Shown: piece by piece, positions 1-64,000 of the stretch | How the letters are laid out: every line of letters starts with the position of its first letter | Position numbering within the stretch: the first letter of the stretch is position 1 | Source: Pelagomonas calceolata | Lineage: Eukaryota | NCBI GenBank assembly: GCA_918797485.1 | Contig: CAKKNE010000001.1 | Location: 4,712,001-4,776,000, forward strand | Length of the DNA stretch: 64,000 nucleotides | Reading direction: 5' to 3' | Notes under the pieces: generated by a model | Database searches by the model: none | What the model saw: only the letters and a program-made list of their open reading frames with translations | Told to the model about the DNA's origin: nothing | Program-made: the position numbers and the translations under genes

Positions 1-1
1 G

Positions 2-454
2 TTGAGGAGCGACCTCGCCACGCAGCCCCTGGCGATGAATAACCACTACCGGGGCATCGAACCGGCGCGCTTCGCGGCTGATCGTCGGTTAGCTTCGTTT
101 GACGTTGTGTCGACGAACAAAGACCGGCAAGGGAGACCCTTCGTCTCGACCATTGAAAGCTCCCAAAATTTGTACGCCGTGCAGTGGCACCCCGAGAAAA
201 ACGCCTTCGAGAACGCCCTGGCCGGGGACGGGACGCCGTTCGAAGGTATTAATCATGCGCCGGAAGCTGTCGCGGCGACGTTCGCTTTGGCGCAGTCCTT
301 CGTGGGCCGGGCGCGCGCGTCGCGCCATCATTTTGTGGCGCGGGACGCGTGGCGCTTCGAGAATTGTGTTGTTGGTGAGAAGCACCGGCCGGACTTCGTC
401 GGGGCCTACGACCTGCCGCTCGCTTGGGATGGGGGGGCGGCGCCTTGTGTATAG
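2..454 (+). CDS. GGH: gamma-glutamyl hydrolase (peptidase C26), C-terminal part, 5' end outside the window
   Basis: FDVVSTNKDRQGRPFVSTIE and YAVQWHPEKNAFE motifs; frame open from the window start. Confidence 0.85.
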   Translation: MRSDLATQPLAMNNHYRGIEPARFAADRRLASFDVVSTNKDRQGRPFVSTIESSQNLYAVQWHPEKNAFENALAGDGTPFEGINHAPEAVAATFALAQSFVGRARASRHHFVARDAWRFENCVVGEKHRPDFVGAYDLPLAWDGGAAPCV

Positions 455-461
455 ATGTGTC

Positions 462-1235
462 TTACTTAGTCGCTCGCCAATAGGAGAGGATCTTCCAGAC
501 GATGCCGTTGTCCCCCTGGCGGACGATGAAGTAGAGGGCTTGGCTCGACGCGGAAGCTTGGCTCCGGCGTCGTGCGCAAGGAAGCTTGGCGCGACCGCGC
601 GTGACGAGGGAGCGGAGCCTCAACACCATTCGGTGCGGCGCGATGCAATGCGCCTTCCACGAGCCGTGCCTGCGCACGCTCGCGACCATGTCACTCATCG
701 CAACAAAGTGCTCGTTCCTAGAGCCATACCCGTGTGTCTGTAGTAAAGCATCAAACGAATCATTGTTCCGGACAGAATCCAACGTTGCGCCCGCTCTAAG
801 TAGTATCTCCAAGATCTTGACGTGGCACGGTTGAGCAGGAAATGCCCAAAACATCCTAGCGAGCGCTCTATGGCCATCATGATCTCCGGCATTTACGTTC
901 GCGCCTGCAGAGACGAGCAGAGAAACAAATTCTGGGGCGAGCGCTCCTCGAGAGCCACAAGCAAAATGCAGTGCGGTGGCTCCCGACCACCTACTCACCA
1001 CGTCGAGGGCGGCTCCTCGGGAAAGTAGGTAGCGGGCAATCTCGAGATGACCCTCAGTGAAGAGGTGGCCACCATCTGTGCCAGTTCTCGCGATCCACAA
1101 GAGAAGCGGCCAGCCGTCGTCGTCGACGTCGTTTACGGAGCGCGGAGCCGACTCGCTTCCACCGGTTAGCCAAGTCTTGACCCGTTCGAAATCTCCTTCG
1201 GAGGCGGCCCGTCCAATTGCCTGAGGTAGCGCCAT
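462..1235 (-). CDS. ankyrin repeat protein
   Basis: GHLEIARYLLSRGA, GATALHFAC, LVSAGANVNA ankyrin repeats. Confidence 0.85.
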   Translation of the reverse strand: MALPQAIGRAASEGDFERVKTWLTGGSESAPRSVNDVDDDGWPLLLWIARTGTDGGHLFTEGHLEIARYLLSRGAALDVVSRWSGATALHFACGSRGALAPEFVSLLVSAGANVNAGDHDGHRALARMFWAFPAQPCHVKILEILLRAGATLDSVRNNDSFDALLQTHGYGSRNEHFVAMSDMVASVRRHGSWKAHCIAPHRMVLRLRSLVTRGRAKLPCARRRSQASASSQALYFIVRQGDNGIVWKILSYWRATK

Positions 1236-1583
1236 GCTGGCTGCCAGTGGCTCTGTGTAGCAGACGACGCCGCGGAGCGCAGTCTAGGCCGCGCGCGCGC
1301 CGCGACCCAAAACAGGTTTCCTCGGCGTTTTTGGTGCTGTATGTTTACGGCCTCAGCCGCGTGCTACGCCGCGTCAAACAACGTCAAACGACGCTCTACC
1401 GAAGCGCGCCCCGACGCCGCGACAATAAATACGTCAAGGTGGACTATCCACCACTGGACCACTGGACCACCAGTGCGAGAAACCCTGATAGAATAGCTGT
1501 TAAGCGGCCACCGGACGCCGGACGGGTTCGCATACACGCACGCTAGATCAGTCAATTTCAATTGCTCCTGATCGCGCGAAACC

Positions 1584-2421
1584 ATGGCCGCCTCGCGAGT
1601 GGAATCCCTGGCCATGAAAACATTCTCGGAGACGGGTTCGCCGCAAACGCAAACGGGCTCGCCGCCGACGCGGCAACGGCGGGCCTCGGCGCCCGCGCCG
1701 CCGCCGCCTCCGGCGCCGCCGCCGCCGCGCCGCGAGTCGGACCTGCCTCCGCCGCCGCCGCCGAGCGACTGCGGGCTCTTGTCCCCCGCGGCCAGCGACG
1801 AGCCCTACCCCCCCATGTCATGGGAGGAGGCGCACGCCCTCATCTCGGAGCCGCCATTGTCGCCCCCGGGCTCGCGGCCCTCCTCCTACGAGGAACCGAG
1901 TTTCCTCGGCCGCGTTTTCGCGTCCTGTTGCGCCGTGGACCCCGACCGGAGGGCGCGCAAGGCCGAGCGGTCCGACGAGCTCCAGCTGGAACGGGCGCGT
2001 TTCCCGCGTCCACGCCATCGACGCGGCGTCGAGGAGTCGACGATTACCGGTCGATCTCGCACAGGGGTCCGATACCGCCGACATCTTCGCCATTCGAGCG
2101 TCATTGCCTCAGGGCGACCTCTTCTCGCGGTCCTTCTCGAGCGAAGAGACGATCTCGTTTTCCGCCCGGGACGTCGACGAGCCGCGGGACTCGCTCCTGG
2201 CGCCGCGCGGCTCGCGGGACTCGCTCCGGAGCCTGCTCCGGGATCGGCCGGGCAGCCGGGGCTCGCTCGGCGACTCTTTTCGCGGCTCGCTCGGCGACAC
2301 GGTCTACGTCCCCTCGCGGCGAAGCGATAGCACGACGAGCCCGCCGCCGCACCCCTCCAAAGCGAAGCCTTGGAAGCCCCGGTCCAAGCCTCCCCCACGC
2401 ACTAACTTCGATGACTTCTGA
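1584..2421 (+). CDS. Pro/Ser-rich hypothetical protein, 2 exons (1584-1994, 2065-2421)
   Basis: Removing GC-AG intron 1995-2064 joins ORF 1584 to the frame of ORF 2104 (...LER|GSDTADIF...). Confidence 0.55.
1995..2064 (+). other. GC-AG intron (70 nt) with CCACGCCATCGACGCG core
   Basis: Donor gcgcgt, acceptor ctcgcacag, restores frame; alternative in-frame acceptor at 2112. Confidence 0.6.
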
Positions 2422-2733
2422 TTACGAGGGCGCTTCCGGCGCAAACGCTCGGTAGTCCTGGCCGTCGCTCCCGCGGTGCATCTCCGTCTCCCAGCCCGCA
2501 ACAGCAGCCCACTCGCGCACCGTCTCGTTGATGGCGTCGCGGTCGCGTTTGTACAACGCGGCGCACACCTCGGCGGCGTCGTCGCCGGCCTGCCCGAGAG
2601 CTGCAGCTTTCGCGCGGTAGAGGTCCTGGAAACTATAGTTGCACGCGTTGGACAGGCGCTCCCGCTTGCAGCCGCACTGCTCGAGGAGTGCGGGGTCGAC
2701 TGTCGTCGTTGTTTTTTGGGTGTTGCTGGACAT
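2422..2733 (-). CDS. small hypothetical protein
   Basis: ATG 2733; globular-looking sequence with CGC...CNYSF motif; abuts the convergent gene. Confidence 0.6.
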   Translation of the reverse strand: MSSNTQKTTTTVDPALLEQCGCKRERLSNACNYSFQDLYRAKAAALGQAGDDAAEVCAALYKRDRDAINETVREWAAVAGWETEMHRGSDGQDYRAFAPEAPS

Positions 2734-3303
2734 GCTGCGCAGTCGGTGCTCTCCCCTTTGCCGCACCGATGCGCTTCGCACGGTTGCACAGCGATTGCAC
2801 GCTAAGAGGCGGTTCTCCGCGTGTGCCAAATTTGATCTATAGGCACAGCTGCGGCTCGTGCTCCGCTGTCACTCTGGCTGTGCTCCGCTGTGTGGTCTCT
2901 GTGCTCATCAATCGCTTACAGATGATGCCGCAGCGGTTGCGCACCAACAATATGGGTCCGCGGTGAGCTTCTGCCAGATTATAGAGACCCACAGCGACGC
3001 CTGTGCCGCTCCGCTTGCAAAAGCTCTCACAGTCCAAACCCGCCACTTAGGCTGCCTGCAAATCACAGGGAGTCGGAGGGCGTCAGAGCGACGACGCGAC
3101 GTGTGCCTTTCGAAGCTTGGACCATCCCGGAGACTGCAATGTATCTCCCAAAAAGTACAAAAAACATGGGAGACAAAAAATCGGCACACGCTCGCATCGC
3201 TCACTTAGAGACAAGCAGCGTAGCACTGTACTGCTGCAATAATCGCTGCGGAACAGCTGTCCAAAAATCACCAGTCAACTACACGCGCAACAAGTGAAAC
3301 ACT

Positions 3304-4611
3304 ATGTCAGCCGAGGCCACCACCGCCGACCCGGCAGAGCTCTACCAGCTCGAGGAGCAGGTGGGCCGAGGCTCCTTCGGCGTCGTACACAGAGCAAGAG
3401 TAAAAGGCACGAAGGACCAAGTAGCGATAAAAATAGTGGACCTCGAGGCGGACGTCAGCGAACTAGAGGCGGTCAAGAGTGAAGTGGAGACGATGGCGTC
3501 GGCGACGGCTTGTCCACAATTAGTAAGGTATCTCGGCTGCCACATGGTGTCGAATCGGCTCTGGATCGTCACGGAGTACCTTGGGGGTGGTTCGCTCGGT
3601 GATCTGATGACCAAGACGAAGAGACCTTTGCCAGAAGAAGCGGTGCGAGGCGTGCTAGGCGAGATCCTGCGAGGTTTAGCATTCCTCCACGCGCAAAGAC
3701 GCTTACATAGGGACGTCAAGGGCAAGAACGTGTTGGTCGCGGAGGACGGGTCGGTCAAGCTTGCCGACTTTGGCGTCGCGACGCGACTGACGGACACGAC
3801 GACGAAACGTCGAAGCTTGATAGGCACGCCCTACTGGATGGCTCCGGAAGTCATCGAGCAGTCGCGGTACGACGGGGCCGCGGATGTTTGGAGTGTTGGT
3901 ATTACAGCTATAGAACTGGCCACAACAAAACCTCCTCACTCAGCTTTACATCCGATGAAGGTCTTGTTTGTCGTGCCGAAGGCGGCGCCACCCACGCTGG
4001 AAGGCGAATTTAGTGATCAATTCAAGGCGTTTGTGGCGCGATGCGTCGCCAAGGACGCGTCGGATCGGCCTCCTGCGGATGAGCTACTCAGGGACCCTTG
4101 GATTGTTGATGGTGATTTCGCGGGGTCGTCCAAACCATTACTGGCCTCGCTAGTAGCCGAGGCGGCCGCATCCGCGCCGCCGCCGCCGCCGCCCTCGTCG
4201 AGGTCGCCGACGCCCTCGCCACTCATAACGCCGGCGGCGTCGCCCCACACGCCGCGCACGCCGGCGTCACTCTCGCAGTACGCGCGCTCGCCCGCGTCGC
4301 TCCCGTCCGTGTCGGCGTCGCCGCGGCGGCCGGGCCGCTCGCGGGCCTTCCGCCAGGTCGTCGCGCCGGCGATCGCCGCGGCCGCGCGCCACGCCATCCG
4401 CGGCGGCGACCGGCGGCGGCCCGCGGCGGCGGCGCTCGACGACCTCTGCAAGGCGCTCGAGCGCGTCGACGGCGCGCTCGAGGGCGGCCGCCTCACGGCG
4501 GCCTTCGCCGTCGCGCTCGCGGACGCGCTCGAGCGCCACCGCGGGTCGCTGGACCTGGAGGGGCTGACGGCGACGAACGCAACGTCGCCGCCGCCGCCGC
4601 CGAGGCCGTAA
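3304..4611 (+). CDS. STE20/GCK-III (MST3/STK24-like) Ser/Thr kinase
   Basis: GRGSFG, VAIK, HRDVKGKN, DFG, GTPYWMAPEVI, LHPMKVLF. Confidence 0.92.
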   Translation: MSAEATTADPAELYQLEEQVGRGSFGVVHRARVKGTKDQVAIKIVDLEADVSELEAVKSEVETMASATACPQLVRYLGCHMVSNRLWIVTEYLGGGSLGDLMTKTKRPLPEEAVRGVLGEILRGLAFLHAQRRLHRDVKGKNVLVAEDGSVKLADFGVATRLTDTTTKRRSLIGTPYWMAPEVIEQSRYDGAADVWSVGITAIELATTKPPHSALHPMKVLFVVPKAAPPTLEGEFSDQFKAFVARCVAKDASDRPPADELLRDPWIVDGDFAGSSKPLLASLVAEAAASAPPPPPPSSRSPTPSPLITPAASPHTPRTPASLSQYARSPASLPSVSASPRRPGRSRAFRQVVAPAIAAAARHAIRGGDRRRPAAAALDDLCKALERVDGALEGGRLTAAFAVALADALERHRGSLDLEGLTATNATSPPPPPRP

Positions 4612-4982
4612 TCCTATTTGTTGTATCACCAAGTTTTTGGAGCGCTTTTTTTCTGATTGTAGGGTCGCTTACGCCGCATGCGCTCGCGCTGGGGGCCCTC
4701 CAGAAGGCTCTTGTATCCCGCATAAAACCCGTTTTGCCTAAACAATTAAATTCTCCAAGCGACGGCACACGCGTGGCTCTCCTAGCGCTTAAGGGTATAA
4801 TCCCAGCGCAAGCAGCGTTCAGACGTTTCCGGCACGCAGCGGCCAGCTCGCCTGACGCGGCAAGGCGACCACCGGCGCGCCCCGCCCTCCTGTGCACAAG
4901 GTCACCCAGCCCCCAGAGACGCCAGCCGGCGCTAACAAGGGGCACCAGCAGGGCGACCAAGGACGCCAGCAGCACCAAAAAG

Positions 4983-7667
4983 ATGCGCACGAAGCAACCC
5001 CCCCAGGAAAATGAACTCAAGGAGGCCTGTCAAAGCGTAAAAAACGACCACCCCGACTTTGGCGTGAAGCGCGTCTTCAAAGAACTCGAGCAGCGCAAGC
5101 CGAGGTGGAGATTAACGGAGAAGCGCGTCCAGAAGTGCATGAAGAAGTATGGACTCACGTGTAGTACTAAGCCGCCCCCGTCACCATTACGAGATGACGA
5201 CGAAGTAGCACCAACGGTCTTTCCGGAAGACTGCGTCTGTCTGCGAAGCAAGCCGGCGCAATTGGGCTGGGTCCTCAAGGCCTCGGGCGTGTTGGGAGGC
5301 GACGACGACTATGATGACGACGACGAGGAGGAGGAGGAGTCGAGGGCCGTGCCCGAAGGGTCAGCAAGGGTCCAATGGCTCGACCACTATGAGCCAAGGT
5401 TAGAGTCGACGGATGCTGTAGAGGTTGTGGACCGGCCCTTTGTCGTTGGAGATGTTGTGGCAAGAGCCGACGACCCGACGGGCGCCTTAGGTGCTGTTGT
5501 GAAAGTTTCATTAAGGGCCGACGTCCGCGTCGTCTACTCGCCGACGTCAGTCACAGTACCGCCGCCGCCACCACCACGGAATCAGCGGAGACGCGGGCGA
5601 AGTGCGGGGAGACGGGAGCCCTCGCCGAAGCCGCCGCCATTGCCACAGAAGATCGAGGGCACGTTGCGGAACATCCCGGCCGCATCGTTGAAACCGGCTA
5701 CTGGTTTACGGATGGGCGACCCCGTGGCGCATCGGACGCGAGGGCGGTGGGTCGGTAGGGTTGTCGGGGCTACGTATGACGTGACCGTGAGATGTAATGG
5801 CGGCGCGTTATGCGTCGTGCAAGGTCTAGGCGACAACGGCGCCGAGCAATTGGTAGAACCAGTCGACGATGCGGACTACGGCTTTGATGAATTGTGCCCC
5901 TTCTTCCCGGGGCAGCGCGTGTCGGCGCCGCCCTCGGTGTGGCGTAGAGCGTCGTGGAAGAACGGCGCGCGGGCGCCGCAAGGCCGAAGACGTAGAAGTG
6001 GTGTGGTAGAAAAGGTCGAAGTCTCGCAAGCGGGCGTGCAGTGGTTGGCCTGGGGCGTCGGCGCGTCGCGCGACCCGCCGCCGGCTTGGGCTAGTGTCAA
6101 GGAGATCGACATCCTCACGGCGTTCGCGGGCCTGACGCGCGTCGGGGACCACGTCTGCGGTTCCGACTTACCTGATGGTTCATGTGCGCAAGTCATCCGG
6201 ACGGAGACGAGATGTTCGGTGCGGTGGTCGTCCTCAGAAGATTCGCCGGAAGTAGCTTCTCTGGAATTGGTACCGAGGCAACACCTGGGCGAGCACGACT
6301 TCCTGCCGAACGACTTTGTGGTCAAACGTTTAGAAGAATCTTCAGATGTGGGCGTGATCCGAGTCGTCGACGCGAAGGAGCGGACGTGCTCCGTGAAGTT
6401 CGGTGACACGGAAGAGACGATGTCGTCCTACGAGCTCGCTCTTAGTTCAGCGGACAATTATTCGGCGGGCGACCTCGTATTAAGGGTGAACCAGAGTTCT
6501 TCCACAGAAGGTCCGAACCGCCAGACGGCAGGTACCGTGTCTGATCAGACGGACTTTGGCACGGAAGACAATGAAGAGGCCGAGTTAGCCGAAGCGATCC
6601 GACGGTCCCTGGAGGAGACACCATCTACCGAAACGTCGACAGGAGAAGAGCGCTGGGTCGGCCAGGTCCTGAGCTTGAGTGACGGGAAGGTACGGGTGCT
6701 GTGGGTCGACGGGTCGAAAGAAGAAGTAGCCCCGTCTGAATTGTTGTTAGTACCAGACGCGTCGGGCGAGGAGCCGTACAATAGTGAGGAGGAGGCGTCG
6801 GACGGCGAAAGCCTCCCGACGCAGCCGCCCGTGGAGGCGCCTGTTGCTCAAAGCCCCGTCGTCGAGAGTGACGACGACGACAGTGACGACGAGGACACGA
6901 GCCCCTTCGCGATTGTCGAGGAGCCGCCTCAAGACCACGCGTACGGCCACACGGCGCCTCATCAAGTACCTCTGAAACAAGTGAGGAAGCTCTGGGCGCA
7001 ATTAGGTAAACATTTGCCGCCCGGCGTCCATGTGCGAGCCTTCGAGAAGCGGACTGATCTATTAAGGGCCGTGATTGTGGGCCCGACGGGCACGCCCTAC
7101 GACGGGTTTCTCTTCTGGTTCGACCTGCAGCTGCCGGAGACGTACCCGTCCGAGCCGCCGTCCATGCACTACCACGCCTGGGGTCTTAGTGAAAGATTGA
7201 ACCCCAACCTCTACGAGAACGGGAAAGTGTGTTTGAGTTTGCTGGGGACGTGGAGCGGCCCGGGCTGGGACCCCGAGTCGTCGACACTGTTACAATTACT
7301 GGTATCGGTGCAAGGCTTAGTATTAGTGGACAAGCCCTACTACAACGAGCCCGGCCACGAGAGGCACGCTGACACCGTCGAGGGCGAGCAGCAAGCTAGA
7401 CTGTACAACGAGAACGCCAGGTTGTTATCCTTACAAGCGACGACGGCGGCGTGCCGCCGGCCGCCGCGGCCCTTCCGGGGCGTCGTCGCGGCGCACTTCG
7501 CGAGGGTCGGGCCCGCGCTGCTCGAGAGTTTGGAGGCGGCGGGCGGCGGCGACTCGCACTCGGACGGCTACCGGCGCGTGCTGCGGCGGCTCGCGCCGCG
7601 GTTTGCGGAGGCCGTGAATTCCTTGAAGAGGCCTGATGGTGAATTGGACGAGGTTGAGGACGCGTAA
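4983..7667 (+). CDS. UBE2O/UBC23-like large E2 ubiquitin-conjugating enzyme with UIM
   Basis: C-terminal UBC domain (GPTGTPYDG, RLNPNLYENGKVCLSLLGTWSG, KPYYNEPG); UIM-like EEAELAEAIRRSLEE; first ATG 4983. Confidence 0.9.
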   Translation: MRTKQPPQENELKEACQSVKNDHPDFGVKRVFKELEQRKPRWRLTEKRVQKCMKKYGLTCSTKPPPSPLRDDDEVAPTVFPEDCVCLRSKPAQLGWVLKASGVLGGDDDYDDDDEEEEESRAVPEGSARVQWLDHYEPRLESTDAVEVVDRPFVVGDVVARADDPTGALGAVVKVSLRADVRVVYSPTSVTVPPPPPPRNQRRRGRSAGRREPSPKPPPLPQKIEGTLRNIPAASLKPATGLRMGDPVAHRTRGRWVGRVVGATYDVTVRCNGGALCVVQGLGDNGAEQLVEPVDDADYGFDELCPFFPGQRVSAPPSVWRRASWKNGARAPQGRRRRSGVVEKVEVSQAGVQWLAWGVGASRDPPPAWASVKEIDILTAFAGLTRVGDHVCGSDLPDGSCAQVIRTETRCSVRWSSSEDSPEVASLELVPRQHLGEHDFLPNDFVVKRLEESSDVGVIRVVDAKERTCSVKFGDTEETMSSYELALSSADNYSAGDLVLRVNQSSSTEGPNRQTAGTVSDQTDFGTEDNEEAELAEAIRRSLEETPSTETSTGEERWVGQVLSLSDGKVRVLWVDGSKEEVAPSELLLVPDASGEEPYNSEEEASDGESLPTQPPVEAPVAQSPVVESDDDDSDDEDTSPFAIVEEPPQDHAYGHTAPHQVPLKQVRKLWAQLGKHLPPGVHVRAFEKRTDLLRAVIVGPTGTPYDGFLFWFDLQLPETYPSEPPSMHYHAWGLSERLNPNLYENGKVCLSLLGTWSGPGWDPESSTLLQLLVSVQGLVLVDKPYYNEPGHERHADTVEGEQQARLYNENARLLSLQATTAACRRPPRPFRGVVAAHFARVGPALLESLEAAGGGDSHSDGYRRVLRRLAPRFAEAVNSLKRPDGELDEVEDA

Positions 7668-7771
7668 GGAGACTGTCAAATAACCATTCTTACCCTTGGA
7701 GTGGATCCGCCCCGTACACGACTTTGGCATCTCTCACCTTCCTCAGGTTATTCCGTAACTCGTGGTCGAAC

Positions 7772-8090
7772 TTACGCGGCGCGCGCGGCCAGCGTCTTCC
7801 GCGCGTCTTTCAGCGCATTTTGGACACACGGCGTCTCGTGATGCGCCGGTCCGAATACGCGCTTCCACAACGGTGCGACGGACTCGAGGATCTCCACGCC
7901 CTTGCGGACATCGTCGAGCGTGGCGGCGGCGTCCTCGTAAAGAGATATCGCGTACCCCCACCTCATCCTGAGCGTGGTTTGATTACTCTCTCCAAGGACA
8001 CGTCGCGCCACGGGCATCGTTTTTCGCAGCAGCGACCTGGCTTCTTCAAAGCGCTTTAAACGATTAAGGGACGACGCGTAGTTGCTGGCT
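7772..8090 (-). pseudogene. 5'-truncated TPR/kinesin-light-chain-like repeat protein fragment
   Basis: ASNYASSL...FEEARSLL...ARRVLGESNQTTL and RVFGPAHHET repeats; no ATG start, abuts the PP2C fragment. Confidence 0.6.
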
Positions 8091-8838
8091 GAAGCGAACC
8101 GAGCCCGACCCGCCGGAGATAGCAAAGATGCGCACCGAGGCGTCGGCCGAGGTCGCGGAGCTCTGGAGCTCCGACGTGACGGACGCGTTCCTTATCATCG
8201 CGTGCGACGGCATCTTCGAGGAGATTTCAAACAAACAAGCCGTGGCATTAGCGCGGGCAGCCTTCCAGAAATATGGTGTCGACGACGTCGGCGCCGTCGC
8301 CAAATCCATCATCGAATGGGTCATGCTCAAGGGCGGCACAGATAACATGACTTGCGTCATTCAGGTGCTCGACAAGGACTCCCTAAAAAAGCTCGACTCG
8401 CGCACCGTCGGGAGCTGCGTGGAGATCAGCCAGTGCGTCGGGTGCTGTCGACGGCGCCGTAAAACATTGATTTCCACACAGGTCGGGAGCGAGTGCGAGG
8501 CGTGCGGTCTGGCGTATCCCGCTGTGTTAAATGCTGGAGCGGTCCTGAGGACGACGGCGCGCGACGTCCGCCATTTAGACGAGCCGGGCCTCCAGCGCTA
8601 CCTGAAAGACGTCGGCCTTTATGCTCCGAGAGTGGCGGAACTGGCGATGGACGGCACAGACCTCCTCGCCGCGGATTTGACCTCCGTGGACCTAGATCTA
8701 TCCGATTCGGACGCCGCGTTCTTGCGAGCGTCCCTGGAGTGGTGGGACATCACGTCGTCCTGCGCGGAAAATCCGAAGATGTACGCGGCGATCGGCGGCG
8801 GGGGACGGCGGGCGTCGGTGGAGAAGGGGTACTACTAG
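8089..8838 (+). pseudogene. 5'-truncated PP2C phosphatase (C-terminal part) plus SAM-like domain; intron 8407-8481
   Basis: FLIIACDGIFEEISN and GGTDNMTCVI motifs; N-terminal PP2C motifs absent; in-frame stop upstream at 8065. Confidence 0.65.
8407..8489 (+). mobile_element. introner element: 67-bp MITE (8415-8481) with 8-bp TSD GTCGGGAG; intron 8407-8481
   Basis: TSD 8407-8414 = 8482-8489; TIR ctgcgtggagatca / tgatttccacacag (12/14); VGS duplicated in the unspliced translation. Confidence 0.9.
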
Positions 8839-8885
8839 TCGAGTAATGATAAGCGCTAGCTTCAACACGACAAACCCGTTACACA

Positions 8886-10352
8886 CTACGGGCTGCTCGG
8901 CCAAGCGTGCACGTTCTCGCCGCCGCCGAGCCGCGCGGCCTTCCAGAGCTTCTCGTTGTCCTTCCAATCGCCGACGCCGGGGAGGCCTAGCTTGATCGCT
9001 TCGCCCGCGTCGATGGCGCCGTCCATAGCGTTGCCGCGCCCGTCGACAGGCGTATCATACTGGTTGTACAGAAGCATGGACTGCGCGAACTCGCGCTGGA
9101 GTCGGCGGTTGATAGATCCCATACCGACGTCGGAGATGTCATAACCGTAGGGATTTTGTAACTCAGCACTAATCTCGTCGAGCTTGGCCACAAAGAACGA
9201 GAGCATGGCACCCATAGGTATCGTAGCGAGCTGCAAAGTGGGCATGAGGACGAGCGGCACGCCCGCCGCCCAGAGCACGGACGACGTCTTCATCAGAGCC
9301 GTATAAGAGTACGGCTCGGGGGTGAGCTGAACGCGCTGGCACGCCGCGTGTGCGAGTACCATCTTCTCGACGGACGAGTGCGTAGCGATCAACGCTCGGA
9401 TGTTCGTGATGAGGCCGCGGTCGAAGGCCACGCGAAGCATAGCTGTGAGCTGTTGTAACGCGAAGACCGGCGCGTTTTGCGCGTTAACCAGCATCTCGAC
9501 GCGCCACTTCTGCTCGGCCGCGCCGAGCAAGTACGCGAGCGATGCCTCGCGCTCGGCGAGCTCGTCGTCGGCCTCCTCCGCGGCCGCCGCCTCCGCCTCA
9601 TCATGACGCAAGAGCAGGTGCTCGTACATGGCCCTCGCTTCTTCTCCTGTGATCTTGTGCATCTCGGCCTCGGTCGCGCGACAGGCGGCGTAGGCCCACA
9701 GGCAAACCTCGGTGCACGCGCGCTTGTCGGTGAAGTATAGCTGTGACTGGGCAGACAAGTTGCTACTCTGCGCACACAAGTCTGAAAACGCCAGCACTCC
9801 ATCGTTGTAGTAGCGTACTGCCGAGGTGAGGCGCATCGACAAGAGTAGGAAGAGCGCCGTCGAGTAGACGCCAAACGCAGCGATGAGCGATCCCTGATGA
9901 GTGTCAAGAAATTGCACCGCCATCTCGAGGTTCGGGTGGCTCAGACAATCCAGCACGGCGGGCGGCAAGTCCAGTGCGCCCAGAGAATCGCGCCACTGGA
10001 CGGCACAGTACGGCGTGACGATCGCTGACGTGTAGAGCATGTTGCGGAGACTGGCTCCGACGGCCGTCGGAGATGTGCGGAAGGTTTGGAGAAGTATGGT
10101 TCCCCACTCGTAGCGCCGCTCATGCGTCCTCTGCTTTATTACATCTGCGACAACGAACGGGCGATCCTTGTGCGTGCGATGAATGGCGGAGTAGCGTTCC
10201 TCGTAGGCGTGCCAGTTGTGGTCCGGGAGCGTGTCAGAGAGCGGCTCTGGTAGCGGGTGGTTGATGCGCTCTGCGACGTCCCTGACGGTCGATAGACAAC
10301 GCAACGCGGGCCGCCGCAGGCAGCGCCCTTGCAGCCTGGCGCAGCGAAGCAT
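8886..10352 (-). CDS. bestrophin-family anion channel with possible organellar presequence
   Basis: LLSMRLTSAVRYYNDG, TPEPYSY, LDEISAELQNPYGYDISD; several TM helices; Arg-rich N-terminus. Confidence 0.8.
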   Translation of the reverse strand: MLRCARLQGRCLRRPALRCLSTVRDVAERINHPLPEPLSDTLPDHNWHAYEERYSAIHRTHKDRPFVVADVIKQRTHERRYEWGTILLQTFRTSPTAVGASLRNMLYTSAIVTPYCAVQWRDSLGALDLPPAVLDCLSHPNLEMAVQFLDTHQGSLIAAFGVYSTALFLLLSMRLTSAVRYYNDGVLAFSDLCAQSSNLSAQSQLYFTDKRACTEVCLWAYAACRATEAEMHKITGEEARAMYEHLLLRHDEAEAAAAEEADDELAEREASLAYLLGAAEQKWRVEMLVNAQNAPVFALQQLTAMLRVAFDRGLITNIRALIATHSSVEKMVLAHAACQRVQLTPEPYSYTALMKTSSVLWAAGVPLVLMPTLQLATIPMGAMLSFFVAKLDEISAELQNPYGYDISDVGMGSINRRLQREFAQSMLLYNQYDTPVDGRGNAMDGAIDAGEAIKLGLPGVGDWKDNEKLWKAARLGGGENVHAWPSSP

Positions 10353-10691
10353 GCTCTATTGCAAGCCGATAGATGCAAAATCGCAGCGCGAGAGGCTGCG
10401 AGTTGGCCGTCACAGCTGCGCTAGTTGCAATAGCCACGCGGATACGGACTCTGGCAAAATCGACTTATTAGCGCCACATACATACTAGGGGTCTCGCACT
10501 CGCCTGCACAAGCAGTGTTGCTTGCGACGAGCGACAAACCTAACGCACGCGTTACGAAGCCAGCAGCGCTCACGCCAGGCCAACACCTTGCAGCGACGCC
10601 CGGGTGTTTCCCTAAATAAAGAGAGCACCTCGCTGAGTCAACTAGACGCCAGCGACGCGCCGCCGACGCCGCCGCAAACCAGAAGAGAACC

Positions 10692-11695
10692 ATGGAGCGC
10701 CTCGTAATGCCCGTAGTAAGGGCAGGAGCCGGCATCTTCGGCGTGTCATTGATAGGGAGCTCGTGCCTCTACAACGTCGAGGGCGGCCACCGCGCGGTCA
10801 TGTATGATAAGATACGAGGCGTCCTCCCCCAATCAGTGGGAGAGGGCACGGGCTTCAAGATCCCCATGGTCCAGGAGCCGATCATCATGGACGTCCGGTC
10901 CCGGCCCAAGGAGATCCGGTCGATCACCGGGACCAAGGACCTCCAGATGGTCAACATTTATCTCAGAGTGCTCTCAAGACCTAGAGTAGACAAGCTCCCG
11001 GTCATCTTCCAGAAGTACAACACGAACTGGGAGGACCGCGTGATTCCGTCGATCGGCAACGAGGTCCTGAAGAGCGTCGTGGCCCAGTACAACGCCGAGC
11101 AGCTCCTGTCCATGCGCGAGCAGATCTCGTTTCCGTCAGCGTCCTTTACTTTCACAAAGGCCGCGATGACGACGCAACTGCATAGTTCACACTGACATAC
11201 TTGATGACACTCGTCAATCACCATCTTTCGACCGAGCGGCTCCAGAAACACACATGACGCTCCGTCGTCTCATCACCCACTAACACATAAACGCACAGGA
11301 CCCAGATCCGCTCCACTTTAACAAAACGCGCGGACAACTTCGACATCATTTTGGATGATGTCTCGATCACGCACTTGGTCTTCGGCAAGGAGTTCAGTGG
11401 CGCCATCGAGCAGAAGCAGGTCGCCCAGCAGGAGGCCGAGCGCCAGACTTATATTGTTGCCAAAGCGGAACAAGAAAAGAAGGCGAGCGTCATCCGCGCC
11501 GAGGGCGAGGCGGCCGCCGCCGAGATCATCTCCCGAGCGTTGGAGGAGTGCGGCACGGGCCTGATCGAGGTGCGGCGCATCGACGCCGCGAAGGAGGTCG
11601 CGGAGTCGCTGTCGAGGGCGCGCGGCGTCACGTACCTGCCGTCGGGCGGCCAGGGCGGCGGCTCGAACCTGCTCCTCGGGCTGTCGGACCGCTGA
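10692..11695 (+). CDS. PHB: prohibitin (PHB1-like), 2 exons (10692-11128, 11299-11695)
   Basis: [36 protein letters not shown] intron 11129-11298 (branch cactaac) restores REQIS-TQIRSTL. Confidence 0.95.
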
Positions 11696-12187
11696 GCGCC
11701 GCGGCGACGGCGTCTTGGGGGTGGCTAGGGAGTTCTGTTTCAGTTTTTTTTCGTGCGGGGCGTCCATTATCTTCTTCCGGCCGGCGCGGCTTCGGGGCTA
11801 GGGGGGGGGGGGGAATACGCAACTCTGGGGGGGGAGGCTTAAGAGAAGGAGGAGAAGGGGTATCCTATGGCTCCTCAACGCCGAGGGCGCCCTCGGAGAC
11901 GTGGAGGCCCAACGCGCCCCGGACATGGCCGAACATAGCTATGTAAGTGACATGGTAGATTTTGTACACAAATGGAAGTTTTCGCGGCAGCAATTCCAAC
12001 AAATCCGCACTTTTAGCAAACATGCTGGGTGGCTCTCGGACTCGGAAGAAGAGGATGATTAATTAGGACGAGTCTAGATCGCTCGCTCGCCTGATAATCA
12101 CAACACTAGTCTTACATAAGTACATAAGCCCCTTCCGGAACCCTTCGATAAAGTCGGCTCTGCGCGTCCTGCTTCCAGAAGGCGGCA

Positions 12188-12388
12188 GTGGACAAAGACA
12201 AACTCAACCACTCGGGCTGCGCGTGGATATTACTCCTGCCCTTGATACCGTTCAACGAAGTGCGCACGCGCCTCTACGTCAACGGCCACCCCACGAACGG
12301 ATTCTACGGGCCCGACCCCAACAACATCGACTGGTACCGCGACAGCGGCTGCGTCGGCAACGGCCCGTCGTGTTCGCGAAAGTGCTGA
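12188..12388 (+). pseudogene. short coding-like fragment
   Basis: High GC3 in NEVRTRLYVNGHP...CSRKC; no ATG start; lies in an atypical intergenic tract. Confidence 0.25.
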
Positions 12389-12499
12389 AGTTTTCCCGTC
12401 CAAGCGACGCGTCAAGGTCGCATATTCCTTTTTGACAGATTTCCTGCGCATACGTCTTCGTACAACTTGCGATCGACAAGAACGCGATGTAATTTCCTA

Positions 12500-13207
12500 C
12501 TACCTAGAACTCCTAGAAGTCCCGGAACTCCCCCGTCGCGGGTCGCGCGTGCCCTCCATCTGCACGCGCTCGAAGCGCCGCTGGCGCCACGCGTCCGCGT
12601 CGGACCGTCGCTGGAGGCACTCGCGCGGCGTGATGCCGTCGGGCGTCCAGACGATGCAGTCGTCGTCGTCTTCTTCCGCCGCGGCCGCGGGCGGCAAACC
12701 GACGGCCTCGCGCGCGGCGACCTCTCCCGCGCCCGTCGCCGCCAACGTTTTGGTTGGGGCCCCGCGAAAACATCGGTGATGGTACATGTCCGTGATGTGA
12801 TGGGCAAGCTGATAGGGCGACAGGCGGGCACGTGCCAGCGGGCCCAAGAGATCCGCGCCTTCGAAGCGCGGCCTGAGGAACGCCAGCCCCGTCGATAGGC
12901 TCCCCATCACGTCCGCCGCATCGGCGGCCCGGTACGCGGCGCGAGTGGCTGCCGTAATCTGAGCCACATCATCAGAAGTCACGGCTTCTTGGTCCTCGGA
13001 CGCGTACGACCGCTCGCGCACGAACGCTTCGACCTCGGCCACGATGAACGCGTTGACCGCTGGTTCCGTGAGCAAAAGTTCCTGTTCCTCGGCCGCCGTG
13101 CGCGCCGCACGCAACTTACACAATCGTCGCCGCATCGACGGCGCGAAGGCGTGAGCAACGCGGGTGGTAGCGCTCCAAAACCACCACTGCAGCAGCTGGA
13201 AGCGCAT
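12500..13207 (-). CDS. hypothetical plastid-targeted protein
   Basis: N-terminal segment ending AHA-FAP (ASAFAP-type) followed by a transit-like segment. Confidence 0.65.
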   Translation of the reverse strand: MRFQLLQWWFWSATTRVAHAFAPSMRRRLCKLRAARTAAEEQELLLTEPAVNAFIVAEVEAFVRERSYASEDQEAVTSDDVAQITAATRAAYRAADAADVMGSLSTGLAFLRPRFEGADLLGPLARARLSPYQLAHHITDMYHHRCFRGAPTKTLAATGAGEVAAREAVGLPPAAAAEEDDDDCIVWTPDGITPRECLQRRSDADAWRQRRFERVQMEGTRDPRRGSSGTSRSSR

Positions 13208-13511
13208 TTTCGGCACCTCTACGCGCAGGAATTGTCGCGAAACCGAAGCAGACGCTTGCACTGAAACTCTAGAGAAATTTTGGCGCAGCTCTTGGGTGTC
13301 GACGCGAGCACTGAGGCAAAAAGTGCAAATCTGTAGTCTAAAACCCTATTTGAAACAGTTTGATTAATTCCGGCGCATTTTTGGCAAGTATTATTCCACG
13401 CCGGCGACGACGCCTCCTCGTGTGGTTTCAACGATCTGTTTCGACGTCAAGCGATTTGGCTTTTTATTTCAGTTGTGCTGCCAAGACACAAACTGGGCAG
13501 CCGATGAGCCC

Positions 13512-16500
13512 ATGATGGAATCACCAGAGGTCCTCAGGGAGCCCGCGGTCGCGGTGCCGCAGTCGCGGCGCACAGTAGAAGAAGTGTCTGATGCAGACAC
13601 GCCGCGCAGCGCGACACTGCCCCAGGCGGTCGCGGCCACGACGCCGCACCACACCATCGCGACACCGCACATCATGGCGGACGGCAGCGGTGCGGGCGCG
13701 ATGGAAGACGACTCGGACGACGCGGCGCCGCGGGGAGGCCGGGCCGCGCGCCGCCGCGCGCCGCCGCCGCGGAGCAGCAGCGACGACGACAGCAGCCGAT
13801 CAAAAACCAGCAAAGAAGCTGCTGCTCCACTCACCGCTCCTCTTGCCGCTCCACTTACCGCGCGCGTGCCGGACGCCGCCGACGGCTACGCGGCCACGAC
13901 TCCTAGAGTGCGCACGCCGGCCGCGCAGCGCGCCTACGAGGAGAAGCACGCCGACTCCGACGACGACCAGCCACCCCCGAAGCCTGATAAAGACTCCTCT
14001 GATGACGACGACGGCCCCGTCTACGACGACATGGAGGACCTGCACCAAGGTATGAGGGAGATGATCGGCACGGACGACTTTGACATGGGCCGGAACCTGG
14101 GCATGTCGACCTACTTCTACACGACCTTCCTCAAGGCCCTGTTGGTGGCGTGTCTGGTCGCTGGTTTGTTCTCGTTGAAGATCATGCGAAGGTATCGGCG
14201 GGGCCACTTCGGCACCCGAACTTCCAGAGACGCGGCGTGGCTCCGGTCGTCGGCCTGGTGCCCCGACTACGTCAATGTGGAGGCGACGCGGGGCTGCGGC
14301 GGTCGGGAAGACGGGAACTGGCGGCGGCACGACTCGGCGACGCACACTTGTGTGGCCACATTCGCGGAGAAGTGCCACCTCGACTACTGGAATGTCGTTG
14401 TCTGGGACGTCGTCGCAACCACACTACTATGCCTCGTTTTGATTATTTATATTCAAAGATCTGGCGTCGAGTATCGTAGGTTAGACGAGGCCGTGCAGAC
14501 GCCGCAGGACTACACCTTGGCCGTGCAAGATCCGGACGCCGACGCCGACGACCCAAACGAGTGGCGCGACTTCTTCCAGACCTATGGGAGGGTGCGGGCC
14601 GTCACGATCGCGCGGAGCAACGGTCGACTATTAGATGCGTTGACGTCGCTCTGGAGGATATTAGCAAGGCAGGCGTTCCTGGACGACGGGGACGATAGAC
14701 GAGACCTCGAGAAGCACGCCGAGCTCGCGCGTGATAAAGTGAGATCGTTGGTCGGGAGGAAACCGGCGGCGACCGTCTACGTCACGTTCGAGCACGAAAA
14801 GGACGCGCAGAAAGCTTTAGAGAGACTCGGAAGCGTGTCGGCGCGGGAGGCGTCGAAGAACAAATCCAAAAAATTGAGGGAGAAGGATTTGTTCCGCGGC
14901 ACGAATGTGTTAAGAGTGAAGGAGGCGCCCGAACCCGTGGACGTGGATTGGCGGTCCGTCGGGAAAGCAAGCAGGTGGCGCAATTTAATACAAAAAATCC
15001 TGGCCTTCGTCACGACCTGTGCGGCACTGACGGGTGTCATGATGCTCATCGTCGTTTTTGGACATGTTAGACATCATATCGGCCTGCCGGCGTACACCGA
15101 TGGGTTAGTGGTCGCCTTCCTGAACGCGCTGTTGCCTTATCTATTCAGGTTGTGGGCGTCCGTCGTCGAGGTTCACAGAACGGAATCATCTAGACAGATG
15201 TCCTTGTTTCGCAAGCTATATGTTGCTAGGGTATTAAATGGCATTCAAGTGGTATTGATGCACAAGGAGACCGAAGACCCGACCTGGCCCCAGGCGCTCC
15301 ATCGGAGAACTCTTAGAAGATTACTCAATTTGGTCCTGTCGGAACTGGCCGTGGCGCCTCTGTTGAGACTATTCACGGCGGAGGTGTACTTCCGGTGCGA
15401 CCTCGTGCAATTCTCGACGAAGTTGAATATTCAGCTCAGCGTCTGGCAGATAAGATTGATGAATTGGGGTAGGAAAGCCCCCGACGAGTACGTGGACGAC
15501 ACAGAAACATTCAAATCTTTAAAAACGGTGTTCGACGAGGCGGACGCGTCCCATAAACTGGCCGACGGCGACCTCGCCGATAGACTCGCGGACGCGGTGA
15601 AGATTGTGTTGAACGCTGCTTTATACTCGTTACTGTTCCCGGCGGGGTATTTTTTCCACGTCGGTGCTCTATTATTAACCTACGCGCTCGACAAGTACCA
15701 GCACCTGCGACGGCTCCGGCCGCCGAAGGCGCGGGACCCCTCGATCGTCATTGCCGCGGCTTTAGATGTTTTATGTTTGGCGCCCGTCCTCAAGTTCGGC
15801 TACGCTTTACTGTTGGCGTACTCGTGGCCCTTCGATAATGTGATGGAGGAAGACGATGGGTCCTACACGCGCGTCGACAAGGGCATCCCTTTACATCACA
15901 AAGTGCGTCATTCAAGCTGGCAGGCGGACTTTTTAAGATTGCTAAATCAGATGCGACGGGGCGCGCCGCACCGGCGGCCCTTCATGGCGAAGGACCAGCG
16001 GCGATCTCTACAACTCTACAAGTACGCCCTCTACGCGTCGCTGGCGGTCGTAATCCTAAGATTGAGCTGGCAATTTTTAGCTGCTTTAGTACGCTACGTT
16101 TGCGGCGGCAACGCGTGTCGGCAGCAGGTCGGCGCGGCCCAGGACGTGGCCTTTTCGTCCTGTCCCGAAGCCTTACAAATCTACGCGCCCGTGTTGGACG
16201 TAGATGGCTTCATCCTGAACGCCGCGGCGGGCGTGGACAAGGTGCCGCATAGGCACCTGCCGTTGTACGGCGTGGCCCATCAGGCGCGGCACAAGGTCAT
16301 GCACTTATTGGGCGCCACAAAGAAGCGCGATAAAATGAAAAGACCGAAGCCCGTGGCGCCCGTTTTTGATCTGGAACGGTTGCTACGGACGTGCCTCAAG
16401 GAGGACCGGAGTCGCGTCGCGCGGGACAACCTGGACCTGGTCGCGTACTGGGCGCCCTCCGACAAGAGCTGCCGGCCCAAATGTAGGAGGTTCCAGAACG

Positions 16501-17687
16501 ATAGAGATTTGGGGAAGAATTGGGAGGACATCCGAGCGTGCCTGCTGGCGGACCTAGCCCAAGCTTCCTTGGGGCCCGGTCAGATACCGTACCGCCGCGG
16601 CATCGACGGGTCGATCGACAAGAAGATCCGCGAGGTCGCTCTCCAGCGGCGGTGGCGACCTGTGCAGAAATCAAAACTTTACGGCGCGTTCGTGCTGAAC
16701 CGTCGCGTCGTCCTCCACGCCATCGACGCGACGCCTGCTCGATGGCGTGGCGATGCCGGTTCCTAGCCGCTCGACGGAGCCAGCACGGCCGCGTCGTCGC
16801 CGAGAATTGACTTAGTGCACCCGACGCACCGGTGATTTCCACACAGGTGGCAACCGGTCGCCAAGAAGAAGAAGTCTTCTAAGAGAAGGAAGGACTCTCC
16901 GATTGAACCGAAGGAGCCTCACCCCCGCTTGACGTGGTGCGGCTTCGCCAAGACCTTTAAGGCGTGCGGCGCGTGCGTGTGCCGCGACGCGCAGCGCAAT
17001 CGGCTCGGGCGCTTGTTCAACGACATGACTTCTGATGACGACCCGGATCATGTGTTAGTCGGCGCTCTCGTCGCTCGGTCGTTGGAGGCGTATCGGTACC
17101 GCCACCTCGGCGTGCACGGTTCTCGACGAAAGCCGGCGCCGTTGTATGATGTATTAAGGGACGACCAAGGAAGGAGCATACCGCCGGACTACCCCCAGAA
17201 TGATATGGACGTCGACGCCGAGCGCCGCGCGTATCGGGACGTGGACCACCGCTGGGACCACCAGACGCTCTCGCGGAAGCACCACAAGGACATGACGAAC
17301 GCCGCGGGCACGGTCGATCATCGCACGCGATCCATTCCTGTCACTGATTTCGCCGTCGCGACGCCCGCGGCGGACGACGCCTGGCTGAAATGCGTGGACA
17401 GCGAAAACCGGCCGCCCCCGGACTCGCACTACGTCGTGCCGGCGAAGGGCCTGCGGCCCCCTCCGTCTCGCATCGCGCGGCGGCCTTTGGAGCCCGTGGA
17501 CCAGCCGCCGCCGCCTCCGGCAGCTACAGCGAAGGAGGAGGACGCGTCCCTCGTGTCGTCGCTTCCCGAAGAGTACCGTTACGCGTCCGACGAGATGTCC
17601 TCGTCCTCTTCTTCCGAAGACTCGGACGAGTACGACGACGACGGCTATAGACGGGGGCGCTGGACGCACCGCCCGGCCGACTTCTAA
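13512..17687 (+). CDS. CSC1/OSCA/TMEM63-like multipass channel, 2 exons (13512-16651, 16847-17687)
   Basis: TPQDYT, VYVTFEHE, VKEAPEPVDVDW, many TM helices; removing intron 16652-16846 joins ORF 16929 in frame; start codon uncertain. Confidence 0.75.
16652..16854 (+). mobile_element. introner element: 187-bp MITE (16660-16846) with 8-bp TSD GTGGC[G/A]AC; intron 16652-16846
   Basis: TSD 7/8 identical; TIR ctgtgcagaaatca / tgatttccacacag (12/14); internal 12-bp hairpin 16715-16750; contains the in-frame stop that splicing removes. Confidence 0.92.
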
Positions 17688-20014
17688 CTTAATGTCTTAT
17701 GCGGCGTACCCAGTCCTGGCCAGTAGCCCGCCCGTTTCCTCAGGTGTGGTCTCGGCGCGAAGTACGTCCGCTGCTCCTTCGCGTCCAGCGCTCCGTGCGC
17801 GAACGGAGGCATGCGGTTGAGGGGGTGCCGCGGCCCGACTTGGGACTTTTCTTGTCCTCCAGCGTCGCCGTACGTCATCCCCGCCCAGTCCTCCTTCACG
17901 ATGGGTCCCTTGTACGGCCGCGTGTAAGACCCCGCGTCGTCCAGGGGCTCAGGCCCGCCCGGGCGAGGCAACGCGTCCGGCTCCTTCTGGAGGCTGTGGA
18001 GGATATGTTCCGCTTGACTAAGCTCGTGGTTGATCGACGCGGCGGACCGCGGCGCGCCGGCATCACGGTACGTTTGGGAGGCCGTCGAACTGCGCGCCTC
18101 GACCATGTCCCCGTGGTACGAGTAGGGCTGGTCGACCGCGACCAAATCATGCATGAACGGGTCGAGCTCGATCGGGATTTTTTCGGTGGGTCCGATTGGC
18201 GGCGGCGCCTTGTATCGTTTGAGCGAGGCCTCGGCCTTTGCAGAGGCAAAGGCCACCTGGGCCGCGGACTGTTCCGCGCGTCGCGTCGCCTCGGATAGTT
18301 TCCGCATCAACTCCCCGCGCGCCTTGTCGTCGGCCGCCGCCACGAGCGCCTCGAGGTGCTCGGCCTGTTGGATCGCCGCCGCGTAGGCATCACGGCTCGC
18401 CTCGTACCGCCTTTCATCAAAGTTCCGGTTCGCGAGGTTGGCCCGCCGCGCGGCGTCGCGGCGCCGCGCGTGGTGCGCGTGGACCATCCTCGCGTGCTGC
18501 GTTTTATCTTTAAGCCGCATAGACTCCTTGTAGTTGGCCCGGCGCCGCTGGGCGCGGTTCAAGAGCTCGGGGTCGAGGTCGCGGTCGCGGTTCGCTAGGA
18601 ACCCGTCCATCTCCGCCAGGCGCCGCGAGCGCAGCTCCGCGAGCGACGCGTACATCGCAGCGTCCGACAGGTAGTCGGGCGACCGCGGCCCCAATTGGGC
18701 CACCCTCCGCCCTCGCCGGAGCGCCACGACCAATAACGTGGGCGCCTCGAGCAACTTGGCCCACTGCGGCCGCGTCCGCGCCGCGCGACCTAGGCCGTCC
18801 TCCGACGCCAGATACGTCTGGAGCTCGTCGCAGGAAAAGTGGAGGCGCGTCGAGGGATCCGTCGGGAGGTGGCCGTCCATTTGCAACCGCCGCAGGGCCT
18901 GCACCACGGGTTCCAAGTCCTTCTCACCTAACGATCGCGCATGCGAGGCCGTGGGCGCTACAATAGGCGCATTCAAAGCAATAGCGTCCTTGGCGTGGAT
19001 GTGACATAAAGCGAACAAGTGCAAGCACCATTCTGGCGTCGGGCCCGGCCGGGGCCAGGCCTCGTACGCGGGCAGACCGACTGGCGACGGCTCGACGCGC
19101 GGCGTGTGCGACCAACCTAGCGCGTCCCCGAGTAATTCCGGGGCCGGGAGCCGCGTCCCGCCGCAATGGATGAGCAGGGAGGGGTTGCACTGGTGCTCCC
19201 TCCTCCCAATGGCCGCCTTGGCGCCGATGCGTAGCGAAGGCACGGGTGGCCTCTCTTCCTGGCGATCCGGCGGCACGCCCGCCTGCTGGAGCGCTTGGGC
19301 CTCCTCGGGCGTCATCCCGCCGCCTCCGGCGCCACCCCCTGGCAAGGGCAGGTACACGTCCGTCGATGCAGGCGCGTCCGACTCTTGGATAGATGTCCGG
19401 AAGGCTCGGTCGGCGGTCATGATGCGGCGGTCCGTGGCGCGGCGGTCGCCGCTGCCACCCAGGCTCTCGACGTTGGCCGTCGGGTAGACCGACGGCGACG
19501 GGACGCGCACCGATTTAGTCGGTGACGATGTCCGCCGGAGCGGCGACCGGTCCTCGAACGACGTCACCGAGGACATGCTCCGCGGCTCCTCGAAGGACAT
19601 CTGCACGGAAGACCGCTGGCCGAGGGCCGGTTGTGTCGTTCGGAAGGCCGCCAGCACAATCTCGCGCTCGGGTACGACGCGCGTCACCGCGCGCCCGCCC
19701 TTCCGGACGTCGACGGTGATCGCGCCGAGCGGCAGGGTGCCGCCGCGCCTTACTACTTTCTGCTGCGGGCCCCGGCGCGGCAGGGCGGGGTCCGTCTGCG
19801 TCCAGGGGTCTGCGGGCCCCGACGCCTCGAGCGACCCGTAGCTCCGGTCGTCGTCTCCATAAGGATAGGGCGTCGCGTCGAGGCCGTAGGAGCCGTCCTC
19901 GTCGAAGGCGTAGAGCGACGGCGTCCGCGGCCGGTAGGCGCCGGGGCCGGAGTGCTTGACTATTGGTTTCGTGGCGATCATCGTGGGCACTTCCACCTTG
20001 TGGTGGAGGCCCAT
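17684..20014 (-). CDS. hypothetical protein with central coiled coil
   Basis: 776-aa ORF with ATG; no family recognised. Confidence 0.7.
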   Translation of the reverse strand: MGLHHKVEVPTMIATKPIVKHSGPGAYRPRTPSLYAFDEDGSYGLDATPYPYGDDDRSYGSLEASGPADPWTQTDPALPRRGPQQKVVRRGGTLPLGAITVDVRKGGRAVTRVVPEREIVLAAFRTTQPALGQRSSVQMSFEEPRSMSSVTSFEDRSPLRRTSSPTKSVRVPSPSVYPTANVESLGGSGDRRATDRRIMTADRAFRTSIQESDAPASTDVYLPLPGGGAGGGGMTPEEAQALQQAGVPPDRQEERPPVPSLRIGAKAAIGRREHQCNPSLLIHCGGTRLPAPELLGDALGWSHTPRVEPSPVGLPAYEAWPRPGPTPEWCLHLFALCHIHAKDAIALNAPIVAPTASHARSLGEKDLEPVVQALRRLQMDGHLPTDPSTRLHFSCDELQTYLASEDGLGRAARTRPQWAKLLEAPTLLVVALRRGRRVAQLGPRSPDYLSDAAMYASLAELRSRRLAEMDGFLANRDRDLDPELLNRAQRRRANYKESMRLKDKTQHARMVHAHHARRRDAARRANLANRNFDERRYEASRDAYAAAIQQAEHLEALVAAADDKARGELMRKLSEATRRAEQSAAQVAFASAKAEASLKRYKAPPPIGPTEKIPIELDPFMHDLVAVDQPYSYHGDMVEARSSTASQTYRDAGAPRSAASINHELSQAEHILHSLQKEPDALPRPGGPEPLDDAGSYTRPYKGPIVKEDWAGMTYGDAGGQEKSQVGPRHPLNRMPPFAHGALDAKEQRTYFAPRPHLRKRAGYWPGLGTPHKTLS

Positions 20015-20446
20015 GGTTGTTTATGGCTCCCCGGGCGCGCCGGTTTTGGCCAGAGGCAGCAGTGGAATGCCTTTATGGCTGCCTGCGGCTGCCCGCGCGG
20101 CTGCTACGCCTGGCGAGGCACCGTGCGAATGCTTCTTGCCCTGAGAACCGGTCGAGGCTGCCCACTTACGATGAACCCGCTCTGAGAGCGCGGGCGCTGC
20201 AGTGCATCGAGTCTCTCGGCGGCCAAATGGGCCGAGCTACCTCCGATTGGTGGTGTCGTGTCGTAGGCTGGGAGGAGACCACGGGAGTGATCTCGGGCGA
20301 TTCCACTGTAGCGCGCGGGTATTCGCGCGCGGCCCACGGTTTGCGTTGCTTTTGTCCCAGTTGCGGCGCATTCACGTCGACCAGCGCCCGTCACTGCGCC
20401 ACTGCGTACACCCACGGGGCGGCCTCGGCTGGGGGGCAGCGACCCC

Positions 20447-22855
20447 ATGGAGCAACGGCTCGCGCGCGACCGGCGCCTGGCCATGGAGCTGCTCGTCGAG
20501 CAGACCTACCGCTTCCCGGACAAGCCGCCGAAGAACGTCGCGGGCCTCATCGACCGCGCGTCGCTGCTGGCCTTCTACCGTGTTCACAATGCGGGGCTCG
20601 CCACCGAGGCCAAGGTCGAGGAGATTCTGAGCGGCTACCGCGGGCGCACGCACGTGCTCGCGCTCATGCTGGCGAAGAAGTACGGGAAGAAACTCGTGGA
20701 GCGCCTCCAGAGCACGCCGCGGTCGCCGGCCTCGACCACGCGTCGGCGGGCGCTGCGGCCCGTTAACTCATCAGCGCGGCAGAGGACGAAAAAGAAGGTC
20801 CGCGCCGCCGTTTTTGCGGAGGAAAGTGTCCCCTTTGCGACCTCGCCGGACGAGGAACGCGCCGCTGTCGCCTCGGCGCGGCTTGAGGCCCGCTACGCGG
20901 CGGAGAGGTTGCACCGCGAGCGGACGAGGCGGGCCGAGGAAGCTGTAGAAGTAGAACGAGCGCGCGCGGAGAAGCACGCGGAGGCCGCGGCGGCCGAACG
21001 AAGACGCGCGGCCAAGCTCGAAATGGACCTTGTCACAGCGCGCGCCGATGCGGCACGCGTCAAAGCGACCGCGACGGGAGCGGCAGCGAGCTTGGACGCG
21101 GCGGCATCTGCGCTGCATGCGGCCGACGCGGAAGCGGCCTCGGCCCGCGAGGTTACTGCACGTAACGAAACTGAGCTTTTGGCGCGCGCAGAAAAGGCCG
21201 AGAATGCGGCGAAAGCCGCGGCGGAGGCGCATCACCGCGTAGTGGCGGCGCTGGCGAAGGTCGAACGCGACCGCGACGCCGAGGCGGCAGCCGAGGCGAA
21301 AATGGTTGGAAGCGAGCGGCAACGCGTGACGGCGGCGCTCGAAGCAGCGACGGCCGCATGTCGTGAAGCCGAGGCGAAGGCAATTTCAGCCCGCCGCGAG
21401 CGCGATGACGCCCGCGCCGAGTCAGCTGAAGTCGCACGAAGGCATGCTCAGGAGGTCGCCGCCGCCCGGGAAGACGCGACTGCTCGCAGCGCGGCAGACG
21501 AGGCGGCGCGAGCGGACGCCGCACGCTTGGAAGCAGAATTGGCCGACGCCGCCGCAGAGGTCGAACGACTAACTAGCGCGGTCCTCGCCAACAATGATGA
21601 CACGGCTTCTGCGTCAGCCGAAGCCGAGGCGCTCGAGTTGAAACTCGCGGAGGCGAACGCGGAGGTAGCACGTCTGGCGGAAGAGGCCGCCGCCAATGCT
21701 TTCAAGAATGAGGCCGCAGCGGCCGCACGCGAAGCGGCACTGGTCGACGCCACGGCTCGCGCGGAGCAGCTTGAGAAGGAGGCGGCCGCCCGTGATTCAG
21801 CATTGCTTGATGCCACCGCAAGAGCGTCGAGGGCCGAGCGGGCGGCCACCGCCGCGACAGAGGAACATAAGCGCCTCTCCGACGAGCGGGAGGCAATCCG
21901 ACGGGAACGAGATGCCCTCGCGGCGGCGGCGGCCGAGGATCGCTCGAAACTCAAAACCGCCGCCGAGTCGGCGCAGACGGCACAAGCCGCATGGGCCGAG
22001 ATTTCTAGGATCGGTTGGAGCGAAGCCGCGTTGCGGCGCGAGAACAATCGGCTTCTGGCGGCGGCCGAAGAGGCGGAGGCGGCACAGACTACGCTACGGA
22101 GCGAGAACGACCGGCTGCGTGAAGAGGCGCCGCGGCGACCACCGATGGCGGACGCGCAGACGTCGCCGCCGCGTGAACGGTCGCCGCCTCCCAACGGCCC
22201 GGGCCCGCGGTCGCCGCCGCGTACCGTCAGACCGGGCACGCGTCGCCGCTCTAGAAGGCGGGGCCGATCGCCGACGCCTCGTGGATGCCGGAGTTCTATG
22301 CCTAGGACGTCGCCGCCGGTCCGACCAAAACTCAAGCCAGCGATGAGCGCGCCCCTCGTGCTCGAGCCGGCAACTTGCAAGAGACCCGTCCTGCTGGCCA
22401 AGCGGTCGCACCACCACGTGTCTACACCGGTCGCGGAAAATGACGACGACGACGACGAGGCGGTGCCGCCTGAGCACGAGGTCCCGAAGACTCGGAGGCT
22501 TAATTTCGGGCCGTGGGGCCGGGTCCTGGCGTACTTCTGCCTGGCGCTTGCCGCATTGTCTCTACGTGCCGGTCGCGTCAAGGCGCCTGTCGTCAAGCCA
22601 TCGCTGAAGAATGTGGCATCACCCCACATGCCCGTCCAGCCGCGGCGGAGGATACGACCGCGCGGCCTAAAAGTCGGACTGGTCGCCGGCGCGGCGGCGC
22701 GGCCGGTTCTCAGGCCGGTGGCTACGTTCTTCACGAAACGACCGGTGCTACGAAAGATTGGCGGCTTCGTGGCGCGGGCGGGAATATCGAATACGGCGAT
22801 GCGAGGCCTCCGGAAAGTTGTCCGTCGCGCCATACCAGTCCTTAAAACGCGATAG
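20447..22855 (+). CDS. Ala/Glu/Arg-rich coiled-coil protein with C-terminal hydrophobic segment
   Basis: 802-aa ORF with long heptad-like region. Confidence 0.7.
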   Translation: MEQRLARDRRLAMELLVEQTYRFPDKPPKNVAGLIDRASLLAFYRVHNAGLATEAKVEEILSGYRGRTHVLALMLAKKYGKKLVERLQSTPRSPASTTRRRALRPVNSSARQRTKKKVRAAVFAEESVPFATSPDEERAAVASARLEARYAAERLHRERTRRAEEAVEVERARAEKHAEAAAAERRRAAKLEMDLVTARADAARVKATATGAAASLDAAASALHAADAEAASAREVTARNETELLARAEKAENAAKAAAEAHHRVVAALAKVERDRDAEAAAEAKMVGSERQRVTAALEAATAACREAEAKAISARRERDDARAESAEVARRHAQEVAAAREDATARSAADEAARADAARLEAELADAAAEVERLTSAVLANNDDTASASAEAEALELKLAEANAEVARLAEEAAANAFKNEAAAAAREAALVDATARAEQLEKEAAARDSALLDATARASRAERAATAATEEHKRLSDEREAIRRERDALAAAAAEDRSKLKTAAESAQTAQAAWAEISRIGWSEAALRRENNRLLAAAEEAEAAQTTLRSENDRLREEAPRRPPMADAQTSPPRERSPPPNGPGPRSPPRTVRPGTRRRSRRRGRSPTPRGCRSSMPRTSPPVRPKLKPAMSAPLVLEPATCKRPVLLAKRSHHHVSTPVAENDDDDDEAVPPEHEVPKTRRLNFGPWGRVLAYFCLALAALSLRAGRVKAPVVKPSLKNVASPHMPVQPRRRIRPRGLKVGLVAGAAARPVLRPVATFFTKRPVLRKIGGFVARAGISNTAMRGLRKVVRRAIPVLKTR

Positions 22856-22869
22856 TTTAGTAAAACTTC

Positions 22870-25830
22870 TTAGAACATCCTCGAAGCAGCGGGCGCGTGG
22901 GGCTTCAATGGTCGTCGCGACGGACTGATCACCGGACTCGGCGGCTCCAGCGCCTTGTCGGGCGAGAACGCGATCGGCTGCGGCGACCGATTTCGCCTTC
23001 TCGCGGCATCAAAGCGCACCTGTAGGTCGCCGTGTGCTGTCCGCAATTTTTCTAGTTGTTCCGTCGCCGCGTCGGCCCGCGCGCGCTCAGCTTGCCATCG
23101 TCGCTCATGTTTTCGCACCTTTTTGTAGATATCGTCCAGGGGCGCCGCGAGCGCGGTCGTACTCGTCGAGATGTCGGAACTTTGGGCGGCCAGGTCTGCG
23201 CGCGACTCTGCCTCACGAAGTTTTTCTCGCGCGACGACAAGTTGTCTAGAGACGTCCTCGAGTGCCGCAGCGTGCTGCTCGTCCTTCGCCGTGCTCGCGC
23301 CCGCCTCGGCGGACATGCGATTGAGCGCCTCCCGCGCCTCGGCGAGCTGCGCCTCGCGGTCCTCGAGTTCCGCACTCGCCGCGTCGGCGCGGCGCTCGGC
23401 GTGCTCCAGTGCGATGGCACTGGCCTCGTCGCCTTCGTCGATCCTCTGTTTGAGCTCCTCGTACCTATCTCTCTGCGCATCCCGCGCGTCGCGCAACCTA
23501 TCGCGCTCCGCTGCCCAATCTGATTGCGCTGATTCGAGGTTTCGTTGCAGTTGCTCGCACCGGCTCTCGGCTCGCTGCAAGGCGCCGGGACTCGGTCTCT
23601 GTTGGGCGGCCTGCGCCTCCGCGCGAGCATATATCGCGTCGGCCTTCGCTGTCGCGCAAGTCTTAGCAGCAGTAGCCAACTGATCCTCGGCCTCGCGTAG
23701 TCGACTGGCGTGGCCCTCGCGCATACTAGCCAACTCCGCGTCCTTCCTGTCCAGCGCGCGCTTCGCGTCGGCGAGCTCCGTCCTCAACGCCGTCGAGGCC
23801 TCCGATTTGGCAGCCTCGACCTCTTTTCTTAATCGATCGACCTCCAGGGCTAGGCGCCCGGCCTCCTCGAGTTCCGCGGTCTTCTCGGCGAGCGCTCGTT
23901 CGAGCGCGTCCCGCGACGCCGCGACGGACGCGACGGCGGCCAGTTCGTTCCGCGAGTGCTCAATATCCTTCGCGGCGTAGCGCGCCTTAGATATTGCCTC
24001 GGCTGCCGCAGAAGCACTTTTCTCGGCAGCTCGCTCGGCCGCCGCGCATCGGGCCTCAGCGTCCTCGGCAATGTTTTGGTAACGTGACGCCTCGGCCACG
24101 GCGTCGTCGCGCTGCCGGAATGCTTCCTTGCGCTCTGCCACGGCAGAGGCAGCCTTGGCGTCGGCTGCCATGCGCGCAGCCTCGACTACTTCGACTTTCT
24201 TTAATAAGGATGCGGCCTCGCGGCGCGCCTCCTCCGCGGCGCTCCGCAACGCGTCGCCGGCGGCTCTTTTGTCGCGCGCCGTCGCAAGCGATGCTTCGGC
24301 CTCGGTGAGCTGGCTGCGCAGCGCCGCCGCCGCCGCCGCCTCGGCGTCTCCTTTCGCAGCTCGCTCGCGTAATTCGTCGGCCTCGCGCCGCACAAGACCC
24401 ATCTCGTCGCGGAAGCGCTGAGCCACGATTTCGTGCTCGTGTGCGGCGGCTTTGAGCTTGTCGCGCTCGCCGGCGACGGAGTTGAGCTCGGCCAAGATCT
24501 TCATTTTGCTCGCGCGGGGCGTCCGCGAAGCAATCTCGGCGCGCAATTCTTTTTCCGTCGCGGCCGCGCGCTCAAGCCTCGCGGCGAGGATTTCCTTGCC
24601 GGTGCGAGGAGTGAGCAACTCCGCGTCCGCTTTTAGTTGCTGGTTCTCGCGTCGCAGTGCCGCCTCGCTCTCGCCGCGCCGCGCAGAGTCGCGTTGGTGC
24701 TCCACCACGACGCTCTTGAGCGCCTCGACCTCCTTCTCCATCGCCGCGCGGTCCTCGGCCGCCGCAGCGCGCAGGGCATCCCTTTCTCGCTTCAGCGCTC
24801 CGCGCTCGTCGGAGAGCCGCTCGCGATCGGCCTCGGCAGCGGCCAATCTGTTCCGCAGCGTCGACTCAGCAGAGGTGTAGATGGGCGACGCAGGGGGCGA
24901 CGCCGGCTTGGCCACGGCCTCGCGCAGGCGGCCCTGGATCCTTTCGCGGTCCGCTTCGGCGGCGCGTAGCCGCTCGCGCAGCGTCTCCTCCACGGACGTG
25001 TAGGCCGGCGAGGGCGGTGGCCGCGCTCGCAACGCCGCGACCTCGGCCCGCAGCGCGTTCGCGACGTCCTCGCTCTGCTCCAACTTGTGCTGGAGCGACG
25101 CGAACGCGTCGCCGCCGTGCACCACGACGACCGACGTCGTTTGAGAGCTGACATCGTCCAAATCGCCGGCCGCCGCCGCGGCGAGCGCCTCGTGCGACGC
25201 GCCGTCGACCGACCCGTCGTCCGCGATGCGCGCTTCGAGAGCGTCGACGCGCGCCTGGGCTTCAAGTAAAGCCGCGGCCTGGTCGCGCGCCGCCGCCCGC
25301 AGCTCGGCGGCCGCCTCGTCGGCGTCCTTCTCGGCAGCTCTACACCGTTCCACGGTCTCCCGGACCGCCGCCGCCTCGCGCTCCCAGCGCTCCGCGCGGC
25401 GCCGCTCCGACGCCGCCTCGGCCTTGGCTTCGTCCGCTGACTCGAGTGCCAGACGCGTGGCCGCCCTAGCGTCGGCGGCGTCGCGGCGCGCCCTCTCCGC
25501 CTCCTTAGAGCTCGACAGGGAGCCCTCGTACTTCAGGCGCCACTCCCGCTCCGCATCGCGCGCGTCCTCGACTTCCTCCCGCAGCCGGCGGCGCTCCGCC
25601 GTCGCGTCGGCCAGGCGCCGCTGCGCGTCGGCCAGCGCGTGCGCCGCGTCGCGCAGCGCGCCGTCCCGCGACGCGCGCGGCTTCTTCTCGGCCTCGCGCG
25701 CGGCCACGGCGCGCGCCACGGCCTCGGCGCCGAGCGCGCGCTCCGTCGCGAGCGCCGCGCGCTCCTCGGCCAGTGTCAATCGTTCTAGCAGTCTATCTTC
25801 GCGCTTGTCCGTCGTCGGCACGAGGGCCAT
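22870..25830 (-). CDS. long coiled-coil protein
   Basis: 986-aa ORF; internal repeat SP.YTS.E.TLR.RL.AAEADRER x2. Confidence 0.75.
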   Translation of the reverse strand: MALVPTTDKREDRLLERLTLAEERAALATERALGAEAVARAVAAREAEKKPRASRDGALRDAAHALADAQRRLADATAERRRLREEVEDARDAEREWRLKYEGSLSSSKEAERARRDAADARAATRLALESADEAKAEAASERRRAERWEREAAAVRETVERCRAAEKDADEAAAELRAAARDQAAALLEAQARVDALEARIADDGSVDGASHEALAAAAAGDLDDVSSQTTSVVVVHGGDAFASLQHKLEQSEDVANALRAEVAALRARPPPSPAYTSVEETLRERLRAAEADRERIQGRLREAVAKPASPPASPIYTSAESTLRNRLAAAEADRERLSDERGALKRERDALRAAAAEDRAAMEKEVEALKSVVVEHQRDSARRGESEAALRRENQQLKADAELLTPRTGKEILAARLERAAATEKELRAEIASRTPRASKMKILAELNSVAGERDKLKAAAHEHEIVAQRFRDEMGLVRREADELRERAAKGDAEAAAAAALRSQLTEAEASLATARDKRAAGDALRSAAEEARREAASLLKKVEVVEAARMAADAKAASAVAERKEAFRQRDDAVAEASRYQNIAEDAEARCAAAERAAEKSASAAAEAISKARYAAKDIEHSRNELAAVASVAASRDALERALAEKTAELEEAGRLALEVDRLRKEVEAAKSEASTALRTELADAKRALDRKDAELASMREGHASRLREAEDQLATAAKTCATAKADAIYARAEAQAAQQRPSPGALQRAESRCEQLQRNLESAQSDWAAERDRLRDARDAQRDRYEELKQRIDEGDEASAIALEHAERRADAASAELEDREAQLAEAREALNRMSAEAGASTAKDEQHAAALEDVSRQLVVAREKLREAESRADLAAQSSDISTSTTALAAPLDDIYKKVRKHERRWQAERARADAATEQLEKLRTAHGDLQVRFDAARRRNRSPQPIAFSPDKALEPPSPVISPSRRPLKPHAPAASRMF

Positions 25831-26291
25831 TTTTTTTTGTCCGTTTCCGGCGGCGTGCGCTACGTAACAACGATTTCACGCTTGCGGGGGACCGGCGCGC
25901 CGCCCGTGTCCTCTCCTTTCGTCGCCGACGCGCCGCGCAGGCTTTTTCAGGCGTCTGCGGGTTCAGGCGTCTTTTGTGGGGTGTGGACGCCCGCGTCGGC
26001 TACGGGAAGCGCTCAGCGCTGTAGTTGCGGTCACGTGTAGCTGTTGGAGGCGACTGAGGTCGGCTAGACGCCGTAGCGCAGCCGTACAGACGCCGCCGTT
26101 GGTGACCAAAATATAAAGTACTAGCGTCGTCGACACACTAGCTTTTCCAACCAAACAGCGCTGCAGCTAATTGCGCCGCCAGCGGCTCACACAGCCCGCG
26201 GGCAGCCAGAATCTCTTCACACAGACGCCAGAGAACCCGCTCGGGCAGCGGTAAGCTCACAGCCACCGGCGGGGCAGCCCCCACTTAAGCC

Positions 26292-28469
26292 ATGGCCACC
26301 CATGCCCTGCGCCAGGACCCCGGCGGGATGACCGACTTATTGTCAAGTAAGCAGTACGGCTCGCCGAAGGCGCGCGAGGTCATCGAGGCGCGACGGGGTA
26401 GAAGGCTGAAGACCGAGGCAGAACGCAACGAATGGCGCGACGTCCAGGAGCCAAAGCCAGCGCACATGGAGGCGCAGTTCGCCGTGAAGAAACGAGGGTT
26501 GGACACGCCGCCGTCCTACGCGAACAACCTGCCGCTCAAGGGCTGGCACCGCCATATTGTATTGAGGGGGGAAATCATCGGGCCGCACGATCGCGTCGTG
26601 TGCCACTGGCCGCCGTTCGACCCCATCGCCGAGGATCCCACAAGAAGGAAGTTGTTAAGAAGTAAAGCGGAGGTCGCCGAGTGGCTCGCCTGCTGCAACG
26701 CGCAGTTGTACCTCGATCGGTTTTCGTTCGACGTCCAGGAATGTTTGTCACAGTGGCCCTCGGAGGAGGATGGGTTGATACTGACGAAGAACCGGGGCAA
26801 GCTACCTCCACTATTAGGCCAGCTACCCCCACAACGCTCGGGCCCCCACAATAACGACAAAGCCAAGTTCGAAGAACAGGAGATCTTCGTCGCGAATGCT
26901 CTGGGCTTCCCCATCGACCGGTATTTTGAATATGTGGACGAGCCGACGTTCCGGTGGACGCACCACGAGTTCCTGAAGACCTTGAGGCATTCTGTTAGGG
27001 ATGACATTGCAAGACAATGTCGCGAAGAGAAGGAAAGGCGGCAGAACGTGGACAAATTGTTTGAAAGGGAAAAAAGATTGTGCTTCCGGCACGCGTTGTT
27101 CGCGAAGCACGGGCGGGCCATTGATGACGAAGATGATGGTCCAGGTACGTTGGCTGTGGAGGCTTCATTTGTTAATGAAGATGGCATGAATTTACTATAT
27201 CACTGCGCGTCGACGCACGCGAAGAGTGAATTATTTGAATTGTCGCCCCACATCGCGGAAGTTACCCGTGATGTATTCCAGTTCCCGTTGCTCAACGAGG
27301 ACTACTGTTCTCACCTTGCTTCGGTCGCTCGACAGTTCCGTGCGAAGGCGAGGCAGCACTGCTCGCATCTACCGGGTGATACGGCCCGGGCGCCAGCTAG
27401 AATATGTTTAGACAAGCTCGGACTATCTGAAGAGATAGCGTCCGAACTGATAAAGAGGGTCGCGAGGCCCTTGGCAGCGCGACTGTTCCCGGGCATCGGA
27501 GAAACGTTGGATCATCACGTCGCCTTCTTCGATACGCGAGCCGAGACGATGCGCCAGCAGCAACCCATGGACGCGCCGGTCTTCAACGAGAATCGGGGCG
27601 AGGAGATTTTTGATCATAAACTGGAAGACGAGGCCGAAATAGTGTTGGACATCTGCCTTGAAAGCAAGTCCGTGGAGGGTTTTCTGCCTTCTCGTTCATT
27701 CCATGGAACTGATGAAGAGCCCGTCCACCCGTCCGTCGAAGTGTCTCATCATCAGGTCGGCTCGGCCTTGCTGTATGATGGTACGATGCGCCACTCTAGA
27801 ATTGTCGGTGGTCCGGAGCAACTCCATCTGGTCATATGGTGCCGGAGCATGCCATTTAGAGAGTTAAATTCGTATGAGGGCGGCGAGGACTATCGCGAGT
27901 ACGGGTCCTTAGCCCATGAATACAATGAAGCGGGCGTGCCGGGGCCGACGTATAGTAATTATGATGGGGAGGAAGAAGGAGGCGTTTTATTGGATGGCGA
28001 AGAGCGGATCTATGTCGAGCGGGAAAAGCCTCCCTTCCGGCTGGAGCGGCCGCAGCGGAAAGTTGTAGAAATCAAGGGCTACGACGAGGTCGGGCCCCTA
28101 CCGTACGACCCGCAGAATCCCCCACCGGAATTCCGGAGGACGTTTTTTGATGAAGGTCACACTCGGGAAGATTTATACATGCCCACACCTAGAGAACGGG
28201 AGAACTTCAAGGAGTTCTGGCGGGAACGCAATGAAGAATTACAGCGCAAGGCCGTCAATGGGACGCTGAAGCCGGACGAGGACATCCTCGGGGCCCTGTT
28301 GGAAAGGGCCGACGAGGAGGGCGGCGTGCAGGGTGTGCAGTACAAGATGCGCAGCGTGCCCCTCAAGCCCGGCGAGAAGGTCAACGAGGAGCCTCCAAAA
28401 GTTCGGTTCGACCAGGAGGACGACTTCGATAATCGGTTCGGGGAGGGGTTGAAGTTTGGCGAGTACTAA
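26292..28469 (+). CDS. MBD-like domain plus degenerate 2OG-Fe(II) oxygenase (OGFOD2-like) protein
   Basis: LPLKGWHRHIVLR...LRSKAEVAEWL...FSFD; VFQFPLLNEDYC, LDHHVAF, LVIWCRS. Confidence 0.7.
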   Translation: MATHALRQDPGGMTDLLSSKQYGSPKAREVIEARRGRRLKTEAERNEWRDVQEPKPAHMEAQFAVKKRGLDTPPSYANNLPLKGWHRHIVLRGEIIGPHDRVVCHWPPFDPIAEDPTRRKLLRSKAEVAEWLACCNAQLYLDRFSFDVQECLSQWPSEEDGLILTKNRGKLPPLLGQLPPQRSGPHNNDKAKFEEQEIFVANALGFPIDRYFEYVDEPTFRWTHHEFLKTLRHSVRDDIARQCREEKERRQNVDKLFEREKRLCFRHALFAKHGRAIDDEDDGPGTLAVEASFVNEDGMNLLYHCASTHAKSELFELSPHIAEVTRDVFQFPLLNEDYCSHLASVARQFRAKARQHCSHLPGDTARAPARICLDKLGLSEEIASELIKRVARPLAARLFPGIGETLDHHVAFFDTRAETMRQQQPMDAPVFNENRGEEIFDHKLEDEAEIVLDICLESKSVEGFLPSRSFHGTDEEPVHPSVEVSHHQVGSALLYDGTMRHSRIVGGPEQLHLVIWCRSMPFRELNSYEGGEDYREYGSLAHEYNEAGVPGPTYSNYDGEEEGGVLLDGEERIYVEREKPPFRLERPQRKVVEIKGYDEVGPLPYDPQNPPPEFRRTFFDEGHTREDLYMPTPRERENFKEFWRERNEELQRKAVNGTLKPDEDILGALLERADEEGGVQGVQYKMRSVPLKPGEKVNEEPPKVRFDQEDDFDNRFGEGLKFGEY

Positions 28470-28477
28470 CAACATGT

Positions 28478-29350
28478 TTACGTGGGTGCGCGCTCGGGGA
28501 GGTCCTCCAGCTCGTCCGCGTCTCCGTCGACCTCGACGAGCCAGGCGCCGTCGACGCACTCCGCGTTTCGCGCGAGGCGACCGGGGTTCTCTATCAGAGT
28601 TTCGTTCCGCGCGGATACGACGCCAGCGACCGGAGATTCGAGCTGCGCGGTGCCGTTTGGACCTTCGACCATCGCGAACGGCCTCCCAGGCAGCGTGAAG
28701 CTGTCGAGCTGCGCGAGGTCTACGAAGGCCTTGTCTGTGGTTAGCCCGAGCTCGTCCACTTTTTCAGCGGTGATACCTAACCGTATTGTCTCGCCCCGCA
28801 TCGCCGCCCAGACGCTATCGTTGGCGCGGAAGACTGCGGGCGCGGCGGCGGCTCCCACCTGTTTCGGCGGCCGCGGCGCCGCCTCCGGCTCGGGTTCCTC
28901 GCCGGCCATCTGCTCCGCGAGCCACCACATGCCGCCCTTGTCGAGGCCGCCCGAGTTCAATTTCGCGGCTTCCGCGAGTTCCCGGCGCAGTGCTGCGGCG
29001 CGTTCGCGCTCGACGCGCACATAGACGGCCAGCGGGTCGTCCGCAGCGAAGCCGTGCGCGGGCGTCGCATCCGCAGTGTCGTCGTCGTCGCCGCTGCGCA
29101 GCGCGCACTCATATGCCGTCGCCAAGGCGCGGAACTCAGCCGCTGAGCCGCCCTGGTCCGGGTGGCACGCCTTCGCGAGGTTGTAATAGGCGTCGCGTAT
29201 GGCTTCTCGGGAGGATGCCTCGCTGCAGCCGAGGCGCTGCAGCGCATCGCTTCGACCCGAGAGCGCGCGTATGACTCCAGCGCCGCGGCAGCGTGTCCGC
29301 ATCGATGCATGCACTGCTGCCCTGCTGCAGGAGATGACTCCTCGCAGCAT
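28478..29350 (-). CDS. DnaJ-domain plus glycine-cleavage H-protein-like fusion
   Basis: IRDAYYNLAKACHPDQGG; IRLGIT...ESPVAGVV..RNETLIENP...AWLVEV. Confidence 0.75.
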   Translation of the reverse strand: MLRGVISCSRAAVHASMRTRCRGAGVIRALSGRSDALQRLGCSEASSREAIRDAYYNLAKACHPDQGGSAAEFRALATAYECALRSGDDDDTADATPAHGFAADDPLAVYVRVERERAAALRRELAEAAKLNSGGLDKGGMWWLAEQMAGEEPEPEAAPRPPKQVGAAAAPAVFRANDSVWAAMRGETIRLGITAEKVDELGLTTDKAFVDLAQLDSFTLPGRPFAMVEGPNGTAQLESPVAGVVSARNETLIENPGRLARNAECVDGAWLVEVDGDADELEDLPERAPT

Positions 29351-29794
29351 ATTGCTGCAAGCTATTACTCCGAACGAGTCGTTACTATTAATGCGTATCC
29401 TCTTTACACGTTGCAGCCTTCCGATCGATCGATGTGGCTAGTTTTACCTCTTTTTTGTAGAGCTGCCAATGAGGACCAGCGGCATGTAAGACACTAGCGA
29501 TCAAGGAAAATCGAGCCGCACCACGTCAAGCGCCCGGATCAGGCCTGAATATCATTCCCGCGAATCAAATCAATTGCCTTCTATCGTGCGGGGTACCTTC
29601 TTTTTGAGCAAGACTTTAGCAAGACTGCAAATCACGCTAGGGCAGGCCAATCTCGCTAAGAAGCAGCCCCGCAGCCGCGGCGCGCAGCCCCAATCACCTA
29701 TCTCACGCCAATCTTGCGAACGAGGCAGCCCCGCCGCCGCGGCGTGCGTGCGCCCCAAGCAACAGTCCACCTCCACGCCGCCGACGCCGCAGCC

Positions 29795-30952
29795 ATGGAG
29801 GTCTGGCAGTACATCATCGCCGCCGTGCTGGTAGCCCTGAGCGGCCTCTTCTCGGGCCTGAACCTCGGTCTCATGTCCTTTGCGCCCGAGGATTTGAGGA
29901 TTGTCGTCGAGGGGTCGCCGGACGAGAGCGAGCGGCGGAGCGCGGCGAAGATCCAGCCGCTGCGGAAGACGGGGAATTTGCTGCTCTGCACGCTACTGCT
30001 CGGCAACACGCTGGTCAATGCGGCCATCGCCACATTACTGGCCGACGCGACGGCGGGCGTCCTGGGCATGTTCATCACTACCGGATTAATCGTTGTTTTT
30101 GGCGAGATCGTGCCGCAGAGCGTCTGCAGTCGGTACGCGCTGCAAATAGGTGCCGCATCCGTACCATTGGTCTGGCTCTTCGTCGGCATCACCTTTGTCG
30201 TCGCCTACCCCATCGCCAAGGTCTTGGACTGGGCTTTGGGAGGCGAGATGTCGGCGGTTTATACCAAAAATGAGCTTAAAAGTCTGATAAGAATCAACGT
30301 CGAGGACCCGCAACGAGTGAAAGAAAGTGGATTAACCCCCGAGGACGGGAAGCTCCTGACGGGTGCCTTATCGTTCAAGGAGGAACTGGTCGAGGGCGCG
30401 ATGACGCCTTTGGATGCCGTCTTTTCCTTACCGGAAGAAACCATCCTCGACGAGGACACGATGGGTAGAATACTAAAAAGCGGGCACACGCGCATCCCCG
30501 TCACGTCGGAGGGCAAGGCCGTGGCCATTTTATATGCGAAGGATTTGGTCGGCGTCGGCTTCGAGCGGAACCTAGCTCTGAAAAGCGTATTAGATGCCTT
30601 CGACGCGTACAAGCGCGTCTATAATGTGTATGAGAAGACGTCGTTAGGCGACTGCTTCGCGCTCTGCAAGCGGGAGCGGCGCCATTTGCTCGTTGTGGTC
30701 GAGAAGATCTCGAAGAGTTTGTGCGGCATCGTGACGACGGAGGACATCCTCGAGGAGATCCTCCAGGACGAGATCGTGGGCGACGACGACCAGTACATCG
30801 ATCAAGGGAACACGTCGTCGATGCGGCCGGGCCTCGCGCGCCAGAACTCGAAGGCCTACGACCCGCTGGTGCTCATGCGCCAGCTGTCGCCGCGGCGCGC
30901 GCCGCCGGACCCTCCCTCGATGGCGCGTGGGGGCCCTTCCGGGGAGTACTGA
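29795..30952 (+). CDS. CNNM/DUF21 plus CBS-pair metal transporter
   Basis: LSGLFSGLNLGLMS, LLCTLLLGNTLVN, FGEIVPQS, SGHTRIPV, GIVTTEDILEE. Confidence 0.92.
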   Translation: MEVWQYIIAAVLVALSGLFSGLNLGLMSFAPEDLRIVVEGSPDESERRSAAKIQPLRKTGNLLLCTLLLGNTLVNAAIATLLADATAGVLGMFITTGLIVVFGEIVPQSVCSRYALQIGAASVPLVWLFVGITFVVAYPIAKVLDWALGGEMSAVYTKNELKSLIRINVEDPQRVKESGLTPEDGKLLTGALSFKEELVEGAMTPLDAVFSLPEETILDEDTMGRILKSGHTRIPVTSEGKAVAILYAKDLVGVGFERNLALKSVLDAFDAYKRVYNVYEKTSLGDCFALCKRERRHLLVVVEKISKSLCGIVTTEDILEEILQDEIVGDDDQYIDQGNTSSMRPGLARQNSKAYDPLVLMRQLSPRRAPPDPPSMARGGPSGEY

Positions 30953-31044
30953 TCTTCTCCCGCAGTGTCTAATCTATTTACTCCGTTACGCTGTCGCCGC
31001 GACGTCGTATTACGGAAATAGTTCGTTACCCGCCTATAAATCTA

Positions 31045-32460
31045 CTACTTGTTCCGCGACAGGACGATGTAGCAGATCGAGATGAGCGCGTCTCGCGCCT
31101 CGGAGTCGGGCGCGACCCTGCAAATGGCGTCGACGGCGCGCTGCGCGTGGAAGCCCGCTAATTTGCGAGCTAAGTCCATGCCCGTCGACGCCCGGACCGT
31201 CTCGTAGGCCATCGTGACGTCACCGTCGCCCTTGAAGCGCCGTTCTATCAAGGGTCTCAGTTCAGGATGGTCCTGCGCCGCGAACAAGATGGGAGCCGTC
31301 GCCAGACCCAGCGACAAATCAGCGCCGGCCGGCTTCCCGAGCTGGTCGTCGTCCATCGCAAAGTCCAAAACGTCGTCGACGATCTGGAACGCGAGGCCCA
31401 AGTGGTAGCCGTACTCCTCCGCGGCCGCCGCCACTTCGCTGTCCGAGGCGTGGCCCGCGAGCAAGGCACAAGATCTAGACGCGTCACAAATGAGTGACGC
31501 GGTCTTGTAGTACGACTTGCGCAGATAGAGTTCCATCTCGCGCGCGTCGCGTTCCGCGAGTTCCCGCTGCAGCGCTTCCTGGCTCCGACCGACATTTAAA
31601 GCTGCTTTCGCTCTATCCAAGAAGGACCGCTTGCCGTTCATGGGTTCACTGATTTCGTTCTTGTCTTCGCTCGACTTTTTGTCAGCGGCCCCGTTGGCCT
31701 TGATCTGCATGATCTCGCCACTCACTAAGGAGTCTAGAGCTCGAGCCATCACTTGCACGACGTCCATGTGGCCCAACTTGGCTAGTAAGACCGAGGCTCT
31801 CGCTAACAAGTAGTCTCCGGATAACACAGCTACTTTATTGCTATACATCTTGTGGATCGCGTCGCCGCCTCGCCGCGTATCCGCATCATCCAGGACATCA
31901 TCATGAATCAAGGACGCGACGTGGATCATCTCCGTGACTTGGCCGAGCCGCGTCTGGCGCTCGAAGACTACTTCGCTGGAATCCTTGTGGGCATTGGGCA
32001 GGGCTTGAGCTAATAACATGACGATAGTAGGCCGAAACCTCTTCCCGTGCCGCTTCTCGAAGAAGTGGGACGCCGCTTGGGATAGAATCGGGTTCTCCGA
32101 CGCGACGAGCAGCTTCATGTTGTCACTGAACGGAATGAGTTCCGACTTCACCAATGCAAACGGATCGGGACAGGGCGGGCCCTTGGCCAGGTTGATGACG
32201 TGGGTCCGTCCGGGTAAATCATCGTGCTCCTGCTCATCCAGTAAGCGGATGTCGACGGGCGGGAGCGTGGCATAGACGTCTATTGATCGAGCTGGTTCTT
32301 CCACCCCAATATCTAGAGGCGCTCCTTTCACAGCTTTGGCGTCCAGGGTCGTCGCTTCTAGTCGAGTTGGTCGTCGTCGCGCGCGCGGCCGCGGCTGTTG
32401 CGCCGTATACGAGGCCGACGGGCTAGCGAGGAGCGCCACGAGGGCGCCCTTGCCCCGCAT
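31045..32460 (-). CDS. solanesyl/polyprenyl diphosphate synthase
   Basis: GKRFRP, HVASLIHDDVLD, RRG, KTASL, FQIVDDVLD. Confidence 0.92.
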   Translation of the reverse strand: MRGKGALVALLASPSASYTAQQPRPRARRRPTRLEATTLDAKAVKGAPLDIGVEEPARSIDVYATLPPVDIRLLDEQEHDDLPGRTHVINLAKGPPCPDPFALVKSELIPFSDNMKLLVASENPILSQAASHFFEKRHGKRFRPTIVMLLAQALPNAHKDSSEVVFERQTRLGQVTEMIHVASLIHDDVLDDADTRRGGDAIHKMYSNKVAVLSGDYLLARASVLLAKLGHMDVVQVMARALDSLVSGEIMQIKANGAADKKSSEDKNEISEPMNGKRSFLDRAKAALNVGRSQEALQRELAERDAREMELYLRKSYYKTASLICDASRSCALLAGHASDSEVAAAAEEYGYHLGLAFQIVDDVLDFAMDDDQLGKPAGADLSLGLATAPILFAAQDHPELRPLIERRFKGDGDVTMAYETVRASTGMDLARKLAGFHAQRAVDAICRVAPDSEARDALISICYIVLSRNK

Positions 32461-33074
32461 GATAGCGCTTTCTAAATCTGAGCTCTGCCGGCTCGCGCGG
32501 CGCCAGGCGCGGGCGGCTTCGCGCGATCGGTGGCTCGGGAGGCGCCTCGCAAGCCTGGTTGCAAGATGAGCAATGCTTGTCCTCTATACGGCGCCGAGGG
32601 CTGTCGGTCGCCGATATGCGCTGGGTGACGGGGTCTGTATTAGAATTATGTGTCCCCGAGGTCCCTCCTGCCCGCAGAAACTGCACCACGCAGATGTTAT
32701 TGCCGTGATTTAGGCAGAGGCCCGGCCGCCACCTCCGTGCGAGATCGGGCTGCTGTCTTCGCCGCGGAGCAGTCCAAGCCTCGTGGCAGGGGCTTCTGAA
32801 TTGCCAAGGCGGTGAAACGAGAGGTCCCTGAGCTAGCGACATAAAGGCACTAGAAATATGGGCTTATCCACACGACGACGGCTCGGTCGACGGCCTGATC
32901 GCCCGAACCAGCGTCGTGACATCGCGCGCGGACGTTACCGGACTCACTCGTCGATGTACGCGCAGAGCGGGCGTACTTACACTAATTACCCAAGTCGGCG
33001 CCATCCCGTTGAGCAAGTCGTTGAGCTAGATGCTGAATTAAGTAGAAGCATAGATACCAACCACATTACACACA

Positions 33075-34166
33075 CTACTCCGAAGACGAAGCCGGCCCGT
33101 CCACCGCCGAGAACGCCTCCAGCACCGCCTTGTGCGACACGGCGAGGTCCGCGAGCTCGGGAAAGCCGCAAGCGGACAACGCGGATCGCCAGACGCTCGT
33201 CCCGGAGTCGTCGTCGACGGGCTCCAGGGCCACCGTATGCGGCGCTCTAGCTCGAAACCACACGCCGCGCGCGAGCTCGTTCTCGAGTTGCGCCGTGGAC
33301 CACCCGCAGTAGCCGCAGAAAATGCGCGACTTGCCTTCCAGCGCGGTCACATCGTCGGTGAACCACTTGGGCTTTTCAGAAAGGCTGTCGTCGGCGACGT
33401 CCGAGACGCCCGTCAGCGTCCGGCTACTGACGTCGCCGCCCACAAACAGCTCGGACGCCAGGAGCTCGTTATCCAGCGCGGCCATGCCGTGCTCCGTCGC
33501 CGCGTCGGCGAGCGTCACGCCGGACCGCTTGTTGACGACGAGGCCCATGACGAAGCCCCCCTCGCGCCCGAGCACCGGCGGGTCCCCCGACGCCTCAAAC
33601 GAATCGTCGTCCGCAGGCGCCTCTTCCGCCGCCACGAGCAATATAACCGCACCGTGCAACGTGGGCTGGGACAGGCACGACATCGGATGAGCGACCAGGA
33701 CGTCGCCCACACTAACCGGCGACGCGTCGTCGAGTTTCAGCGGCAATTCTGCCGGATTACGGGCCCGAAGGCCGCCGCGGCGGCTGTTCATCGCGCCCGC
33801 GAGCGCCGCCACACGCCCCAGGCGCCGGAGGGCCGCCATGCCGAGTTCTGCGCCGTCAAAACTATCTGATTCGAACTCCCGCGCCGCGCGCGTTAAAGCG
33901 GCCGTGAGGGCTTCGCCCCGCCCCGGCACGTAGAACTCGCTGCCGCCGTTCGCCTCTCGCACCAGATGGTCTACCGCGTCGTCGGCCGCGCGCGCCGCGT
34001 CGTCGGCGTCTCTTTCAACTGGTTCCATGTCGACGACCATGCGTGCCTGCCGGTCGTAGTAATTCGCCGGCAGCGCTGTGAGTGCGCCTCGTCGCGCCGC
34101 CGACGCGTCGAGGTGCTGTGCTAATCGGCGCACGGAGCGGTACAACGTGCGCTCGAGAGCTTGCAT
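33075..34166 (-). CDS. YqgE/AlgH (DUF179) family protein
   Basis: AVILL, GLVVNK, FVGGDV, RIFCGYCGWSTAQLENEL. Confidence 0.82.
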   Translation of the reverse strand: MQALERTLYRSVRRLAQHLDASAARRGALTALPANYYDRQARMVVDMEPVERDADDAARAADDAVDHLVREANGGSEFYVPGRGEALTAALTRAAREFESDSFDGAELGMAALRRLGRVAALAGAMNSRRGGLRARNPAELPLKLDDASPVSVGDVLVAHPMSCLSQPTLHGAVILLVAAEEAPADDDSFEASGDPPVLGREGGFVMGLVVNKRSGVTLADAATEHGMAALDNELLASELFVGGDVSSRTLTGVSDVADDSLSEKPKWFTDDVTALEGKSRIFCGYCGWSTAQLENELARGVWFRARAPHTVALEPVDDDSGTSVWRSALSACGFPELADLAVSHKAVLEAFSAVDGPASSSE

Positions 34167-34616
34167 TTTTTGTGGTTTATATATGGCGCGCGTCGATGGC
34201 ACGAATGGCGCGCACGGGTGATTGCTGATTGCTGTCTTGGTGCAGCACTTAGTGCAGGACTCTATGCGAGCGGCGGAGCGCACGTACGTCTGCAAAGAAC
34301 GCTGTCGCTGGCACGTGGCTTGCGTCGGCCGCTTTTGCGCACCGTGACGCTGCGACAATCGATCGTTTTGGCTTAAGTTTGCCCAAGCTGGGCTTGTCCC
34401 TAGTATGTCACATCTAGATCCACAGCCAGCCCACAGGCACAGCGCCAGGGACTCCTCACGCAACGCTGCCACGCGCCCGAACAAAGGTTTTGAAATAACA
34501 TTTCGCCTTACCGCCCACAGCCGGAGCACAATAAGCCGCCGCCCCGAGTTTCAGCCAGAGGCACTGGGGCTGCCCACAACAGCTTCCGAGGGCGCCCACG
34601 CCGTCGAAGCGCAAAC

Positions 34617-35980
34617 ATGGGTCGCGGCGCCGCCAAGCTCGAGAACCCCTGGGCCGCCCCGGCGCCGGCGCCGACCCTCGTCGACGACGCCGTGGTAAAG
34701 GAGGCCGAGCCGGAGTTTCGCCGCGTCAACCTCTCCTGCAAGTGGCGCGACCGAGTGATCGAGCTGCCGGGCCTCGACGAGAGCCTGACGGTGGAGGATG
34801 TGAAGATCATCATCGAGGAAGAAACGAGCGTGCCCGCGGAGCGCGTCAAGTTGGTGGGACTGAAGGCGCGCGTCGGGCGCGTCAACGACGACATGAGGCT
34901 GGCCGACTTAGTGCTCAAATTACCCACGCAGAAAGTGATTGTCATGGGCACGCCCGACGAGGAGCTGCTCAAGGAGCCGTCGTCGCCGGTGGAGATCTTT
35001 GATGACCTGAGCGATCGGCCCATACAAATCACGAAGTACACGGCCTGGGAGTGGGCGCGGTGCTCGCGCGGCGAGCTCGACGGCTTCAACGAGGACTCGG
35101 GCAAGCCCTGGAAGTGCGTTTTTGTCGATACGTTTTGCAAGGACGGTCCTCCCGATCCGTCGAAGTGGGCCTTCCAATTGGACTGCAACGCGTGGGTCCA
35201 CGACCAGCACCACCGGGAGCGGCAGCTCTACACGGACAAGGAGAACGCTCATGTGAAGGACGGGGTTTTGCACATAGAAGCTAGACGGGACCAACCGACG
35301 CCGGACCTGCCGTACTCTTCTGCTAGGTTGACGACGCGCGACGCGGCGCACGGCCGCTGGCGGTACGGGCGCGTCGAGGTCTGCGCGAAGCTCCCGCCCG
35401 TTTTTTCCCCGTGTGAAACTCTACCCCACCAGCACGCCATCGACGCGACCTGTATCCGCGCAGGGCAAGCCCGGCTTGTGGCCCGCCATCTGGATGATGC
35501 CGTCCCGTTCCGTGCGGTGCGTAAACCATGCCCTCCACGCCATCGACGCGACGTCAGCTCGATTCGCGCGCAGGTTCCGTCTACGGCAAGTGGCCGCTCT
35601 CGGGCGAGATCGACTTGATGGAGAACGTCGGCTGGGAGCCCGGCGTCGTGCGGGCCTCGATCCACACGGCCCGGAACCATCGGCGACGGGGCAACCACAA
35701 CCGGCGCGTGAGCGGCGTCAAGGACGCGCACACCGCGTTCCACGTCTACGCGTGCGACTGGACGCCGGACCGCGTCGAGTTTTTTGTGGACGACCGCAAG
35801 TTCTACTCGTACAAGAACGAGGGCCGCGGCGCGGAGCAGTGGCCCTTCGACCAGGACTTTCATTTGATCCTGAACGTGGCGGTCGGCGGCGCGTGGGCGG
35901 CGCGGCGCGGTATTGATGATTCTGCGTTTCCCTGCGCGATGGAGGTCGCGTTCGTCAAGGTGTTCCAGCGGAGGGGTTGA
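34617..35980 (+). CDS. ubiquitin-like domain plus GH16 beta-glucanase, 3 exons (34617-35399, 35464-35506, 35574-35980)
   Basis: Spliced product reads KLPP-GKPGLWPAIWMMPSRSVYGKWPLSGEIDLME (GH16 ExDxxE); N-terminal UBL TSVPAERVKLVGL. Confidence 0.88.
35400..35463 (+). other. GT-AG intron (64 nt) with CACGCCATCGACGCGAC core
   Basis: Restores the GH16 frame; acceptor ccgcgcag. Confidence 0.85.
35507..35580 (+). mobile_element. degenerate introner; intron 35507-35573 with 7-bp direct repeat GTTCCGT
   Basis: Direct repeat 35507-35513 / 35574-35580; core ctccacgccatcgacgcgacg; restores frame. Confidence 0.75.
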
Positions 35981-36057
35981 CCCTGTGCCCTGGCATTGTT
36001 TGTGTAATCTATGTACCTCTGACAAAGAACATTTACAAATCACTATCTATGTTGAGC

Positions 36058-36127
36058 CGCGGCGATGGCGTGCTGCTGGGGCAGAGGCGCTCGGACGACT
36101 ACGACGCCACTCCACGCCATCGCCGCG
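36058..36127. repeat. 15-bp perfect inverted repeat of the introner core motif
   Basis: cgcggcgatggcgtg (36058-36072) / cacgccatcgccgcg (36113-36127). Confidence 0.85.
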
Positions 36128-36135
36128 ATGCGCAG

Positions 36136-36630
36136 CTATTTCACGAACAGCGCGACGAACCAGAAGCCATGCCACTCCTTGAACGCCCCGTGGATCGCGT
36201 TATAGGTCACGGGGCGCCCGTGCCAGCGGTCCTCGTGGCGAGTGACCTTTCGCGTCTCGACGTCGAGGTCGAGGACAATGGTCGAAGGCAGCGAAAACCG
36301 GACGAGCGGTAGCGCGCGGAGCGCGTAGGTCGCACGCTGATCGAGTCGCGCCTGCGCCGGCAGGGTAGGCACCGCATCCTCGCTGAACACAAGACCGCCC
36401 GCCGCCGGCGGGTGCAAACTCCACTCGTCGTCGGTGGGCTCGACGTCAACATCACACAGCCAATGGATGAGCTCGAAGCCCCGGACGATGCCCTTCGGCG
36501 TGCGGATCGTGCCGCACGGGTCGTCGAACACCGCGTCGGTTGCGTACACTGCCCGCAAGGCGTCGGCGTCGAATTGGCCGCGGTGCGCCTGTTGGATGGT
36601 GTCGCAGAGGGGCGCGGCCCACGACTGCAT
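36136..36630 (-). CDS. SnoaL/NTF2-like protein
   Basis: YATDAVFDDP...KVTRHEDRW. Confidence 0.75.
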   Translation of the reverse strand: MQSWAAPLCDTIQQAHRGQFDADALRAVYATDAVFDDPCGTIRTPKGIVRGFELIHWLCDVDVEPTDDEWSLHPPAAGGLVFSEDAVPTLPAQARLDQRATYALRALPLVRFSLPSTIVLDLDVETRKVTRHEDRWHGRPVTYNAIHGAFKEWHGFWFVALFVK

Positions 36631-37377
36631 CGATGACTGGTGCCGCACGCGTCGCGTCGACTGTGGCCGAGCACATGCTCTCCCTGTGGCTTTTGTTCTG
36701 CGGGCTACCAGACGCAGCATGGCTCTAACTATCAGTCGCAATCACTCGCAATCAGGTAAGTGCTCATTAAGCTGCGCTTGCCACAGGCGTAACCCCAAAT
36801 ATTATGGCCCACGCTGGTTTGCCACTCAGCCTTGCCAAGGTGTGCGTTTGCTGCCCTCAGTCGGCCTCGGCACCCTGGTTTTCCTTCTCTGACTGACTTT
36901 TGGACCTTCTGAGGCTTACGTACGGAATGGAGGGGTCCCTGATTTTCGTAATTTTGTGCGGGGTAAAAAACACCTGCTAGTTGTCCTCATCGCGACCTTG
37001 GTAAAGAGCCGCTGATCGCGCGTATACGCCACCGACAGGCATAATCTAGTGGCTTTTTGCTGCCAAGGTGAAAAACCAGCGTCGCGCAGTGATTGTGAGC
37101 CGGTTTTTACTGAGCACCGATTGAGATCAAAAGAGACTGTCTTAACTCGCCAGACACCGAAAGCGGCACGCCGACGCTGCGTGGGCCTCACGAGGCCTCC
37201 AGACAGTGGCGCGGCACCGAGCGAGACGACGAGAAGCGACTTTGAGAAAATTTGGGACGAACGAGCGCGTCTCGAGATTCTCTGAGAGCAGGAAAGAGCA
37301 CCGCGGCGCTACGCGGGGCTACGCGCGACCGCCTCGCGCTGCGGTTCATGGACGAACGCGCCGCCCGCAGGCTCACG

Positions 37378-38874
37378 ATGGCGAAGGTCCCCGTCACGGT
37401 CCTGACCGGCTTCCTCGGGAGCGGGAAAACGACCCTACTCAACCACATCCTCACGAAGCAGCATGGGAAAAGGATTGCGGTCATCGAGAACGAGTTCGGC
37501 GAGCGCGTCGCGGCGTCCCAGGGAATTTGTTGATTCTTCACTTGCAACCTTAGACGCGCCATCGCCGCGGCGTCGTCTCGATGCCTGATCCGCGCAGGGT
37601 CGGCATCGACGACGCCTTGCTCGCGAACAACATCAAGAACCAGGTCGAGGGCGAAGAGCTCTTCGAGATGATGAACGGCTGCATCTGCTGCACGGTCCGA
37701 GCTGACTTAGCGGTGGTGCTCAAGAAGCTGAAGAAGACGCACGAGTCCGGGAAACCGATCGAAGCCATTGTCATCGAGACGACGGGCATGGCCGACCCGG
37801 CGCCGGTCGCGCAGACGTTTTTTGTGGATGACGAGATCGCGTCGTTCTGCCAGTTGGATGGGATCGTTACCTTGGTCGATGCGAAGCACATCGTGCAGCA
37901 CTTAGATGAAGAGAAACCAGAAGGTGCTGAAAATGAAAGTGTAGAGCAGGTGGCCTTCGCTGATAGACTCATCCTGAACAAGTGCGACCTGGTACCCAAG
38001 GAGGAAGATTTGAAGGCAGTCGAGACGCGCCTCCGCTCGATCAACAAGTTCGCGCCGATCGTGCGTTCCACGAAGTCCGAGGTCTCCCCGGACCAGGTCC
38101 TAGGTATCGGCGCCTTCGACCTCAAGCGCACGCTCGAGATGGACCCCGAATTCTTAGATACGGAGGGCGAGCACGAGCACGACAACACCGTGTCGAGCAT
38201 TGGCATCAACATCGAGGGCGACGTCGACTTAGGGTTATTTAGTGGATGGCTCGAAGTGTTGTTGAGGGACAAGGGCGCGGATCTGTTCAGAATCAAAGGA
38301 GTGTTAGCGGTGAAAGGGGTCCCGGACAAGTACGTCTACCACGCGGTCCGTGGCTCGGAGTTGTGAACGAACTTGAACTTGACGCGGTCGCGGCGATGGC
38401 GTCTTCATGAGACCACGCCGCCTCGACGCCGTCGATGCGGCCTCGTGAATGTACGGAGGCAGTTTCGCGACGGCGTCGTTCCACGCACAGGTGCACATGA
38501 TCTACGAGGGCCGCTTCACGGAGCAGTGGGGCCAGAACGAGGCGAGGACCTGCAAGCTCACCTTCATCGGCAAGAACCTGGACCACGACGGGTTGCGGTC
38601 CGGATTCGAAGATTGCTTAGCTAATGAAGCGAACTACGACAAGCTCAAGAAGTCCTTCCGCTTCACGATCGGCGACGCGGTGGAGTGCAACACGGGCGAC
38701 GGCTGGGTCCGCGGCACGGTCGTGGATCTGCTTTATAGGGAGGAGGGCATGCACCCGTCGTTCCTCGCGCCGTACCAGGTGAAGTTGGACGACGGCGGCC
38801 TGATCTACTGCCCGGCGGACCAGGACACGTGCGTGCGCCGCGCCGTCGCCGTGACGGGGCGCAAGGCGCTCTGA
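37378..38874 (+). CDS. COG0523/CobW zinc metallochaperone GTPase, 3 exons (37378-37502, 37598-38345, 38491-38874)
   Basis: [41 protein letters not shown] intron 37503-37597 and GT-AG intron 38346-38490 restore the frame. Confidence 0.93.
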
Positions 38875-38938
38875 GCCCTTTCCCACTTCCCTTCGACGCG
38901 CACGCGGCGCGCCGGCCCTAAGACTTTGTTTACCATGG
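38778..38938. repeat. inverted repeat, left arm (161 bp)
   Basis: Ungapped reverse complement of 43321-43481, 147/161 identical by manual count. Confidence 0.92.
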
Positions 38939-39147
38939 GTGCCGCGTCGGCCCGCGTGCTTTCTGGGGACTCCCTGCCGCGGTCTTGGGACTCGGTGCTC
39001 GGACTGGCGCCATGGCGGCGGTTTTTTTCGTGCGGGGTGCCGCTCTCGATTAACGACGCTCTCCGGGGTTTTTGAAGCGGGCCACGCGCCGCCTGTACAA
39101 AAAAAGCTGCCCGCGAGATCGTTGGGCAGCAACCACAAGGCAGCACC

Positions 39148-42100
39148 ATGGGCGCGACCGCCAGCGTGCAGCTCTGGACATGGCAGAAGCTCGCCGAGCA
39201 TGCGGAGGCGGCAAGGCAGCCGCCCGTGGTCCTGGACGCCATCCGCAAGCACAAGCTCGATGCCGCGACGGCGCTCGAGATGGGGGAGGAGGACGTGGCG
39301 CGGCTCAAGCCGAAACTCGAGCAGCTCGACCGGCTCAAGGTGCTGGCGGCCCTCGGGAAGATAAAGTCCTTCACGCACGACGCCGACAGGGCGCGCGCAA
39401 AACTCGCCGGGCTGGCCGTGGACGAGTTCGGGGGGATCCGGCCCATGTTCGAGCGGCTGGACCGCCGGGACGCGCGGAACCTGTCGCTCGCCGAGTTCTC
39501 GCGGGGCCTCAAAAAACATGAGCTCCACGGCCGGTTCCCGTACGAAGAGCAGCAGATGGTCTTCAGGGCCATCCACGCCGACGCGACAGAGATGATGTTC
39601 TTTTCGCAAATCGTCGTCGTGGAGGATCTCATAGCCTGGCTCGAACAGCGCGACCCGAGGTACGCCTACGTGCCCGCCGACTACGTCGAGCCGCCCGAGC
39701 TCCAGACCGTGACGGCGGAGGCGCCGCGCATCGACGCCGATACGATCTCGCGCGTCCAGAAGCCGCTCGGCGAGGGCAGCTTCGGCACCGTCGTGAGCGC
39801 GACGACCTGGAAGCAGTCGTGGCGTAAAAAGAAGCAGAAGGTCGCGCTCAAGAGCGCCACCGGGGCCGGTCTAGGAACGGACGTCGCCCCCGCCGAGCTG
39901 TTTGCCCTGCAGGAGCGGCCGAACCCGTTTGTCTTGCAAGTGCATGGCGTGACATCAATAGATGGCTTACCCAATGTGCTGATGGAGCTGGGCATGTGCT
40001 CGCTGGCGGACGCGATGCAAACGGGTCTCGGGCGGGACCGCCGCGAGGCGGTGCGCGCGGCGCGCGATATAGCACTCGGGCTCGAATTCATGCACAAGAA
40101 GGGCGTATCTCACCTGGCCCTGCACCCGAAAAACGTCCTCCTGGCCCGGAAATCAACGCAGGCGAGCGCCAACGCGTCCCGCGTGTTCCAGCACGCGCGG
40201 AGCGATTCCACCGAGTCCTGGCCGCACGACGTCGTTCACTGCAAGCTCACGGACCAAAAGGACGTATCTGTGGCCGCGCGGCGCGCGGCTGAGGGCTCGC
40301 ACTACTCCGCCCCCGAGCTGCTGAGCGACCACGCGGGAGTGCACTACTCGTCGTTCGACGTTGCCCTGGAGAAGCGGTGCGACGTGTGGTCCTACGGCGC
40401 CGTGCTGGCAGAGCTGCTGACGGGTGAAGCCCCCTGGGCTGAACTTTCCAAAGATGCGCTCGTCGCCGCAAATATGGCAGGCGCACCGCCGCCGCCGATC
40501 CCCGAGTATCTCGCCGATTATCTCGCCGGCGGAGAAGAAAAAGAACGCGTCGAGGCCCGCGTCGCCGCGCCGGAGCTCCTGGAGCTGGTCACGGACTGCC
40601 TGACCGTCGACCCGGCCGCGCGGCCGCGATTCGAGGACGATGTCGTGGAGCGCCTGGACCTGCTGCTCCTCAAGGCGGCCGTCGAGCATCGCGAGGCCGG
40701 CGCGGATCTACGGACTGCGGTGACGCACCTCGCGCAGCTCGCCAAGATCGAGAAACTGATCGAAGACGAGAAACAGAAGGACGCCGACGCCTACAAGCGG
40801 GCCTGGGAGGACTGCAAGCGCGACGCCGAGGAGGGGGAAGTCGACTACCTCAACCTGGCCTGCGCCGAGCTCCAGGAGGCGTTTTCGCCGGAAGTCGTGC
40901 GCCAGCCGGTAGCTTGTAGCGCCCGGGAGCTCGTCGCGAGGGCCTCGGACGTGAGCGACGCCTTCCACGCGACGCTGCGACCGGTCGTCGAGGAGGCCGG
41001 CGGCACGTATAAGGAGGGGCCCCTCAAGCTGGAGGAGCGGGTCCGCGACAAGGCCCGCAGCGATGACTACAAGGGCGACGTGGCGCGGGTCGTGGACGTG
41101 GTGCGCGCGACGGGCGTCTTCGAGAAAATCCCGAGCTTCAAAGAGGCCATCGCGGCGCTGCGCGCGCGCGACGACGGCGGCGACCTCCGGATCCGCAGAG
41201 CGAAGGACCGCATCAACAACCCCAAAGCGGGCTACATGGACATGCTCATCAACGTGGAGATCGATAATCATGTGGGCGAGCTGCAGCTCTCGTTCAAAAA
41301 GCTGCTCGACATCAAGCCCTCGGCGCACCGGATCTATAATCTTACGCGGACGCTCGGTGGCGAGGGGCGGATCCTGGACGAGCTCGGCCTCAGCACGCCG
41401 CCGAAGATTACGCTGCACGAGGCGTGCGAAAGCGGAGACACCGAAGTCGTGCAGAAGTGGCTGGACCGCGGCGCCGACCCCGACCGGATCTATATAAGAC
41501 AGGGCATGGAAAGCCAGAAGACGGCGGAACAACAGAAGGAAACAGCCATGAAACAACTGTCCAACTCTCAACTGAATTATGGGTTTAGGAGGTGGTTGAT
41601 CGGCCTCCGAGGCCGGCTCGTAGGCAGACCGCCGCTCGTTGTCGCGTGCCGGCACGGCCACATCGACGCGGCGCGGTTATTGCTGGACAACGGCGCGGAC
41701 GTTAATCTGGCGAATAAGTGGGGTGTGACGCCGCTGTACGCCGCCTGCTTAAAGGGCTACGTCGACACGGCGCGGCTGTTGCTGGAGCGCGGTGCGGACA
41801 TCAACCGACCGCAAGAGAACGGCTGCACGGTGCTATACGGTGTATGCGAGGACGGGATATTTGACGAGGCGCTTCTGGTCTTTCTGCTGAATAGTGGGGC
41901 GAATACCAACCAGGCTGCGGAGGGGGGCTGGACGCCGCTGCACATCGCATGCTTTGAGGGCCGGGTCGACGCGGCGCGGTGGTTGCTGGAATACGGCGCG
42001 GACGTAAATCGGGTGTTGGAGGACGGCGGGACGGCGCTGCACATCGCCTGTCAGGAGGGCCACGTCGACATGGCGCGGCTATTGCTGGACAACGGCGCGG

Positions 42101-43290
42101 AGGTCAACAATCGGGCGATGGAGGACGGTGCGACGCCGCTGTGCATCGCCTGTCAGGAGGGCCACGTCGACACTGCGCGGATGTTGCTGGACAAAGGGGC
42201 GGACGTCGATCAGGCGAGAGATGACGGTTCGACGCCAATGTCCATCGCAAAACAAGAGGGCCACTCGGCCGTCGTCTCGCTGCTGGAGGACCACATGTAT
42301 CCGCTACACGCCGCGGCCAAAAACGGAGACGTCGCCGCGCTGACGCGGCTCCTAGACGGGAATGTGCCCACGGAATCGGCGGGCGGGGAGTCGTCGCAGG
42401 AAGAATCATACGACGCTGACCAGGATGACTGCCGCCTGAAAATCGATGATAGCTTCTCTACGCCGAGTGACGATTTCGTCACTGTGGCAAGGCTGAAGGT
42501 CCCCGCAGGGCACGAGGCGAGCTGCGCGAACATGTCCGGGCTCTGGACCAACCTATTCTTCGGAGATCGGAAGGGGAGACTACGTTTGACGTTGTTCAGG
42601 GGCGAGGAGGAAGTCGCCTCTTCTGAACTGTCTGACGGGCCGCACGAGAATAGCGTCTTGAGACTCGAGCTCGAAAATATCTCCGCGGTCGCCGGCGACG
42701 CGGTTGCCGTGCAGACCATCGTGGGCGGCGGTGCTTCCGGCAACGTGGGCGGCGAGATTTCGATTAATGCTACCTTGCTTTTGGACGCTGTCCCAGTTAA
42801 GGAGAGCCGTCCGGGACGGCAACTGGAGATCGACGCGCTTAGGAACGATAACACTCCGCTCATGCTTGCGTGCGAGAACGGCCACATCGACGCGGCGCGG
42901 GTGTTGCTGGACAAAGGCGCCAACATCAGTTTTGCGGACGGGAAGGGTCGGACACCGTTAACTGCCGCGTGCTGGGGCGAGGACGCAGATATGCGGCCCC
43001 ACGTCGACGTGGCGCGGCTATTGTTGGAGCGGGGCGCGGATGTCAATCATGCCGAGAACGACGGCACGACAGCGCTCTACCTCGCCTGTCAGAACGGCCA
43101 CGTCGACATGGTGCGTCTATTGCTGGAGCATGGAGCCGCATTTGACCGGGCAGGCATGAGCGGCACGACGCCATTGTCCATCGCAAAGAGACATGGCCAC
43201 TTGGCCGTCGTCGAGCTGATCGAGGACCGCATGCCGAAGACGGACGACGCCGCGCCTTCGGGCGCCATGATGGTCATGGCGCCACCCTGA
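39148..43290 (+). CDS. SAM-like/EF-hand/pseudokinase/RelA-SpoT-like/ankyrin multidomain protein
   Basis: EF-hand-like DRRDARNLSLAEF; LGEGSFG, VALK, YSAPE, DVWSYG; GPLK..ERVRDK, DVVR, GYMD, ELQL; many TPL..AC..GH repeats. Confidence 0.85.
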   Translation: MGATASVQLWTWQKLAEHAEAARQPPVVLDAIRKHKLDAATALEMGEEDVARLKPKLEQLDRLKVLAALGKIKSFTHDADRARAKLAGLAVDEFGGIRPMFERLDRRDARNLSLAEFSRGLKKHELHGRFPYEEQQMVFRAIHADATEMMFFSQIVVVEDLIAWLEQRDPRYAYVPADYVEPPELQTVTAEAPRIDADTISRVQKPLGEGSFGTVVSATTWKQSWRKKKQKVALKSATGAGLGTDVAPAELFALQERPNPFVLQVHGVTSIDGLPNVLMELGMCSLADAMQTGLGRDRREAVRAARDIALGLEFMHKKGVSHLALHPKNVLLARKSTQASANASRVFQHARSDSTESWPHDVVHCKLTDQKDVSVAARRAAEGSHYSAPELLSDHAGVHYSSFDVALEKRCDVWSYGAVLAELLTGEAPWAELSKDALVAANMAGAPPPPIPEYLADYLAGGEEKERVEARVAAPELLELVTDCLTVDPAARPRFEDDVVERLDLLLLKAAVEHREAGADLRTAVTHLAQLAKIEKLIEDEKQKDADAYKRAWEDCKRDAEEGEVDYLNLACAELQEAFSPEVVRQPVACSARELVARASDVSDAFHATLRPVVEEAGGTYKEGPLKLEERVRDKARSDDYKGDVARVVDVVRATGVFEKIPSFKEAIAALRARDDGGDLRIRRAKDRINNPKAGYMDMLINVEIDNHVGELQLSFKKLLDIKPSAHRIYNLTRTLGGEGRILDELGLSTPPKITLHEACESGDTEVVQKWLDRGADPDRIYIRQGMESQKTAEQQKETAMKQLSNSQLNYGFRRWLIGLRGRLVGRPPLVVACRHGHIDAARLLLDNGADVNLANKWGVTPLYAACLKGYVDTARLLLERGADINRPQENGCTVLYGVCEDGIFDEALLVFLLNSGANTNQAAEGGWTPLHIACFEGRVDAARWLLEYGADVNRVLEDGGTALHIACQEGHVDMARLLLDNGAEVNNRAMEDGATPLCIACQEGHVDTARMLLDKGADVDQARDDGSTPMSIAKQEGHSAVVSLLEDHMYPLHAAAKNGDVAALTRLLDGNVPTESAGGESSQEESYDADQDDCRLKIDDSFSTPSDDFVTVARLKVPAGHEASCANMSGLWTNLFFGDRKGRLRLTLFRGEEEVASSELSDGPHENSVLRLELENISAVAGDAVAVQTIVGGGASGNVGGEISINATLLLDAVPVKESRPGRQLEIDALRNDNTPLMLACENGHIDAARVLLDKGANISFADGKGRTPLTAACWGEDADMRPHVDVARLLLERGADVNHAENDGTTALYLACQNGHVDMVRLLLEHGAAFDRAGMSGTTPLSIAKRHGHLAVVELIEDRMPKTDDAAPSGAMMVMAPP

Positions 43291-43320
43291 GGGGTCGACT
43301 AAGAATCTGTGCGTAGAAGA

Positions 43321-43481
43321 CCATGGTAAACAAAGTCTTAGGGCCGGCGCGCCGCGTGCGCGTCGAAGGGAAGTGGGAAAGGGGTCAGAGCGCCGGCCGC
43401 GCCGTCACGGCGACGGCGCGCCGGACGCATATGCCCTGGTCCGCGGAGCAGTAGATCAGGCCGCCGTCGTCGAGCTTCACC
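43321..43481 (-). repeat. inverted repeat, right arm; copy of the CobW 3' end
   Basis: Minus strand encodes [31 protein letters not shown] plus the 3' UTR. Confidence 0.92.
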
Positions 43482-44082
43482 GGCGGTGGCACTCGTGGCC
43501 TTGACGTAGAGCTTTTTGAGGCGGTCCGGCGACGCCGGTGATGGCGCGCGGCCCGGTTATCTGCGGGGTTTCATCTGCGCGAGCAGACCGCCGTCGAGTC
43601 GGCCGCGGCGATGCAGCGCCTACCCGGCGACGGGCGTCGCGCATAGTCTACGTGACGCGGCGACTCAGCGGTCGCAACGTTTGTCGGCGCACCGCCCCAA
43701 AACACGGTCTACCAGCGCCTCGCCGGAGCAGCTTATCCACGCCGGCTCCGAGGCGTGGGGAATGAGCGGAGGCCGGCGATGGCGTCGTGGGGTCCCACCA
43801 TAGGAAGGAGATGTCGACGCAGTCCCAGCTAGACGTACGCGCGGACCACGGAGCCCTCCTCTGGGTTTGGCTATGGAGCTGGCGACAGTGTGCTCCACGT
43901 GTCGTGGCGGGCCGCGTTCCTCTGGGGTAACCACTCTTTAAGTAGTAGGTAGTAGCGATCCCGATTCGGCCCAACGTCTATCGGCGGCCTCTGGATCGCT
44001 CAGACGGTCGACGGAGAGAGGCGCGTAGTCGACAACAATACCTAGTGTCTTTAACATGCCGCTAGCTGCCAAAAATTAGCAT

Positions 44083-44628
44083 TTGTTTCCCGACACACTT
44101 ACCGTGTTCCCGACGTTTGCCTCCAAGCTCGACGTCACGTACAAACCGGTGGAGTTGTTGGAGGCCACGCTGCTGTCGAAGGAGGACATGATCAAGGCGT
44201 GGACCGTCGCGGCGCAGCCGGGTCCCGCCCGTCGGAACGGCACGCGGCCGACGTTTGTGCTGGCGACGTCCATGCCGCCGAGGAGCGCAGGGATCTACGC
44301 ATTCTATCCGTCTCCGGCCCACTACTGGTTGACGAACATCCAGGGGACGAGTATTAGCAGCCTCAGGTTCATCTTCGAGCCCGTCGGAGTCACCGACCCG
44401 CGCAAGATTAAGTCGGGCACGATGGACCGCCCGGTGACCAACATCACGAAGCCCAGACTGGACGCGCGCTTCGGCACGTCGAAAGCGATTGAGAACGACG
44501 ACTCGGACGACTCGGACGAGGAGCTATTCTTCAAGTACGAGAAGGACCAGCCGGCCGGCGCGATCCTCAAGTTCGTCGTCAACAAATACCTCGAGGCTTA
44601 CGGCACGGACAATCGACGCGTCTCGTGA
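44083..44628 (+). CDS. hypothetical protein or gene fragment
   Basis: High-GC3 ORF; start uncertain; no family recognised. Confidence 0.45.
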   Translation: MFPDTLTVFPTFASKLDVTYKPVELLEATLLSKEDMIKAWTVAAQPGPARRNGTRPTFVLATSMPPRSAGIYAFYPSPAHYWLTNIQGTSISSLRFIFEPVGVTDPRKIKSGTMDRPVTNITKPRLDARFGTSKAIENDDSDDSDEELFFKYEKDQPAGAILKFVVNKYLEAYGTDNRRVS

Positions 44629-44743
44629 GTCCCTTCGGGCAGGGTACTTGCGTTGTACTAAGTGCGATTCTCCATAGCCACAACACCACTACTACAAAGA
44701 CTTCTTACCACCCCGCGCCGCCGCGCGCGCGAGGTACGAGGGA

Positions 44744-45571
44744 CTAGTCCAGGTACATGACCGTCACGAGCTTGTCCATCTCCTTGGCCTCGACGGTCGT
44801 CCGCACGACCGTCTTCGAGTCGTGGTACGCGAAGGCGATGAGGTGCTCCGTCTCCTTCACCAATCTCCGGTTGCAGCGCTTCGAGGCCACGTCCAGAGAT
44901 AGCGCGTCGTTCTCGGGCATCTGGACGACCTGCGTCACCTCCGCGATCAGCTCCTGGCAGTCCTCCGTCTGCTTGCTCCGCGACTGCGGCAGGATTACCG
45001 TTAGTAGCTCCGTGGAGTTCGCGCGCAGCGCGCCGCGGATCGCCGCGGCGTTCGTGCCGGCGGCGCCCGACGTGTAGACGTGGTTCCCCGACAGCACCAA
45101 GGCGTAGCTCAGCAACTCGATGATCTGCTGGTGCAGGTACGAGCAATGCCGCGTGCCCAGAATACAATAAGTCCTATTGGCGGACCCCTGGATCTCGCGC
45201 AGCTCCCTCAGCATGTCCTCCATGCCCGTCGACTTTTCCAGCTGGAGCTGGGGGCTCGAGAAGGGGTCCTCCTTCTCGAGCGTGACGACGCGCGAGTCGC
45301 CCTCGAGCGTCGTCTTCCGCTCGCCGCGGCGCTCGGCGCGCGGCGCGGCGTAGAGCGGCTCGACGCCCCGCTCGGCGCGCGGCGCGGCGTAGAGCTCAAG
45401 CGGAGGCGCCGGCGCGTCTGGCCTGCCACTCGCTTGCGCCTCGCTGTAAAGTTCTATCCTGGCTGTGGATGGCGAGCGTGCCCGCGCCGGGACGTGCGGC
45501 AAAAAGCCGACGCTGCAGCTGATCACGCATAGGACAAGGACAACACCGCTGGGGGGTATCCTCACCTTCAT
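44744..45571 (-). CDS. DprA/Smf-like Rossmann-fold protein of cyanobacterial/algal type, probably plastid-targeted
   Basis: ILGTRHCSYLHQQIIELLSYAL, TSGAAGTNAAAIRGALRA, FAYHDS; signal peptide then F. Confidence 0.8.
   Translation of the reverse strand: MKVRIPPSGVVLVLCVISCSVGFLPHVPARARSPSTARIELYSEAQASGRPDAPAPPLELYAAPRAERGVEPLYAAPRAERRGERKTTLEGDSRVVTLEKEDPFSSPQLQLEKSTGMEDMLRELREIQGSANRTYCILGTRHCSYLHQQIIELLSYALVLSGNHVYTSGAAGTNAAAIRGALRANSTELLTVILPQSRSKQTEDCQELIAEVTQVVQMPENDALSLDVASKRCNRRLVKETEHLIAFAYHDSKTVVRTTVEAKEMDKLVTVMYLD
45330..45395. repeat. 27-bp direct repeat, 39-bp period (LYAAPRAER x2)
   Basis: 45330-45356 = 45369-45395. Confidence 0.85.
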
Positions 45572-45980
45572 TTGTGCCGCAAAAACGTGCCGCAAAAGCC
45601 GTCAACCCAGAGCGCGCGGGGCGGTGCTCTGGCTGGCCCAACTCTAATACGGCGCCGGGAGGGCGAGAAGTGACTCGCTGCCGCTTTGTTGGCGTCAAAG
45701 GAGATTCTTGAGGGTGTATGCTGCACTGCGTGCGCCTCAACCTGCTAGCGCGCGAGCAAAAGCCAAAAGCGCGATTCTTGGGGCTAGTGTGTCACATGCC
45801 GCTAGCTGATTTCATTGGCCTGTGCCTTTTGGCAGCCGCTACGCAGCAACACGCAGCATCTGGCCTTCAGCACAGTCGCAGCGCTCGATTTCTGAGCGCA
45901 TCGCTCCCTTAGAGCACTCAGCGGCAGCCAAGGTGTCAGCATCAGGCAGCAGCTTGCGGCAGCTTGCCGCAGCCAGCGCC

Positions 45981-46895
45981 ATGCCAAGCCTAATCGCTCG
46001 CCTCGCAACCGCCGAGGCCAGCCTGGGCATCCAGCTCGCGCTGCTCGTGCTGCACGCGCTGCTCTGGCACGTCATCACGACGTGGGCGGCGAAGCGCATC
46101 GCGCCGTGGTGCCAGGCGCAGCCCTGGATCGAGCGCTTCCGCGCGCGCGCGGGCGCGACGCTGCGGCGGGGCTACGGCATCCAATTTAAAGACGAGGACG
46201 ACATGTTCGCGCTCGTGACGTTGGTGGCGGCGATCCTGTGCGTGCACCTCACGGGCGGGCTGCTCTGCGTGCCCGCGTTACTGGCCAAGCGTCCTTCATC
46301 ATTAGTTGTGGCGCTGGCGGCGCACGGTTCATTGGTAGAGGCCGGCTGGGAGCTCTCGGACGTTTTTATAAGGGTCACGGGCGTGCTTGGAATGAGGGGC
46401 CCGCGGGGCCGCGCCGAGAACCCGCACGGCCTCGTGTTGTTGTTGCTGTGCCACCACGCCGTCGCCGTGACCATGGTCGTGCCGATGAACGCGAATGCGA
46501 TGCTTCGAACGGATCGCGACTACCACGAGCTGTCGTTTTTGTTGCAGGCGGCGGCGTTCGTCGCCGGCTTCTCCCAGCTTTATGGGTTTACGCTCGACTG
46601 CGACACTGAGCAGGGTCTGCGGCGCATGCGCCTGTCGGTGTTCTTTTCGTGGTTCTCGGCGGTGTGGTCGCGGGGCTACCGGTATCTCATCGTGGCGTGG
46701 CGTTTGTGGCGCCGCGTCTGCGCCACGCAGTCGACGACCATGGCGCTCGGCGGCGCCGTAGGCCTCGCGGGCATGACGCTCTTCAATCTAGCCATAAATA
46801 TAGACACGACGCGGAAGCTCGTCAAGTTCATCAACGTGCGGTCGAACGCCGGCGCCCAGGACGTCTTCGACGGGGCAAGTAAGAAAACAAGGTAG
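45981..46895 (+). CDS. multipass membrane protein, TLC-domain-like
   Basis: Several TM helices, LLCHH motif. Confidence 0.6.
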   Translation: MPSLIARLATAEASLGIQLALLVLHALLWHVITTWAAKRIAPWCQAQPWIERFRARAGATLRRGYGIQFKDEDDMFALVTLVAAILCVHLTGGLLCVPALLAKRPSSLVVALAAHGSLVEAGWELSDVFIRVTGVLGMRGPRGRAENPHGLVLLLLCHHAVAVTMVVPMNANAMLRTDRDYHELSFLLQAAAFVAGFSQLYGFTLDCDTEQGLRRMRLSVFFSWFSAVWSRGYRYLIVAWRLWRRVCATQSTTMALGGAVGLAGMTLFNLAINIDTTRKLVKFINVRSNAGAQDVFDGASKKTR

Positions 46896-49800
46896 TTAAC
46901 ACAATCGCTCCCGCGCGGCGGCCTCGAACTCGAGGGATCGCAGGTGGAGCCGGCACGCGTGGAGGTCGCGCGTGAGGCGGCGAGCCTTTTCTGGATCGGT
47001 GGCTTTTGCGAGGGCCTTTACCAGGTCCGCCTCCCGCCGGGCGACGGCGGCGCGGCGCCCGTCGATTGTCGTCTCTGGTTTGCGGTGCCGCGAGCCCTTC
47101 ACGAGCGCGCGGACGCCGGCGGCGACCTCTTCGAGGCCGCGCCGCTGGAGCTGCAGCTCGCGATCAATGGCGGCAACGAGCGCCGCGCGGCCGGGCGACG
47201 ACGGCGCGGTCGATGACTCCTCGGTGGCACCGGCAAGCAAGCGCTGGAGCGCCGCGAGGTCGTCTCGTGGTGGCGTCCGCGCCGGCAGCGTCCGCGCCGC
47301 CGACGTCTGCATCGCCGCGGCGGGCGATCGGGGTGGTGTTCGCGAGCGGGGCGGCGTTCGCGGAGGTGAGCGCGGCGGCGTGCGCTGGGCCTCCTTTGCG
47401 AGTGCGTATTCGCGAGCGGACTCGTTATGCGCCGCGCGGCGGCGCGCCCAGGGCGACGTGTCCCGGCGCGGCGGCGATCGAGGAGGCGACCGCGGTGGCC
47501 GCTGCGACACCGTCTGCGTCCCTGTCGTGCGCGGCGCAGCCCGTGGCGGCGTGCTTTGCTCCGGCGGCGTCGCTTTCTCCGGTGGCGGCTCGTCGACTCG
47601 CGGCGTCGTTTGTGCCTCAGCACGTGGCGGCGTGGTCGGGTCCGATGTGGCGGCGGCCCTCGGCGGCGTTGCTGGCTCCGGTGGCGGCGGAGCCTCGGCA
47701 TGTAGCGGCGTGGGCGGCTCCGACGTGGCGGCGGCCCGCGGCGGCGATGCGCTGGCGTCGTCGTGGCTGCGGCTGCGGTCCGGAGTCGTCACCTTGGGGG
47801 GCGGCGGCGGCTCCTCCATGCTTTGGGCGCGCGCCGGCGGCGACTTCTTGGGGCTCTTCTTCTTGGGACTCATCGAGACGGCAGCTCGGAGTTTGCCCCA
47901 CATTGACTTCTTCTTCTTGGGCGTGGGCGCCTCGGCCGGCGCGGGCGTGGGCGGTTTTGCGGTGGCGACCGGTGGCGGCGGCGGCGCCAAGTCCTCGGGC
48001 GGAGACGAGGGCAAAGCCTGCCGGCGAGCAAGATTGCCCCGCCGCAGGCTCTGCATGCGCACGGCCCGGTACGCCGTCTCGCCGGCGACGGCCGCCGCGA
48101 CCGCACGCGCCTCGACATCGGGTCCCGGCTTCTCGGCCGCTGGCGGTGCGTCGACGCGCGGTGGCACAGGCGCTGTCGCTGCCGTCGCGACGGTCGCCGC
48201 CGGTGACGTCCGGCCCGCCGCTGTTTGAGGCGCGGGCGACTCCGTCTCAGGTTTGAGCGGCATCTCTGCCTCGACCGCGGGCGTCGATGGAGCCGCTGCC
48301 TCGGCAACAGGCACGCGCACGATGACCGCTTTCTTCTTCTTCGCCTTCTTGCGGCGAAGGCTCGGCGGCGGCGTCGCGGAGGTCGGCGCCGCGCGCCGTT
48401 CTGAACGGGGCACGCCCGCCCGCGCCCGCGCGGCGGCGAGCGCCGCCGGCGTCCGGGGCGCGGGCGCAGGTCGCGGCGGCGGCTCCGGCGCGCTCTGGCG
48501 CCACGGCCGCCACGGGACCTTCGATGGCTCCGATGGCTCCGGCGCGGCCGCCGTCCGGCGCGCGATGAGCGTCTCCCGGTGGAGGCGGTGGCGCGCTGCC
48601 GCTTTTGCTTTCGCCTCGCGCGCCGCCGCTGCCTCGGAGGCGAGTAGGTTATGTTGCTCTGCGGCGAGCAGCGACGTCTCCCACCGGACGAGGCGGGCCT
48701 CGCGATTTTGCAGCGACTTGGCGGCGGCGCGAGCCGCTGTTTGCCTCTCCGCTGCGTCGCGCTCGCGCCGTTTGACGCGTTTTTGCTCGACGGCGAGGGC
48801 CCGCTCGCGGCGCCGGACTTCTTCTTTCTCCGTGCGGCGAGCCGCGTCGGCCTTTTTCGACCCGCGGAGCTTCCGCCGGACGACCTTCGCGCGCGCTTCG
48901 AGCGCTTGCACTTTTTTCTCGCGGTCGTCGAGCTGGGCTTTCCGGGCGAGGAACGCGTCGCGCTCCCGTTTCAATGATTGTTCGGTAGCGGCCGCCACTT
49001 TGAGTCGCCCTATCGCAAGATCTAATCCGCGCTTCGCCCGCGCCTCGCACTCCGTCATGGCACGCAGAGCACGTGTCGCGTCGCGCCGCGCCCGCCTCGC
49101 GACCTCGTGCGACCGGCGGAGCCTGTCAGCTGCGGCCGCGGCTCCATCATCCTCCGCTTTGGCGCGCGCCTCGTCCGCGTCCGCTGCGGCGCGCTCGACG
49201 GCAAGTTGCGCGTCCGCGACCTCTCGTGCGGCCCGCCGCCGATCCGTCTCCGCGTCCTCAATGGCGATCTGGGCCACGTGATAGGCGATCTGGGCCACAT
49301 GACACACCCAGCGCCGGAACAGCGTCGCTAGGCTCGTCCGGTGCTGGTACGAGAGGAGCAGGGCGAGGCGCCGGCCTCCGGCAGCGACGTCGGCCAGGCG
49401 CGCAACGCCAAAGCGCCACTCGTGCAGCGCCCGCCCGAGAGCTCCTCTACAGCGTTTCTCGGCGACGGCCGCGAGGGCCGCGGCGCCCGCGCGCGCACTC
49501 GCGCCCGCGTACGTCGTTTCGTCCCCCGAGCCGCTCGAGCCGCTCGGCCAGCGCGGCCCGACGTGCACCGCCGGCTGCTCGTCGACAGGGCTCGGCGGGA
49601 ACCGCGCCGGGCTCGGCGTGTGGCGCTCGTTCGCGGGGCTCGGGAACCGCTCCGGGCTCTCGCGCGGATGCACCTGCGCCCAGCGGCGCCATCGCGCGGC
49701 CGTCGCGTGCGACTCGCTGCGGCGTGCCGCCTGAGCCAGGACCGCGGCGCCGCGCGCCCGATCTGCAGCGGGCGGAGTCGGTGGCCGTCGAGGCCGGCGC

Positions 49801-50198
49801 GCCACCGGCACTCGACGTGGGCCAGGGGCCGCCGCCGCGCCGCGCCACCGTCTTAGGTAGGCCCGGGGGACGATGCTGTTCAGCGCGCGCAGCGTCTCCA
49901 GCACGCCGAGCACGCTCACGGCCCCGCGCCAGCGCTGGAGGGCCGCGCGCTGCGGCGTCCTCGTTAGTATTCGCAGCGCATCGCGCACGGCGACAACCGT
50001 CAGCCCGGGCGGCGCGCGTGGCCGCGGAGTGGCGACGCCCTCGTCGGCAGCTTCCGCTTGCTGTCGCCGCCGCCGCTCGTTTTCCAGCGCCGGCGAGACC
50101 GCTGGGTACGGCGTCACGACGGGCACGCTCGTCCTCGGCTCGCGCGGCGTGCCCTTCCAGGCCTCGAAGCCGCCTTGTCCTCGTCGGGCCTCGTCCAT
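46896..50198 (-). CDS. large coiled-coil/Pro-rich protein with IQ-like motif
   Basis: AVRMQSLRRGNLARR; TPPR/SPPR repeats; repeated W-containing helices. Confidence 0.65.
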   Translation of the reverse strand: MDEARRGQGGFEAWKGTPREPRTSVPVVTPYPAVSPALENERRRRQQAEAADEGVATPRPRAPPGLTVVAVRDALRILTRTPQRAALQRWRGAVSVLGVLETLRALNSIVPRAYLRRWRGAAAAPGPRRVPVARRPRRPPTPPAADRARGAAVLAQAARRSESHATAARWRRWAQVHPRESPERFPSPANERHTPSPARFPPSPVDEQPAVHVGPRWPSGSSGSGDETTYAGASARAGAAALAAVAEKRCRGALGRALHEWRFGVARLADVAAGGRRLALLLSYQHRTSLATLFRRWVCHVAQIAYHVAQIAIEDAETDRRRAAREVADAQLAVERAAADADEARAKAEDDGAAAAADRLRRSHEVARRARRDATRALRAMTECEARAKRGLDLAIGRLKVAAATEQSLKRERDAFLARKAQLDDREKKVQALEARAKVVRRKLRGSKKADAARRTEKEEVRRRERALAVEQKRVKRRERDAAERQTAARAAAKSLQNREARLVRWETSLLAAEQHNLLASEAAAAREAKAKAAARHRLHRETLIARRTAAAPEPSEPSKVPWRPWRQSAPEPPPRPAPAPRTPAALAAARARAGVPRSERRAAPTSATPPPSLRRKKAKKKKAVIVRVPVAEAAAPSTPAVEAEMPLKPETESPAPQTAAGRTSPAATVATAATAPVPPRVDAPPAAEKPGPDVEARAVAAAVAGETAYRAVRMQSLRRGNLARRQALPSSPPEDLAPPPPPVATAKPPTPAPAEAPTPKKKKSMWGKLRAAVSMSPKKKSPKKSPPARAQSMEEPPPPPKVTTPDRSRSHDDASASPPRAAATSEPPTPLHAEAPPPPEPATPPRAAATSDPTTPPRAEAQTTPRVDEPPPEKATPPEQSTPPRAAPRTTGTQTVSQRPPRSPPRSPPRRDTSPWARRRAAHNESAREYALAKEAQRTPPRSPPRTPPRSRTPPRSPAAAMQTSAARTLPARTPPRDDLAALQRLLAGATEESSTAPSSPGRAALVAAIDRELQLQRRGLEEVAAGVRALVKGSRHRKPETTIDGRRAAVARREADLVKALAKATDPEKARRLTRDLHACRLHLRSLEFEAAARERLC

Positions 50199-50656
50199 TT
50201 GGGTGCCTTGATCTTGTTTGCTTGTCGCAGTGCCGTCACCTGTTGCTTTGGTCAAACCTGATTTGGTTTTTACGCGAACCTAGGCCGGCAAGGGCTGCCG
50301 CGGGGCCTCGACCGTTCTTTGGAGGGTGCGTGCGACCACTGCGGCTGACTAATACCAACAGGGCAGCGTGGAACGGCTGGCTCAGCCGGCTCAAATTTGC
50401 AACTAGCTGGCTAGTGTCTTTAAACCGCTAGCTGCTGCAAATTTGCAAAGCGCAAGCGAGGCAACAACGTGCGCCATTCCTCGTCTCAAGTCTACGTTCG
50501 GTACCGTTACTACGCCCACCAACACTGTGGCATCGCTTCGCGCCGTCGGAGCGAGCCCCGGCACAGCGCAGCAGCCTTGCACAGGCACTCTACAGCCGCG
50601 CCCACTGCGCTTACCTTTTTGACCGCAGGGATGCGTGCGAGCGATAACAAGCCGTG

Positions 50657-51214
50657 ATGGACGCTATGCCGAAGGAAATCAGACTGCGCTGCCAGTTTTT
50701 GTGGGAGAGCGCCATGCAATGCGCCGACGCCTCCCCACCGCAACCGCGCACGGCACAAAAACTGCTCCACTCGCTACGACAGCTGACGGCCGCGCACGAC
50801 TGTAAGGTTCCCGACAGCCTGACAAAAACTCTATGCCCGAAATGCTGGGCGCCGCGCATCCCGGGCGTCTCGTGCCGCACACGTACAGCCAAGCGGACGC
50901 GGCGGTCGCCGGCGTCGATGCGCTACGTGCCCGGGAAGACCGGGAAGGGCGGCCACGCGCTCAAGAGCCAGCTCGTGACGACGTGCCTCCTCTGCGGCGA
51001 AATCTCGCGCGCGCCCGGCGCGCCGCGGCCGCCGGCACGCCCACCAAAAAAGCGCGACATGCGCGCGGCGGCCGACGACTTCGTGGCCGTGGGGGCGCCG
51101 CTGCTCCCCGCGCGCGCGCCGAAGCGGCCGGCGCCGCCCGCGCCGGCGCAGCCGCGGAAGCTGCTCGACGCGAAGCCGCGCAAACGGAAGAAGACGGATA
51201 AGAAACCGAAGTGA
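50657..51214 (+). CDS. RNase P/MRP subunit, Rpr2/Rpp21 family
   Basis: KTLCPKC...PG and LVTTCLLCG zinc ribbon. Confidence 0.78.
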   Translation: MDAMPKEIRLRCQFLWESAMQCADASPPQPRTAQKLLHSLRQLTAAHDCKVPDSLTKTLCPKCWAPRIPGVSCRTRTAKRTRRSPASMRYVPGKTGKGGHALKSQLVTTCLLCGEISRAPGAPRPPARPPKKRDMRAAADDFVAVGAPLLPARAPKRPAPPAPAQPRKLLDAKPRKRKKTDKKPK

Positions 51215-51477
51215 AGGGTCTTGGGGAGCCGTTTTTCGCGTGCTAGCGGTAAGACACTAGCCCGCGAGCAAACACGACACCACGCACTGCTACTTACGAC
51301 ACGGCTCATCCGCGTTGCCCCGAGGATATAGAACGTGTTCGATTGCTGTCAGCATTCGTCTAAGCCCGCACTTGCTGCACACCGTCGCAGCGGTGCAGAC
51401 TTGAGGCACTTATCACCAAAAGCCCCTCGATACTCAAACACCAGCGCGGCCGCCGCGTTGCAGAAAAAACAGCCAGC

Positions 51478-52413
51478 ATGACTTTCCTGGACCTCTCGCC
51501 CGCGTTACTAATACCGCTCATCATTTTTGGGAGCGCCGCGGTCCTGCTCCTCGCCCTCTACCTCGCGAAGCCCAAGCCGTTCCTAGATGGCACGCGCCAA
51601 TCATTAAAGCTGCAAGAGATCAAGGTCCTGAGCCCGGACACGAAGCTCTTTCGATTCGCGCTGCCGTCGGACAAGCACTGTTTTGGCTTGCCCCTCGGGA
51701 AGCACGTCAAGATCTTCTGCCCGAACCCGACGGGCGTCGTCGCGGGCAAGTGGAACGGGCGCGACGACCCGGAAGAAGGTGCGGATGAAATTCAACGGTC
51801 GTATACGCCCACCAGCTCCGAGGCGGATTTAGGAAGAGCTGATTTGGTGATCAAGGTGTACGAAGGAGGGAAAATAGATAGATTCCCGGACGGAGGGAAG
51901 ATGTCCCAGTATTTCGGGAGGTTGAAGGTCGGTGATGCCATCTCCCTGAAAGGCCCCACGGGTAGCATCGAATACCTCGGGCGAGGCAACTGGCAATACA
52001 GCAAGCGCCAGATCAAGGGCATGTCGCATGTGGGCATGCTCGCCGGCGGCACGGGCATCACGCCCATGTACCAGATCGTCCAGGAAGCGCTGAGAGATAC
52101 GTCTGACAAGACCAAGTTCTCGCTCATCTTCGCGAACCAAACCTTGGAAGACATCCTCCTCCTCCCGGAGCTCAACGATTTAGCAGAGAAGCACCCCGAC
52201 CGCTTCACGGTGCACTACACCTTAGATAGACCCGAGGCCTCGTGGGAGGGCTCGACCGGCTTTATTACCGCGGAAATGATTTCCGCGCATTTGCCGCCGC
52301 CCGCTTCTAGTACGCTCATCGTCATGTGCGGCCCGCCGCCCATGATCAAGTTCGCGTGCAAGCAGAACCTCGACGCGCTCGGCTACGACAAGAAGCGGCA
52401 GCTCGCGTTTTAG
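51478..52413 (+). CDS. NADH-cytochrome b5 reductase
   Basis: N-terminal TM; RSYTP, GGKMSQ, AGGTGITPM, MCGPPPM. Confidence 0.93.
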   Translation: MTFLDLSPALLIPLIIFGSAAVLLLALYLAKPKPFLDGTRQSLKLQEIKVLSPDTKLFRFALPSDKHCFGLPLGKHVKIFCPNPTGVVAGKWNGRDDPEEGADEIQRSYTPTSSEADLGRADLVIKVYEGGKIDRFPDGGKMSQYFGRLKVGDAISLKGPTGSIEYLGRGNWQYSKRQIKGMSHVGMLAGGTGITPMYQIVQEALRDTSDKTKFSLIFANQTLEDILLLPELNDLAEKHPDRFTVHYTLDRPEASWEGSTGFITAEMISAHLPPPASSTLIVMCGPPPMIKFACKQNLDALGYDKKRQLAF

Positions 52414-52898
52414 TCAGGTCGTCCTTCCGGTGTTGGGTAAGAGTCGCCTCGTAGACTTGAGCGGTCGCGGCGATGGCGTCGCGTCGGTGGCGTCGCAGGC
52501 CAGCGATCCGTCCAGTAGGACCGGCCGCGGGCGCGGCGCGTTTTTGTGCAAGCTCCCATTCACCGAGCTAAGATAGTATTTCGTCCAAGCGGCGCCGGAA
52601 CGTTCCGGTGCGGCCTTTACGGCTGCGGAGAAACTGGAGCTTCGTACGGGGCGTCGGCCAAGTCGAGCGCATACGCCCGAGGTAGTCGCAGCCTAAACGT
52701 TGCACCAGTGAGCGTTTTTGCAATCTGGGCTGCGCCTAGCTATTCTGGTTGCTGTCAGAAGCACAACAGCTTGCAGCGACGCGCGCCGACAGGCCGACGG
52801 CCAACAAAGCAAACTCGCCTTTGCCATTAAAATAATTGCAAAACACGCGCGGCGCGCGGCATCGCATAAGTAGTTGCAGAAAAGGCGCCGCAGCAGGC

Positions 52899-55800
52899 AT
52901 GCCGACGCTCATGAGCGGCGACGCGCCCATGGGCGCGAGCCAGGCGAAGTACGCGCAGGTCGCCCAAGACGAAGGACAAAAACCCCTCGAGGTCGAGGCG
53001 CCGTCGGGACCCCTCGGGAGCGGCGCGCCGCCGGTCATGCGCAAGCCGGCCTTCTGGGCGGCTGTTCTAGTGGTGGCGTTGGGGGCCTCCGTGATGTTAA
53101 GTGGTCCGGCAGCCCCACCACCAACCATCTCGGAAACGCCGGAGACAGACGTACCAGCTACGTCCTACTCGACACCTACTCTACGAGGTACGGAAGATAG
53201 CACGTTAACGGCACTCATCGCGGAGAACTCGCGGTTGCGCGCCGACCTCGCCAGCAAAGGCACAGGAGGCGCCTCGGACGAGGCCTTTTCTGCCTTGTTC
53301 GAGGAGAACGGGAGATTGAGGGCGGAACTGGCCCAGAAACCAGCTTCGACAGGAGGTGAGTTTGACATCGGAGCTTATCGAGCCGAGCGCTTAGCAGCCA
53401 CACCCCCGAACATAATAGAGTGCGCCGAGGCTACTGCAGGCGCGTCCCAGGAGGCCTGCCACCTGCCGAAAGAGCGGCGCTTCGAGGCCATCCAGCAAAA
53501 GGGCATCACGCTGTGGATGACCGGGTTGAGTGGTTCCGGTAAGTCTACCATAGCTAGAGCGTTGGAAGAAGCTCTAGTATTGAAATACGGCAAAGTCGTG
53601 CAACAGCTCGACGGCGACAACGTGCGCACGGGATTGAACAGAGATTTAGGCTTCACACCCGCAGATAGAGATGAATCTGTGAGACGCGTCGGGGAACTCG
53701 CTTGTCTCTTCAACGGCGGCGGCGTCATCACTTTAGTTACGTTGGTGTCACCGTACCGAGCGGCTCGGGACGCCGCGCGCCAAAGACACGAGGAGCAGCA
53801 TCTCAAGTTCCTCGAGGTCTTCATGAACGTGCCCATCGACGAGGTACGGCCCACGGCGTCTGTTGATCTTCGTTCGCGTCGCGTCGATGGCGTCTGGGGG
53901 AGAGCAGGCCGTTTTGGACCGCTTCTGTATATCGTCGCGGCGCGGCGGTCGCGGCGATGGCGTCTTCACCACGCTCACGCGAGCGTGTCCGTCCGACGCA
54001 GGTCCAAAAACGCGACCCCAAGGGCCTCTACGCGAAGGTGGCTGCCGGTGAAATTAAGTCCTTTACTGGTATGAGCGCGGACGCGCCCTACGAGGCGCCT
54101 TTGCATCCTGAGGTGGATTTGCCCAATAGGGATCTGTCGGTGGACGAGTGCGTCCAGCGGTTGCTCGATGTCCTTAGAAGAGAAGGCGTGCTCGAAGGTG
54201 GTATGACGGATCCTTCTGGTTTACCTTTGCCGCCGGGGTACGTGGATGGCTGGCTCGAGGACTCCCTACACTTGTCGGGTAGTGCCGCGATTACCGCTAA
54301 AAACCAAGCTTTGTCGTTACCGAAAGTGCGGCTGAATGATATTGACGTGAACTGGCTCCAAGTACTGGGAGAGGGCTGGGCCGCTCCCTTAAAAGGTTTC
54401 ATGCGGGAGTCGGTGTTGCTCCAATCATTACATTTCAATTCAGTGCTGATTGATCCCTTCGGCAATCAAGGCGACGCGCATATCAACGAGGAAGCGACGA
54501 ACTGGGAGTCGACTTCTCATGCCTCGACAAGAGCTTCTCTCGCGGTACCGATCGTGCTACCCATCACGTCCGGTACGCGCGACGCTATACTGAACAGTAA
54601 CCAGAGAACGGTAGCTCTAGTTGATAAAGATGGGAAATTCCTAGGGCAATTACACGACCCGGAGATCTACAACAACCGCAAGGAGGAAATAGTATCGAGA
54701 TGCTTTGGAGCTATCGACGCCGACCACCCTTATATAAAACATATCTATTCGGGTGGTGATTACCTGTTAGGAGGCGAGATCGAGCTCTTTGAGAGAATCA
54801 CGTATAATGATGGCCTAGACAAGTGGCGCAAGACGCCCAAGGAGCTTTATGGTGAGTTCAAGGCCAAGGGAGCTGATGTCGTCTTCGCGTTTCAGACCAG
54901 GAATCCCACACATGCCGGTCATGCGTATTTGATGAGAACTGGACGAGAACGCTTGGTAGCCAAGGGCCATTCCAATCCAGTCCTGTGGCTCTCGCCGCTA
55001 GGCGGGTGGACCAAAAGTGATGACGTCCCGCTCGACGTCCGCGTGAAACAACACCAAGCGATCTTAGATGAAGGGATGCTCGACCCGTCCTGGACGGTCA
55101 TGGGCATCTGGCCCGCTCCTATGATTTATGCTGGACCTACGGAGGTCCAATTCCACGCCGCTTCGCGCCGAGCGGGAGGGGCCTCCTTCTTCGTCGTGGG
55201 TCGGGACGCGGCGGGCATCAAAGGTTCGAGTGTCGCCGTCACACATACGGATGATGATATGTACGACGCCAATCACGCTAGATTTGTGTTACAAGCGTCT
55301 CCCTTACTTGATGACGGCGTCATGCAGCTTTTATCCTTTGATAAATTTTTTTACGATAAGTCAGATCATCAGATGAAGGCCATGGACCCGTCGCGCGAAG
55401 ATGATTTCATATCTATCTCCGGAAGTAAGATGAGGGCGTTGGCGAGGCAAGGCGCGGTCCCTTGCACGGATCCCATCCCTTCTGATCTACTCGCAGCGAA
55501 CTGCGTCCCGCAGGGCTTCATGGTGCCCACGGGCTGGGCGATAGTGTGTGACTACTACCAGAATGTTGACAGTGGCAAGTTCGTGCCTTGGAGCAAGCGC
55601 GTCGCGTACAACGAAGATAGGGCTACGGACGCGGTGGAAGAAGGGAGATTCGGTACTACTTCGTACTCCTTATTCCCGTCGTATCAAGGCCGTACGATGG
55701 TCTCGCCCTGGCACGACATTCCCCTGCGAAGCGGTTCTCATTATAATTTCATCACTGAAATCCCGATGTATACCTCGGCGAAGATGGAAGTGAGTAAAGA

Positions 55801-56335
55801 AAAGTACCGGAACCCCATCATGCAGGACACGAACAAGGACGGGTCTCCTAGATATTATACCTACGGCGTGCCCTTCTTCAATTATGGGTTACTACCGCAG
55901 ACCTGGGAGGATCCGGCTCTCAAATCGGCCGAAGGGTACGGTGGTGACAATGATCCTCTAGATGTGATCGAAGTCGGCGACGGGCCCCTGCCGATGGGGT
56001 CGACGACTCCGGTCGTTGTTTTAGGTTCATTGGAGCTCATAGATGAAGGCGAGACGGACCACAAGATTATTGCCTTGCGGGCGTCGGACCCGCGCGCGTC
56101 GTCCGTGAGGTCGTTGGATGATTTGGAACGGTCCTCGCCGGGATTGACCGCTCGATTGGTGGACTGGCTCAAGATGTACAAGACGTCGGACGGCAAGGGC
56201 ATCAATCAGTTGGCGAACAACGAGCGGCCGACGTCGGCGAGCGAGGCCGAGGCCATCATCGCCGAGTGCGAGCAGCGCTGGCGGGCGCTGCTCGCGGCGC
56301 CGAACGCGCGGCCCGAGTTCTGGCTGCCGCACTGA
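52899..56335 (+). CDS. PAPSS: APS kinase-ATP sulfurylase-pyrophosphatase fusion with N-terminal TM, 2 exons (52899-53843, 54002-56335)
   Basis: TGLSGSGKST, LDGDNVR; QTRNPTHAGH, VGRD; SPWHDIP, GDNDPLDV; intron 53844-54001 restores PIDE-VQKRDPKGLY. Confidence 0.93.
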
Positions 56336-56627
56336 CTAGGCGCCCCCTGATATCTCCTGTGTAACGTATGATATCTTAGATTTTGACCGGCGCGGCGTCG
56401 GCGGCGGAGATGAGTGCGGCTTATGGCGGCGGGCCCGTGGCCGCCGCGGTGACGGCGTCCGGTGGGGTGGAAGACTCGCTGCGCACCACGACTCAGAACC
56501 ACTCCACGCCGTCGCCGCGACGACCCCGCGAATACGACTAGTAAATTCAAGTTGATCAAGTTCGGCTAAATCAAGTTACTCTTCGCGCCGCCGCGCATCC
56601 GACGATCAGACAGGCCAAGCACACAAT

Positions 56628-57563
56628 CTAGAACGGGATCATGTTGCCCGCGCCCATCTGCTCGCCGAGCGTCTGGCCCGTCTGGGCCTCGGCGACCATG
56701 TTGCCGAAGATGCCGAGCATCGCGAGCCGGCCGTTGGCCATCTCGGCGTTCAGCTTCTGCGTCTTCTTCTCGGGGCTGAGCTTCTCGCCGAAGAAGCCCA
56801 CGTTGTAGTCGCCGTCGTACTTCGACGCGGGCCACCAGGCCATCTCGACGAGGCCGCAGAAGAGGAGGATCTGCGCGACGCCGGCGGCGGGGATGTTGAA
56901 GATGCCCTGGCCGCCGTTGGGGATGTCCGAGAACTTGAGCTGCTGGGACAGCGACAGGTAGCCCGGGAACTCGACGTCGGCGTTGTGGAGCACGCAGCCC
57001 GTGATCGCGACCATGGCGATGCGGCCGTGCTTGCGCTCGACGGCGCGGCGGCGCTCGAAGCCCTCGGGCTGCGTCGTCGAGAGGCCCAGCGGGTCCCAGA
57101 AGCCCGCCGGCGCCTGGACGCCGATGCGCGTCTCGTCGACGGACGCGCTCGCCATGGCGGTCGCCGCCGGCGCGGCCGCGGGCGCCTGGAAGGCGGCCGC
57201 GGAGCCCGCGAGGAGGGCGAGGACAACCTTCTGCTGCGAGGGGAGGGGCGGTCGCGCGTCTTCTCTCTCTAGTGCCGCGCGCGGAAGGTCTCGAGACCTT
57301 GTGTACAAGGTCTATTCCTCCGCTGCGCGACCAGCGGTTGTGCTGTAGCCATGGCGCACGTGGTAGCGACCTTCGCTTGACCCTCGTAAGCCGCCGGCGA
57401 CGCGCAGCGCGGCGGCAAGGCAAGCGATTTGCGATGCCAGCACAAGCTAGATATCGACCCGCCGCGGGCATTTTTGCTCAGTTTTTCGATGCGTGCCGCC
57501 TCGTAGCATTATCGTAGGCCTCTCGTCTGACTGGTTCGGCTGGGGACGCGGCGTAAGTACCAT
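56628..57563 (-). CDS. fucoxanthin-chlorophyll a/c light-harvesting protein; likely ATG at 57563-57561 followed by an intron ending near 57234
   Basis: FWDPLG, ERKHGRIAM, EMANGRLAM; signal peptide ending AAA-F; aaaATG|gtac donor (exon 1 inferred). Confidence 0.88.
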
Positions 57564-57838
57564 TTTGTAATCCGTGAAGCTAAAGCTCGCAGCCTTTTTG
57601 CAGACGAGGCAAAGGTCACACCCGCCGCGAACACCCGTCGCATGCTGTCCGGGACCGCCTCTGAGACACACAGATAGGAAGAAAGATCGGTTGCGGAAAA
57701 CCGTGCGGGTATTTCATGCTTTTGGCTTTGCAGCGCTGGCGGGGCGAGGAGGACCTAAAGAGGCCAGTTTCGGGACTGCACAGTCCCTCTGAACGTCATT
57801 CATTCGGACCACCCAGCGCTGGTTGCACGACTCCACAA

Positions 57839-59122
57839 ATGGCCACTGTGGCACAGCGCACTCAGGCTGCACGCGAGCAGGCTGCACGCGAGGCGCGCAA
57901 AGCCGCGGCCACGGTTCTCCTGCGCGAGATAAAACTCGTCTTCGACGACCGCCCAGCGGTGTATCAAGAAATCGTGAAGAACTTGAACTCGCTCTGGAAA
58001 GTAGACGACACTGACGGCTGCTTTGCCCGCGTCGAGGCCCTGCTCGCGACGGCGCCGCGCGCCGACCTCCTGACACAACTCCGCGACTTCATGCCGGCCT
58101 CCTCCATTAATGCCTGGCAGCAGAGCGCACCGGAGCCGTCCGACCCTGGCAAGGGCGAGGGCTCGGCGCGCGAGCCCATCACCTTCGAATCCGACGACGA
58201 GGCGGCGGCAGCGCCCGCTCCGGCGGCCGCGGCGGAGAACGACTCCGACGACGACGTCGTCCTCGTGAGCACGACCCTCACCAACCCCCTCGTCGACCTG
58301 CCACACGCGCGCCACGAGTGCGCCGCGCTGGGCATGCCCGCGCGCGACGACGCCGACGGATTAATGTTGGCGCGGCGCTTCTGCGCGCGCTGCTACTGCA
58401 CGCTCTGCGACCGGCCCGTATCGGACTGCGCGGCGTGGCCCGAGCATAGTCGATACCGCGACGAGCCGCCGTGGCGGGCCGTCCGCGACGCGCTGGTTGC
58501 CGTACCTGAGCCGCCGCCGCGGCGCTTCAAGCGGCCGCGGCTGCGCGGGGCTCCGGCTGCGGCTCCGCGAGCTCAACCGGTCGCGCAACGAGCTACCGCG
58601 GCTCCGCGAGCTCGACGCAGAGTGCCGCAGCGGCCCGGCGCTTTCGACGCGGACGACCGGCGCGAAACCGCCGCCGCCGTCGCCGCGCCGGCTGCTGCAC
58701 CAAACGGCGTCGACGACGCGACGGTGGCGGCGCGCACGAGGTATCTTCTCTTGACCGACGGGGAGATAAGACGGCAGTACGACAAGGGGTCGCTCACCGT
58801 GAGCACGTTGCAGGGGGGCGTCGCGACTGCGCTGGGCGTGGACGAGGATGCCATCAAGGACGTCGTGAAGGCGACGCTGGCCGATTACCTTCATGATCAG
58901 ATGCAGCAGCGGTGCGGCCGAATTGACTGCCTGGTGTGCAAAGGGGGGAAGCACGTGCTCGAGAAGCCGTGCCCGAACACGGCGGCGGTCAGAGCGGCGG
59001 CCGCGCGGTATACGAGATGCAGTTCCTTTTGGGCCGGCGGCGAGGCCACGGCGCCGCCGCCCGCCACGCCGGACGACGGGAACGACTCGGACGTCGGCGC
59101 GTACTTCGAGCTGTCCGATTAA
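57839..59122 (+). CDS. putative nuclear protein: PAH-like, Cys-rich and DEK-C-like domains
   Basis: LREIKLVFDDRPAVY...LRDFMP; LPHARHEC...CARCYCTLCD..C..W; SLTVSTLQ...ALGVD. Confidence 0.65.
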   Translation: MATVAQRTQAAREQAAREARKAAATVLLREIKLVFDDRPAVYQEIVKNLNSLWKVDDTDGCFARVEALLATAPRADLLTQLRDFMPASSINAWQQSAPEPSDPGKGEGSAREPITFESDDEAAAAPAPAAAAENDSDDDVVLVSTTLTNPLVDLPHARHECAALGMPARDDADGLMLARRFCARCYCTLCDRPVSDCAAWPEHSRYRDEPPWRAVRDALVAVPEPPPRRFKRPRLRGAPAAAPRAQPVAQRATAAPRARRRVPQRPGAFDADDRRETAAAVAAPAAAPNGVDDATVAARTRYLLLTDGEIRRQYDKGSLTVSTLQGGVATALGVDEDAIKDVVKATLADYLHDQMQQRCGRIDCLVCKGGKHVLEKPCPNTAAVRAAAARYTRCSSFWAGGEATAPPPATPDDGNDSDVGAYFELSD

Positions 59123-59146
59123 CAACAAGTTTTATGTGCACAAACA

Positions 59147-59599
59147 CTAGTCCGAAGTAGGCGTCTTCAGCACGTACGGCCGCAGCGAAGCGTCCATGGC
59201 CGCGTCGACGGCGTGGTCAATGGGCTTGATGATGAGTGGGATGGAGGCGAGGCCGCAGAACGTCGGCACCATGGGCCGCGTCGTCGCGCGGCCGGCCGTC
59301 GCGACCACTCGATTGACGACGAAGCCTGGCACGATCACCGACGCCAGCGCCTGCCAGATCAGCGCGTCGACGCCGCGCGCCACGTCGCCGTCGCGTTGAT
59401 ATTTGTCGTTCGCGTCGGCGGCGACGTACGCGCACGCGACGCCGTACGTGCCAAAGTACGCGACGCGCGGGATCAGAGGCTTGAAGCTCTCGCCCAGCTC
59501 GTTCGCGTAGCCCAAGAAGCGCACCGGCGTGTCCCTGTAGAGGTCCACGCTTGCCGGCGGCGTCGTAGCGTCGCTGCTTGCTGCATTAGGGCTGGCCAT
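59147..59599 (-). CDS. MTFP1: mitochondrial fission process protein 1 (MTP18)
   Basis: DLYRDTPVRFLGYANELGESF, WQALASVIVPGF, IPLIIKPID. Confidence 0.92.
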   Translation of the reverse strand: MASPNAASSDATTPPASVDLYRDTPVRFLGYANELGESFKPLIPRVAYFGTYGVACAYVAADANDKYQRDGDVARGVDALIWQALASVIVPGFVVNRVVATAGRATTRPMVPTFCGLASIPLIIKPIDHAVDAAMDASLRPYVLKTPTSD

Positions 59600-59829
59600 T
59601 GTTCACACACTCGTCCCCGTCGCAGCGGTTACGCTGCAGCGGTGAGTGTTCTCGATCGTTTTGGGTCCCGCTGAGAGAGCACGCTGCGCGCGCCAGCAGG
59701 CGTGCGGCTGTACGCGACTGCCAGGGCTTGCTCCCGCTGCCTCCCGCTGCCTTGCCGATTTTGAGGCCTCACTTGATCGCATAAATGGATTCGAGAGGCT
59801 GAGAACTGCATCATTGATTAAGAAATAGG

Positions 59830-60504
59830 ATGGCCGACTTGGACGGTCCGTACGACGTCCCGTGCGGCAGCGACGGCGACGATGCAGCAGCAGCTGATAA
59901 CACAGACCAAGAGGCTGCCACGAGCGACGCCGACCTAAGATTACCACCCTTGCCACCCCCACTCAAGACGCGGAACCTCGAGTTCTGCTGCGGCGCGACG
60001 ACCATCCTGACCTGCGTTTTTATTGCTGTGGGCGTCGCGGCCGCGGTCATCTTCGCGCCGTCGAGCAATTTGAGTTTCACCGCCAAAATAGTGTGCGCCG
60101 TGCTCGTCGGCGTCGAATGCTTGGTTGCGGTTATCTCGCTGCTTGTCATCGGCTTCGGCGATCCAGGTATAGTAAAAAGGACGCCCGCGACGATAAATCC
60201 GATCCCCAAAGAAGTCGCCGAGCGCTTGAGAGCGGGCGAAGGCCTGGACGGCCTCCAGAACTTCGTGGACGAGAGTCGGGGCGTCTACTGCGTCAAGTGC
60301 TGCGTCTGGCGGCCGAGGAACGCCGTGCACTGCACGACGTGTCGACGGTGCTGTCGCGACCACGACCACCACTGCGGCTTTTATGGGCGGTGCATCGCGA
60401 AGAAGAACCTCACCTACTTCTTTGCGGTGGGCCCGGCGGGTTGGGCCGCGATTGTCACTTGTATTGTTTTTGCTGCTTTAGCGCTCGCGCCACCAATAAG
60501 ATAA
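59830..60504 (+). CDS. DHHC palmitoyltransferase
   Basis: DPGIV; CVKCCVWRP..HCTTCRRCCRDHDHHC. Confidence 0.9.
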   Translation: MADLDGPYDVPCGSDGDDAAAADNTDQEAATSDADLRLPPLPPPLKTRNLEFCCGATTILTCVFIAVGVAAAVIFAPSSNLSFTAKIVCAVLVGVECLVAVISLLVIGFGDPGIVKRTPATINPIPKEVAERLRAGEGLDGLQNFVDESRGVYCVKCCVWRPRNAVHCTTCRRCCRDHDHHCGFYGRCIAKKNLTYFFAVGPAGWAAIVTCIVFAALALAPPIR

Positions 60505-60512
60505 CAGCACTA

Positions 60513-61208
60513 CTATTTTACGCCCAGCACGTCGTTCTCCTCGTCGAGCCACGTCGGCCGCGCGGGGCTCCGCGAGGAGTCTTCCGATTGAACCGAGGAC
60601 GAGGCCCGCCGCGGGTCGTCGGACTCCGTCGCGAAGGCCGCGTCCGACCTAGCTCGAGCTTTGGCCGCCTCCGCCGCCCGTCTTTCTCTTTCTTTCGAGA
60701 GCGTCGCCTTGCGCATGTCGCGACAGGACTTGACGCACATCAGGCCGAGGCACAGGTAGATGAAGCCCAATAAACCGACGGCGAGCGCTGTGGCCAGCTG
60801 CAACGTGCCGTAATCATTGGACACCTTCGTGTCGATCGTTAGCACGGCCACGAACAGAATAAACAGCCCTTTGATCGCCCACACGTCCAGGAAGCGAAAG
60901 TACTCCAGAAACAAACGCGGCCAGTTCACCTCGGCCATCAAGATCATACATCCAAATACAATCGCGTACGCGCGGATCGCGTAGATCTGCGGCGTCTCCT
61001 GGAACTCGTAGATCTCGATGGCGTTGACGACCACGACGAGCAACCCCGCAAATGCGGTCACCGTCGAGAAACCCCGCAGCGTCCACAGGCACGCGTCGCT
61101 CGCCTCGACGTCGTCGTCTTCCCGGAATGGGCTCCGGTCGTCGTCCTCGGCTGCTAGGTCCTCGGCGGCGGCGCCGTACAACGGTAGCGATTCTCCTCGC
61201 GGCGGCAT
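60513..61208 (-). CDS. COPI-associated/Tvp15-like membrane protein
   Basis: 4 TM helices; YAIVFG..ILMAE; FRFLD.W.IKGLFILF. Confidence 0.7.
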   Translation of the reverse strand: MPPRGESLPLYGAAAEDLAAEDDDRSPFREDDDVEASDACLWTLRGFSTVTAFAGLLVVVVNAIEIYEFQETPQIYAIRAYAIVFGCMILMAEVNWPRLFLEYFRFLDVWAIKGLFILFVAVLTIDTKVSNDYGTLQLATALAVGLLGFIYLCLGLMCVKSCRDMRKATLSKERERRAAEAAKARARSDAAFATESDDPRRASSSVQSEDSSRSPARPTWLDEENDVLGVK

Positions 61209-61615
61209 TTGTTTGTCCGCTTAACAGTGGCTGGCACGACCACCAGGTGGGAATGGCTTAGCGGTCGCGTGGCTCCCGTTTCGCAGCGCTGAGCGCGTCT
61301 GCGGTACAGAGTGGAGTTGTTTGGTGGCTTGTGGCACGCCTGCTTGCGGTATACGAGGAGTAATCGGTCTCTAAAGCGCGCGCTCTGCTTGATGCTAGTA
61401 TGCCTATGATTTAGCTAAGCTCTCAGCCGAGCAGCAAGCAAAAGAGCGGTGAAACAGCTCGCTTTTGTACACGCTGGGACGTCGGAAGAGCTGAGCCATC
61501 GCGGAGAACAATTGTGGGCGGCCAGTGGACGTAACCGCGTTCGGTAGGCGCAGAGCGCTGCCCACAGCAACTCCAAGCGAGGAGGCCAAGCCAGCGCGGC
61601 GGGGCCTCAAACAGT

Positions 61616-62161
61616 ATGCGGCCACCCGCCTCCAAGGGCCGGGGCTTCGGCGGCGCCCGGGGACGCGGCGGCGGCAAGGGCGGCCGCGGCTTCGGCAAGG
61701 GCCGGGGCGGGCGCGGACCGGAGGGCCCGCCCGACAGCGTCGAGCCCGTCGGCACGCTGATGCACGACTGCGAAGGTGACCTCGTCTGCAAGCTGACGCA
61801 CGCCAAGGTCCCGTATTTCAACGCGTCGATCTATGTGGACAAAAATACCAGAGTCGGCAAGGTCGACGAGATCCTGGGCCCCATCAACGAGGTCATGTTC
61901 ACGGTGAAGCCCGACGCCGGCGTGCACGCGTCCTCCTTTAAAGCCGGGGACACGTTCTCGATCGACCCCATGAAATTATTACCTATGAGCCGTTTTACGG
62001 GCGGAGGCGGCGGCGGCGGCGGCGGGCGCGGCCGCGGCAAGGGGGGCAAGGGCGGCCGCGGCCGCGGCGGCAAGGGCAAGGGCCGCGGCAAGGGCGGCTT
62101 CGGGCGGGGCAAGGGCTCCCCTGGCGGCGGGAGAGGGCGGGGGCGCGGGCGCGGCTGGTGA
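61616..62161 (+). CDS. GAR1: H/ACA snoRNP subunit GAR1
   Basis: Gly/Arg-rich tails; VPYFNA, VGKVDEILGP, KLLPMSRF. Confidence 0.95.
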   Translation: MRPPASKGRGFGGARGRGGGKGGRGFGKGRGGRGPEGPPDSVEPVGTLMHDCEGDLVCKLTHAKVPYFNASIYVDKNTRVGKVDEILGPINEVMFTVKPDAGVHASSFKAGDTFSIDPMKLLPMSRFTGGGGGGGGGRGRGKGGKGGRGRGGKGKGRGKGGFGRGKGSPGGGRGRGRGRGW

Positions 62162-62218
62162 GTCGTCGGTCGCGAGGCTCGTAAACAAGCTACGAATAGA
62201 TTCTTACAACATAAGCGA

Positions 62219-63613
62219 CTAGTAGTCCTCCTCTTCACGTCTGCGGCGGCGCTCCGCGAGTTCGTCGGCCGAGAGCTGGCCGCGACACGAAAAGAAGCTG
62301 TCCGGCGGGATGAACTGGTCGCGGAGGTCCACGGAATACGGGAGCGTTTGCCAACCCCGTTTCGGGCGCGGCGGCGGTCGCAAGGCGGCCTCCGGGTCTT
62401 CTGAGTAGGACGGCGGCCTTTTCCATACATCAGCCCAGGTCTTTCCGCGAGGCGGGTTTTCCGCTGCCTGCATGTGGAGGGTACAAGAGTCCGGGAGATT
62501 CTCACAGAGAAGGCTCGGATCCAGATCCACATGGAAGTGGGCTGGATCGAAGCCGAGGACCAGGTGCCTCACGGTCGTCGGCACCTCCTCGAAATCTTCA
62601 TACCCAATGGGCCAGCAAGTGTGGTCCAGGCGGTCGGCCTCGATGGCTAGAAATTCCAAGGACGGCGCGAACCGCTGAAGCCCTTTGAATATTTCCTCGA
62701 AGAGTTCTCCAGTACCAGCATCGATCGAAATCCCGAGCGACACCAGATTATTCATCGAGGCGGGCTGCTGCATTTGCACCTTCAACGCGCCCCAGCAAAT
62801 CCAGCCGACCGACGTGAACTGTTGCAGCAGATCGACGCCAACTACTTGAGACACGTGCGAGAGCGCCGGCCGTTGCTCTCGCTCCTCTCCATATCGAGCT
62901 GCGCCGATGGGAGAATCAAATGCCTCTAGCATTGAGAAATTTTCGACGGCCTTGAACACGCGCAGGATGCTTTCCAGCGAGAGATGATATGGCTCTATTA
63001 TTCCGTCGTGAAAACGCGACTGTCCGAGGCCCGGCAAGCGGTCCACGACGAGCGTCTTCGCCGCGAGTAGCGGCGCGAAGTTTCGTGCAAATGGAAACGG
63101 TACTGGAGACTGCGGCGGAGGCAATGGCAGCGCCGCGTCGCCAAAATCGAAATTTTGCGGCCTCCCTCGAATGTCGAAAGAGAACTGGACTCGCTGGAGC
63201 CGCGGAAAGTCCAGCCCAGAGAAGACGCGCCAGGCCTCGAGAAGCAGTCTCTCTTCTGCCGTGGGCGATTCGGGCACGAATTGTTCGGCGAATGCCCACT
63301 GGTGGAAGTCCATCACGACACACGTCGTGTGCCTTTGGAGCCGTGCGAGTAGCATCGGCGAGAGACGCGGCAGGTCCGTGAGTCTTAGAAGATTCGCGCG
63401 CTGGCCGTGGTGCGGCATACGATTTGTAGCTTCCCGCCAACCGAAATTATAAGGGTCAAACACGCGCGTGCCGTCCATGTGGAAGGTCCAGTGCTGCCAG
63501 AGCGCCGCAGATTGAGACGCTTGCGACCATTCCTTCGAGGTGCACGCTGCCAAGCAGCGGTCCGCAATGCCGAGCCAGTCGAGAGCACCACGGCCGCCCG
63601 TGGGGTCAGTCAT
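62219..63613 (-). CDS. hypothetical protein, possibly F-box/LRR-like
   Basis: WLGIADRCLAACTSKEW...LW N-terminus; Leu-rich segments. Confidence 0.55.
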   Translation of the reverse strand: MTDPTGGRGALDWLGIADRCLAACTSKEWSQASQSAALWQHWTFHMDGTRVFDPYNFGWREATNRMPHHGQRANLLRLTDLPRLSPMLLARLQRHTTCVVMDFHQWAFAEQFVPESPTAEERLLLEAWRVFSGLDFPRLQRVQFSFDIRGRPQNFDFGDAALPLPPPQSPVPFPFARNFAPLLAAKTLVVDRLPGLGQSRFHDGIIEPYHLSLESILRVFKAVENFSMLEAFDSPIGAARYGEEREQRPALSHVSQVVGVDLLQQFTSVGWICWGALKVQMQQPASMNNLVSLGISIDAGTGELFEEIFKGLQRFAPSLEFLAIEADRLDHTCWPIGYEDFEEVPTTVRHLVLGFDPAHFHVDLDPSLLCENLPDSCTLHMQAAENPPRGKTWADVWKRPPSYSEDPEAALRPPPRPKRGWQTLPYSVDLRDQFIPPDSFFSCRGQLSADELAERRRRREEEDY

Positions 63614-63726
63614 TGCAAAGGAATGGGCAGGCGTGAGCAGCGCAGCCGTGGATGCGTCTGTGAGCGGCTGCACGCTCGCGCAGTGTTGCTAGGCTCCGTT
63701 TTTTTGGTGCTCGGCGGCCCAGCCAA

Positions 63727-63749
63727 GCTAGCGGCATGTAAGACACTAG
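63727..63749 (+). promoter_or_regulatory. recurrent intergenic motif GCTAGCGGCATGTAAGACACTAG (representative copy)
   Basis: Related copies at 26121, 29478, 32832, 44042, 45784, 50411, 51242. Confidence 0.6.
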
Positions 63750-63774
63750 AAAAAGGAAGATTTATCAACAACAG

Positions 63775-63999
63775 TTACGCCATCGCCTTCGCGGCCGCCG
63801 CGACGAAGACAGCCGCCTCCTCGAGGTCTCGTCCGAGCAGCGCGCAGGCCTTGGCGTTGTCGGTACTAGGCTTCTTGGGCTTGAGCGCCGCGACCTTCTC
63901 GTCGGCGCGCCATTTCGCCAAGTCTACGCCCGCGGACTGATCTGGCGCGTGCTCTTTCAGGAGCTCCGCGATGTCTAGAGTAGAGAACTGGTCCCGCGA
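63775..63999 (-). CDS. C-terminus of a gene continuing beyond the window, possibly NAD-dependent epimerase-like
   Basis: Open frame SRDQFSTLDIAELLKE...DNAKACALLG...AMA*. Confidence 0.55.
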   Translation of the reverse strand, partial: SRDQFSTLDIAELLKEHAPDQSAGVDLAKWRADEKVAALKPKKPSTDNAKACALLGRDLEEAAVFVAAAAKAMA

Positions 64000-64000
64000 A

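What the first reader, a model, noticed from the sequence alone, without database searches (positions are those of the whole stretch)
39148..43290. Eukaryotic RelA/SpoT-like nucleotidyltransferase fused to a pseudokinase, EF-hand and ankyrin array
The region ~41017-41340 shows GPLK-xx-ERVRDK, DVVR, GYMD and HVGELQL in the order of the RelA/SpoT synthetase motifs (RxK...K, catalytic D, GY, ExQ). The upstream kinase keeps the Gly loop, VALK and APE, but HRD reads HLA and DFG reads DQK, so it is probably inactive. No targeting peptide is evident, unlike plastid RSH enzymes. Inference: a cytosolic sensor-effector in which ankyrins or Ca2+ gate synthesis of a (p)ppNpp-like signal or toxin, possibly in antiviral defence.
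Basis: partly seen in the sequence, partly recalled or inferred. Interest (0 to 1): 0.8.

Follow-up and report, generated by a model that had tools for sequence, protein, structure and literature searches.

The report
Algal sensor-linked alarmone synthetase protein
A eukaryote, likely a marine alga, transcribes one gene that joins a domain predicted to fold like bacterial alarmone-making toxins, with the main catalytic residues kept, to a kinase missing its catalytic aspartate and to ankyrin repeats that differ strongly between strains; it likely acts as an intracellular sensor that would switch on alarmone synthesis for signalling or self-poisoning.

Summary
39148-43290 is one unspliced, transcribed 1380-aa ORF. 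Residues ~585-737 model as a RelA/SpoT (RSH) synthetase (pLDDT 93.6). The best profile match is the bacterial toxin Tas1/Apk1 (E 1e-21, against 2e-6 for ppGpp synthetases), and K627, R631, K635, D650, R653, Y696, E711 and Q713 are kept. The acceptor motif (D-x-L-x-N) matches neither ppGpp (SxH) nor ppApp (GxN) enzymes, so the product is open. The kinase lacks the HRD aspartate. The EF-hand is degenerate, so Ca2+ gating is unsupported. Between wild alleles the synthetase shows only synonymous changes (7 and 0) while the first ankyrin array is reshuffled (81-86% nt identity). The domain belongs to a large family (1232 clusters): a eukaryote-like branch fused to kinases, helicase-like NTPases and repeats, and a phage branch often beside alarmone hydrolases. 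Best reading: a regulated cytosolic sensor-effector pyrophosphokinase, probably defensive. Activity and any antiviral role are untested. Cytosolic RSH domains are known in fungal NLRs; I found no paper on this clade. The scan earlier noted a foraminiferal RSH-14-3-3 fusion on other DNA.

The parts
39148..43290 (+). Single-exon gene, 1380 aa (P0001)
   Evidence: sense-strand polyA reads with no splice joint inside the ORF, low depth
39148..39165 (+). MGATAS: predicted N-myristoylation motif (MGxxxS)
   Evidence: sequence; 11 of 137 Met-starting family representatives have MGxxx[ST], 1.06 expected; consensus recalled
39175..39372 (+). Helical N-terminal domain, possibly SAM-like (aa ~10-75); a lead only
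   Evidence: ESM Atlas nearest cluster SAM_2 97% at score 0.87; no Pfam hit; model pLDDT 46-60; conserved in 10 of 10 aligned relatives
39433..39645 (+). Degenerate EF-hand-like pair (aa ~96-166), probably not Ca2+-binding
   Evidence: Pfam EF-hand_7 E 0.077, below cut-off; absent in P0191, P0196, P0200
39739..40677 (+). Pseudokinase (aa ~198-510): keeps Gly loop, K235, alphaC E250, N329 and the DFG aspartate D369; catalytic aspartate replaced by A324
40708..40899 (+). Long helical linker (aa 521-584) with a family-conserved D-x3-Y-x2-A-W motif
40900..41358 (+). Tas1/Apk-like RelA/SpoT synthetase domain (aa ~585-737): K627 R631 K635, D650 R653, R684 K686, G695 Y696 D698 N702, E711 Q713
41404..42357 (+). 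Ankyrin array 1 (aa ~753-1070); aa 827-1039 (41626-42264) is hypervariable between alleles
42433..42804 (+). Unassigned ~124-aa insert between the two arrays, present in some paralogues and absent in others
42844..43242 (+). Ankyrin array 2 (aa ~1233-1365), conserved between alleles (127 of 130 aa against P0164)
38778..38938 (+). Left arm of a 161-nt inverted repeat: the end of the upstream CobW-family coding sequence plus its 3' UTR
   Evidence: the CobW transcript ends at about 38935
43321..43481 (-). Right arm (91% identical): inverted copy of the CobW 3' end, likely a rearrangement scar at this locus

Best explanation
The gene encodes a likely membrane-anchored cytosolic sensor-effector whose RelA/SpoT-fold domain is predicted to transfer pyrophosphate from ATP to a 3'-OH acceptor, likely a purine nucleotide giving (p)ppApp or (p)ppGpp, and which would be switched on when its strain-variable ankyrin array binds a foreign or damage cue, most likely in defence. 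Shown: the predicted fold, the kept catalytic residues, transcription, purifying selection on the synthetase, reshuffling of ankyrin array 1, and loss of the kinase aspartate. Inferred: myristoylation anchors it to membranes; the pseudokinase binds ATP and, with the 521-584 helices, holds the synthetase off until the repeats are engaged, as the pseudokinases of RNase L and receptor guanylyl cyclases regulate the enzyme next to them; the output is ATP depletion, growth arrest or death of the affected cell, or a second messenger. My odds: catalytically active 0.8. Product, given activity: (p)ppApp 0.4, (p)ppGpp 0.25, mixed or other nucleotide 0.15, tRNA 3' end 0.2. Defence role 0.55.
For: Profile match to Tas1 E 1.1e-21 against 2.4e-6 for the next synthetase; structure searches. 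Apk1 residues R330, E382 and the following Gln (PMC12691689 section 5) align with R653, E711, Q713. 112 of 136 fully covering homologue rows keep all eight key residues, and so does the query. Window against wild allele L001: aa 511-750 has 7 synonymous and 0 non-synonymous changes; aa 827-1039 has about 38 and 83 (dS 0.29, dN 0.20). 13 of 13 listed read variants in aa 511-750 are synonymous (7 table rows not shown by the tool). Ankyrin units 2, 5 and 6 are closer to other repeats than to their positional partner in L001, like the WD-repeat shuffling of fungal het-d/e (PMC1805685 abstract). Relatives carry LRR, TPR, WD40, ARM or ankyrin repeats, helicase-like NTPases or Roc-COR. 22 of 151 representatives have a kinase just upstream; of 13 readable catalytic loops 7 keep and 6 lose the aspartate. 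17 of 49 phage loci of the sister branch have an HD hydrolase within 2.5 kb, as toxin cassettes do (PMC10083569 passages). Sense-strand transcription at low depth.
Against: No activity was measured. The Syn3 acceptor site is D-x-L-x-N; Apk1 N370 aligns to L700, so one of the five Apk1 site residues named is not kept, and K353 aligns ambiguously (R684 or K686). The Syn4 His of Apk enzymes is S715 in the query (His in 81 of 138 family rows). Tas1-like enzymes differ in product: SaEAS makes both alarmones, AaEAS and VpEAS only (p)ppGpp. Ankyrin dN/dS is 0.70, below 1, so the variation may be neutral repeat recombination. Nothing ties the gene to infection. The SAM call is a lead only, and the multi-domain model has pTM 0.49, so no pseudokinase-synthetase contact is shown. 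The hydrolase count includes the phage used to build the profile and near-duplicate loci, and 32 of 49 loci have no hydrolase. Some close copies look broken or truncated (P0016, P0196).
Confidence: 0.5

Rival explanations
1. It is an active but non-defensive signalling enzyme that makes a low level of cytosolic alarmone in response to nutrient, energy or kinase-pathway cues, with the pseudokinase as an ATP/ADP sensor.
For: [quoted passage not shown]
Against: Repeat reshuffling confined to one ankyrin array, turnover of divergent paralogues at the same locus, varied repeat and NTPase partners, and toxin-type closest relatives are more typical of conflict genes.
Confidence: 0.22
2. It is a regulated tRNA (or other RNA) 3'-pyrophosphokinase like CapRel or FaRel2, blocking translation rather than making a free alarmone.
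For: Same fold (CapRel 7ztb Z 10.8). The acceptor motif matches neither nucleotide-specific signature, and a conserved basic C-terminal helix (K723, H727, R734) could bind RNA. CapRel is sensor-activated (passage).
Against: Sequence is far closer to Tas1 (E 1e-21) than to any tRNA-modifying toxin, none of which appears among the 11 profile hits; Tas1 also has this helix's Lys, His, Tyr and Arg.
Confidence: 0.13
3. The domain is a catalytically silent nucleotide-binding module or scaffold.
For: No Pfam RelA_SpoT hit; unusual Syn3; R697 of the family is Met here (9 of 148 rows).
Against: All ATP-donor and metal residues are kept under purifying selection; the residue after the Syn3 Tyr varies among active enzymes (R, S, K).
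Confidence: 0.15

Closest known systems
Tas1/Apk1 (PDB 6OX6), Apk2 and exported alarmone synthetases (SaEAS, 8VX3)
   Same: Synthetase fold, P-x-K-x3-R-x3-K, D-x-x-R-x-T, GY and E-x-Q motifs; best sequence and Foldseek hit.
   Different: Eukaryotic, no PAAR, MuF or signal peptide, no adjacent immunity gene; Syn3 is D-x-L-x-N instead of GxN; embedded between a pseudokinase and ankyrins.
Phage GYRD-type synthetases (e.g. Bordetella phage PHB04 ATI15652.1, next to a small ORF and a Mesh1-like hydrolase)
   Same: 31% identity over 177 aa and the same GYRD motif; sister branch in the trees.
   Different: Phage cassette with a separate hydrolase; no kinase or repeats; I found no characterisation of it.
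Fungal NLRs with an N-terminal RelA_SpoT domain
   Same: Cytosolic eukaryotic RSH domain in a repeat-sensor protein (17 Sordariales NLRs implied by '14 - 82%'; bioRxiv 2024.11.26.625400 passages).
   Different: Those have a central NACHT and match Pfam PF04607; this protein has a pseudokinase and no NTPase. Relationship between the two RSH clades was not tested.
RNase L and receptor guanylyl cyclases
   Same: A pseudokinase directly followed by an effector enzyme; RNase L also has ankyrin sensors (PMC4718504 passages).
   Different: Analogy of layout only; different effector, ankyrins C-terminal here.
Plastid long RSH enzymes, including Ca2+-activated CRSH/RSH4
   Same: RSH synthetase domain in an alga.
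   Different: No hydrolase, TGS or ACT domain, no targeting peptide, no intact EF-hand; Tas1-type motifs.

Membership tests
RSH synthetase superfamily | SYNTH fold | tested here: met
RSH synthetase superfamily | Catalytic Asp and Glu plus basic ATP-binding residues | tested here: met
   D650, E711, K627, R631, K635, R653, Q713 by profile alignment to Tas1; residue-level structural superposition was not available
RSH synthetase superfamily | Pfam PF04607 at the curated cut-off | tested here: not met
   no hit for the query; 22 of 103 family members hit at E<=0.01; P0022 and P0076 pass the cut-off
RSH synthetase superfamily | Pyrophosphate transfer from ATP to a 3'-OH | not testable with these tools
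   needs biochemistry
Apk1/Apk2 (p)ppApp synthetases | Syn2 R-x-T signature | tested here: met
   D-V-V-R-A-T; signature from PMC12226406 passage
Apk1/Apk2 (p)ppApp synthetases | Syn3 GxN signature | tested here: not met
   D-M-L in the query; Asp in 135 of 148 rows; SxH of ppGpp synthetases is also absent
Apk1/Apk2 (p)ppApp synthetases | Syn4 His two residues after E-x-Q | tested here: not met
   S715 in the query; His in 81 of 138 family rows; Tas1 itself has Asn here
Apk1/Apk2 (p)ppApp synthetases | PAAR or MuF delivery domain and adjacent immunity gene | tested here: not met
   domains and neighbours
Plastid long RSH / CRSH | Hydrolase domain and plastid targeting peptide | tested here: not met
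   no HD hit; no hydrophobic N-terminus
Plastid long RSH / CRSH | Ca2+-binding EF-hands | tested here: not met
NLR/STAND receptors | Central NACHT or NB-ARC NTPase | tested here: not met
   none in P0001; helicase-like NTPases occur in relatives P0008, P0012, P0072, P0228
NLR/STAND receptors | Variable C-terminal repeat sensor | tested here: met
   variability shown; ligand binding is inferred
Pseudokinases | Kinase fold lacking at least one of VAIK-Lys, HRD-Asp, DFG-Asp | tested here: met
   fold; A324 replaces HRD-Asp; definition from PMC4718504 passage
SAM domain | Five-helix SAM fold or profile match | tested here: inconclusive
   Atlas lead 0.87; no Pfam hit; low-confidence model

The most novel reading that the evidence does not exclude
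Marine protists have turned a phage-type alarmone toxin into a family of innate immune receptors: myristoylated (pseudo)kinase-synthetase-repeat proteins that detect infection through reshuffled repeats and kill or arrest the cell by making (p)ppApp or a new pyrophosphorylated nucleotide. This would be the first cytosolic alarmone-based immune effector shown in eukaryotes.
Probability: 0.3. Interest if true: 0.9.

Novelty: new variant of a known kind. Interest (0 to 1): 0.7.

Why it matters
Alarmone synthesis in eukaryotes is known mainly from plastids. A review passage says (p)ppApp has not been detected in plants or algae, and another that no cytosolic eukaryotic synthetase is known. A compact, expressible 150-200-aa domain with intact catalytic residues makes that question directly testable. 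Its new acceptor motif may mean a new product. If defensive, it adds a toxin-derived cell-death or signalling effector to the immunity of abundant phytoplankton and another case of bacterial or phage conflict enzymes reused by eukaryotes.

Tried and rejected
Pfam, NCBIfam, PHROGs and PADLOC do not name the domain: no Pfam hit, weak NCBIfam PRK09169 at E 0.003, weak phrog_37685 at E 3.5e-4, no PADLOC hit. Ca2+ sensing was rejected (degenerate loop, module dispensable). A plastid RSH was rejected (no HD domain, no targeting peptide). A pseudogene or spurious ORF was rejected (transcribed, purifying selection). Hidden introns were rejected: the joints seen inside the ankyrin region have short sides and inserted letters and are best read as reads from other ankyrin genes. 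No second copy of the domain lies in the window. No whole genome is held, so paralogue number and a partner hydrolase could not be checked. The broad alignments A2 and A5 were too divergent for locus scans, so bacterial genomes and giant viruses were not surveyed with the eukaryotic profile. P0148 alone found no viral locus. The insert at aa 1096-1219 stays unassigned (best Pfam E 0.097 for a paralogue's copy). The careful tree did not finish; both trees are quick trees with SH-aLRT only, and the viral rows were found with patterns from the phage-like branch, which favours their grouping. The Tas1 paper itself was not held. Sequence look-up of earlier findings gave nothing.
Full report
Gene and organism. 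39148-43290 (+) is one open frame of 1380 codons in a GC-rich eukaryotic window. The only named eukaryotic relatives of the domain were Aureococcus anophagefferens and Symbiodinium proteins, and holders are one cultured organism plus marine metatranscriptomes, so a marine pelagophyte-like alga is my inference. Four raw polyA runs of one sample show sense-strand reads. Run X24 covers every bin from 39056 to 43315 at depth 4.7-31; the other three are lower, with some empty bins; the CobW neighbour is at about 200-1200. No splice joint lies in the ORF. Depth over the ankyrins is probably inflated by reads from other ankyrin genes.

The synthetase domain. Pfam misses it, but phmmer found 1232 cluster representatives at E<=0.001 and listed 150. 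A profile of 103 sequences (the query and 102 shorter hits) matches Tas1 at E 1.1e-21, then YwaC at 2.4e-6 and SaEAS at 0.004. AF2 gave pLDDT 93.6. Foldseek ranks Tas1 first and lists only RSH enzymes. VIA-align ranks RSH enzymes 1-10 (Z 8.6-12.7) above other nucleotidyltransferase folds (Z 8.1 or less). The ESM Atlas gave unnamed, mostly eukaryotic clusters at 0.93-0.94 and a RelA_SpoT cluster at 0.91.

Active site. Among 158 homologous domain rows, D650 is kept in 153 of 153 covering rows, R653 in 149 of 153, K627 in 147 of 152, E711 in 136 of 143 and Q713 in 133 of 142; 112 of 136 fully covering rows keep all eight key residues. PMC12691689 (section 5) names Apk1 R330, E382, the following Gln, N370 and K353 as site residues. 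With a numbering offset of 21 that I inferred, R330, E382 and the Gln align to R653, E711 and Q713; K353 falls near R684/K686; N370 aligns to L700. PMC12226406 (passages) gives Syn3 as SxH in ppGpp enzymes and GxN in Apk2. This family has D-x-L-x-N (D698 in 135 of 148, N702 in 119 of 146). Syn2 is Apk-like (R-A-T); Syn4 is His in 81 of 138 rows but Ser in the query. Tas1-like enzymes also differ in product (abstract). The donor half of the site is thus intact and the acceptor cannot be read from sequence.

Other domains. The kinase fold is clear. It keeps K235, E250, N329 and D369 but has Ala at the HRD aspartate, so it is a pseudokinase that may still bind ATP (inference from PMC4718504 passages). 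The EF-hand-like pair scores below cut-off and is missing in 3 of 10 aligned relatives. The N-terminus is MGATAS; MGxxx[ST] starts 11 of 137 Met-starting representatives against 1.06 expected, which suggests myristoylation (consensus recalled). Residues 10-75 may be a SAM domain (Atlas 0.87; no Pfam hit; low pLDDT). A 124-aa insert splits the ankyrins and comes and goes among paralogues. The 751-aa model has pTM 0.49, so domain packing is unknown.

Family context. Of 151 sequences (query plus 150 hits), 22 have a kinase upstream of the synthetase. Eight are fragments without the catalytic loop and one looks frameshifted; of the 13 left, 7 keep the aspartate and 6 do not. Those without it fall on several branches, which suggests repeated loss. 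Among 59 longer relatives scanned, others carry WD40, LRR, TPR, ARM, ankyrin, LIM or WWE domains and helicase-like NTPases; 28 had no Pfam hit at 1e-5; P0229 has Roc-COR and PH. A second branch is phage-like. Bordetella phage PHB04 encodes a 31%-identical GYRD protein after its portal gene, followed by a small ORF and a Mesh1-like hydrolase, and 17 of 49 viral loci have such a hydrolase within 2.5 kb (one is that same phage, some are near-duplicates, some loci are cut short). In a quick tree, 42 viral and 40 eukaryote-like rows separate on one branch (SH-aLRT 90; 96 rows unlabelled). The tree is unrooted, so the direction of transfer is not shown.

Variation at the locus. Wild allele L001 is 97.5-99.5% identical in nucleotides over 39200-41600 and 81-86% over 41600-42260. 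Codon counts give 7 synonymous and 0 non-synonymous changes in aa 511-750, and about 38 and 83 in aa 827-1039 (dS 0.29, dN 0.20). P0164, nearly the same allele as L001 (1025 of 1044 aa), is 211 of 211 identical in the linker and synthetase, 249 of 298 in array 1 and 127 of 130 in array 2. A contig from run X8 follows the window to 41636 and then diverges. Units 2, 5 and 6 resemble other repeats more than their positional partner. Raised dS and dN/dS of 0.70 point to repeat exchange, not proven positive selection. Three other contigs hold 45-58%-identical paralogues at the same locus, beside the CobW 3' end (L003) or the gene at 44747-45601 (L002; L004 in the opposite orientation), while the neighbours are 73-85% identical in protein; these may be sister species. 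The gene sits between inverted copies of the CobW 3' end, a likely rearrangement scar.

Mechanism. I commit to a regulated sensor-effector: membrane anchoring, a variable ankyrin sensor, a pseudokinase switch and a pyrophosphokinase output, most likely in defence (0.5 overall). Fold, residues, expression and selection pattern are shown. Activity, product, regulation and biological role are inferred.

Prior art. RelA_SpoT is a listed N-terminal domain of fungal NLRs (bioRxiv 2024.11.26.625400 and 2022.03.16.484565, passages; the latter found no cluster matching it at good coverage). Divergent stand-alone synthetases were noted in fungi, Dictyostelium and diatoms (PMC3153485 passages). RelA/SpoT domains occur in phage polyvalent and MuF proteins (PMC5512222 passages; PMC10083569 passages). 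The survey of 1,369 Apk1 homologues describes bacteria, and its main text has no occurrence of 'eukaryot'. Ten full-text searches (listings only, except the papers named) showed no paper on a protist Tas1-like or kinase-fused clade. The library lacks most subscription papers and I read no supplements, so this is limited evidence. Also seen as passages: PMC8118318, PMC10107265, PMC6881373, bioRxiv 2024.10.30.620910 (92, no mention of ankyrin or ppGpp); part 1 of 4 of PMC12226406; abstract only: PMC1805685.

Verdict. Real and unusual: a new eukaryotic variant of toxin-type alarmone synthetases in an immune-like layout, with a clear experimental path. Interest 0.7.

Noticed in passing
window 38778-38938 and 43321-43481: A 161-nt, 91% inverted duplication of the CobW gene's last codons and whole 3' UTR brackets the gene; the repeat ends within 3 nt of the CobW transcript end.
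   Followed up: partly
window 37502-37598: The CobW-family gene has a well-supported GC-AG intron, besides two GT-AG introns.
   Followed up: no
window 42433-42804: Unassigned insert between the ankyrin arrays, present in P0006, P0176, P0178, P0184 and absent in P0003; reminiscent of integrated domains in immune receptors (inference).
   Followed up: partly
L005 5260-7525: Bordetella phage PHB04 has an unannotated GYRD-type alarmone synthetase after the portal gene, then a 69-aa ORF and a Mesh1-like hydrolase: a likely toxin-immunity-hydrolase cassette.
   Followed up: partly
proteins P0008, P0012, P0072, P0228, P0229: Relatives with synthetase + helicase-like NTPase (+ WD40 or LRR in two), and one Roc-COR-PH-synthetase: NLR-like and Roco-like layouts worth their own study.
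   Followed up: no
window 52836-56335: APS kinase, ATP sulfurylase and pyrophosphatase domains in adjacent overlapping frames, probably one spliced fusion gene for sulfate activation.
   Followed up: no
window 44080-44628: A 182-codon frame downstream with no Pfam hit and almost no RNA cover; the stretch 43317-44688 is absent from contig L002.
   Followed up: no
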